Origin: Eledone cirrhosa
Lineage: Eukaryota
DNA: 64,000 nt
Direction: 5' to 3'
NCBI GenBank assembly: GCA_964016885.1
Contig: OZ024742.1
Coordinates: 157,480,001 to 157,544,000 of the forward strand
Of this stretch, positions 1 through 64,000 are shown in pieces. Numbering within the stretch: position 1 is the stretch's first letter; each line of letters begins with the position of its first letter. The notes beneath the pieces were generated by a model. It ran no database searches, was not told where the DNA came from, and saw only the letters and a list, made by a program, of their open reading frames with translations. The translations under genes and the position numbers were made by a program.

Positions 1-930
1 AGCAGAATTATGTAGTTCATCAGTGGTAGAATATTAATTATAGGTTAACTAAATTAAAAATAATTTATAAATTAATTTCTAAAGTGTATATTAATTAGGT
101 TTATAATATTTAAAGGTTTTTCTCAGTTTATGATTACACGATATTATTAATTCCTGTCGCTTATTTAATAGGATATCCTTAGATTTCATTATTTCAAAAA
201 GTTCTTGGGAACATAATCTACATTCATTTCTACTATTTTGATAAGGTGTGGCCCTTTTGAGCACACTCCAGGTCATGTCATATTCTATATTCCTCTTTCT
301 ATAACTATTTATTATTTCAGCTAGAGATGTTGTATTAGCTAGTGCGGCATTTTTAAACTATGTTTGTGGGTATTAAATCTTACCTTAAATTTGTTAGAGG
401 TAGCTCCTATATATGAATAAATTGAGTCCTTAGTGTTAACTTTACATTTATATACTATGTTACTAACAAGGCAATTTCCTTGTAATGGACAGTTTGCCTT
501 GTTTCTACAGTTACAACTTTTCGTGAATCCTGTATCTGAGGAGATATTATGGTTAGTTTGATGTACTGGTGGTATACTCATGGTTTTTTACATTTATATG
601 CATTATAGGCACTTATATTTTGTTTTATGTTTATGGTTGTTGAGTAGGAGAATTTAACCGTTGATCTATTTAAGATTTGATGGTATTTGTGGTTTGGCGG
701 GAAGTTTTTCTCTAGGATATTAAAAAATGTTTCTGGTATATTATCCTTAATTTGTCAATTAAATGGAGCATTGTACCAAGTAACTCGTCTATTACGGTTT
801 CGATGTTGTTTATTGTTTTTATAGGATGCATCCTGATGTTTATTAAGATAATTATTGTAATTTTCAATATCCATGTGATATAGATTACCAGTTTTGTCCG
901 ACTGGACATGGATTTTTTTTAGATTTTTTT
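1..930 (-). mobile_element. Penelope-like element family A, inverted arm (internally deleted; runs off the window start)
   Basis: 1-858 is the reverse complement of ~2258-3117 (GIY-YIG region CNCRNKANCPL..IVYKC..YIG). ~859-912 on the minus strand encodes IHVQSDKTGNLYHMDIEN, the pre-RT motif also seen as HSDKTGNLY in family B. Confidence 0.9.
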
Positions 931-954
931 AGGTCCAATAGGGTAGAATCAAGG

Positions 955-3027
955 AATACATGAGTTCATATATAAAGAACTCAGGAAAAATTATAGAAAA
1001 ACAAATAATGCCTCACTTACCAACATCAACAACAAAACACACAGCATAGTGATTAGACTTTATATTGAAGATAGAACTGAACCTTTGGCATTGAAAAGAC
1101 CACACTTCAACCTGAAAGATCATAAATCTAACTTTAAATCTAATCCTTCTATAAGGCTGATATGCCCTTCCAAATCTGATATTGGAATAATTAGTAAAAA
1201 CATTTTAGATAGAGTCATCCCACATCTAAGAAAACATGTTAATTTACCACTCTGGGAAAACACATCCCAGGTAATTAACTGGTTTAATAATATTAGAAAT
1301 AAATCCTCTGCTTCATTTCTACAATTTGATATAGATAATTATTATTCTTCTATATCACCTATACTCCTGAACAAAGCCTTGATATTTGCTAAAAATAGAT
1401 CTAACTTAACTTTGGATGACATTAATATTATTACACATGCTAGACTAACACTATTGGAATTTCAGAATGAATACTGGACCAGAAACACATATAGTAATCT
1501 ATTCGATATTACTATGGGCTGAAGCGATTCTACCCAAATTACTGATCTTGTGGGCCTCTTTCTTCTTTTTAACATAAATGCTTCTTTTCCCCACCTTAAA
1601 GGTGGTTTATATCGTGACGACTGTCTTCTTCTTTCCAATAACCTTAGCCTCTCAGAGACAGAAAAAATAAAAAGCTTATTAGAACTTTCCTCAACGACTA
1701 TTATAGTCTAGATATTACATTTGAAAACACAAGTAAAGTAGTTAATTTCCTAGATATAACATTAAACTTATCTACGGGTATCTACCAACCTTACCATAAA
1801 CCCAACCAAAATTTACACTACATACACTCACAATCTAATCACCCTAAATCTATCCTTAAAAACCTTGCATATAATATATCACTTAGAATTTCTAACCTTT
1901 CGTCTAACCAAGATGTATTTGATAAAAATGCGACCTTTTATAACGAAGTTCTAGCTAGAAGTGGCCACAAAAATAGATTAGTATATATACCTTCTACCAA
2001 TAACACTACAAACATACAACCTAATATTACCAACAAACACCAAATGAAACATACACACCTAAATGCCACTCACACTATACCCCAAAACACCAACATAAAA
2101 CCAAATTTCTCTAACTCTTCTAATATACAGTATAGTAACTCTCAAAAAACTACTCATCCTACAACTCTAATAAATGTTAATAATAAAACTCCTAATAAAC
2201 AAGCTAAAACACCTAAATCAATAAATCTAACTAAAAATGTGTGTGGTGAGGTCATTAACAATAATTATCTTAATAAACATCAGGATGCATCCTATAAAAA
2301 CAATAAACAACATCGAAACCGTAATAGACGAGTTACTTGGTACAATGCTCCATTTAATTTACAAATTAAGGATAATATACCTAAAAAATTCTTTAATATC
2401 CTATAGGAAAACTTCCCGCCAAACCACAAATACCATCAAATCTTAAATAGATCAACGGTTAAATTCTCCTACTCAACAACCATAAACATAAAACAAAATA
2501 TAAGTGCCTATAATGCATATAAATGTAAAAAAACCATGAGTATACCACCAGTACATCAAACTAACCATAATATCTCCTCAGATACAGGATTCACAAAAAG
2601 TTGTAACTGTAGAAACAAGGCAAACTGTCCATTAAAAGGAAATTGCCTTGTTAATAACATAGTATATAAATGTAAAGTTAACACTAAGGACTCAATTTAT
2701 TCATATATAGGAGCTACCTCTAACAAATTTAAGGTAAGATTTAATACCCACAGACATAGTTTTAAAAATGCAGCACTAGCTAATACAACATCTCTAGCTG
2801 AAATAATAAATAGTTATAGAAAGAGGAATATAGAATATGACATGACCTGGAGTGTGCTCAAAAGGGCCACCCCTTATCAAAATAGTAGAAATGAATGTAG
2901 ATTATGTTCCCAAGAACCTTTTGAAATAATGAAATCTAAGGATATCCTATTAAATAAGCGACAGGAATTAATAATATCGTGTAATCATAAACTGAGAAAA
3001 ACCTTTAAATATTATAAACCTAATTAA
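955..3027 (+). pseudogene. Disrupted PLE RT-GIY-YIG polyprotein (family A)
   Basis: ORF pieces 1049-1522, 2044-2406 and 2536-3027 are collinear but broken by stops (TGA at 1520, TAG at 2404) and frameshifts. Confidence 0.9.
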
Positions 3028-3467
3028 TATACACTTTAGAAATTAATTTATAAATTATTTTTAATTTAGTTAACCTATAATTAATATTCTACTACTGATG
3101 AACTACATAATTCTGCTTTAAAAATTATAAACCTAATTAATATACACTTTTGAAATTAATATATTAACTATTTTTAATTTAGTTAACCTATAATTAATAT
3201 TCTACTACTGATGAACTACATAATTTTGCTTTCCTTCTTACAAATATCATTTCCTAAAACTGATACCATTAAGTAAACATATATAATGCTTTAACTTCAG
3301 GTTATGACTCTATGTTCATTGAAAACTATATATATTTACTATTTCTCACTAATAAATTTAATCTACCCCCCCCCCCCCCCCCCCCAATAATTATATGTAT
3401 ATATAAGTGTATATGTGTGTGTATATGTATGTGTATGTATGTATATATGCAAGTATATATATCTATG

Positions 3468-3544
<77 letters not shown>

Positions 3545-3627
3545 ATATATATGTATATGTATATATATATATGTGTGTATGTGTGTGACGTATGTGTATA
3601 TATATGTATATATATGTATATATATAA

Positions 3628-3679
<52 letters not shown>

Positions 3680-4370
3680 CTATGTGTATATATATATGTA
3701 TATATATATGTATAAATATATATATATATATATATATTATTTTTATATTCTTTTAATTTCCCCTCATCTTTAACAGCACTTTTCAACTGCATCTAATTCT
3801 TATTTATCATATCTATATGTATTAGTATAATTTTATCAATATAAATATACCCATCAATTAAATTAATTTATATTCTTTTCATAGATGTATTTTTTTCACT
3901 AACATTCTTATCTTAAACTTTAGTCACCTTAGATATTTGTATTGGCATTACTATTTTATAACAGCAACTGCTTGTGTACCTTTTACTGACCACCTGACCT
4001 ATTGTTACCCCTAAAATAAGCTTCAATTACTACTATTTTACCATTTGGCCAATTATTAACTTTCTATTGGTTAATTCTAAACCTCTTACCAAACAGACAG
4101 AATATATTAGATCTTTGTTGGTTTTATTCAATGAAAAAATGAAATTATTTCTGAGGTCAGCATAAGCCCTATTTCTTCCCTAAAATAATCCTTCATTCAT
4201 AATATTCTTTTCCATCCAAAACAGAAATCTACCATCCTCTACCCATAATTTAAGGTTCTTCTACTACTATATTACTATCCTGACCCTCACTATCTCTCTA
4301 TTGGTCAATTCAAAACCTGTTCCCAAACAGACCTATTGTATTGAATCTTTTTTTTTTCAATAAACAAGTA

Positions 4371-4514
4371 TCATTATTTCTGAAGACAGCATATATATAT
4401 GTGTAGGTATGTATATTCCCTCTGATAGTTTGTATAAATATTGTACATAGATCTATAGAATATGCATACCAACTCTAACACATATATATCCTAGAAACGA
4501 TCGTAAAATGATGA
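4371..4514 (+). ncRNA. Type I hammerhead ribozyme motif (family A 3' UTR), long stem II
   Basis: Stem I TCATTATTT/AAATGATGA; core CTGAAGA at 4380-4386; ~105-nt stem II region (ATATATATGTGT/ACACATATATAT, GGTATGTATATTC/GAATATGCATACC); GAAA at 4494; palindromic stem III ACGATCGT; predicted cleavage after GUA at 4505. Confidence 0.75.
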
Positions 4515-4701
4515 ATTTTTTTTAATATAAGGAACTGCTTCTTTGTTTATTCATTATTTTATTAATTTATCTTGAATCTGTTTTCCGTTTATTTTTCACC
4601 GAAAGTAGTTTTTGAATGCATCTTCTCTTTTCATGATAACCGGATTACATTGAGTTCTTCATACGGATTGGACACTACCGTAAACTTTTCGTAGATTTAT
4701 C

Positions 4702-6597
<1,896 letters not shown>

Positions 6598-6687
6598 ATA
6601 CTCCTATGTGGAATAAGTACGTTGAGTGCTTTAATTGAATTGCATCAATATTTACCCTAAGTACACACATATATATATATATATATA

Positions 6688-7030
6688 AAGAATTAGTACA
6701 TCTACCAACATATATATACAGACGTATACCTATGCTAGCAAATATATAGGTTTTGTCTTAGTAACTTTGTGGTTCAATGCAAGAGGATGCAGAACAATTA
6801 TATGAAAGACGTAAAATAAGAAAATTATAAAAATGTACTTACTTACTAAAGTTTCACTCCAACTAATTAGTTTCTGAAAGGGAATAAACATGGTTTCCGA
6901 TTGGAACAACATAGAGAAATGTCCTTTCGTCATCAGGGAGATCTGTTCTCAGCTAAGTTCCCAGGCAAAGCGTGGACACAGGGAACTTATACAAAAATAA
7001 TTCAGTGGATGGAAAAAAGCAAGCGAGGAT
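6688..7030 (-). mobile_element. Monomer of the non-coding HHR-bearing repeat (same family as the 31068-32417 array)
   Basis: AGAATTAGTACATCTACCAACATAT...GCGAGGA aligns by eye with ~31471-31817. Confidence 0.8.
6857..6940 (-). ncRNA. Type I hammerhead ribozyme motif
   Basis: Minus strand reads CTCC-CTGATGA-c-GAAAGG...CCTTTC-a-GAAA-CTAATTAG-TT-GGAG; palindromic stem III ACTAATTAGT; GUU triplet. Confidence 0.75.
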
Positions 7031-7127
7031 ATATATGTATATAAATATATATATATATATACACATGTATGTGTGTATGAATGTGTGTGTGAGTGTATAA
7101 ATAAATGACAATACATAAATAAATAAA

Positions 7128-7200
<73 letters not shown>

Positions 7201-7221
7201 GACAATACATAAATAAATAAA

Positions 7222-7289
<68 letters not shown>

Positions 7290-7466
7290 TTTATTTATTT
7301 ATGTATTGTCATTTATTTATACACTCACACACATTCATACACACATACATGTGTATATATATATATTTATATATACATATACATGTACACAGAGAGAGAT
7401 TAGTACGTGTGAAATATCTTTGTTACTGTTGATATTAGCACTCAATTTCATGCACATACACACAGG

Positions 7467-7578
<112 letters not shown>

Positions 7579-8225
7579 CATATATGTGTGTGTCTGTGTT
7601 TGTCTATGTATGTATGTATGCATGAATGTATACATAGTTTAATTGTTTCAGTAAATGACTAAATGATATTTCATGGAGTTATTGATATGCTGAATATTCA
7701 GTGTAAAAATATGAATACAATGATGGATGACATTTAACGTTATATGGTAGTTTGTTCCTAAATATAGATAGAAAGCAATGCATAAATAGTGAATATAATA
7801 GTTGAGATACAACGTAGCCAAATTTTCTATGTTAATTAAACATCGAGAAATTTATTGCGATTGTGTTATTCATTTATGCAACACTGTTAATTATTCCGCC
7901 ATCTTGTCTCCCTTCTATGGCTGGCGTCTTTCAAAAGTGATGTATATATTACATGAATTCAACAAATAGCATTAGCTGAAAAGTAGTCTATGTTGTATTT
8001 ATAATATTAATCAGTGGGAGTAAACTTTAAAGCTAACGTTGAAACTTCAACTGCGTGAGTCAAAGTTACGCTTATAATAGATAACATGCTACCATATGAA
8101 TTATGAATAGTGAGGAAAAGGTTAATGGAACAGGAAACATCTACTTCATTTGTTGTTTTATAACATAAATGCAAACGAAAGTATGCAAATCATATATATA
8201 CACATAAACGCACACACACTCACAC

Positions 8226-8291
<66 letters not shown>

Positions 8292-8719
8292 TTATATATA
8301 TATATATACATACATACACACATATATATATACACACACATATATATATTTATATATATATATATATATATACTTATAGGAAAGACATAAACAATGAACA
8401 ATTGTTTAGGAAGAAAAAGCATCTTCAATTCACCTGCCATTTATGAAGAAATTTATGATGCTTTTCCGCCATAAATTAGCGTTATCACAAGCATAAAAAT
8501 GATTTTGCCTTTGATTTGTACAATTTTATATTATTTCTGTTTAAAAGAAAACATTTAATACCGAAGTCATTTTCAAATATTTGTTAAATGGAAAAATAAT
8601 CTTGCAAGTTAATAAAGTATTTTATGTAATGCTTTTTAAATGATATCCTTCGTAATAAATTCCTAGAATTTCTACACAAATATTTTCCAATTTGACACAC
8701 GAAGAATGAAGTGTGCAGT

Positions 8720-8786
<67 letters not shown>

Positions 8787-9729
8787 ATGTATATATATAT
8801 ATATGTGTGTGTATGTATATAATATTGCTGTGTATTTCCATGTGTACTTATCAACGCGTATATATCTCCTAAAAGTTATGAACCGAACATTATTCTATTT
8901 TAAGACGCTCTAACAATAAATTCAATCTTCTACTTTGACCCAGACTTGGTCTGTTTGTACACCCTCAGCTTTTTACATTATTTTTTTTTATCTTTCCTTA
9001 TTTCCCCCTCACCTCACTTGCAATCCATTTAATAAATAAAACTCATTCATGTTGATATTTATGTATATCTATTAATGAAGCTAAGAAATATTTTATGGGA
9101 AGCTTCAGAAAATATTTATATTTTATTCTTCATTCCTTAACCGTAATATTGGATGTTAATATTTCGATTTTCATAAATTAACAATATGCTTCCTAACGAC
9201 ATGTTTCTGACTCCACAGTTTAAATATGTATTACTAAACGTCTAGAAGAGAGTACCGTATGATTATCGAGAAATACTACCGTATTTCATAATATATAAGT
9301 GGCACATTAATATTACTAATTTTACTATATCCAAATGAAATTTTCTTATCGACTATTATATCCTACCCAATTTCCACAGAAATTATGTTGTAAGACATAT
9401 TTGTTCATCATAACGTAATCCAACACCTTAAAATGTATAACATATCGTCAAAAGAACAAACATCTCTACTATTACTTGATCGTGATCATAGCACAGCGTT
9501 CAAGAAGAGGCATACATCTACATATATTCACCAAGTGGCTGTCTTTGTTATAATATAATGTTATTGTTCACTGTGTGTGAGAGGTCTGTATTTAACACTT
9601 ACATACATATCATGTTTTGAAATTCTTGTCTGATCTTTTACTGACAAGGAAAATTCGAGTGTCTATTTTCTTTTTAACGAAATATCTTATTACGATGGTA
9701 CCTTTCTGTATCTCTTTCTTATTAACTTG

Positions 9730-12452
9730 GAAGACGCCCGAGCCTCGCTGTTCAACATCGCTCGGCTCAGGCAGCTCTGGAAGATCCCACTCAAGATCCC
9801 GAGAGCGGCAGGGGTGTCGGTAGCCGATGCCCTCGCTCCTCGATTGAGAGCGCCCTGGACTCCAATCGAGCCAGTGACTAGGAGCAGCTATTCTATTTCG
9901 ACCCACTCACACTCGGCCTCCCCAATTCTGGCGCTGACCGGGGCGGCCGGTCAACAGCAGCCTTCGTCAAGGCCAATGTCTCGTCCTCTGAGCGAGCGCT
10001 CATTCCTAGCGTGCCCAGGGATGCCACACACCCCACCCTCAGGTACCCTCTATCCTCCACTCCCGAGGCCAGCGCCAAGCGTTTGCGTGACCAGGTAAAC
10101 GCCAAGCTTATCATGGGTGATGTCTCGGCTGCAGTCAGAGTTGTTGCCTCAGAGGCGGTGTCCTCCAAACCACCGAGAAGGTCCTGGCTGCTCTGCGACT
10201 CAAAAACCTTGAGCCACCCATCTCAGACACATAGCCCCACCGAGCCCACTTGCTCCTTGTTGTTACTGATTCAGGCATCACGTCCGCCATCAGGTCCTTC
10301 CCAGCTAGCAGCTGCGGAGGTGTTGATGGTCTCCGTCCAGGCCACCTCAAGGAGTTGATATCTCCCTCTCTGCTGAGGCCGGACGCCGCCTTCTGAGTGC
10401 AATTGTGGCGCTCACCAATAGACTCATCGGTGGTGCACTGGACCCTTACGCCCGATGTCTCATTTTTTCGCCCAGCCTCACAGCTCTCAGGAAGAGAGGG
10501 TTGTAAACTCCCCATTGTCTTCCGGAGGCTGGCTGCCAAGGTGTTCTGCAAGTCCGTAACACACGAACTGGGTGAAGAGTTTAGTCCGGTGCAACTGGGT
10601 GTCAAGGTGGGCGGTGGCTGTGAGGGTGCCGCTCTTGCAAGCAGGCCGTTCTTCAAAAGCTGCCGAACGGAACCGGCAGCCAGGGACTCCAGGCACCTCA
10701 TTGTCAAGTTTGATATGAGGAACGCCTTCAACTCTTTACGCCGAGATCATATACTCGAGGCCTGTCTCAGCCGGGCTCCCTCTGCCTACTCGCTGGCCTA
10801 CCTGTCATATGGAGACCTGAGCATACTCCATGCTGCTGATACGGTCATACCCTCGGCTACTGGGGTCCGACAGGGCGACCCTTTGGGACCCATCCCGTTC
10901 GCCCTTGGTATTGACCACATCGCCCAGAGTATCACAGCCCCTCTCAAGGTTTGGAATCTGGATGATGCTACGTTGGCCGGGCCCGTACAGACGGTCGGCC
11001 ATGACCTTCAATCGGTGGTTCCTGCCCTGGCGGGAATCGGCTTCCAGGTTAACTCGACCAAGTCGGAGGTGGTGAGCGTTAGCCTTGATGCTGCGAGTTT
11101 GGCAGCCTCCGTCTTGGACGTGCGGTCCATTCTCCGCCAGGATGTCCTCATCCTCGGGTCACCGATCCACCCGCCGGCCATCCGCTCCACCATCAGGTCC
11201 TGGCTTCAACAACTCCAGCCTCTCACGAGCCGAATGGGCTTGATTGACGGCCATCCACCTCTCTTTCTTCTGAGGAACTGCTTCGCCATGCCGAAGCTCC
11301 TCTATAAACTCCGCAGCGCTCCATGCTATGCCCAGACATCTCTCCTCGCTGACCTCGATACTTGTATCCGAGCAGCAGCCGAGGGGATATGCAACGTCAA
11401 GTTTGACGACATAGGGTGGCAACAGGCGACTTTACCTGTCAGGTATGGCGGCCTTGGCCTCTGGTCCCCGATCTCACTAGCTTTGCCGGCGTATCTTTCG
11501 TCGGTAACCTCGTGCCGTGTCCTCGTCTGCAGGGTTCTTCAAAACGCAACAGAACCCTCTGTGTTCAGAGAACGTGCGCCGCTTGTGAGACGTGGGACTG
11601 GCTGGGACTTAGCCTAGTAGACGTCCCTCCTCCTTCTCCCCCTGTTTACGTCAAGTCCCCCCAACGCAGTTGGGATGCCATCCAGTGCAGCCTGGCCTCA
11701 GACAGGCACACGCACAAGCTCGACCAGCACCGCATTGCTTGTTTTCGTGCGGCCTCCAAACCCTACAGTGGTTCGTGGCTCCATGCCATACCCTCCTTCT
11801 CTACTGGCACGCAGTTAGACAACCATAGCCTGCGAATCGCCGTTTCCCTGAGGCTCGGACTCCGGATCTGCCATCCACACCAATATCGTTGCGGTTCCAC
11901 CGTAGACTCTTACGCCCTCCATCCGCCTTCCTGTCGCCAGAGTGCCTGCAGCATTACACGCCATGCTGCCCTCAAAGAGGTCATTAAGCATGGCTTGGAA
12001 GCTGCAGGCTTCCCGTCCCTGCTCGACCCGATGAGGCTGGATCGATGGGACGGCAAAAGGCCAGATGGCATGCCCGTCTTCCCGTTCCGCGGTGGCAAAC
12101 CCCTCGTCTGGGATGCCACTTGCACCGACACTTTCTGCAGCCGTAAGCTGGTGTAGTCTGCGACTGACCTAGGTTCTGCTGCACGTCGGGCTGAGGGGGA
12201 CCAACTCCTCAAATACCGGTCGCTCTCCGACAGGTTTGCGGTCGTACCTCTGGCAGTGTAGACTTCTCGTGTTCTCGGCCCCAGGGCTACCTCTTTACTC
12301 ACTACCATAGGCGCTGAGCTGGACAGCCGCAGGTGTGATCCCCGCGAGTAGGAGTGGCTTTTCCAGCGACTCGCCCTTTCCGTCCTGCTAGTAAACGCCT
12401 TCTCCATTCTGTCCGCCTGGGCTGTGAGTGGGCGCCATCGCGTACCGTTGTA
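9730..12452 (+). mobile_element. Non-LTR retrotransposon with RT and restriction-like endonuclease (CRE/R2-type), degenerate and 5'-truncated
   Basis: GC-rich island. RT motifs QLGV.VGGGCE, KFDMRNAFNS, GVRQGDPLGP, WNLDD, LPVRYGGLGL; a decayed C-terminal zinc knuckle and RPDG...LVWDATCTDT (PD..D RLE); multiple frameshifts and stops. Confidence 0.9.
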
Positions 12453-12911
12453 GTTGTTGTATACAAATATTAACTCATCAATTCCAATTCTTTGTACAAG
12501 TTAATTATAACTGTCAGATATTTATTGTAGTAGATGAGATAAGAAGTTTTAACAGTGTCGTGAAATCACACGACTAGATAGTCGAAGCACTAAACTCTCA
12601 TCTTTAGTTTATGATACTCTAATGAGTAGAAGGTTATATGAAATCTCTGAAATTTGATCTTTTAATACAAATGTTAAGAAAAGGAGAATCAACTTTTCCC
12701 AATAATAACTATTATATCAGCTTTGATAAACCTAAGCTAGAAACGATTGAAAAAACCCGGTACCCAAAGACGTAGACAGGAGAATAAGTACTTTATTCTC
12801 AAACGAAACAACCTCCTGCATAAGCATTAAGTAGTATAATAAGTTACTAAAGGGCAAACACTGTAAATAAATTAAGCACTCAGTATTAACGTATAAATTA
12901 AGCACTCAGTA

Positions 12912-13050
12912 TTACTGGTGCTTTATTTTATCGACCCCGTAATGATGAAAGGCAACGCAAACCATAGCAGGATTTGAACTCAGAACATAAAGGGCCATAA
13001 CTCTATGCTGCAAAGAATGGTGTCGGACGCTCTACCGATTCTGGCAATCC
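12912..13050 (-). mobile_element. tRNA-derived SINE
   Basis: Minus strand has an A-box-like GAATCGGTAGAGCG, a B-box-like GAGTTCAAATCC and the central GCCTTTCATC..GGGGTCGATAAAAT domain. Confidence 0.8.
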
Positions 13051-13063
13051 AAACAGACTAATG

Positions 13064-13224
13064 GTTTCTACATTTGGCACAAGGCCAGCAATTATCCCAG
13101 CGCATTACTTGTACTTTATGTTATCGACCCGTTAACCTCGGCGGGATTTGAATTCAAATCGTAAAGGCTCGCAATTCCATGATGCAAAGTATGGCATGCG
13201 ACCCCCTAACGATGATGCCAATCC
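13064..13224 (-). mobile_element. tRNA-derived SINE
   Basis: Same family; tail TTGCTGGCCTTGTGCCAAATGTAGAAAC on the minus strand. Confidence 0.8.
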
Positions 13225-13494
13225 AGTTAGTATACATTTGATTGGAAAATTAGCATTGACAGTAACATGCATCTTAGGTAAAGAGATGTTTCATGAATAT
13301 CACCGGATTTAACATTCAGATTAATGTAATGTAGAAGTGCATACGGAGCTATTTAACAAACCCGTCAATATTACGCAACGGAAATATATTGATTTCTACA
13401 TAATACGCCGAAATTCTAATGAGAGTGCCGTTACATCAGGTTATCAACAGGTTTTTTTCTAGAACATATGTTAAGTTATGTTTTACTTGTATGC

Positions 13495-13569
<75 letters not shown>

Positions 13570-13571
<2 letters not shown>

Positions 13572-14111
13572 TACCGGATCGCAGGTTAGTTGCGATGAAA
13601 CAGGCGCTTGATGGACTCATAAGCAACCTCGGAGCATTAGCGGTAAATTGGTAATAGACAAGTAAAGGCCGCTGGTAAACAAATATTTGACTTCGCTAGT
13701 TTGAGAAGAGTAGGAAATTGGTCACATATGCAAAGAAAACAGCAACATCTTCAATATGGTTAAATGTAATATAAGCATTTATACAGCATCATTATTCAGG
13801 AGGGGCATGATCCCAAACTATATTGCAGTCTTCATCCAACGCTATAAGATCTGGTGATGATTAAGCTGCCTGTCCGGGAATGGGGTTGGTTGACGCACAA
13901 ACCTTCGTATGCCAAAACCTCAAAGACTGTCCGGAAAGGAGCAATTCATAACAATTGTCAAGTGGAACGTTACCAGACTTACATGTAAGGAGAAGGAACT
14001 AATGGAAGAAAACAGGGGCTACTAAGTAGATATAGTCGGGGATTCTGCAACAAAGTTCCGTGGATCTGGTAATGTAGATTTAGATGAAGGATGGAAATAT
14101 CTGTATTCTGG
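13570..14111 (+). mobile_element. RTE-clade LINE 5' remnant (UTR plus start of the APE endonuclease)
   Basis: ~13963-14111 translates as WNVTRLTCKEKELMEE...Y*VDIVGDSATKFRGSGNVDLDEGWKYLYSG, resembling the REX3/Expander APE N-terminus. The left boundary is approximate. Confidence 0.65.
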
Positions 14112-14434
14112 CATGACACCAGAACTGACTAATATGTGGCACACAATGTTTGAATGTGTTATGGCCTGCATCGCATTGGGGCTGGGGGATGGTCAAGATA
14201 TTTAGGCTACCAGAAGAAGGTTCTATGTGGATGTAGCAACACTAGGCGAAAAAAAAACCAATACTGATCCTTGCTTGATGAAGTCAGTGCCGTGTTAAAT
14301 GTAGTTAAGTCTGAGTCATATATTCTTGAGATTATACTATTGAATGAAAAACCGAGAACTCCCTTATTCGTCTGAAGACGTTGAAACGGAATGGAGACTG
14401 TTCAGCTTTGTAGTTTCTGATTCGACGCTTAAAT

Positions 14435-14491
14435 GCTGCTGATGAAACCAACTCGGTGTGGTACCGTGGTAGGGTGAAACCTTGGTTCAAC
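14435..14491 (+). ncRNA. Hammerhead ribozyme motif (isolated, somewhat decayed)
   Basis: GCTG-CTGATGA-AACC...GGGT-GAAA-CCTTGG-TT-CAAC; near-palindromic stem III; one stem I mismatch. Confidence 0.5.
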
Positions 14492-16530
14492 CATGTGGTA
14501 AAATATACCACCCATGCAAAGAAGGAGACTTACAGACTTGACTTGGAAATAGGTTTCCTTCTTGTACTTGGGGACATGCTGTCATAAAACTTCGCAGCAG
14601 AGATAGTAACAGTGTCCACATTTAAAAAAAGGGAGATCTTGGGAATTAAGATGGTGTACAACTTCAGATCAACAAACAATTCTGGTAGACCTTCCGCCAA
14701 CTTCTTAATATGAAGTTCCCTTCCACGTGTGCCATCAGTAACGTGTAAGAGTGTCTCTTCAGAAAGATGTATTCTCGGGAGCTACAGAACATACAATGCT
14801 GATCTCCGAAAACCACACTCAGGAGCCTATTCCAATGTACACGGGGGTAAAATATATATCCAATAAATGCACGTACATCTTGTTCCCTCGATAAGTATTC
14901 TACAACGAAATCTATATGATCACATACCTTGAAAGAATGTTCACCTAAATATTTGAAATCAAACACATCATGAAATCGGGTTAATAGTTTCAATATTCAC
15001 TCACATATACAGTCTGTATAAAAAAAGAAACACTATCTTGGCAGAAATGGAGATAATTTGAACATATATCAACTGAATAGAAGCTTACCAGGAGCTAAAT
15101 AAAATAAGAACTTAATTTTTTTTTCCTAATTAAATTAAGACACTTCCCGTGGCATTTATATATAGATATAAAACAAATTTATGTTCTTTTGCAAGTAGCA
15201 ATGCGACACAATTATTTCATATGAATTGTATATTCAAAATGTTATATATCTACCAAGAAAATATGAGATATATAATATTATATTTTCTTATTAAAAACAT
15301 TACGAAAAAATGGTTATGTTGATGAAGCGTATTCCTAACATTATTACTTTTTTAGATGTAATATGTCGACAGTTGTATCAAAAAAAGTAAATGAGATAGA
15401 ATATAGAGAAACACATCGGAAATCTAGTCGTGCTATTAGGAGATCACGAAACAGAGAGGAAAGAAAAGAAAACACCTTCTTGTTTCTTTCACATGAACAC
15501 AAAACGGCTTCCGTATCAGAGCCAGATAAAAATATCCCTATACACACAGACACATTTTTGTAAACAATAGCTAACACAGAATCAAAGCACAAAAACTCAT
15601 AAGGAAATACATATGTGTGTCTGCATCTGAATGTGCGTAATTTTACTTGGCAATGATTAATTTTGTTTGAGGAGATATTGAATAGTATTCACGTGATATC
15701 ACTAAAACTACGAGCTTTCATTAAAAAGATTTAATAGAATTTTGAGATTATAAAAAATGAATGAAAGAAAAAAGAAATATATATTCTTGTTCGTTTATAG
15801 CTAAACTATGCCATCAGACGAATATCACAATAACATCAGATTCTATTAAGGTGATAATAAATTTAATCATCTTAATCATTCGATTTATTGAAGATTTGTC
15901 CATATACGCGACGAGAATATGAACGGCATTTTTCACTATATCTATACACAAAGATAGATATACAAACTCAAGCAAGAATATATATAGGCTTAAATCAAAA
16001 TTAAACAATCAAATTATCTCATAACAATCTCATCTGCGTAAAAGAATTTACTTATCTAGGTAGTTAAATCCCTAGCTGCGAAGGTGATGTAAACGCACGC
16101 ATTGGTAACGCCTGTGTTGACATCGACGTTTGGAAATCTAGATTTCCAGACAATATGATAATGAGCCTCATTCTAGCAAGTATTACCTCTATTCTATTGA
16201 AATGATGTTCAAAATGAGTTCTTACTTCATAATTCGCATGTGTGTATTTGAATGTCAATTTGAAAGATTGTTTGGCCAATAAGCGACTGTATGTGAACCT
16301 TCGTCTAGTAACATTTATCAACAAAGAGCATAGAGTCAGATTCGCAGAGCATAGCTGGAGAGCTAACGCCGAAATTGTTACTGAAAGTTAAGTACGTGGT
16401 AAGTTCTGATATAAACTGAAATCCATCTGACGTGGCAAATATGATGAACAATAAATTTTGATAATGACAGAGTCAAGGGAATCCATGCAAGGAGTGCTAT
16501 ATATAGGTTGGTGTATGTATATATATATAT

Positions 16531-16690
16531 TATAGAATAAAAGGAGGCTGGACTGGTGTAATTCCCTGAAAGGTTTATTATACTATGATCATTCAATGAC
16601 CGGGTTCAGTATGAATCCGCTCATTGAAATGATCATAGTATAATAAACCTTTCAGTTAATTGCACCAGTCCAGCCTCCTGTTATTTTATA
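16531..16690. repeat. ~160 bp near-perfect palindrome (hairpin MITE-like)
   Basis: GGAGGCTGGACTGGTG...GAAAGGTTTATTATACTATGATCATT pairs with AATGATCATAGTATAATAAACCTTTC...CACCAGTCCAGCCTCC; ~3-nt loop near 16608. Confidence 0.85.
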
Positions 16691-17017
16691 ATAATTAACT
16701 CCGTACTCGCACCACCAACTACACGAACGAAGACGGGTGAGTTGCATTACTTTTAGTGCTCTCCATAATATTACGTCGAGGTTGACCATACGGATTGAGC
16801 AGTTCTATCCAGTAGTGAACAAACATACCTAAATAATATATATATATATATATATATATAACAGTCATTTAAGAGAACAAACTTCTTTGTTCGAATATCA
16901 CGTCACCACGTGCACTGATTTTAAATACTGATACTAACCTATTTACTTATCTTCTGTCTATAAATATAGTATTAAACTGAGAGATAACATAGAGAATATA
17001 CTTTTCTTCTAATAATT

Positions 17018-17169
17018 TGTTCTACATTTGGCACAAGGCCAGCAATTACCCAGTGTATTATGGGAATTTATTTTATCGACACCATAAGGATTTGAACTCA
17101 GAATGGAAAGGACCGTAACTAGTTGCGTCAAAGCATGGCGTCCGACCCTCTACTGATACTGCCCAATCC
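17018..17169 (-). mobile_element. tRNA-derived SINE
   Basis: Same head (GGCAGTATCAGTAGAG, GAGTTCAAATCC) and tail as the 34728-34900 copy. Confidence 0.8.
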
Positions 17170-17325
17170 GGCGCCTTCTTCTAATATTCAAATCTGTTAA
17201 ACTACACAATTTCATCAAATGAAACAAGCAGTATCCTCGAAGTTTAACACAAACAATCTGCAGGAGTGCGAACATGCACGTCTCATCATACACCCACACA
17301 CATATATATATATACATATGTATAT

Positions 17326-17414
<89 letters not shown>

Positions 17415-17596
17415 TACATATAAACAAGCAAATTATAAATGTAAACATGTAAGTATGTTTTTGAAACGGTGTGCGAGTTTGAAATTAGAAATTAGAAATG
17501 TTAAGCTTTCACCGTATTTTAGACTAAAGAAATGTCTAGCCTGATAGTGGGGTTTATAACACTCGGAGAAATGGAAAAAGATGAGTGTTGCCGTAC

Positions 17597-17627
<31 letters not shown>

Positions 17628-17907
17628 CATATATATACATACATACATACATACATATATACATACATACATATATATTTATAAACGTTTGTATATGTAT
17701 AATAAAGCCAAAACAATGCAGGTAGGGACATAGAATAAAGAATGCAAATGCAAGAGATATTGTTGACAATTAGTCTTTTACCTTAGATTTATTTAAATGT
17801 CCTTCATTTTCGAGATAATATCTCTTCTTCGGAGGGAAGTAAAGGGGTTAAACCTGTGTTCTAAATAGCTTGCCATGCTTCGAGTGAACTATAACATCCT
17901 CCATATA

Positions 17908-17968
<61 letters not shown>

Positions 17969-18095
17969 GGATTTAAATGGATACAGTTTGGTTAAAAGGA
18001 ATTTATTGACACGTGTTTCAATAACAGTTACATAACCTGAAAACAGCTGGTATCTACAAAGTAATATTTATATTACAACACTACGGAAAATACTG

Positions 18096-18231
<136 letters not shown>

Positions 18232-18261
18232 AAAGAATAGAGGTCTAACGCACGAGTTATG

Positions 18262-18597
18262 ATATATTGGTAAAAGGAAAACAAAATGCTGACAAATTGT
18301 TCCCAGTGAAAAATAGTTTAATTAGGAATAAGTAAAAATTAGTAATAAGTATTGGTTATTATTCAGTTTTGGATTTAAGTTTTTACCGGTTGCGCATTTA
18401 TAATGCTAGGCAGATTAGAGCAAACATCACGGGCGCTCTATCTCAAAATTATTTTTGAAAAGCTTTAGAAATGCGCAACCGGTAAAAACTTAAAACCAAA
18501 ACTGAATACTAACCAATACTTATTACTAATATTTACTTATTCCTAATTAAACTATTTTTCACTGAGAACAATTTGTCAGCATTTTCTTTTCCTTTTA

Positions 18598-18605
<8 letters not shown>
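18262..18605. repeat. Head-to-head inverted pair of a short non-coding interspersed repeat inside (TA)n
   Basis: 18262-18398 is the reverse complement of 18469-18605; 18411-18605 recurs at ~23890-24085. Confidence 0.85.
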
Positions 18606-18659
<54 letters not shown>

Positions 18660-18793
18660 TATAAGTGAGTTAAATGAAAGGAATCGTTTAAATGTATATG
18701 TAGCTAAAATTAAACACACATAGACACATTCAATTACGGAAAATCTCATAGACGCAGTTTCACTCGCATAAACACACGCACACACACGGGCGC

Positions 18794-18891
<98 letters not shown>

Positions 18892-19906
18892 GCATATATA
18901 CATCTGTATGTGTTCGTGTGAGTGCATGTGCGTGTATATGTATGTGTATAGGAAACTAACTACATAAGCCAAAACCTACCTGCACAAAGTCGGTGTTCAT
19001 GTGCCTAAGAAATCAGATTTTATTGATTATATAATTAGGGCAGTTTGTTTTCTTAATGTTCCTAGCTTGGCTAGTTGCAATTGCATTGAAAATGAAATTA
19101 CAAAGTTACAAAGAATATATTAATCGATAATTGTACGTATGATGAACTCAAAATGAAATTTATCACAAACAATTTTAAAGTATTCATTGATTTTCATTTG
19201 CCTCCAGCTTATGTGTCTAGCGTATTGATTGATTTTCAGTTGATCCTCTCTCAAATGTCTAACTCATATATTCAATTTCACTTGATCCCAGCTCAAATGC
19301 ATTAATGTTACAAACAACGTCATGTTAATAGATGTATTAGTATGCCGTGCGAATTTGTTGCGATATATATTCTGGTACATCCTTTAGTCTTCAAATTCCA
19401 TCTGGGGAGAATTTCATTTACATCGTTCGTTCCAGTGTGAATATGTGATGTACCAGCCTAACATGGGATCATTCCGTGACCTATTTGTGAATTCATTGCA
19501 CATTTAATCACAACAAACCTGTATATTGGTGGCTTTCAGTTGAGTCTGTGTTTTCTATATTTTTTTCTCCAATAACTCCGACTAGGATTTCTGTTTGACT
19601 ATTCAACCTCCTCTCCCGCTTATCTATCACAGGGGAAGCAAAATCATCAGTGGCACCGTTGTTTGCCTTGTTTTGAATGATCTATAAAATATGACGTCCC
19701 CTCTTTGTGAAAGTGTATACAAGAGAAATTTGTCAAGTGTAAATACAATGATTTTTAACTTGAACCTTTAACATAACAATACTAGTTTACATCAGTTATA
19801 CCGAGAAATACAGAATTCTTGAATATTAAATAAGAATACGAAGTAAATATGAGTTCCTAATAGAAGCATATCATTACCTAATTTGTAGAAATATATTAAA
19901 ATTAAA

Positions 19907-19907
<1 letters not shown>

Positions 19908-19937
<30 letters not shown>

Positions 19938-20480
19938 CTTCTTCTTCTTCTTCTTCTTCTTCTTCTTCTTCTTCTTCTTCTTCTTCTTCTTCTTCTTCTT
20001 CTTCTTGAGCATAGCGTGAGACTACCCGAGTTCATGGGTGATAACCAGCATTCTTGATCTGGATCTAGCCTTGGGTCTCCTAACGATTGGCTTTGTCTTG
20101 AAAATGTGTCCTGCGATTCTCGTTTGAAACATTCTACAAACATTCCCTTAGTATCGAAACCGTGATCTCTCATTTCCAAATTAACGCTCTACCAAGAGTG
20201 ATACTCTGATCTACAATCTACGGATTCTATTGACTAACATTTCTGCAAAGACCCTTCGGCGGAGTTTCATTACGGCCATTTCTATGAGCGATTTTATTAT
20301 TTCGGTCATTTCCCAAGATTTATGACAATAGCTATTGGCTGGCCCACATGCCCTATTGAAGATGTCCACTTTGGGATTTACACATATCACCTTTCTGGTG
20401 AGAGAATGCTGAAGCTGACACATTACTGCAGCGGAAGTATATTCAACTTCCTTATCAGTATATAAATAGTATGTTTTCAT
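19908..20480 (-). mobile_element. RTE-clade LINE 3' remnant with (GAA)n tail
   Basis: ORF 20211-20480 (TSAAVMCQL..KVDIFNRACGPANSYCHKSWEMTEIIKSLIEMAVMKLRRRV) resembles the RTE post-RT segment; (CTT)n at 19908-20007 is at its 3' end. Confidence 0.7.
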
Positions 20481-20589
20481 TCAATTAAAAATAGTGCTTA
20501 AATACACTGCAGTACTTTTTTCAATCACTGTTCACACCAAACAAAGTTATTTCTTAGGAAGATGGTACAGGTCTGACTAAATATATATA

Positions 20590-20695
<106 letters not shown>

Positions 20696-21292
20696 AGGTG
20701 CATTATTGGTTGTGTAAAATGGTCCAATAATTTTATGTTAGCAATATTAAGTTCTCCACGCAGAAAACTGAACTGAACTTACTGCTTGTGTGTGTGTATC
20801 CCAATATTTCCAATTTACATCGTCAAATTGTGATTTGACCAATATAGCTTTTGTTGTTTTGTGAACTAACTTTCGGTGAGTGCTGTGTTGGTACATACTT
20901 ATATTTCTTTATTATATTTGTTTTTTCTCGGACATTGCTTCGGTGTGTGTGAGAGTGTGTGTGTACCCACCCGCACTAACTCTACAGGTTTAATACTGTG
21001 TTGATGTGTGTATATACATGTATATATTTTTCTTTGACCTCGAGCCGGTGTATGTGGGAGTGGAATGTGTGTGTACCCACTCGCATTAATTGTGACTGGC
21101 TGTATCCCTACAGATTTGATTGATGTCCACCGTCTTTTGCAGCAATAGAAATCTGAAAACTGTTATGACCTCAACTGAAGTTAATAGCATTCGCCGTGTC
21201 TCTGACTGGTGTGTCTTCATATGAGGGAATAAAATATGAGAGAACATCGTTATTTTTCTTCCTCATATCAAGAATTTGAAGACAATTCATTT

Positions 21293-21366
21293 TCACCTGA
21301 TGAGATCAGTGATAATCGATCATGGCTTCACAATCGATCTATCTCTTATTGAAACATGTGTCGTGA
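21293..21366 (+). ncRNA. Type I hammerhead ribozyme motif (solo pseudo-LTR-like context ~20690-21410)
   Basis: TCAC-CTGATGA-GAT..GATA-ATCGAT..ATCGAT-c-TATC..ATT-GAAA-CATGTG-TC-GTGA; GUC triplet; minimal stem III. Confidence 0.7.
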
Positions 21367-24159
21367 TTAAGTGATTGGAATTTTACCTTGCCTTCGGATT
21401 TTCATTTTGATATATATATATATATATATATATACATTTGTCCGTGTGTATGTTTGTGTGTAACTGTGTGGGCGTGTGGGTCTGTGTATGTGTGGGTCTG
21501 TATATATGTGTGCGTGTGTGCAAGTGTGAATACATGTGTGGATGTCAGTAGGAAGCGTCTGTCACACAACGTGTGTTCAGCGGCTGGACACTTCTTTCTG
21601 AGTTGTGCGTGTATCGTGTATGTATTGTGTATGTATTGTGTGTATCGTGTGTGTGTGTGTGTATGTGTGTGTGAACATGTGTGTGCGTATGTATTTACCA
21701 TCACGCGTGTTTCATACATTTATACAAAGAAATATATTTCTCCAAATTTTCTTGCTTCAGCTTCGAATTCAAAATTATTTGTCATCTATCTGTATTTGTC
21801 TTATTCTCAACCAATATTTGTTTCATGACAGGCTAAACCAACACACAGAACAAGACAGGAGCTAATGATCTACAGACAGTATGAGTATCATGTTTTTCTG
21901 GGACCATGATTGTATGGAAGGTTTTTCATTCCTTCCTATATATAAGTTTCTAGGCATTAAAATCAATATTACATAGGTTATCTGATCACTTCTATTTCAT
22001 ACTTTTTCAATTGTTTTAATATTTTCTTTTTCACTTTTATTTTGCTTCATATAATTTCATTTATTTATATATATAAATGTATGTATTTATATTACATTTC
22101 CTTCTTTCTTCGTTTCATTCTTATTACAAAGTTTAAATCGAATTTTTAATGAAATGCTATATACTGCGTTTCTTTTCTTCCATTTTTATTAGCAATTTTT
22201 TACGGTGGTTTCGTGGTTCATCAAATGCAATAATCAGCATTAGAGAGAAATTTAGATTATTGCTCTTCATTTGTTTTTTACATTTATTTCTAATTTATTT
22301 CTCTTTTAATTTTATCTGTTTGTCTGCAAATTAAGTTTTCTGTTGTTGTTGTCTATGTTGTTTCCGAATTTTCTTTTTTCTTTCTTGTTTTATTCATGTT
22401 TTTTGTTTGTTTTTGCATTTAATTTATACACGTCTCTATTGTTTTGCCTCTGGAGATTGGAAGTTTATCATTGGATGAAATTTTAATGGTAAGATCTAGA
22501 TTACAGTTTGTCTAATTAGAAACAAAATAGTTAAAAATAATTGATGTTTACTCTCTCGCATCTACATTTGTTATGTGCAGTTGTATTTTAATTTTTATAT
22601 ATGTTAAATATGTGCAGTAGTTGTTTTTAATAAGTTTGATTGTCTTTGTAAGGTGACTATTTGTCCGATTAACGCAACGATATATATGTTTTCGAGGTCT
22701 GTTTTATTGATATGTTATACATATCTTTAATGTATGGCAAATATGTAATGCAAAAATGCTCACGAGCACACATATAAATACATATACGTATGTGAGAATG
22801 TTTATGTTGTGTGTGTTTAGGTATATGTCTGTGTGTAGCTTGAAATCACCTAGAAGGAAAAGTGTTTTCTATATATAGAAGCAGAGTTAATATATATAAT
22901 GAATCATCCACTCAACACGTATATATATCGGTATTTTAGATTTCATAGCGAGAGTCAGATTGCAAAAGCAGTCCGGAAAACATGCCTTATTCAGCAGTCA
23001 AAGTTCAAATCAGTTTGTGACAGTTCAGAATAAGAAAACAGATCACTTAGGCATAAATATATTTAAACTCTACTAATTTCTCATATATAAAACCTTGTGG
23101 TGCTGTGGGACGTGGGATTCGTACTCAATAAGAAAGTAGAATTTATATATATATATAACGTACAATCTGGACACACACACTCACACACACCTTGGTATTA
23201 TGCCAATACTATATATCATTTCACACCTTTTATTATTAAGGTTGTTTATGTTCTATTGAGAGAATCGATTTTACTGAAAATATCGAATAATGTACACCAT
23301 TTTACCAGAAAAAAATACTGGTCCACCCACACACACACATTCTCTCACACACACACACATATATACAGACACATACACACGCGTACATCAACATACAAAG
23401 AGACATACACACACACACACACACACTTCTCCGTATAAGACAAGAGCTGAAAAATATCTTTTAACATGTTAAAATATCCCCCACACACTTACAGACACAT
23501 TCCTACTGACCATCCCTCTACCACGAATTACTCTGCTACACACACACACACACACACACACACTTGTCTTAATAGGCATTTGAACTGTCAACAGGTTGCA
23601 GTTCGCACACACATCCCTGCTGACCATTATCACAACAACGAACGAACCTCTTTACTACTACTACACACACACACACACATATTTGTTGTGAAAGAATAAT
23701 TTCTCAGTCAGCCGACACAAACCTACATTTGGCGCAAAATCAATTTTTTACATTCACATGACCTCTACCGACCAATCAAAATTGTTTTGACCACAAGAAT
23801 TTTTGCAACACGAATTGGCGCAAAACTTATTTTAATACCGCTTGAGCCACTTTTTTAACATAAAAACAAGTAGAATTCCCAAAACTAATCAGATCAGAGC
23901 AAACATCACGGACGCTCTATCTCAAAATTATTTTTGAAAAGTATTAGAAATGCGCAACCAGTAAAACTTAAAACCAAAACTGAATACTAACCAATACTAT
24001 TACTAATTCTCACTTATTCCTAATTAAACTATTTTTCACTGTGAACAATTTGTCAGCATTTTCTATTCCGTTTACCAATATATAATAACTTGTGTGTTAC
24101 ACCTTAATTCTTTTAAATATATTCATATATATATATACATATATATATTTATATATATA

Positions 24160-24198
<39 letters not shown>

Positions 24199-24244
24199 GT
24201 ATATGTGTGTGTGTACTTGTTTGTTTATATATATATATATAAAC

Positions 24245-25030
24245 AGGGAGGCACCCTACAATAACACGGCGTTAGCTAACAGCAGTTCCTCGCAACCTAT
24301 CACTTACGCTCCCACTAACAACAACAGCAATAAGAAAAGAAAGCCTAACAATAGATAAACTATCTGGTTCTCTCCTCCCTTCTCACTGAACGTTAAAACG
24401 AATGTAGGCAAACAATTGCTACCCCTCTTAGATAGACACTTTACCATAGGTCATACATACCGCTCCATCTTTAACCGACACAAATTAAAACTAGGATACT
24501 CCTGCGCTAAGGACATATAGGCCCACATCACCAAGAGCCCTAAGAGCAACACCCCACCAGGGTGCTCTTGCCGTAAGCCTGAAGATTGTCCTCTTCAACA
24601 GCAATGAAACACACCCGCGGTAGTTTATGAAGATGCGGTCACTTCCAACAGAACAAATCCACCACAGGAGGTCAAATCCTATGTGGGTATGGCGGAGGGC
24701 CGATTTAAGAAACGCTTCCTGAACCACCAGTCAACCATTAGATACCCGGACATACGTTCATCCACGAAACTCGCGAACCCCGTATGGTCCTTCAAGGACT
24801 CAAGTATAGACTACTCCCTTCAATGGAAAGCCATCACTGAGTCCAAACCATACGCAAGGGGCAATCCGTCGTTTGGACTATGTATAGATGAACGAATAAA
24901 TAGTCTAAAGAGATTACGCAATAGTGATGACCTAAACACGATGAATGATTTTCTTCACACGTTGTCCAAATGTCTGGAAACACCTCTTCATAAATACAAA
25001 GCTTCGGATTTAATTACAACAACATCCTAA
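24245..25030 (+). mobile_element. Penelope-like element family D, decayed 3' fragment
   Basis: [58 protein letters not shown]: the same motif order as families A-C. Confidence 0.85.
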
Positions 25031-25246
25031 TTTTCGCATCAACTAGAAACTTTTGTACTTTCGCAGTTATCTCCCTTACACATCTCGCACGCAATTTTGT
25101 ATTGCCTGTGTTAAGTGATCGTTTCTGCGCATGCGTATTCGTACGGTTGTCCTTCCTGTTCCCTATAACCATGTCCATTACGAGCTGTGGATCCGCTAAG
25201 TTGAAACAATTATTCTAGGTATGGTGAACACAATGTTGTGTAACCA

Positions 25247-25338
<92 letters not shown>

Positions 25339-25350
25339 GGAACCAGTAAG

Positions 25351-25444
25351 ACCCCGACGGCTGAGCTCAAGCCGTTTCGACGGCTAATTCTGGACTAAAT
25401 GAAAATTTATCCTGGTATTTAAAGAGCCGATCTTCTCAAGGGGT
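25351..25444 (-). ncRNA. Hammerhead motif with U3-A8 variant core (family B)
   Basis: Inverted copy of 29906-29999; core TTGAGAA. Confidence 0.7.
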
Positions 25445-26781
25445 AATTCCATATATGGTCAAAGTGATTGTCAAAAATCAGTGGTAATTCTATGATTGCA
25501 AATTAGTAGGGGAGATGGTGGCTAAACCTGCCAGTAGGAGAAATAGGGGAGGGGGTGGAGTAGACCCAATCATGCGTTGGTAGTGCCAGCTACAGCTGGG
25601 CATGAGGTCAAAGAAGATACTGGGGAGGGGGAGGGGGAGGAAGTCGGAACGCTAGGTAGAACAATGGGGGGTAAAAATATATATGAAAGAAAAAATACTG
25701 AGAGTGAAGAAAAGCGAATAAGTGTAAAGAAAAGAGTAAAGCAAGTTCTACGACCTAGGTCTCTAGCTATCGTTAGGATAGAATAAATAAATAAATAAAG
25801 AAAGAAAGAAGTAAAGAAAGAAATAAAGAAATAACGAAATAAGTAAATGAACTAGGTGGGACGGAATAGGCAAGGACCCTTTTAAGAGGTATAAGTACGT
25901 AAATGATACGGTGACGGGTCAACAAATGGGGCCAAAATACTAAAGAGACTACCACGAAATAAATAATAAAGGTTTCTATCCCGGGCACAATGCCAGCAAC
26001 CACCCAGTGCAGCAAAGTGAACTAGTACGAGATAATAATTCTGAGTCACGAAAAAAAAAATATATACTAATGCTAACTCTAAAATATCTAAAACAAGCTA
26101 CATGAAAGTTCGTACGAAGTAAAGGTAGAATACGGAAAAATAAATTCAGAATGCGCCCAAAAGAAAAGCGAGGAAAGAAATACTGAAACGAGAAAATAAG
26201 GCATAAGTGCCACTAAGAAATATAGAAGGCACGGAGAATAGAGGGAGTGGTCGGAAAAAGGGGGCAAGTATCCGGGGTCTAAACCAACTGCTATAAAAGG
26301 CGGATTCCGCCAAATCTATCATAGACTAGGGGAGGGGGTGGGGGTACTAAGGCTACAAGGGGCCAAAGGGCAGCCTCGGGAGGGCGAGAAAAGACGCCGA
26401 CAAAGGAGAAGAGCTGGGGAAGAAGGACTAAGGAGAGAAGGGGGGAAGGAAATAAAGGAAGCGATAAAAGAATAAAAAGAAAATCTTACGTATCCCTTGG
26501 CAAGCAGGGGTTACCCATTGCAAAATCGGCAAGTGGGGTGTTATAGCCCTTGTCTACCCCCCCCCCCCGGGTCATTATGGGGTTTGAGGGCGAGGTAAGT
26601 CCTACGCAATCTATGTTTACATGCAGTAACCAGTTCATCTTTCTTGTTTAGCCTTAGTACCCCCACCCCCTCCCCTAGTCTATGATAGATTTGGCGGAAT
26701 CCGCCTTTTATAGCAGTTGGTTTAGACCCCGGATACTTGCCCCCTTTTTCCGACCGCTCCCACTATTCTCCGTGCCTTCTA

Positions 26782-28794
26782 GGCACCAAGGAGAGATTCG
26801 GATTTATTACCTACAAATCTCCGCCCTCGAACCCCTTGCTCTCACCCTTCGAGAATGACCTCTTCCAACTGGTCAAGAACATTAAATTTAAACCCAGACA
26901 CAACCGATTCCTACAAAAACTACGTAGCAACTTAACAGAGTATGATAACACAAATGACATCATGGTGCATTCGGATAAAACTGGGAACCTATACTTTGTC
27001 AACCCTGACAGATACCACACACTGATCAGGAGCAGCCTAAACTCCACCTATGAAAAGGCCAACCACTCTTGCATCGAGGACATAAATCGAGATGGACAAC
27101 AAATTACCTCCAGCCTCGGGGTCGCCGACCGCACGGAACCTCTAGACCCACGGACACCATACTTCACACTGGAGGACCATAAATCCGATTTTGACCGTAA
27201 ACCCTCTATCAGGTTTATTAACCCAACGAAGTCCGACATAGGGATAATCAGCAAAAAAATCCTAGACCGCGTGATACCAAAAGTCAAGCAACACGCCCGA
27301 CTTAGCCTATGGATCAACACCCAGGAAGCAATCTCATGGTTCAGCAATATGGAGGATAAACGAGACACTAAATTCATACAGTTCGACATAGAGAGCTACT
27401 ATGCTTCAATCACCTTACCGCTACTTACTGCCGCCTTGGACTTCGCCGAAACACTTGTGCCCATAACCGACCAGGAAAGAAAAATCATCCTCCTCGCCAG
27501 GAAGACAGTCTTACTCTTTGACGACTCTAAATGGATAAAAAGAGCTCCCGACTCACCCTTCGACGTCAGCATGGGAGCCACGGATTCGGCGGAGGTCACA
27601 GATCTTATAGGATTATTCCTAATAGCCAAACTCACTTATATGTTTCCTGCATTCGGTGGTGGATTGTACCGTGATGATGGGCTCCTTACCCTTAAAGGGT
27701 ACAACCCCAGTAGTACAGATCGGGTCCAGAAACAATTAATCAGATTCTTCCGCGACTGGGGATTTAAAATAACCCTACAAACGTCCCTGACCCGAGTAAA
27801 CTTCCTGGACGTTACCCTCGACCTCGAAAACGACCTGTACTACCCATACAGGAAACCTAATGACAATCTGCACTACATCCACCGCCTATCAAACCATCCT
27901 AGGAACATCACAAACGACCTGGTCAAAAACATCTCCCTCCGCATATCCCGTTTGTCAGCTAATGAGCGGATATTCGATGAACATGCGCCTTATTACAACC
28001 AGGCCCTCAAGCGGAGTGGTTTCCGGGAGGAAATATCCTACTGTCCAGCTCCCATTAGCGGAACCAGCAGGAGACACGGCCGCTCACGCAATATAACATG
28101 GTTCAATCCTCCCCCACAACGCAGAGGTGACAACTCCCATCGGGAAACTATTCTTTAGGCTCATTGAAAACACTTCCCATTACAAAACCGCTACCACAAC
28201 ATAATTAACAAAAATACCATCAAACTCTCTTACAGCACTACACCAAACTTCGCACAAAACATCGTCTCCTCTAACAACAAAAAACTCAACCCCGATGGCA
28301 GAAATAACCTAAATAGCAGTGGAGAACCGACCAGGAGGTGTAACTCTCCGGATAGATCCATATGCCCAATCGACAATAGATGCAGAGACCGTAATGTAAT
28401 CTACCAGTGCAACGTGAGGACGGATACCTCCAACAAAGCCTATATAGGACTTACCGCATGTGACTTCAAGACCCGGCTATACCAACATAGACATACCTTC
28501 CGAAACCCGGCCCGGCGTCACGCCACTACACTTTCGGGCCACATGTGGGACCTCAAGGACAACAACATCACCTATGATCTCACTTGGAGATTACTGTCCA
28601 GAGCCAATTCTTACACGGGAGGACGCCGTCCGTGCAATTTATGCTCGGAGGAAACTTTACAAATGCTGTTTTCGACGGACCAACACCTAAACAAGAAAGA
28701 TGAACTGGTTACTGCATGTAAACATAGATTGCGTAGGACTTACCTCGCCCTCAAACCCCATAATGACCCGGGGGGGGGTAGACTAGGGCTATAA
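26782..28794 (+). pseudogene. PLE RT-GIY-YIG polyprotein (family B), slightly 5'-truncated, frameshift near 28110
   Basis: HSDKTGNLY, QFDIESYYASI, FDVSMG, GLYRDDGL, NFLDVTLDL, WFNPP; then VIYQC..AYIGLT..FKTRLYQH..CNLCSEE..CKH. Confidence 0.93.
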
Positions 28795-29905
28795 CACCCC
28801 ACTTGCCGATTTTGCAATGGGCAACCCCTGCTTGCCAAGGGAGACGTAAGATCTTCTTTTTATTCTTTTATCGCTTCCTTTATTTCCTTCCCCCTTCTCT
28901 CCTTAGTCCTTCTACCCCAGCTCTTCTCCTTTGTCGGCGTCTTTTCTCGCCCTCCCGAGGCTGCCCTTTGGCCTCTTGTAGCCTTAGTACCCCCACCCCC
29001 TCCCCTAGTCTATGATAGATTTGGCGGAATCCGCCTTTTATAGCAGTTGGTTTAGACCCCGGATACTTGCCCCCTTTTTCCGACCGCTCCCACTATTCTC
29101 CGTGCCTTCTATATTTCTTAGTGGCACTTATGCCTTATTTTCTCGTTTCAGTATTTCTTTCTTCGCTTTTCTTTTGGGCGGGGTGGATTCTGAATTTATT
29201 TTTCCGTATTCTACCTTTACTTCGTACGAACTTTCATGTAGCTTGTTTTAGATCTTTTAGAGTTAGCATTAGTATATATATATATATATTTTTTTTTTTA
29301 GGGACTCAGAATTATTATCTCGTACTAGTTCACTTTGCTGCACTGGGTGGTTGCTGGCATTGTGCCCGGTTACAAACCTTTATTATTTATTTCGTGGTAG
29401 TCTCTTTAGTATTTTGGCCCCTTTTGTTGACCCGTCACCGTATCATTTACGCACTTATACCTCTTAAAAGGGTCCTTGCCTATTCCGTCCCACCTAGTTC
29501 ATTTACTTATTTCTTGTATTTCTTTATTTCTTTCTTTACTTCTTTCATTCTTTCTTTATTTATTTATTCTAGCCTAACAATAGCTAGAGACCTAGGTCGT
29601 AGTACTCGCTTTACTCTTTTCTTTACACTTATTCGCTTTTCTTCACTCTCAGTATTTTTTCTTTCATATATATTTTTACCCCCCATTGTTCTACCTAGCG
29701 TTCCGACTTCCTCCCCCTCCCCCTCCCCAGTATCTTCTTTGACCTCATGCCCAGCTGTAGCTGGCACTACCAACGCATGATTGGGTCTACTCCACCCCCT
29801 CCCCTCTTTCTCCTACTGGCAGGTTTAGCCGCCATCTCCCCTACTAATTTGCAATCACAGAATTACCACTGATTTTTGACAATCACTTTGACCATATATG
29901 GAATT

Positions 29906-29999
29906 ACCCCTTGAGAAGATCGGCTATTTAAATACCATGATAAATTTTCATTTAGTCCAGAATTAGCCGTCGAAACGGCTTGAGCTCAGCCGTCGGGGT
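29906..29999 (+). ncRNA. Hammerhead motif with U3-A8 variant core (family B)
   Basis: ACCCC-TTGAGAA-GAtCGGCTA...TAGCCGTC-GAAA-CGGC-ttgagctca-GCCG-TC-GGGGT; predicted cleavage after 29994. Confidence 0.72.
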
Positions 30000-30115
30000 C
30001 TTACTGGTTCCTATTACCCACTCTACTACCCCAAGTATTGAGTACTTTGGTGCGTTATGGTCCACCTGGTTCCTTACCACATTTCCTTCGTTTTTTGTGC
30101 CTAACGTAGAAACAG

Positions 30116-30147
<32 letters not shown>

Positions 30148-30150
<3 letters not shown>

Positions 30151-30547
30151 TGTAATAAAAAACAACATAAGGCAATTATTTCATTTACCAGTGGTTTCTT
30201 AAAAGCAAAAAAATGTTGTTTTCAATCATCAGAATGAAAAAATCCTGGTTTATTTATTGACGTTGGATTTTACAGACAAAAATGCAATCTATATGAAAGT
30301 GAGGCTAGAAAAGGAAGAAGGAAAGGAAAGATAAAATAAAAAAACACATGCACACACACACACACACACACACACAAATATATATATAGTCATATGTATA
30401 TATATATATACTTACACACATACATACACACACACATACACACACACACATATATATATATGTGTATATATATACATACACATACATATACACATACATA
30501 CACACATAAATATCAACATATCCATACATACACATACATATATACAC

Positions 30548-30587
<40 letters not shown>

Positions 30588-30628
30588 CACATACATATAC
30601 ATACACATATACATACACATACATAAAT

Positions 30629-30691
<63 letters not shown>

Positions 30692-30834
30692 TACATACAT
30701 ACATACATAATCATACAAATATACACATACATATACATACATATCACAAACACATACATACAAATAAAAACACACACATATATATGTGTGTAAAACTCAT
30801 TCTTAGATAATTCATATGAACATTATTTGACTCT

Positions 30835-30838
<4 letters not shown>
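30148..30838 (-). mobile_element. Solo pseudo-LTR of PLE family C
   Basis: Reverse complement of ~35315-36332 and ~40180-41225, with internal deletions. Confidence 0.85.
30179..30239 (-). ncRNA. Type I hammerhead ribozyme motif (family C)
   Basis: TTTCATT-CTGATGA-TTGAAAAC..GCTTTTAA-GAAA-CCACTGG-TA-AATGAAA on the minus strand. Confidence 0.8.
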
Positions 30839-30879
<41 letters not shown>

Positions 30880-31067
30880 GATATTAACAAATGGAAACTA
30901 TATTTATAAAACCATATTTATTTTATTATACATATGTCAAGGACACCACGTTAAATTATGGTGTGCTTTCATCAGACAAAATACAATATAGATCAGTTTT
31001 ATAAGTAAATATTGACATACCCTTAAAAAATGCAAGCATTACTGTTAGGTATATATGTGTATGTGAG

Positions 31068-32417
31068 TAAGAAAATTAAAAAAATTAAAAATCAACTTAC
31101 TAAAATTTTCACTCCAACTAATTAGTTTCTGTAAGGGGATAAATATAGTTACATAATATAACTATAGAGAATTCCTTACGTCATTCGGGAGTCTATTCTC
31201 AGCTAAGTTTCCAGGCGATGCGCGGACACTAGGAACCCATATAAAAATAATAATTCAGTGGATGGGATAAAGCTAGCGAGGACTAAATTCCAGAGCACTG
31301 AAAAAATTCACTGCCTTTGGTCAGTGTCAGATTCTAAAGAATCAATCACGTGACACTGAGGTTAATCAGTTAGGAGCAGGGTGGCATTATGACAAGAGCC
31401 TACTACTACCATGAATCAGCAGTAAATTTTGGCAAGTTTTGCTCAACAAATAATTTGGAGATAAATATAGAGAATTAGTACATCTACCAACATATGTGTA
31501 CAGATGTACACCCATGCTAGCAAATATATATGTTATGTCTTAGTACCTTTGTGGTTCCATACAGGGGGATGCAGAACAATTATATGAAAGACGTAAAATA
31601 AGAAAATTTTAAAAATTAAAAATCAACTTACTTACTAAAATTTTCACTCCAACTAATTAGTTTCTGTAAGGGGATAAATATAGTTACATAATATAACTAT
31701 AGAGAATTCCTTACGTCATGTGGGAGTCTATTCTCAGCTAAATTCCCAGGCGATGCGCGGACAATAGGAACCCATATAACAATAATAATTCAGTGGATGG
31801 GATAAAGCTAGCGAGGACTAAATTCCAGAGCACTGAAAAAATTGACTGCCTCTGGTCAGTGGCAGATTCTAAAGAATCAATCACGTGACACTGAGGTTAA
31901 TCAGTTAGGGGCGGGGTGGTATTATGACAAGAGCCTACTACTACCATGAATCAGCAGTAAATTTTGGCAAGTTTTGCTCAACAAATAATTTGGAGATAAA
32001 TATAGTGAATTAGTACATCTACCAACATATGTGTACAGATGTACACCCATGCTAGCAAATATATATGTTATGTCTTAGTACCTTTGTGGTTCTATGCAGG
32101 GGGATGCAGAACAATTATATGAAAGACGTAAAATAAGAAAATTTTAAAAATTAAAAATCAACTTACTTACTAAAATTTTCACTCCAACTAATTAGTTTCT
32201 GTCAGGGGATAAATATAGTTACATAATATAACTATAGAGAATTCCTTACATCATGAGGAAGTCTATTCTCAGCTAAGTTCCCAGGCGATGCGCGGACACT
32301 AGGAACCCATATAAAAATAATAATTCAGTGGATGGGATAAAGCTAGCGAGGACTAAATTACAGAGCACTGAAAAAATATTCACTGCCTCTGGTCAGTGGC
32401 AGATTCTAAAGAATCAA
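31068..32417 (-). repeat. 535-bp tandem array (~2.5 units), each unit with a core-mutated hammerhead (retrozyme-like)
   Basis: ACTCCAACTAATTAGTTTCTG recurs at 31111, 31646 and 32181; non-coding; HHR folds at 31111-31192, 31646-31727 and 32181-32262. Confidence 0.85.
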
Positions 32418-34727
32418 TTGGGCTCAAGTGATTCTGCCCAAATTACCGATCTTGTGGGCCTCATTCTTCTATTTAACATAAATGCTTCTTTTCACCACCT
32501 TAAAGGAGGTTTATATCGTGACGACTGTCTTCTTCTTTCCAATAACCATAGCCTATCAGAAATTGAAAAAAATAAAAAACTTATTAGAACTTTCCTCAAA
32601 GACTATTATAGTCTAGATATTACATTTGAAAACACAAGTAAAGTAGTTAATTTCCTTGATATAACATTAGACTTATCTACGTGTATCTACCAACCTTACC
32701 ATAAACCTAACCAAAACTTACATTACATACACTCACAATCTAATCACCCTAAATCTATCCTTAAAAACCTAGCATATAATATATCACTCAGAATTTCTAA
32801 CCTTTGGTCTAACCAGGATGTATTTGATAAAAATGCGACCTTTTATAACGAAGCTTAGCTAGAAGTGACCACAAAAATAAATTAGTATATATACCTTGTA
32901 CCAATAACACTACAAACATACAACCCAATATTACCAACAAACACCAAATGAAATATACACACCTAAATGCCACTCACACTATACCCCAAAATACCAACAT
33001 AAAACTTAATTTATCTAACTCTTCTAATATACAATATAGTAACTTTCAAAAAACTATTCATCCTAATACTCCAATATATGTTAATAATAAAATTCCTAAT
33101 AAAAAGGCTAAAACACCTAAATCAATGAATCTAGCTATAAATATGTGTAATAAAATCATTAACAATAATTCTCTTAATAAACATCAGGATACATCCTATA
33201 AAAATAATAAACAACATCGAAACCGTAATAGACGAGTTACTTGGTATAATGCTCCATTTAATCTACAAATTAAAGATAATATACCTAAAAGATTTTTTAC
33301 TATCGTAGAGAAAAACTTCCCTCCAAACCACAAATGCCATCAAATTTTAAATAGATCAACGGTTAAATTCTCCTACTCAATAACCAAAAATATACAACAA
33401 AATAATAGTGCCTATAATGCATATAAATGTTAAAAAAACATGAATATACCACCAATACATCAAACTAACCATAATACTAAAATAAACCACAGTAAACCAC
33501 CATCTCATTCACATACAACAAGTTGTGAAAATTCCACACCAAATTTGACTATCTCCTCTGATACAGCATTCACGAAAGGTTGTAACTGTAGAAACAAAGC
33601 AAATTGCCCATTAAAAGGAAATTGTAAAAATGTAAAGTTAACACTAAGGACTCAACTGATTCATATATAGGAGCTACTTCTAACCAATTTAAAGTAAGAT
33701 TTAATACCCACAAACACAGTTTTAAAAATGCCGCATTAGCTAATACAACATCTTTAGCTGAAATAATTAATAATTATAGTAAAAGGAATATAGATTATGA
33801 CCTGACCTGGAGTGTGATCAAAAGGGCCACCCCTTATCAAAATAATAGATATGAATGTAGATTATGTTCCCAGGAACTTTTTGAAATAATGAAATCTAAG
33901 GATATCCTATTAAATAAACGACAGGAATTAATTATATCATGTAATCATAAACTGAGAAGAACTTTTAAATATTATAAACCTAATTAATATACACCTTAGA
34001 AATTATTATAATAACAGTTTTTTTTAAATTAGTTAACCTATAATTAATATTCTACTACTAATGAACTGCATAATGTTATTTCCCTTTTACGGCTATATTT
34101 TCCTAAATTGTATACCAATATGTATACATATAAACTATTTTAATTTCAGGTTATGATTCTATGTTCCTTATAATCTATATAAATTTGTTATTTCTCACTA
34201 ATAAATTTACCCCAACAAAAATAATAATTATTATTATTTTTTTCTATTTTCCCTCCGTTTTTAACAGCACTCTTCAATTACATCTTATCCTTATTTATCA
34301 TATCGATATGAATTAATATAAATTTATCAATATAAATATACCTATCAATTTAATTAATTTATTTTCTTTTTATAGATGTAAATTCCCTATATTTTAAATA
34401 AGATTGATATTTTTCACTAATACATTTAACGTAAAATTTTATTCTCCTTAGATATTTACATTAGCATTATTCTTTTATAACATCAATTTTTCGTGTACTT
34501 TTTACAGACTTGACTTATTTTCAAATAATCTTTTCATTCAAAATACTCTTTCCATTCAAAACTGAAATCTGCTTTCCTCTACCCCTAAATTAAAGTTCTA
34601 TTACTACTATTCTACCATCTTGACCACTTACTACCTTTCTATTGGTCAATTCAAAACCTGTTCCCAAACAGACCTATTATATTAAATCCTTGTTGGTTTT
34701 TTTCAATAAACAAATATCATTGTTTCT

Positions 34728-34900
34728 TGGCAGTATCGGTAGAGAGTCGGACGCCATGCTTTCCAGCATAGTTACGTCCCTTTACGATCTGAGTTCAAAT
34801 CCCGCCGAGGTTGACTTTGCCATTCATCCTTACGGGGTCGATAAAATGAAGTACCAGTAATGCACTGGTTAATTGCTGGCCTTGTGCCTAAAGTAGAAAC
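34728..34900 (+). mobile_element. tRNA-derived SINE inserted at the family A hammerhead
   Basis: TGGCAGTATCGGTAGAG, GAGTTCAAATCCCGCC, CATCCTTACGGGGTCGATAAAATGAAGTACCAG (Meta-domain-like), tail ..GTAGAAAC; TSD-like ATTGTTTCT/ATTATTTCT. Confidence 0.88.
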
Positions 34901-34901
34901 A

Positions 34902-35036
34902 ATTATTTCTGAAGACAGCATATATATGTGTAGGTATGTATATTCCCTCTGATAGTTTGTAAAAATTGTACATAGATCTATATGATCTACATACCAACAC
35001 AAACATATATATCCTAGAAACGATCGTAAAACGATG
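34902..35036 (+). ncRNA. Type I hammerhead motif (family A copy 2)
   Basis: CTGAAGA at 34909; GAAACGATCGTA at ~35017. Confidence 0.65.
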
Positions 35037-35225
35037 AATTTTTTTTAATATAAGGAACTGTTTCTTTGTTTTTATTCATTATTTTTATTAATTTATCTTG
35101 ACTCTGTTTACCTGCATTTTACATCGGAAAAATTTTTTTTGAATACATCTCTCTTCATGATATTCGGATTACATTGAGTTCTTCATACGGATTGGACACT
35201 ACCGTACATTTTGGTAGAATTATCT

Positions 35226-35316
<91 letters not shown>

Positions 35317-35473
35317 AGAGCCAAATAATGTTCATATGAATTATCTAAGAATGAGGTTTACACACATATATATTTGTGTGTTTGTATTTGTATGTATGTG
35401 TTTGTGATATGTATGTACATGTATGTGTATATTTGTATGGTTATGTATGTATGTATATATATATATCTATCTA

Positions 35474-35538
<65 letters not shown>

Positions 35539-35912
35539 GTGTGTATATATGTATATCTGTGTGTGTATGTAATTGTGTATGCGTATGTATGTGTTTATGT
35601 ATTTGTATAATTATATTTATGTGTGAGAGTGTGTGTATGTATTTATTTTTACGTATGTATGTGTACGTGCATTTGTGTGTATTGCTTACGTGTGTTTGTT
35701 CATTTATTTGTTGCCTGTATCGCTGTCAACATTATAATAGTCCTTATATTAATTTTTTTTTATATTATTAGATATTTTTTCTTATATTTATTTGTGTGTG
35801 TGAGTATGTAGAGGTGTGTGTATATATTTCTATTTGTGTGCATGCGTATGTATGCGTGTATACATGTGTGTATGTATGTATGTGTATGTATATGTGTATG
35901 TATATGTATGTG

Positions 35913-35957
<45 letters not shown>

Positions 35958-36242
35958 AGTTGTATATATATATGTGTATGTATGGATATGTTGATATTTA
36001 TGTGTGTATGTATGTATGTGTATATGTATGTGTATGTATATATATACACATATGTATGTGTGTGTGTATATGTGTGTGTGTATTTATGTGTGTATGTATA
36101 TATATATATGTGTATGTATATAATTGTGTGTGTGTGTGTTTGCATGTATGTTTTTATTTTATCTTTCCTTTTCCAGCCTAACTTTCATATAGATTGCATT
36201 TTTGTCTTTCAAAACCAACGCCAATAAATAAACCAGAATTTT

Positions 36243-36303
36243 TTTCATTCTGATGATTGAAAGCAAATTTTTTTGGCTTTTAAGAAACCACTGGTAATTG
36301 AAA
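36243..36303 (+). ncRNA. Type I hammerhead ribozyme motif in the 5' pseudo-LTR (family C)
   Basis: TTTCATT-CTGATGA-TTGAAAGC/GCTTTTAA (8-bp stem II)-GAAA-CC act GG-TA-ATTGAAA. Confidence 0.8.
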
Positions 36304-36516
36304 TAATTGCCTTATGTGGTTTATTACATAACTATTAAGCTCTGTTACCTACAAAGAGCACTCTTTTTTCCTGGACTTTTCCGACAGAATTACTTCATTT
36401 ATACAGCTCCAACCGGGATTGAATGAAGCATATTCTATATTACATATACGATTGGCACTTTCCATCCCGATTAGTTGAGCACTCTACAGTTTTCAGGAAT
36501 TTAACCAACATACACC

Positions 36517-38615
36517 ATGGACCTTTATGAATTGGATTATTCAATCAAAAATATACCTACTCCTTCCAATACAACATATACCAAAATGCTTATAGATAAA
36601 ATCGAACAAGTCGTTAAAAGAAGGAGATGGAAGGCAATGGTTTACGATGGACTATTCAGTGCTGAGACTATTGATTGTTTTGACATAAAATCCCGTAAAT
36701 ATCTACCTAGAATTAAAGACATGGCCAACTTCGAATTACACCTTGTTAATTTAATTAGTGTTATCAAATTTCGTAAGTACAATAATAATTTTTTAAACTA
36801 AACTGTCTAACGATATTTCTAATTTTAAAAATTCTACAAACACCTTTGTTGTTTCTGATAAAACTAAAAATCTCTTTGAAGTTAATAGTATTTTCTATAA
36901 CCAACTTTTAACTAAGAGTATCACCAACAAATATCAATTAACTAATAATAATACCTACAATAATATTAACAAAGAAGCTAAAGAACTAGCTAGTTCTTTA
37001 AAAATAGACAACTGGATTGAAAGACTAGCTAAGCGTAAAGAATATATTACCCTTAAAGACCATAAATTAGACTTTACTAAGCGACCTAGTTGTAGACTGA
37101 TTAACCCGGCTAAATCCGAAATTGGCCTTGCAAGTAAAAAAATCTTAAGAAAAATAATTCTCCAAATTAGAACTAAGACTGACCTATCACAGTGGCTAAA
37201 TACTTCCTCTGTTATATCTTGGTTTAATAATATACAAGGTAAAAATAAGTGTAGATTTACCCAATTTGATATTGTTGATTTTTACCCCTCTATTACTGTT
37301 TCCTTATTAACTAATGCCTTAGAGTTTGCAAGACCCTTCATTAATATTTCTAAATTAGAAGAAAACATTATCTTTCATGCTAGAAAAACTTTACTCTTTA
37401 CCAATGAAAATATTTGTGTTACAAAGTCAAACCCTGAAAACTCTTTTGATGTTGCAATGGGTTCATATGGCAGTGCGGATGTGTGTGACTTAGTAGGATT
37501 ATTCCTTCTCCACACCCCCAAAGAGAAATTTCCTTCCCATAATATCGGTTTATACCCTGATGACGGATTGGCAGTTTCTCATACCACAAACGGCCATAAC
37601 CTTGATAAATTCCGTAAAGATGTAATCAATACCTTTGTTAATCTTAACCTTAAAATTACTATAGATACGAACCTTACCAATGCTAACTTTCTTGACATTA
37701 ATATTGTTCTACTTACCGCCTCTTTTAAACCTTATCATAAACCTAATGAAAATCTTAGGTATATACACAAAGAGTCTTGCCATCCCCCTATAGTTTTTAA
37801 AAATCTTATTCCCAACATTAGCCGTAGGATTTCTACCTTATCTCCGTCTATAGACATTTTTAATAAAGCCGTTCCTTATTATAATAAAGCCCTTAATAAC
37901 AGCGGTTTTACAGAACAAATGTATTATCTACCTACTACCCCCCCCCCCCTAAAACTAACCACAATCATAGGAAAAGGAAAATTATGTGGTTTACACCCCC
38001 TTCTCTCTAACTGGCAAAACTAATGTAGGAAGGAAATTCCTTGAACACTTAGATAAACATTTTCCTCCTAATCATAGATATTATAAGATATTTAATAGAA
38101 ATGTAGTTAAGATCAGTTACTCTTGTTGCCCATCAATGAAGTCCAACATCACTAATTCAAATCATACGAGAACAAATCCAGGAGGCAGTTGCAGGAGCCG
38201 GATGAATGCCCATTACAGGGAAAATGTAACACCAAATCTGTTGTTTATGAGGCTAAAGTGACACCTTTAATCAACAACCAGCCAGCCAGGAGTGAGCGAT
38301 ATGTTGGCATGACCCAGGACAGGTTTAAAACCAGGTTTTATGCACATGTCGCTTCTTTTAAGCACTCCGATAAACGAACAGCAACGGCACCTCGCAAGTA
38401 AGGTGTGGGAATTCAAGGATAAAAACATCCCGTACTCTATCGATTGGTCTATTTTAGACCATTCGAGGGAGTACCAAAGGGGCACGAAGAATTGTTCTTT
38501 GTCTAACACAGAAAAATATAGGATTTTGCTAAACTTGAAAGCCACTTCTGCTTGCCTGAACTCAAAGACCGAGATCTTCAGATGTTGTCCTCATCTGAAA
38601 TCACATCTGATCTGA
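36517..38615 (+). pseudogene. PLE RT-GIY-YIG polyprotein (family C), from ATG to stop but frameshifted
   Basis: MDLYELDYSIKNIPTP..RRRWKA, SDKTKNL, LKDHK, QFDIVDFYPSI, FDVAMGSYG, GLYPDDGL, CPLQGKC..VVYEAKV..YVGMT..RFKTRF. Confidence 0.92.
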
Positions 38616-39105
38616 AAATGGATTGACATTCCTATGATAAATCAAACAACTCGAACTCCTTTCCTGCTCTTTACTTCCACTACGGTTTTTTTACCTGCTG
38701 AATCCACGTTCTGTACTCTTGTATTCTCTTTCTCCCTTATGTCCCCTTATATTTAAACCTTTTCCTATGTCATTTACTTCCCCCCTTTTTCCCCACTATT
38801 TGTTTGCCTTACCCTTCACATACCAACACTTTTTTTATTTTTATATATTAAAATGTTATTTGTTTGTGTTGCGTATATGTATGTATGTGTGTGTATATGT
38901 ATATGTATGTATATATATATATATGTATATATATATGTATACATATATGTGTATGTATATATGTGTGTATATGCATATGTGTATGTATATATGTGTGTGT
39001 ATGTACGTTTATATGTATCTGGATGTATATGTATATGTATATATAATCGTATATATTATATATTTCTTTGTATTTGTGCGCGTGTGTGTATATATTTATA
39101 TGTAT

Positions 39106-39205
<100 letters not shown>

Positions 39206-39376
39206 GTATATGTGTATGTAAGTATGTGCGTCTATATAAAGATTTAATGTGTGTGTATGGGCGTGTGTATATTTGTGCATTGATTATGTATTTTTTTTAT
39301 ATAATGGTTTTGTGTGTATATATATAATAGCCTCAGAAACGGCTTGAGCTCTGCTGTGGGGTCAGACTGTTTCCTA

Positions 39377-39421
<45 letters not shown>

Positions 39422-39706
39422 GTAATTGTATGTGTGTGTGCATTTCTGTGGTTGTGTTTTTTTGTGTGTGTGTGTGTATGTATATATGTGTGTATATATA
39501 TATGTGTGTATATATATGTGCATATGTATATATGTATAAGGGTGTATGTATATGCATCATTACATATAGTGATTTAATGATTATTTTCATTGATCTTTTG
39601 CTCCAGGAACTTGTTGAGTGCTCTAAATCTGCTATAAGCATTTATTATATTTTTTTTTATTTATTATTTGTCGTATTCCCAACTTTTTATTTTCTATTTT
39701 ATTTGA

Positions 39707-39930
39707 ATTTTTATTTTTATTTTTATTTTTATTTTTAGTTTTATTTTTATTTTTATTTTTATTTTTATTTTTATTTTTATTTTTATTTTTATTTTTATTT
39801 TTATTTTTATTTTTATTTTTATTTTTATTTTTATTTTTATTTTTATTTTTATATTTATTTTTATTTTTATTTTTATTTTTATTTTTATTTTTATTTTTAT
39901 TTTTATTTTTATTTTTATTTTTATTTTTAT
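39707..39930 (+). repeat. (ATTTTT)n hexamer array inside family C
   Basis: Read directly from the sequence. Confidence 0.95.
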
Positions 39931-40033
39931 ATATACAATATTTTTTTATATATATTTTTTTTTATATTAAAATATATTTTTTTATATATAAATATATAAA
40001 TTTTAGGTACTTTCTCATATATATATATTTAGT

Positions 40034-40064
<31 letters not shown>

Positions 40065-40310
40065 ATGGACGTATTCATACGTATGTGTATGTATATATGT
40101 GTGTGTAGGTATATATGTGTATGTGGGTATGTATGTATGTGTATATATGTGTACGTATATATATATATATATATATATTAGTAAAATAAGGTTCATATGA
40201 ATTATCTAAGAATGAGTTTTACACACATATATATGTGTGTGTTTGTATGTGTATGTATGTGTTTGTGATATGTATGTATATGTATGTGTATATTTGTATG
40301 GTTATGTATG

Positions 40311-40341
<31 letters not shown>

Positions 40342-40946
40342 GTGTATATATGTATATGTGTATGTAATTGTGTATGCGTATGAATGTGCTTATGTATTTG
40401 TATATGTATATTTATGTGTGAAAGTGTGTATATGTATATATTTTTACGTATGTATGTGTACGTGCATTTGTGTGTATTGCTTACCACTTGTGTTTGTTCA
40501 TTTATTTGTTGCCTGTATCGCTGTCACCATTATAATAGTCTTTATATTCATTTTTTTTATTTATTTTATTATTAGATATTTGTTCTCATATTTATGTTTG
40601 TGTGTGAGTATGTAGAGTTGTGTGTATATATTTCTATTTTTTTGCATGCGTATAATAGCGTGTATATATGTGTGTATGTATGTGTATGTATGTGTATGTA
40701 TGTACGTGTGTATATACGTATGATTGTGTGTATATATGTATGTATGTGTATGTATATGTGTATGTATATGTATGTGTATATATATATATATATATGTGTG
40801 TGGTTATATATATGTATGTGTATGTATGGATATGTTGATATTTATGTGTGTATGTATGTATGTATATGTATATGTATGTGTATGTATATATATACACATA
40901 TATATGTGTGTGTGTGCGTGCATATGTGTATGTGTATGTATGTGTG

Positions 40947-40989
<43 letters not shown>

Positions 40990-41134
40990 ATGTATATAAT
41001 TGTGTCTGTGTGTGTGTATTTGTATGTGTGTTATTATTTTATGTTTCCTTTCCTTCTTCCTTTTCCAGCCTCACTTTCATATAGATTGCATTTTTATTTT
41101 TAAAATCCAACGTCAATAAATAAACCAGGATTTT

Positions 41135-41195
41135 TTTCATTCTGAAGATTGAAAGCAAAATGTCTTTGCTTTTAAGAAACCACTGGTAAATGAAA
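41135..41195 (+). ncRNA. Type I hammerhead ribozyme motif in the 3' pseudo-LTR (family C)
   Basis: TTTCATT-CTGAAGA-TTGAAAGC/GCTTTTAA-GAAA-CCACTGG-TA-AATGAAA; perfect stem I; the core differs from the 5' copy only at the free position N7. Confidence 0.85.
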
Positions 41196-41285
41196 TAATT
41201 GCCTTATGTTGTTTATTACATAACTATTAAGCTCTGCTACCTACATAGAGCACTCTTTTTTCCTGGAATTTTCCGACGGAATTAC

Positions 41286-41476
<191 letters not shown>

Positions 41477-41653
41477 TTATGTATATATATACATATATAT
41501 GTATATATTCATACATATACATATATATATAAGTATATATGTAAAAGATAAAAAGAAATAACAACACAATAGGTACAGTATATGGAAGGAATATATAAGG
41601 TTAACGTTTGAAATACCAGGAAGAACACATGGTTCCTTACCACACTGTCTTTG

Positions 41654-41688
<35 letters not shown>

Positions 41689-41723
41689 TATATATATAAA
41701 CACACATATATATATATATATAC

Positions 41724-41808
<85 letters not shown>

Positions 41809-41913
41809 TGTGTGTGTGTGTGGTTGTGTATGTGTGTGTTTTATGTTAGCTATGATGCTTCCATAGGCGGTATGCCAGTTGAGCACTATATGTTCTTACG
41901 GAGCAGAGTGTGA

Positions 41914-42128
41914 TATAATATAAAACGAAAAATCAGTGATACATATGGACTCAGTTTATTTTGTGTTACAATTGTTCCGAAAATATTGCATATGTCCGAA
42001 GTACCTGCAGATCTAGAATCAGATAGATACATACAATGATCGTGTCTCGAGATATCTGCCGGCGAAACAATTGTAACACACAATAAACTGATTCCAGATG
42101 CATCACTAATTTTTCGTTTTATATTATA
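41914..42128. repeat. ~65 bp inverted repeats enclosing a decayed hammerhead-like motif
   Basis: ATAAAACGAAAAATCAGTGAT..CAGTTTATT..TGTGTTACAATTGTT versus AACAATTGTAACACA..AATAAACTG..ATCACTAATTTTTCGTTTTAT; GAAA-CAATTG-TA at 42065. Confidence 0.7.
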
Positions 42129-42154
42129 TTATATTATATTATATTATATTATAT

Positions 42155-42209
<55 letters not shown>

Positions 42210-43086
42210 CAGGGTGCAGACGATATCTGTTCGCAAGATTACTGTCTAGGAGAAAATAACACAGTAGTTTTATTTTTTAAGATATATTTATCAAACATGG
42301 GTCAGTTTGTCTTCATGAATTGTTCTTTTGATATCACTCGATGAAACCGCCATTGGCTTTGATGACAGCCTCAGGGCGGCCTTGGAACCGGCTACAGGCC
42401 CTCGTCAATGTCCCCCAAATTAGGACCCTAAAGGCACTTGTGATCGTCTTTCGTATTGCAGCTAGATCTGTTGTGTCTCGTTCCACTGCGAGCCACACAA
42501 AGAGTTAGACGGGGCTTAATTCAGGCGAGCTGGGAGGCCAGATTTCAGGTGAAGTGTGGACGACGAAGTTCTCTGACAGCGAGACTTGGGTCCTTCGGCT
42601 GCTATGGCAGGTCGCTGAGTCTTGCTGCCACACGTACGGCCTACCTGCAGCTACCTGGTCGATCCAGGGCTTTACTACCGCGCCCAGAACGCGGATGTAG
42701 TCATCGGTGTACAGCTTGAGGCCCTCAGGGAAGAAGTGAGGTGGCAAGACGTCACCTTGTCTTCTGACGACACCTAAAACTAATGTTGTCGCTGGAAACT
42801 TTGTCTGCATGACTCTGGGCACGTCTTTGGATGAGACACCATCCTCCTGCTGACGCTGAGAAAGTCTGAAGTTTTCTTATTTGTCCTCCTGGTGCGGGTT
42901 CCAAGAAGAACTAAGGGGCTCTTCCACAAATTTGCAGATTCAAAATTATTCATAATCAAATATTCTGAAAATAAATAATGGAAATATAGTCACTGTTTTT
43001 ATGAAGACAAGAGTGACAACGGAATTAAAGATAATTTGCATAAAATCATCAGTTGAAAATTGTGAACAAATATCGTCCGCACCCTG
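42210..43086 (-). mobile_element. Tc1/mariner DNA transposon (maT/DD37D-like), internally deleted
   Basis: TIRs CAGGGTGCAGACGATATCTGTTCGCAA / TTGTGAACAAATATCGTCCGCACCCTG in (TA)n; ORF 42505-42822 has WQQDSATCH and WPPSSPELSP. Confidence 0.92.
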
Positions 43087-43113
43087 AATATATATATATA
43101 TATATATATATAT

Positions 43114-46100
43114 AACGAAGGAAAATTGGGAAGGAGCCAGGTGAACCATAACGCACCAAAGTACTCAAAACTTAGGGTAGTAGAGTGGGTAATAGGAACG
43201 AGTAGGACCCCGACGGCTGAGCTCAAGCCGTTTCGACGGCTAATTCTGGTCTAAATGAACATTTTTATACTGGTATATGAATAGCCGAGCTTCTCAGGGG
43301 GTAATTCCATATATGGTAAAAGTGATTGTCACAAGGATTGGTCAAAAGTTTGTAGTTGAGACACATAATTCTATCATGGCAATTTGTGGAGGGAAGGGGT
43401 AGCTGAACCTGCCTGTAGAAGAAAGAGGGAGAGGGGGTGGAGGAAACCCTGTCGTACGTTGATAGTGCCAACTACAGCTGGGCAGGAGGTCAAGGAAGTA
43501 TACTAGGGAGGTGGAGGGGGAGGATGTCGAAACAATATGTAAAAAATATGGGGTAAATATATAGAAAAATACCGAGAATGTTAGAAAAACAATTAAATAT
43601 AAAAAAAAACAATTGCTCGTTACTATAACCTAAGGACAGCTATCAAGTCTCTTACTGGTACTGCTAGACTAAAGAAAGGTTTACTAGGTGGGACGGAATT
43701 ATAATGAGACCCTTTTAAGAGGTATTAGTAATCAACCGAGTATATCTTACGGTGACGGGTCAACAAGTGGGGGGCTACAATACTAAAGAAACTACCACGA
43801 GATAATAATTCAGAGTCCCGAGACTAATACGAAATAAAGGTTTCTACATCAGGCACAAGGCCAGCAACCACCCAGTGCAAAAAAATAAACTAATACGAAA
43901 TAATAATTCAGAATCCCGAAAAAGAATACTAATATTATCTCTAAGGGTGCCGCTACGACACAAAAATTCTAGTGCAAACTACATAAAAGATCGTACAAAG
44001 TATATGAAAAATTTGATACGGAAAATTAATGCAGAAGCCCCCCCCCCCCAAAAAAAACAAACTGATATACGAGAAATTAAAGCAAAGATATCACTAAGAA
44101 ATGTAGAAAGCACGTACAAGGGGCAGCCTCGGATAAGAGGGCAAGTATCCGGTGTTTATCACATCTGCTATAAAAAGCGGAGTCCGCCAATTCTATCATA
44201 GAATAGGGGAAGGGGGTGGGGGTACTGAGGCTACAAAGGACCGAAGGGCTGCCTCGGGTGGGCGAGAAAGTGAAAAGGACGACGACAAAGAAAGAGGACT
44301 GGGGTGGAAGGACTAGGGAGGGATGAGGGGAAGAGGGAAATATAGAGGAAGCGATAAAAAGATATAAAAGACGATCTTACGTCTACCTTTGCAAGCGGGG
44401 GTTACCCATTACAAAACGGCAAGTGGGGTGTTATAGCCCTTTCTAACCCCCCCCCCCCGGGTCATTATGGGGTTTGAGGGCGAGGTAAGTCCTACGCAAT
44501 CTGTGTTTAGATGCAGTTACCAGTTAATCTTTCTTGTTTAGGAGTTGGTCCGTCGAAAACAGCAGTTGTAAAGTTTCCTCCGAGCATAAATTGCACGGAC
44601 GGCGTCCTCCCGTGTAAGAGTTGGCTCTGGACAGTAAGCTCCAAGTGAGATCATAGGTAATATTGTTATCCTTGAGGTCCCATATGTGACCAGAAAGTGT
44701 AGTCGCATGACGCTGAGCTGGGTTTCGGAAGGTATGTCTGTGTTGGTATAGCCGGGTCTTGAAGTCACACGCGGTTAATTCTATATAAGTTTTGTTGGAA
44801 GTGTCCGTCCTCACGTTGCACTGGTAGATCACATTACGATATCTGCATCTGTTGTTGAGGGGGAAAATGGATCCATCAGGATAGTTGCATCTCCTGGTCG
44901 GCTCTCCACTGCTATTTAGGTTATTTCTTCCATAGGGGTTGAGTTTTTGTTGTTAGAGGAGACGATGTTTTGTGTAAAGTTTGGTGTGGTGCTGTAGGAG
45001 AGTTTGATGGTATTTTTGTTAATTATGTTGTGGTAGCGGTGTTGTAGTGGGAAGTGTTTTTAAATGAGCCTAAATAAGATTTTCCCGATAGGAGTTGTCA
45101 CCTCGGCGTTGTGGGGAGGATTGAACCATGTTACATTGCGTGAGCGGCAGTGTCGCCTGCTGGTTCCGCTAATGGAAGCTGGACAGTAGGACATTTCCTC
45201 CCGGAAACCACTCCGCTTGAGGGCCTGGTTGTAATAAGGCGCATGTTCCTCGAATATCTGCTCATTAGCGGACAAACGAGATATGCGGAGGGAGATATTT
45301 TTAACCAGGTTATTGGTGATGTTCCTAGGATGGTTTGACCGGCGGTGGATGTAGTGCAGGTTGTCGTTGGGTTTCCTGTATGGGTAGTATAGATCATTAT
45401 CGAGGTCAAGGGTAACGTCCAGGAATTTTAATCGGGTCAGGTACGTTTGTAGGGTTATTTTACATGCCCAGTCGCGGAAGAAGCGGATTAATTGTTTACG
45501 GACCCGGTCTGTACTACTGGGGTTGTACCCTTTAATGGCAAGGAGCCCATCATCACGGTACAATCCACCGCCGAATGCAGGAAACATATCGGTGAGTTTA
45601 TCTAGTAGGAATAATCCTATAAGATCTGTGACCTCATCCGAATCCGTCGCGCCCATGCTGACGTCGAAGGGTTGGTCGCGAGCTCTCTTTATCCATTTGG
45701 AGTTGTCGAAGAGTAGGACTGTCTTTCTAGCGTGGAGGATAATGTTTCTTTCCTGGTCGGTGATGGGCGCAAGTGTTTCGGCGACGCCGAAGGCAGCCGT
45801 AAGTAGTGGTAAGATAATTGAAGCATAGCCACTACACTTTCGGGCCACTTATGGGACCTCAAAGATAACAATATTACCTATAATCTCACTTGGAGCTTAC
45901 TATCCAGAGCCAACTCTTACACGGGAGGACGCAGTCCGTGCAATTTATGCTCGAAGGAATCTTTACAAATGCTGTTTTCGACGGACCAACTCCTAAACAA
46001 GAAAGATCAACTGGTAACTGCATGTAAACATAGATTGCGTAGGACTTACCTCGCCCTCAAACCCCATAATGACTGGGGGGGGGGGGGGGGGGGTAGACAA

Positions 46101-47351
46101 GGGCTATAACACCCCACTTGCCGACTTTGTAATGGGTAACCCCTGCTTGCAAATGTAGACGTAAGATCGTCTTTTATATCTTTTTATCGCTTCCTCTATA
46201 TTTCTTTCTTCCGCCCATCCCTCCCTAGTCCTTCCACCCCAGTCCTCTTTCTTTGTCGTCGTCCTTTTCACTTTCTCGCCCACCCGAGGCAGCCCCTCGG
46301 TCCTTTGTAGCCTGAGTACCCCCACCCCCTTACCCTATTCTATGATAGAATTGGCCGACTCCGCTTTTTATAGCAGATGTGATAGACCCCGGATCGGATA
46401 CTTGCCTTCTTATCAGATGCCTGCCCCTTTTCCGTGCTTTCTACATTTCTTAGTGGTATCTTTGCTTTAATTTCTCGTATATCAGTATTTTTTTAGGGGG
46501 AGGGGGGGGGGCTTCTTAATTAATTTTCCGTATCAAACTTTTCATATACTTCGTACGAGCTTTTATGTAGTTTGCACTAGAATTTTTGTGCCGTAGCGGC
46601 ACCCTTAGAGATGTTGTCAGTATTCTTTTTCGGGATTCTGAATTATTATTTCGTATTAGTTTATTTGTTTGCATTGGGTCGTTTCTGGCCTTGTGCCTGG
46701 GGTAGAAACCTTTATTCGTATTAGTCTCGGGAGTCTGAATTATTATCTCGTGGTAGTTTCTTTAGTATATTGGCCCCCCACTTGTTGACCCGTCACCATA
46801 AGATATACTCGGTTGATTACTAATACCTCTTAAAAGGGTCTCATTATAATTCCGTCACACCTAGTAAACCTTTCTTTAGTCTAGCAGTACCAGTGAGAGA
46901 CTTGATAGCTGTCCTTAGGTTATAGTAACAAGAAATTGTTTTTTTTATATTCAATTGTTTATTTAACATTCCCGGTATTTTTCTATATATTTACCCCATA
47001 TTGTTTTACTTATTGTTTAAACTTCCACCCCCTCCCCCTCCTTAGTATACTTCCTTGACCTCCAGCCCAACTGTAGTTGGCACTATCAACGCACGACTGG
47101 GTTTCCTCCACCCCTTCTCCCTCTTTCTTCTACTGGCAGGTTTAGCTACCCCTTCTCTCCACAAATTGCCATGATAGAATTATGTGTCTCAACAACAAAC
47201 TTTTGACCAATCCTTGTGACAATTACTTTTACCATATATGGAATTACCCCCTTAGAAGCTTGGCTATTCATATACCAGGATAACAATTTTCATTTAGACC
47301 AGAATTAGCCGTCGAAACGGCTTGACCTCAGCCGTCGGGGTCCTACTCGTT

Positions 47352-47356
<5 letters not shown>
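43114..47356 (-). mobile_element. Penelope-like element family B, copy 2: long arm minus (43114-45829) joined head-to-head to a short plus arm (45829-47356)
   Basis: ORFs 45060-45848 (GLYRDDGL) and 44524-44832 (EN) match copy 1. HHR motifs at 43207-43302 (core CTGAGAA) and 47246-47341 (core CTTAGAA). Confidence 0.95.
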
Positions 47357-47408
<52 letters not shown>

Positions 47409-47411
<3 letters not shown>

Positions 47412-48283
47412 GTTGACGGTATATTTAGTCATTTTCTACATGCTGTTGAAATGTTGGGTAAATACTCTATTGTGGTCACCGCGAAGAGGCCGCTTTCGGT
47501 TATTTATCATATATTTCTTCATAGACGCCTTTATTATTATAGCCTGGTCTAATTGATTTTTACATGGTTAATTATGCTAATTGGGAGAGGAAATGTTATA
47601 TATTTTATCTAATAATTCTAAGGACATGATTTATGATTTATTTCTCTGATTATTTAATTTACTAATTCTTCATTGAGCCACATCGTGACCGGTTGCCACA
47701 TATATATCTGTGACTTTATGTATACGTAAATATTTATATTTAATAATCACCCGTTGGGTTGAGATGCAATTGGGCGATATTGGGCTGCGCTTTCTAGCAA
47801 CCAGCCTACTCGCCGTAAGCAACTAATCACAATCTTTCTAACTTGACCACTGATATGTCACGTTTCTTAGCCATGTTTTGAATCTATTTCTGGCTCGATC
47901 GCTTTGGAAAATGAACTGTCCGACTGAGTGTGTCTCCTGATGAGTTTGTTTCTCTAGATTCGTCCTTAATAATAGGATATCTCAAAATACGAACGAAACC
48001 ATGGTAGGGATGTAATTACAGCATGTACACGTTTCTTCTAAGTTTAAATTTACATGGTTGACGGTATATTTAGTCATTTTCTACATGCTGTTGAAATGTT
48101 GGGTAAATACTCTATTGTGGTCACCGCGAAAAGGCCGCTTTCGGTTATTTATCAAATATTTCTTCATAGGAGCCTTTATTCTTATAGCCTGGTCTAATTG
48201 ATTTTTTATATGGTTAATTATGCTAATTGGGAGAGGAAATGGTATATATTTTATCTAATAGTTCTAAGGACATGATTTATGAT
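47409..48283 (+). mobile_element. Non-coding 645-bp-period partial tandem (1.36 units) carrying a hammerhead; retrozyme/mini-PLE-like
   Basis: 47409-47637 is repeated at 48054-48283; flanked by (TA)n. Confidence 0.8.
47932..48011 (+). ncRNA. Type I hammerhead ribozyme motif
   Basis: GTCTC-CTGATGA-GTTTGT...ACGAAC-GAAA-CCATGG-TA-GGGAT; palindromic stem III ACCATGGT. Confidence 0.82.
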
Positions 48284-48298
48284 ATATATATATATATA

Positions 48299-48530
48299 GA
48301 TATAAGTATGTGTGTATACGTTCATACATATATGTATACAGACGTCTAACAAGCTTGAAACTAGTACATCGTTCCTGTGTCAGTGTTGAACAAAAAGGTG
48401 ACGTGGTTGCCTTAACACCGTACGGCATAAAAATGCAGGCTGTTCAGTTTGTTTTCAAACGAAGAAAGCGGCGTTATAATGAGCGTACGCTAAACTGATA
48501 CGTGCATATATGTATGTGTACGTGTATGTA

Positions 48531-48576
<46 letters not shown>

Positions 48577-49013
48577 TGCTACTGTACGTCTGTATACATA
48601 TATGTATGTACGTATACACACATATTTACATCTAAGTAAGTGCCGTACTAAGAGTGAGAAATGAAATTTCGTTTTCATTTTATTTCAACTTATCGTTTTC
48701 GGTATGCCTGACCGACTTAGCTCACTCGATATGCAAATTAGGCTGCTCAGCCGTTAATTTTCATGAGGAAAGTATATACTTTCAAACGTTCAACTATCTG
48801 GCAGGTGGGTATACGGTGCTGATGATAGCTAACAAGCTTGAAACTAGTACATCGTTCCTGTGTCAGTGTTGAACAAAAAGGTGACGTGGTTGCCTTAACA
48901 CCGTACGGCATAAAAATTCAGGCTGTTCAGTTTGTTTACAAACGAACAAAGCGGCGTTATAATAAGCGTACGCTAAACTGATACGTGCATATATGTATGT
49001 GTACCTGTATGTA

Positions 49014-49105
<92 letters not shown>

Positions 49106-49542
49106 TGCTACTGTACGTCTGTATACATATATGTATGTACGTATACACACATACTTACATCTAAGTAAGTGCCGTACTAAGAGTGAGAAATGAAATTTCG
49201 TTTTCATTTTATCTCAACTTATCGTTTTCGGTATGCCTGACCGACTTAGCTCACTCGATATGAAAATTAGGCTGCTCAGCCGTTAATTTTCATAAGGAAA
49301 GTATATACTTTCAAACGTTCAACTATCTGGCAGGTGGGTATAGGGTGCTGATGATAGCTAACAAGCTTGAAACTCGTACATCGTTCCTGTGTCAGTGTTG
49401 AACAAAAAGGTGACGTGGTTGCCTTAACACCGTACGGCATAAACATTCAGGCTGTTCAGTTTGTTTACAAACGAACAAAGCGGCGTTATAATAAGCGTAC
49501 GCTAAACTGATACGTGCATATATGTATGTGTACCTGTATGTA

Positions 49543-49575
<33 letters not shown>

Positions 49576-49690
49576 GCATACTACTGTACGTCTGTATACA
49601 TATATGTATGTACGTTTACACACATACTTACATCTAAGTAAGTGCCGTACTAAGAGTGAGAAATGAAATTTCGTTTTCATTTTATTTCAA

Positions 49691-49693
<3 letters not shown>
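48299..49693 (+). repeat. ~480-530 bp tandem array (~2.7 units) with a minimal hammerhead per unit and a 5' inversion (retrozyme-like)
   Basis: CTAACAAGCTTGAAACT recurs at 48346, 48829 and 49358; unit length varies with an internal (TA)n; 48299-48345 is an inverted piece of the unit. Confidence 0.85.
48814..48854 (+). ncRNA. Minimal hammerhead motif (second copy at 49344-49383)
   Basis: CGGTG-CTGATGA-tAGCT aaca AGCTt-GAAA-CTAG-TA-CATCG; palindromic stem III ACTAGT. Confidence 0.75.
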
Positions 49694-49766
<73 letters not shown>

Positions 49767-50071
49767 AACAAGAGGGCTTGGGAGGAGTTGGCTTTCACTA
49801 CTATTATAACAACCTCTGACTACCAGGGAGGCGGGTAGGCCTGTCTACTAGCTGAATTCGTCACTACGGTGATGAGTTGCTACTCTAAACATACGACGTT
49901 AGTGACGTGAGACTGAGACTGACCGGCAATTCCACGATAGTTCTAAGTGGTATACAACCGCCAGCCGGAGAAACATTAACATACACACGATTTGACATCC
50001 CCTTGTAACAAGAAAACAAATTACTTGAAGCTAATATGTTCTACACAGAAACACACACACACACACACACA

Positions 50072-50145
<74 letters not shown>

Positions 50146-50189
50146 ATGCACACTTCCCCTCCCCCCCACACACGCATATATATATATAT

Positions 50190-50770
50190 ATATTTCGTTT
50201 CTGAATTTGTTTAGCAAGATTCTTTATCTGAAATCGTGTGTTGAAACCGATATTGTTATACTTTGGGAGGGTCATGTTGCCAATAAGAAACACACGCACC
50301 AGTTGCTTTCACTTCAATTTATTATATATTTATAAATTTATAAATTTACAAATTTACAAACTTATAAATTTCTGGTTGGTTGGTTGGTTCCACAACCAGA
50401 TAGTTGTTTATATATAGTCATAGTCCTTTCGTCACACACTCTGTGACCTCTTCAGTGACTGGGGATTCCTTTCCTCTATCCTACGCCATTTTGTTTCTGT
50501 GTGTGTGTTGTGTGCTCAGTTTGAGCATGCGCCACATCCGGGTGTCTGTGTGTGTTTGTGTTCATTTTTCTATTTGTTTATTTATTTATTTATTTATTGT
50601 TGGTAGGTTGTTTGTTCTATGTGTGTATGTGTTTTCATTTTGTCCTGTGTGTGTTTTCATTGTGTGTGAGTTTTCATTTTGTCCTTAATTGTAAGTTGTT
50701 TGTTCTATGTGTGTGTGTGTTTTCATTTTGTCCTTAATTGTAAGTTGTGATGTTGCTGTTCCACTCATAT
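50190..50770 (-). mobile_element. Solo 3' end/pseudo-LTR of PLE family F
   Basis: Duplicate of 52767-53270, including the last codons of the ORF (YEWNSNITTYN). Confidence 0.9.
50416..50460 (-). ncRNA. Minimal hammerhead motif (family F)
   Basis: AGTCA-CTGAAGA-gGTCACA gagtg TGTGAC-GAAA-GGAC-TA-TGACT on the minus strand. Confidence 0.72.
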
Positions 50771-51008
50771 TTATATATATAGTAATAATAATATTCGTAT
50801 AATATTCGTTTTTTCACGTTCTTTGCCAGCGAACGATTCTACGAACCAAAGTATCGTCTTCCTGTCTTCTTCCGGTTGCAACGTTTTTTGAAATATCCAC
50901 TTCTGCGTTTACTGATCGACTTTGTTAGTTTCAGAAGTTCCCGTTAAGGGTGAAAGCAGCGATTCTTTGCTTAAACTTAATCTGTTATTTTAATAAATAT
51001 ATATATAT

Positions 51009-51727
51009 ATAGTATATAAATGTAAAGTTAACACTAAGGACTCAATTTATTCATATATAGGAGCTACCTCTAACAAATTTAAGGTAAGATTTAATACCCA
51101 CAAACATAGTTTTTAAAATGCCGCACTAGCTAATACAACATCTCTAGCTGAAATAATTAATAATTATATAAAGAGGAATATAGATTATGACCTGACCTGG
51201 AGTGTGCTCAAAAGGGCCACCCCTTATCAAAATAGTAGATATGAATGTAGATTATGTTCCCAAGAACTTTTTGAAATAATGAAATCTAAGGATATCCTAT
51301 TAAATAAGCGACAGGAATTAATAATATCGTGTAATCATAAACTGAGAAAAACCTTTAAATATTATAAACCTAATTAATATACACTTTAGAAATTAATATA
51401 TAAACTGTTTTTAATTTAGTTAACCTATAATTAATATTCTACTACTGATGAACCACATAAGTTTACTTTCCTTCTTACAACTATCATTTCCTAAAACTGA
51501 TACCATTAAGTAAACATATATAATGCCTTAACTTCAGGTTATGACTCTATGTTCCTTGAAATATATATATATTTATTATGACTCTATGTTCCTTGAAATC
51601 TCTATATATTTATTATTTCTCACTTATAAATTTAATCCCCCCGCCAATAATTATATGTATATGTAACTATGTATGTGTGTGTATATATATGTGTATGTAT
51701 GTATATATGTGTGTATAAATATATATA

Positions 51728-51772
<45 letters not shown>

Positions 51773-51785
51773 ATATGTGTGTGTG

Positions 51786-51840
<55 letters not shown>

Positions 51841-52727
51841 CTATTATTTTATATTCTTTTAATTTCCCCTCATCTTTAACAGCACTCTTCAACTACATCT
51901 AACTCTTATTTATCATATTATATGCATTAGTATAATTTTATCAATATAAATATACCCATCAATTAAATTAATTTATATTCTTTTCATAGATGTATTTTTT
52001 TCACTAACACTCTTATCATAAAATGTTTGTCTCCTTAGATATTTGCATTGGCATTACTGATTTATAACAGCAACTGCTCATATACCTTTTACTGACCTGA
52101 CCTATTTTCATCACTAAAATAACCTGCTCATTCTTCACACTCCATTCAAAACTGAAACCTGCCTTATTCTACCCCTAAAATAAGCTTCAATTACTACTAT
52201 TTTACCATTTGGCCAATTATTAACTTTCTATTGGTTAATTCTAAACCTCTTACCAAACAGACAGAATATATTAGATCTTTGTTGGTTTTATTCAATGAAC
52301 AAATATAATTATTTCTGAGGTCAGCATACGACCTATTTTCATCCCTAAAATAATCTTTCATTCATAATATTCTTTTCCATCCAAAACTGAAATCTACCTT
52401 CCTCTACCCATAATTTAAGGTTCTTCTACTACTATATTACTATCTTGACCCTCACTATCTTTATATTGGTCAATTCAAAACCTGTTCCCAAACAGACCTA
52501 TTGTATTGAATCTTTGTTTTTTTCAATAAACAAATATCATTATTTCTGAAGACAGCATATACATGTGTAGGTATGTATATTCCCTCTGATAGTTTGTATA
52601 AATATTGTACATAGATCTATAGAATATGCATACCAACTCTAACACATATATATCCTAGAAACGATCGTAAAATGATGAATTTTTTTAATATAAGGAACTG
52701 TTTCTTTGTTTATTCATTATTTTATTA

Positions 52728-52731
<4 letters not shown>
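51009..52731 (+). mobile_element. Penelope-like element family A, copy 3 (EN plus 3' UTR), with hammerhead at 52537-52679
   Basis: Collinear with 2659-4570; begins and ends in (TA)n. Confidence 0.92.
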
Positions 52732-52766
<35 letters not shown>

Positions 52767-52769
<3 letters not shown>

Positions 52770-54406
52770 CGTTTCTGAATTTGTTTAGCAAGATTCTTTA
52801 TCTGAAATCGTGTGTTGAAACCGATATTCTTATACTTTGGGAGGGTCATGTTGCCAATAAGAAACACACGCACCAGTTGCCTTCACTTCAATTCATTATA
52901 TATTTATAAATTTATAAATTTATAAATTTACAAATTTATAAATTTCTGGTTGGTTGGTTCTACAACCAGATAGTTGTTTATATATAGTCATAGTTCTTTC
53001 GTCACACACTCTGTGACCTCTTCAGTGACTGGGGATTCCTTTCTTTGTTTCTGTGCCTCTCCTTTGTTCTGTCCTACGCCATTTTGTTTCTGTGTGTGTG
53101 TTGTGTGTTCAGTCTGCGCATGCGCCACATCCGGGTGTCTGTGTGTCTTTATGTTCATTTATTTATTTGTTTATTTACATGTTACTGGTTGGTTGTTTGT
53201 ACTATGTGTGTGTGTGTTTTCATTTTGTCCTTAATTGTAAGTTGTGATGTTGCTGTTCCACTCATATTTTCTATTTAATTTTGGTTGTAATTCTTTTATG
53301 TTTATTGCCTCTGTAATTTGTCTAAACATTGCGTCTTTTCTGTGTGTAGATTCTATTTTTATTTCTATGTTCTCTAATTTACCCTTGTGTTCTATCTTAG
53401 CATGTTGGTAGAGTACAGATGATTCTTTATTATCCTGAAGGTCTCGCCAGTGTTCATTTATCCGTTCCCCTACACTACGAGCTGTCTCACCTATGTACAC
53501 TATATTTTTGTCTCTACATTGTCCTTCAGTACATCTTATGCTATACACTACATTTCTAGTTTTACAGTTAATATGGGGGCTTATTTTACAGGTTATACAT
53601 TTCTTAACTATACATGAGGGTCTTTGGAACGGGTATGTCTTGCTAATAAGTGTTTTTACGGAGGTACCTGGTCTTTCTACTATCTTAATATTGAGTTTAT
53701 GTTTATTTAGGGCCCTTCTAAATTTGTAAGCTAATTCACCTCTAGGGGTTGTATTGATGAACAGTACACTCTGGTAGTTATTGCTATCATACCATGAGTT
53801 TATTCTATTAGCCTTGTTCCTAGTTCTTTCTATTCTATTCCAAAATTTGCTCCTATACAAGGGGCAGGTCCCATTTATGTCATTATTTACCATTTTTTCC
53901 CATTTGGTTCTGGCTCCTCTATACACTCTGATTTTATCTCTCTGATTGTAGCCAGAGAACTGCATACGGTGGATGAAGTGTTGTATGTGTCTCTCTAGTT
54001 CCTCGGGGTTGCACATGCGGGACACATTTCTCATCACCCGTACCAAATCCGCAATCAGTATGTTGATTTTGGTATGGTCCGAAATGGCCGAGTTTTGGTG
54101 GATCAGATGTTTGGAAGTCATGGGTTTGGCATAATGGGAATGGAGGATTCGTTTTTTGTTGTTAATGGTATCTAACCAGAGCTCTGTATCTAGTACAGGT
54201 AATCGATGGTTGGGGTGTTTACTTGGGTAGTCTATAGTAACTCTAATGCTCTGGTGGATGGAGTTTGCTATTTGCTGGATGCTTTCCATTGTGTTTTTCT
54301 CTAGTTCCTGACTGTTCTCTAGTGGGGGTGTCTTAACTACGATGTTTATATCATCTACGTAGCGGGAGTACATTATCAGGGTTAAGGGGTCTTCTAATTG
54401 TTCTTT
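52767..54406 (-). mobile_element. Penelope-like element family F (Neptune/Nematis-like), 5'-truncated
   Basis: Uninterrupted ORF plus a 3' UTR with a hammerhead at 52986-53030, ending in (TA)n. The clade is inferred. Confidence 0.9.
53231..54406 (-). CDS. C-terminal half of a PLE RT-GIY-YIG protein (open frame, 5'-truncated)
   Basis: YSRYVDD, LPVLDTELW, HYAKPM, RMQFSGY, C..C..C..C, VVYSIRC..YIGETARSVGERINEH, EA..I..LN. The 417 aa track ORF gets its N-terminus from flanking (TTAAGT)n. Confidence 0.85.
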   Translation of the reverse strand, partial: KEQLEDPLTLIMYSRYVDDINIVVKTPPLENSQELEKNTMESIQQIANSIHQSIRVTIDYPSKHPNHRLPVLDTELWLDTINNKKRILHSHYAKPMTSKHLIHQNSAISDHTKINILIADLVRVMRNVSRMCNPEELERHIQHFIHRMQFSGYNQRDKIRVYRGARTKWEKMVNNDINGTCPLYRSKFWNRIERTRNKANRINSWYDSNNYQSVLFINTTPRGELAYKFRRALNKHKLNIKIVERPGTSVKTLISKTYPFQRPSCIVKKCITCKISPHINCKTRNVVYSIRCTEGQCRDKNIVYIGETARSVGERINEHWRDLQDNKESSVLYQHAKIEHKGKLENIEIKIESTHRKDAMFRQITEAINIKELQPKLNRKYEWNSNITTYN

Positions 54407-56969
54407 AAGTTTAAGTTTAAGTTTAAGTTTAAGTTTAAGTCTGCTGGCTATTACACAGCGAAACGGAAATATGACAATTCGCATGGAAAAAATTGAATTA
54501 TTGCAAGATTCTTATTTTCATAATCTCTGAGCTTAAAATATTCAAATACAGTATAGTGAATACTACATTTCCGTAGAGATGACATCTCATTTGGCAAACA
54601 CTAAAATCACTAGTTCATCATAATACTGCTTCTTCTAGTTGCCTTTATATCGCTATTATAAATATTTTTGATCATCTAAATTAGCTCGTTTAATAATCGG
54701 GAAATAAAAGTATTTCGACATTAGTTGTGTCTGAAACCTGGAAATACGCACTTTTCTGAATCCTACGTACTACACAATATGCACAGCACTACAATGCTAT
54801 TCGTATCCACACCTGCATATACATATCTGTCGACGGAACCCCAAACGGTGTAGCTCTATAGATTGTTCTTATTATGTTTAGCTGGCCTACAAGCATGGTT
54901 ATGTTATAGCTTTCCGCTTTCCCAAAGTAGCCAATTTAAGTAAATATAGGCCAAGCTATTTGACATACAATTTAACTACTGAGGCATATTCTGAAGGAAA
55001 TCAGAAAGAAAGAATTCAGTTATGTGAAAATATACTGAATATAGAATAATAGCTTCATCAAAATAATCATATTCCTGTCAGATAATCTTTAGAATTATTG
55101 GTTCCTAACGTGGAAAATATATGTTTATTGAATTATAAATATTCCAACACTTATTACATTATCAAGATTTCGCAGAGGTCATTTATTCACAAAATATTCA
55201 CAACTAGCCAACGTGTGAGAAATTTAATCTATGTTTCAACACCAAAACACTAATTCTGTGAAATGTATTGTTTTGTTTTTTTATCAATAGAATCAATCTA
55301 CTAATAACCCAATTTTGCATTCATGCAAAATTTCATTTTGATATCAAGATATAGACCATTCAATTTATAGCATTACATACATATCCCGCCGAGCATAATG
55401 TCGCGTTTAACACACAGGCAATTGTTATAAACTAACAACTTATCTACAGTAAATATTGATTTTGATCTATTCAAAACAAGAAAAATCTCTGAATATTAAT
55501 GAAAGCGAGGGAAAATACCTAAAAATGTATTTTTATTAAATAATTAGACGGCAAACAATGTTGAATTTAAAAATACCTCGGTATTTGGTGAAGTCGCTGT
55601 CGAGGTCAACATTGTATTTCATCTTTTTGATGTCGATAAATAAAATAACCAAGATTTCTCCGACTCTCTGCCTCCCTCACCCTTCCCCTCTCTCTACTTC
55701 TCTAGCTAACTCTAGAAGAAAACAGCAGCAACGCGCCCTAAGGAGGAATGTACTTTGTAAGGTTTAACATGAACAAAATAAGCCTGTGTGCCAGCACGGT
55801 GCCCTAGAATTCCAGTTTTACACTAAATAAGGAAATATCATATAAGCATAATTCCCGGTAGGATTATAGATGATTTAATGAAATTTCCTATACCTTCTTT
55901 TTTAAAAATACATTGATAGAAAATAGAAATCTGTAGAAATGGGATTCCCAAAAGGCTATACCATTTGCAAATATAATATGCTGTCTATAAGTAGAAGCGT
56001 TGATGTTTTCCTCAACCCTATTTTATTAGTAACACTTTACATTTAATACAAATTAAATAGCAGATCCCTGTGACTGAGTGGATTAAATTTTACTTTAAAT
56101 TGAAAGGTTTTCTTTATATAATATTTAATTATTGACGAAAGATTACGAAAACTTTCCTGCTTTTTATATATTTGTGATTAATTACTTAAATTTTAGTCGA
56201 ATTTTTAATGAACTAAGTAATTAAGATTATATAATAATTGGCATAGATTATTAGTGACAAAACACAACTGTATGTTGCTAATTAGATTTTACTTTCTATT
56301 GTCTGTGCACCTCTATCAAATTTGCTAACTAATCACCGAATAAAAGAATGTTTAAAAATAAATAATCAAAATGACAAAACATCGATATTTTCAATATGTT
56401 TTCTAAATAAATGGTTAGTCTAATTATATCCAAGCACTTCCAGAACACGGTAATTACAATGTCCCAAATACATTCTAGGTCGACAATTCAAATTAATTAA
56501 TTTTTGTAAGTTTATTTGCAAGATTATGCAATATGTTATTCACGAAACTAGTTATTATATTTTAAGATTGACATCGATTTTTATTTATTTTACCTAATTT
56601 TCTGAAACACATTTGATATATTTGTATTTAGTATTTTAGTATATCTACAGGGAATCTAATTTATATACACATAGAAAGAGATTTATGATTTCCAGGAATT
56701 CTTCCAACATAGCTCTAATGATATTCCTAATATTACTCTATAATATACCTATTGCACGTCAACAACCATATACGCCAACACAACAAAATATGGCCTATGC
56801 ATATATATAAAGCCATCATGTCACAAATCACAACAAGCACTAAATTATCCTCATATCGCCAATCTGAAGAATAGATCGATAATAGACTCGGGTCCATAAT
56901 ACACAATAATTAACTAATTCATGAAAACGAAAGTTCATGGTTCCTTTAATATATATATATGTGTGTGTG

Positions 56970-57043
<74 letters not shown>

Positions 57044-57582
57044 AGTGTGTGTGTGTGTGTGTGTGTGGGTGTGTGGGTGTGTGTGTGTGTGTGTGTGCGC
57101 GTGTGTGTGTGTGCGTGTGTGTGGGTGTGTGTGTGCGTGTGCGTGTGTATATGTGTGTGTGTAATATTTCGGTTCATGGCCAAATGTATGATATTTTGTG
57201 GACGCGTCCTTTACTATATTCATTGTTTACCCTATGAGAAATTGAAATTTCACAGACGAGTACCCCATGGAATACCGTTGAATATGTATAGACACACAAC
57301 AATATATACACATGTAAGTAAGTATGTATGTATGTATACATGCATGTGCGTTCATCCGTGATTTTGTTTAATTATATGAGTGCGTGTGTGTGTGTGTGCG
57401 CGTGTATGCATGTATACAAATATACGATATTTTAGCCAAACGTGTTTATTTCCCTTGTGAAATGTACTAACCGTCGGTTCATGTCACTAGATGTTATCTT
57501 CATTGTGTGGGCAGCTATATCCACATTCAAATTAGATTCAATTGCCCATGCTCTGTCATAGTTTTTGATGATCGTTGCTGGG

Positions 57583-57639
<57 letters not shown>

Positions 57640-57653
57640 GTATACACACACAC

Positions 57654-57708
<55 letters not shown>

Positions 57709-58019
57709 AAATTGAAAAAGGTGAAGAATAATATGGTCAACAGTACAAAAAAGGGAATTTATTTACAGTCTAACAATTATTTCACTGATGAAGATGTCTA
57801 AAAATTGCTGAACACTAGAAGCAGTGCAACTCAATTTTCAATACGATATTAGCTCGATCAGATCTTCGGAAACTGTTATACAAAATACAAAATATATATA
57901 ACCGGCAAATTTACAAATTCAATAATTTACAAATTCAATAATAATATTAATAATAAAGATAAAGAGTGAAAAGAAGGAAGATAGGGAGATAGATACAGTA
58001 CAGAAAGAAAGGAAAGGAA

Positions 58020-58140
58020 AAAGAAGAAGAAGAAGAAGAAGAAGAAGAAGAAGAAGAAGAAGAAGAAGAAGAAGAAGAAGAAGAAGAAGAAGAAGAAGAA
58101 GAAGAAGAAGAAGAAGAAGAAGAAGAAGAAGAAGAAGAAA
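58020..58140 (+). repeat. (GAA)n microsatellite
   Basis: Read directly from the sequence. Confidence 0.95.
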
Positions 58141-58444
58141 TGATTACAGATAATAATATAAAGAGGAGAAAATATATATGTAGACTGCACACTTTGTTGT
58201 TGAAATGTGTTTTTAGGCCTCATATCATGTTACCTTATTTTATCTGATAGAACACATGTTTTGTCCCAGAACACATTTTTTGTCACATTTTTTTGTTTTC
58301 GAAATGCGCATAATAAAATACATGGAACTGCTTTAACCATCTTTTAATTTCTTCTTTAATATATACTACATTTCTGCCAACTGTTGAGTGCTACTTATCT
58401 GATATATGCATATTTCTATTGTTCTACAATATTACTCACCTTCT

Positions 58445-59284
<840 letters not shown>

Positions 59285-60200
59285 AAAGTTATATTTAAAA
59301 TTGTTGGGTTACAACTAGTAAATATTTATAACTGATATAAAAGCACTCGACAAATACTTGGAGTATATTTACAATATTAAATATTGTATATACATATATA
59401 TATATATAAGAGAGTATTGAAGTTTGCTTGAAGCATTGTGGAATAATAAGATATATTTTCTTTAGGTCGTTTGGAAGCCTCAACAACGCTGGTAGGTAAT
59501 TCTCTGGGTAACAAGATCCGGTGGTGGAGAGAGAGAGATGTAAGTGAATGTAGAATGAGATGTATAATGTGTAGAAGAACGTAGGATAAAATAAAAATAA
59601 TAACACGAGATAGAGTTACCTTGGGAGAGATTTCATTGTCCCTATATTTCGGATTCAAATCCATTAACTGGGGGGTTTTCCGGTGGGGGGGTGGGTTATA
59701 TGTCGGATAGAATCGATACGTGTCCTCTGCTGTTCGTTGTTTTGAATAACTGAGGTATTCAGCAGAGCGCGCGCGCAAAATGGGGTCGGTCAAGCAGAGG
59801 GCGGCGGCCGAAATAGTTCTTTTAATTGTGGGAGCGAGGTGGCGTAAGCTGTCAATCCATGGTATTATCTGCCTGTGCTGGTTTCTGTATTCGCAGTGTT
59901 GAATAGTGTATTCGTGTGATGATTGTATTCCCTGCCTATTTGGTGAATGCTACTGTGTGCGTGTGTGTGTGGGGGGGGGGGGCTGCGTGTGTTGTGGTCT
60001 CGCTTGTGTGTTTGTGCGTGCGTGTGTTGTTGCCTCGTTTGTTTAAACCAACTACCTCATTTCCCCTCTCTCGGATCGTTTATTTATTTGTGACCCTAGG
60101 AATTTGATCCAAAGATTTTCCTCGATTCGTAATGTGCCGATGTTTCGTTCCGTCGCTAGCACTGTGACAATGGGCCTTCCGTCTTTGTTTCTGCATTTGG

Positions 60201-61853
60201 TTATGTGTTTCCGGAAATGGTTATGTTTTTCAGCATTTGGTTATGTGTTTCCCTGGTGTTGATGTGCTCCTTGATCCGGATGTGTAGCGACCGGATTGTG
60301 CTACAAATATAGTAGTGGTTGCACTTGTTACATTCTACCTTATACACGACGTATGTGCGTAAGCAACACATCGTATGGCGCATCGGGCAGTTACTGAGGG
60401 AGGACGCGTCAGTCGATTTCCTGCGTTTCCTGGACAGGCATCTTCGCAGGGAGGGGCCCGAGTGGGCCAGGTGGATGTCGAGGCCCTTCCTCCGTATAGC
60501 CCTGTGGATAGCGTTGGTGGTATTCTCGCCCAGGCGTAGTATTTTAAGGAAGCACTTGCCTTGGGTGTTTCTCTGCCTCTTGCCTCTGGTGTCTCTTATT
60601 CTGTTTGTCAGTGAGGCCGGGTACCCGTTTGTCTCCAGCACTTTGAGGAATCGCTTGGTATGTGTGACACCACTCGCGGAGTCGCTGCATCTCTTCTTCT
60701 TTCGCGTGATCTCGTTCGTGATGTGCCCTCTTTTAGTACTGTTAGGGAGGGCGGACTGTTATCGAACGAACAGATCCCTGCAGGCTGCCTTGCGGTAGAA
60801 GTTGGTGTGGATCCCTCCCTGTTCCGTGATGTTCATTCGGAAGTCGAGGGGGGCAACCGACCCATCGTGGCTGGGGTGTTCAACACTGAAATCAATGTTC
60901 TCGTCCATGTTGTTGAACGTCTCATAGATTCTGTTCGCCATCTCCTGGGAAGATGTGAGGATGAGGATATCGTCCACGCACCTTGAGAAAAAGGCGACGG
61001 CGTTTGGGCGGCAGGTGTTGAGTGCATTGCGCTCGAGGCTGTCCATGTATGTATGAGATCGCTAGCACACCCGACAGGCTTGAGCCCATGGGCAGTCGGA
61101 TTTCTTGACCGAACATACCAACATACCTCGGGACTGCCAATGGGCTAAAGCCTGTCGGGTGTGCTAGCGATCTCATACATGGACAGCCTCGAGCGCAAGG
61201 CACTGAAACTCTGATAACCTCATCCTCACATCTTCCCAGGAGATTGCAAACAGAATCTATGAGACGTTCAACAACACAGACGGCAACATTGATTTCAGTG
61301 TTGAACACCCCATCGACGACGGGTCACTTGCCCTCCTCGACTTCCGAATGAACATCATGTAACAGGGAGGGATCCACACCAACTTCAACCGCAAGGCTAA
61401 TTGCAGGGACCTGTTTTTCCGATACAAGTCCACCCTCTCTAACAAAGGGTACATCACGAACGAGAACACGCGAATTAAAAACAGATGCAGCGATCCCGCG
61501 AGTGGTGTCACCCATACCAAGCGATTCCTCAAAGTGCTGGAGACGAACGGGTACGCTGCCTCACTGACAAACAGAATAAGAGACACCAGAGGCAAGAGGC
61601 AGAGAAACACCCAAGGCAAGTGCTTCCTTAAAATACTACACCTGGGCGAGAATACCACCAACGCTATCCACAGGGCTATACAGAGGAAGGGCCTCGACAT
61701 CCACCTGGCCCACTCGGGCCCCTCCCTGCGAAGATGCCTGTCCAGGAAACGCAGGAAATCGACTGACGCGTCCTCCCTCAGTAACTGCCCGATGCGCCAT
61801 ACGATGTGTTGCTTACGCACATACGTCGTGTATAAGGTAGAATGTAACAAGTG
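60201..61853. mobile_element. Penelope-like element family E (Penelope/Poseidon-like), head-to-head inverted pair, decayed
   Basis: Minus arm ~60201-61120 encodes LPMGSSLSGVLA, FSRCVDDILI, APLDF, FYRK, LETNGYP and VVYKVECNKC..YYICST.RSLHIRIKEH. Plus arm ~61140-61853 mirrors it. The 3' UTR probably extends left of 60201. Confidence 0.88.
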
Positions 61854-62458
61854 GATAACAACATTACCTATGATCTCACTTGGAGCTTACTGTCCAGAGC
61901 CAACTCTTACACGGGAGGACGCTGTCCGTGCAATTTATGCTCGGAGGAAACTTTACAAATTCTGTTTTAGACGGACCAACTCCTAAACAAGAAATATGAA
62001 CTAGTTACTGCATGTAAACACAGATTGCGTAGGACTTACCTCGCCCTCAAACCCCATAACGACCCGGGGAGGGGGGTATACTAGCGCTATAACACCGCAC
62101 TTGCCGATTTTGTAATGGGTAACCCCGGCTTGCAAAGGTAGACGTAAGATCTTTTATATCTTTTTATCGCTTCCTCTATATTTCCTTCTTCCCCCCATCC
62201 CTCCCTAGTCCTTCCACCCCAGTTCTCTTTTTATGGCGTCGTCTTTTTCTCGCCCACCCGAGGCATCCCCTCGGTCCTTTGTAGCCTCATTACCCCCACC
62301 CTCTTCCCCTATTCTATGATATATTTGGCCGACTCCGCTTTTTATAGCAGATGTGTTAGACCCCGGATACTTGCCCTCTTATCCGACCGCTGCCCCTTTT
62401 CCGTGCTTTCTTTATTTCTTAGCTGTATCTTTGCTTTAATTTCTCGTATATCAGTATT

Positions 62459-62489
<31 letters not shown>

Positions 62490-63307
62490 GATTCTGAATT
62501 AATTTTCCGTATCAAATTTTACATATACTTGGTACGAGCTTTTATGTAGCTTGCACTAGAACTTTTGTATCGTGGCGGCACCCTTAGAGATAGTATTAGT
62601 ATTCTTTTTCGGGACTCTGAATTATTATTTCGTGGTAGTTTCTTTAGTGTGTTGGCCCCTCACTTGTTGACCCGTCACCGTAAGATATACTCTGTTTATT
62701 ACTTATACCTCTTAAAAGGGTCTCATTATAATTCCGTCCCACCTAGCCTAGCAGTACCAGTGAGAGACTTAGGTCGTAGTAACCAGAAATTGTTTATTTA
62801 TTTTTTATTTTTTTTATTTTTTACATTTAATTGCTTTTTATCACTCTCGATTTTTTTTCTATATATTTACCCCATATTATTATACTTGTTGTTTCGTCTT
62901 CCCCCTCCTCCTCCCTAGTTTCTTCTTTGACCTCATGCCCAGCTGTAGTCGGCACTATCAACGCATGAATGGGTCTCCTCCACCCCCTCTCCCTCTTTCT
63001 CCTACTGGCAGGTTCAGCTACCCCTTACCTCCACAAATTGCCATCATAGAATTATTATGTCTCAACAACAAACTTTTGACCAATCCTTGTGACAATCACT
63101 TTTACCATATATGGAATTACCCCTTGAGAAGCTCGGCTATTCAAATACCAGGATAATAATGTTCATTTAGTCCAGAATTAGCCGTCGAAACGGCTTGAGC
63201 TCAGCCGTCGGGGTCCTACTCGTTCCTATTACCCACTCTACTACACTAAGTATTGAGTACTTTGGTGCGTTAAGGTCCACCTGGTTCTTTACCACATTTC
63301 CTCCGTT
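61853..63307 (+). mobile_element. Penelope-like element family B, copy 3 (EN end plus 3' UTR), fused to the family E arm
   Basis: Begins DNNITYDLTWSLLSRANSY and is collinear with 28557-30092. Confidence 0.92.
63119..63214 (+). ncRNA. Hammerhead motif with U3-A8 variant core (family B copy 3)
   Basis: ACCCC-TTGAGAA-GCTCGGCTA...TAGCCGTC-GAAA-CGGC..GCCG-TC-GGGGT. Confidence 0.7.
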
Positions 63308-63738
63308 ATAATATATATATATACATATATTTCTATATATATATATATATATATATTAGAGAGAGAGGTATTAAGAAATAGATTCGAAGTCACTGTGGCA
63401 GAATAAATACAAAATGTATTGAAATATTGCAATTGTTTCAATATCGATCAGCTGCGGGTAAAATGGTGAAATTATATTTTGTGATACAAGTTCAAAAATA
63501 ATTTCTACTGAAAAAATATCTGACTTGAAGTCATTTATTTCTAACTTTTTTTTAATATTTTGTCCAATGTATACCTGCTTCCACCTTTTAACGTGATCTT
63601 ATGAATCTATTTAAAGAGCATCACCCGCAAATATCACACTTAAATGTAGAAAGTTTCAACGGTATTTACACATATTCCTAGGAGTTACAGCAATGAGTGT
63701 GTAGTATATGAGTTAATATATGATATAGACATCAGTTC

Positions 63739-63854
<116 letters not shown>

Positions 63855-64000
63855 GCGTGTGTGTGTATGTGTGTGTGTGAGAAAAACCACAGACCCTCCA
63901 TCTCAACTCTACTTTTGAAAAGCAGAAGGACTGCGAAACGGGGAAAGGAACCAGATAAATATATATATATTTTTTTAAATAAGACTCCAGTGGCATTTTC

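What the first reader, a model, noticed from the sequence alone, without database searches (positions are those of the whole stretch)
48299..49693. Non-coding tandem of a 41-nt minimal hammerhead with a built-in (TA)n tract and PLE-style 5' inversion
Seen: ~2.7 units, each with (part of) CTGATGA-tAGCTaacaAGCTt-GAAA-CTAG-TA. Stem III is the 6-nt palindrome ACTAGT, so cleavage probably needs two adjacent units (dimeric HHR). The array starts mid-ribozyme and is preceded by a 47-bp inverted piece of the unit, the same geometry as the coding PLEs here. Inference: a retrozyme copied by rolling reverse transcription of a ~0.5 kb circular RNA using a PLE RT.
Basis: partly seen in the sequence, partly recalled or inferred. 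Interest (0 to 1): 0.72.

Follow-up and report, generated by a model that had tools for sequence, protein, structure and literature searches.

The report
Two-armed hammerhead retrozyme with Penelope ends
This is an ageing copy of a protein-free jumping repeat that carries a predicted self-cutting RNA and occurs over ten thousand times in this animal genome; the kind is known, but its copies sit as back-to-back arms with two fixed ends, likely written by a Penelope-type transposon enzyme running round one small, probably circular RNA.

Summary
Observation confirmed: 2.7 tandem units (483 and 529 nt between predicted cut sites), a type I hammerhead with palindromic stem III, and a 47-nt inverted piece, all in (TA)n. 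Corrections: the ribozyme is canonical, not minimal, and only one of three is intact here.

It is not a local duplication: the 27-nt core occurs 10,823 times. Insertions have two back-to-back arms. Of 60 anchored on the long end, 42 pair with a short end about 61 nt upstream and none with another long end. This is the Penelope 'tail' footprint.

Young arrays have up to 12 identical units across both arms, with locus-specific variants and TA spacers. Inner ends are not enriched at the cut site (3 of 119), and 0 of 312 joins carry indels there. One monomer was copied repeatedly, most likely as a circle.

Five copies are fused to two Hydra-type coding Penelope families.

Verdict: new member of the known animal non-LTR retrozymes. 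Its copies give genomic evidence for the proposed Penelope-driven rolling reverse transcription. Circle and cleavage are untested. The scan reported this architecture before on other DNA of this genome.

The parts
48282..48298 (.). left (TA)n target remnant
   Evidence: sequence; outer ends of family copies abut TA
48299..48345 (-). short arm: 47-nt inverted piece (unit positions B14-62) ending at the fixed 'short' end
   Evidence: 2,597 exact short-end/TA junctions genome-wide
48346..48372 (+). 3' half of first hammerhead (no CTGATGA); predicted cut after 48366; inner end of the long arm
48367..48849 (+). monomer 1, 483 nt cut to cut, non-coding
   Evidence: ATG-started frames of at most 62 aa, mostly TA-derived
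48525..48573 (.). internal (TA)n at the tip of a long predicted AT-rich hairpin (also 49008-49102 and 49537-49575)
48798..48866 (+). intact type I hammerhead with extended stem I; core 48819-48825, palindrome ACTAGT 48843-48848, predicted cut after 48849
48850..49378 (+). monomer 2, 529 nt cut to cut
49161..49222 (+). internal copy of the ~61-nt 'tail' between the short end (B59-62) and the long end (B118-121); folds in part as a hairpin
49342..49384 (+). third hammerhead, damaged (C>G 49343 in stem I, A>C 49375 in the palindrome)
49379..49693 (+). partial third unit ending at the fixed 'long' end
   Evidence: 1,827 exact long-end/TA junctions genome-wide
49693..49766 (.). right (TA)n target remnant

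Best explanation
The stretch is one two-armed insertion of a high-copy, non-coding tandem repeat with a type I hammerhead fold (an animal non-LTR retrozyme), likely inserted by a Hydra-type Penelope-like RT-endonuclease that copied one probably circular monomer RNA from both ends of a break in (TA)n. Shown: copy number, fixed paired ends, TA targets, identity of units within young insertions, conserved fold. Inferred steps: (1) read-through transcripts of arrays self-cleave as hammerhead dimers through the ACUAGU palindrome; (2) the ~0.48-0.53 kb monomer is ligated into a circle; (3) the PLE enzyme cuts both strands in (TA)n and primes one DNA end at the long site and the other at the short site, ~61 nt upstream on the RNA; (4) each RT runs round for from less than one to about 15 laps; (5) the two cDNAs join head to head with 0-3 nt of overlap. 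The window copy has decayed and probably cannot release a monomer efficiently. My odds: dispersed retrozyme family 0.97, PLE machinery 0.9, single-monomer template 0.85, covalent circle 0.65.
For: Copy number: 10,823 core hits, control 0. End pairing, replicate sample: of 60 long-end-anchored loci, 42 have an opposite arm ending at the short site, 3 end elsewhere, 15 show no adjacent arm, and 0 are long+long. Of 20 short-anchored loci, 13 pair with a long end, 1 runs off the edge, 6 show no arm, and 0 are short+short (my tally). First sample: 26 of 35 pairs are long+short; 9 have one end unresolved or off-class. PMC11167929 shows a PLE protein extending both strands from two adjacent internal RNA sites that define the tail. 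Single template: L168 (12 full units), L148 (11), L186 (10) and L136 (6) have 0 differences; 16 arrays with 4 or more full units give 119 private against 9 shared variable columns; TA spacers are uniform within a locus but differ between loci (31, 33, 41). Variants seen in only 1 of 62 loci are in every covering unit of both arms in L070, L104, L125, L147, L149 and L186. There are 45 haplotypes among those 62 loci. No run-off: 3 of 119 inner ends lie within 3 nt of the cut site, 2.5 expected; 0 of 312 joins have an indel at positions 273-282; none of 22 odd joins among 392 same-strand pairs falls at the cut. Link to coding PLEs: L065 and L062 are fused mid-ORF to family X; L078, L108 and L164 carry the short end of family Y. 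Hydra motifs: CxCx5C linker in X, DKT in Y. Dimer fold -19.0 kcal/mol against -2.2 for two monomers with the 1-bp stem III.
Against: No RNA, circle or cleavage was observed. PMC11167929 found hammerhead cleavage dispensable for insertion in vitro, with unprocessed RNA the main substrate. The 2026 preprint saw cleavage in only 1 of 9 predicted retrozymes. Transcripts of a young homogeneous array would also give identical units. L071 has 14 shared columns, including a left-arm unit that matches a right-arm unit. Three foreign-arm joins (L077, L099, L109) pair long with long, so complementarity among foreign-arm joins is only 5 of 8, and some may be nested insertions followed by deletion. A few real internal jumps exist (L163, L118, L141). 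No autonomous PLE related in sequence to the unit was found. The conserved join is also a ribozyme core, so selection could explain part of the 0 of 312, and neighbouring bins are also nearly free of indels.
Confidence: 0.68

Rival explanations
1. Same PLE machinery, but the template is a cleaved linear monomer that the RT re-enters end to end (repeated jumps on one molecule), with no covalent circle.
For: It explains the single-monomer signal equally well. The long stem I would hold the two ends together. Internal jumps and inter-family switches occur. An earlier scan note on another family argues for this (e1-8664908).
Against: No pile-up of inner ends at the cut (3 of 119) and no indels at 312 joins. 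Jumps by non-LTR RTs usually leave small scars (recalled, not from a call).
Confidence: 0.14
2. The template is an uncleaved multimeric read-through transcript of young homogeneous arrays; the hammerhead is incidental to mobility.
For: Hammerhead activity was not needed for PAc insertion in vitro. Very young homogeneous arrays of 10-19 units exist. Stem III is too short for the monomer fold.
Against: Locus-unique variants and spacers fixed across both arms need a one-unit bottleneck at some step. Position-matched sharing between arms is almost absent. The fold is kept with compensatory changes in three families.
Confidence: 0.12
3. Single units insert and arrays then grow at DNA level (slippage or unequal exchange), as in satellites; this is the route discussed in the 2026 preprint.
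For: It gives identical units. Old arrays such as L071 show signs of exchange between units. The preprint proposes it.
Against: Both inverted arms would have to expand independently yet stay identical in TA spacer. Private-only variation (119 against 9) shows no duplication hierarchy.
Confidence: 0.05
4. The unit is the 3' UTR or pLTR of a coding PLE, duplicated locally.
For: Coding PLEs in the window share the geometry.
Against: 10,823 dispersed cores. No similarity to any coding element of the window at word size 7. In the 82 loci screened by tblastn, the two PLE ORFs that abut the unit join it mid-ORF at different points.
Confidence: 0.01

Closest known systems
Animal non-LTR retrozymes (Cervera and de la Pena 2020, PMC7229834, parts 2-4 of 6 read; Li, Clavereau and Pollet 2026, 10.64898/2026.07.22.740005, parts 1-3 of 5 read)
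   Same: Non-coding, low-GC tandem units with one type I hammerhead each; thousands of copies; short palindromic helix III and U-U at the base of helix II, as described for the axolotl ribozymes; PLE mobilisation and tandem cDNA from a circle are proposed there.
   Different: The unit (480-530 nt) is above the 150-450 nt range of the 2020 paper, though within 51-972 of the preprint. The parts read do not describe two-armed insertions with complementary fixed ends or fusions to coding PLEs. No sister pLTR was found here. Circular RNA is shown there, not here.
EN+ Penelope-like elements, Hydra clade (Craig et al. 2021, PMC8557442, passages and section 11 read)
   Same: Partial tandems, an inverted 5'-truncated copy, a tail at one end, (TA)n targets, canonical hammerheads.
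   Different: No ORF; tail ~61 nt rather than 30-40; up to about 19 tandem units per insertion.
Anolis Poseidon PAc mechanism (Frangieh et al. 2024, PMC11167929, parts 1-2 of 4 read)
   Same: Two adjacent internal RT start sites, both DNA strands cut and extended, AT-rich target.
   Different: PAc is a coding element on a linear RNA, and its hammerhead was dispensable. Here the two sites are used one per arm, which the text read does not report.
Canonical metazoan type I hammerheads versus min-HHRs (Cervera and de la Pena 2014, PMC4209133, passages read)
   Same: Helix I 6 bp, helix II 4 bp, helix III 1-2 bp with a small palindromic loop; predicted dimeric activity.
   Different: Not a min-HHR, which has no helix III or loop 3 and a larger helix II. 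Loop 1-loop 2 contacts were not tested.

Membership tests
Animal non-LTR retrozyme | Tandem units of a few hundred nt, each with a type I hammerhead | tested here: met
   (285 of 314 units with intact core and palindrome)
Animal non-LTR retrozyme | Non-coding, GC below 50% | tested here: met
   ATG-started frames of at most 62 aa; GC 0.33-0.35
Animal non-LTR retrozyme | Dispersed, high copy number | tested here: met
   10,823 exact cores
Animal non-LTR retrozyme | [quoted passage not shown] | tested here: inconclusive
   Met by many family copies. In the window copy the second full motif has two damaging changes.
Animal non-LTR retrozyme | No LTR, PBS or PPT | tested here: inconclusive
   Outer ends are inverted arms in TA, not LTRs; PBS and PPT were not searched for
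Animal non-LTR retrozyme | Target-site duplications longer than 4 bp when present | tested here: inconclusive
   Both flanks are (TA)n, so a duplication cannot be read
Animal non-LTR retrozyme | Self-cleavage in vitro | not testable with these tools
   fold and covariation only
Animal non-LTR retrozyme | Accumulates as circular RNA | not testable with these tools
   indirect genomic signs only
Autonomous Penelope-like element | Own RT and GIY-YIG ORF | tested here: not met
PLE-mobilised element (works like) | Inverted 5'-truncated arm and a tail at one end | tested here: met
PLE-mobilised element (works like) | pLTR homology with an autonomous partner | tested here: not met
   None in the window and none evident in the 82 loci screened by tblastn; the genome was not searched exhaustively
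min-HHR of PLEs | No helix III or loop 3, enlarged helix II | tested here: not met
   helix II 4 bp, palindromic loop 3 present

The most novel reading that the evidence does not exclude
A Hydra-type Penelope enzyme primes the two ends of one DNA break at two fixed sites of a ribozyme-made RNA circle and rolls round it on both sides. It recognises the retrozyme by structure rather than by pLTR sequence. One insertion complex can hold or switch between different RNAs, so retrozyme and coding-element arms are written into the same insertion, and more than one Hydra family services the same retrozyme.
Probability: 0.4. Interest if true: 0.78.

Novelty: new member of a known kind. Interest (0 to 1): 0.55.

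Why it matters
The papers read propose, but do not show, that animal retrozymes spread when a Penelope-type RT copies their circular RNA into tandem cDNA. This family names the two RT start sites on the RNA, the target (TA repeats) and candidate enzymes (two Hydra-type families fused to it). It also gives a sequence signature of one monomer copied many times into both arms. The step can therefore be tested directly in the published PAc-style assay. It also shows in a genome that the PLE tail reflects one start site per DNA end. A telomerase-related RT that rolls round a defined RNA circle and integrates the product would also interest genome-writing work.

Tried and rejected
RNA runs: no RNA holder listed. 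Laying contigs of 4 of the 6 listed runs, all of unknown kind, showed pieces of the unit, including 6 and 5 contigs in two other coded organisms. It says nothing on expression or circles.

Rfam: the whole-window scan listed only AT-repeat noise such as miRNA models in the 150 of 174 rows shown. The short scan gave a sub-threshold HH9 match. Unconstrained folding of the 51-nt motif was not better than shuffles (z -0.81) and did not give the hammerhead fold. A 366-nt piece without the TA hairpin did beat shuffles (z -4.8, 60 shuffles).

RNA-editing scars, a lead from e1-8803865: not seen in unit-private changes (A>G 21, T>C 26, p 0.66). Locus-fixed changes were 9 against 4, too few to call.

Autonomous parent: not found by tblastn of 10 window ORFs against 82 loci or by sensitive blastn in the window. 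The most distant hammerhead relative found led to a non-coding sister family. Pfam named none of the four PLE frames tested.

Fold-back of the long arm as the source of the inversion: rejected, because either arm can be the longer one.

A long+short rule for foreign-arm joins: not established (5 of 8). Joins to the (GAT)n-ending repeat (L073, L074, L075, L088, L105) were set aside as probable later insertions; L074 resumes beyond it.

Print searches listed no paper whose title or abstract start describes two-armed retrozyme insertions. Only six papers were opened, and no supplements were read; Fig. S9 of PMC7229834, Fig. S2 of PMC11167929 and the preprint's tables may bear on novelty.

Full report
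Observation. The sequence at 48299-49693 is as described. A 47-nt inverted piece (48299-48345) directly abuts a plus-strand array that starts 21 nt before a predicted cut site and runs 2.7 units to 49693. TA repeats lie on both sides and inside each unit. I numbered the unit from the cut: part A (172 nt), the TA tract, part B (277 nt, ending in the ribozyme). Only the hammerhead at 48813-48855 is intact. The third has changes in stem I and in the palindrome. The window's units differ at 14 columns, all private, so this copy is no longer young.

The ribozyme. Rfam gives only a sub-threshold HH9 match, so I tested the fold by comparison. Across 314 units the core is nearly invariant except at its free position 7. 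The loci held two related families with the same frame. On 9 rows from the three families, 88% of cells pair and 12 of 21 pairs change on both sides; 0 of 500 shuffles reach the covariation score, and slid controls fall to 33-47% paired (the rows are related, so this is not a probability). Stem I extends past a bulge to about 48798-48866. Stem III is palindromic in all three families (ACTAGT, ACTAGT, ACGCGT). A dimer fold scores -19.0 kcal/mol, against -2.2 for two monomers with the 1-bp stem III and -13.0 for two monomers with none. PMC4209133 calls this layout canonical and dimer-dependent, not minimal (passages).

The family. The 27-nt core has 10,823 exact matches in the 3.0-Gb genome, and the control has 0. 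I fetched the first 52 regions on contig C1 by core motif. I then fetched a replicate of 60 consecutive long-end hits and 20 short-end hits chosen outside those regions. Insertions are typically two arms back to back. One arm ends at B118-121 (long end) and the other at B59-62 (short end), each running into TA. In the replicate, 42 of 60 long-anchored loci have a short-ended partner, 3 end elsewhere, 15 show no adjacent arm, and none is long+long. Of 20 short-anchored loci, 13 pair with a long end and none with a short end. In the first sample 26 of 35 pairs are long+short and 9 have an unresolved or off-class end. Genome-wide there are 1,827 exact long ends and 2,597 exact short ends in TA, and 5,745 internal copies of the long-end motif (the patterns differ in sensitivity). 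Arms mostly meet with -3 to +3 nt of overlap or gap. Either arm may be the longer one, which rules out simple fold-back.

What makes such ends. Craig et al. describe partial tandems, an inverted truncated copy and a tail at one end as the PLE footprint, with (TA)n targets for the Hydra clade. Frangieh et al. show a PLE protein cutting and extending both strands, starting at two adjacent internal RNA sites that bound the tail. The coding element in this window (about 25339-30118, here family Y) has the same layout with a 105-nt tail, and at least five other repeat families in the loci also show two end classes. I infer one RT start per DNA end.

What the template was. Units are closer within an insertion than between insertions (median 1.5% against 7.9% for part A; 1.5-1.8% against 4.8% for part B), equally for the same and the opposite arm. 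In 16 arrays with 4 or more full units, 119 variable columns are private and 9 shared. L168, L148, L186 and L136 have no differences over 12, 11, 10 and 6 units. The TA spacer is constant within L168 and L148 (31), L152 (33) and L125 (41). There are 45 haplotypes among 62 loci. Variants seen in one locus only are present in every covering unit of both arms in six loci. Unit-private changes show no A>G excess over T>C (21 against 26), as expected for DNA mutation after insertion; C>T and A>C show mild excesses at p about 0.04 among six tests. So one monomer was copied repeatedly. Inner ends are spread over the unit, with no excess at the cut site (3 of 119, 2.5 expected). None of 312 joins has an indel there, and none of 22 irregular same-strand joins out of 392 lies there. 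A ligated circle explains this most simply. End-to-end reuse of one linear monomer, and uncleaved transcripts of young homogeneous arrays, remain possible. L071, an old array with 14 shared columns, is the exception.

Link to coding elements. In L065 the unit is fused at B25 to the middle of the RT gene of family X, which runs on to X's short end in TA, while the opposite arm has the retrozyme's long end. In L062 a short-ended retrozyme arm is fused to X's endonuclease region and the opposite arm is X's long end. L078 and L108 pair a long-ended retrozyme arm with Y's short end, and L164 has Y's short end inside an arm. X has a CxCx5C linker before its endonuclease and Y has the DKT motif, both listed for Hydra; no tree was built. 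An older-subfamily copy (L076) pairs with a third family's short end. Against a strict rule, L077, L099 and L109 pair long with long, and nested insertion with deletion cannot be excluded in a genome so dense in these repeats. No autonomous element homologous to the unit was found.

The TA tract. A collinear sister family (468-nt unit, 5,217 exact cores) keeps a similar predicted branched circular fold but has an ordinary AT-rich hairpin where this family has pure TA. The pure tract is therefore not essential to the design. It also serves as a landing site: 8 of 371 tracts are over 250 nt, and L134 holds the sister family there.

Comparison and verdict. The element meets the testable features of animal non-LTR retrozymes. 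PMC7229834 shows circles for coral, mussel and axolotl members and proposes PLE mobilisation with tandem cDNA. The 2026 preprint links retrozymes to pLTRs by homology and found cleavage in 1 of 9 tested. It is a new member of a known kind. The added value is the insertion record, which makes the proposed mechanism testable. Earlier notes of this scan report the same architecture in other families of this genome, and probably in this one. They are unchecked AI notes and I do not count them as support. They call the host a cephalopod, which I did not test. Interest 0.55.

Noticed in passing
window 47411-48280: A different hammerhead repeat (core at 47937, oversized stem II, palindromic stem III, ~645-nt unit) lies directly left of the finding between TA tracts; relatives occur in 7 other fetched loci.
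   Followed up: partly
L134:4051-5403; L193-L222: Sister retrozyme family, 468-nt unit, 5,217 exact cores, back-to-back arrays of up to about 21 units, collinear with this family.
   Followed up: partly
L040:2813-2884, L015:1126-1197: Third related hammerhead family with an ACGCGT palindrome.
   Followed up: no
window 25339-30118: Coding PLE (RT 26689-28158, GIY-YIG 28168-28794, broken into two frames) with an inverted arm, DKT motif and 105-nt tail; its short end recurs several times in the window.
   Followed up: partly
window 4931(-), 21297(+), 30232(-), 41142(+), 50455(-), 53025(-): Further hammerhead-like motifs. The 50455/53025 pair lies beside the PLE-like frame at 53231-54511.
   Followed up: no
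fetched loci, unit position A63-66: Inner ends cluster at reference positions 340-343 (11 of 119), next to an A run; possibly an RT pause or a joining hot spot.
   Followed up: no
L163, L118, L110: Internal jumps or deletions whose upstream side stops at the short start site B59-62, as if the RT restarted there.
   Followed up: no
L071: A left-arm unit and the innermost right-arm unit share several derived variants; gene conversion between the inverted arms or a multimeric template.
   Followed up: no
L082:2104-2694: 591 nt of an unrelated ~55-nt minisatellite sit between the two retrozyme arms.
   Followed up: no
L090, L134, L141, L176: An older subfamily with a diverged part A but conserved part B and hammerhead.
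   Followed up: partly
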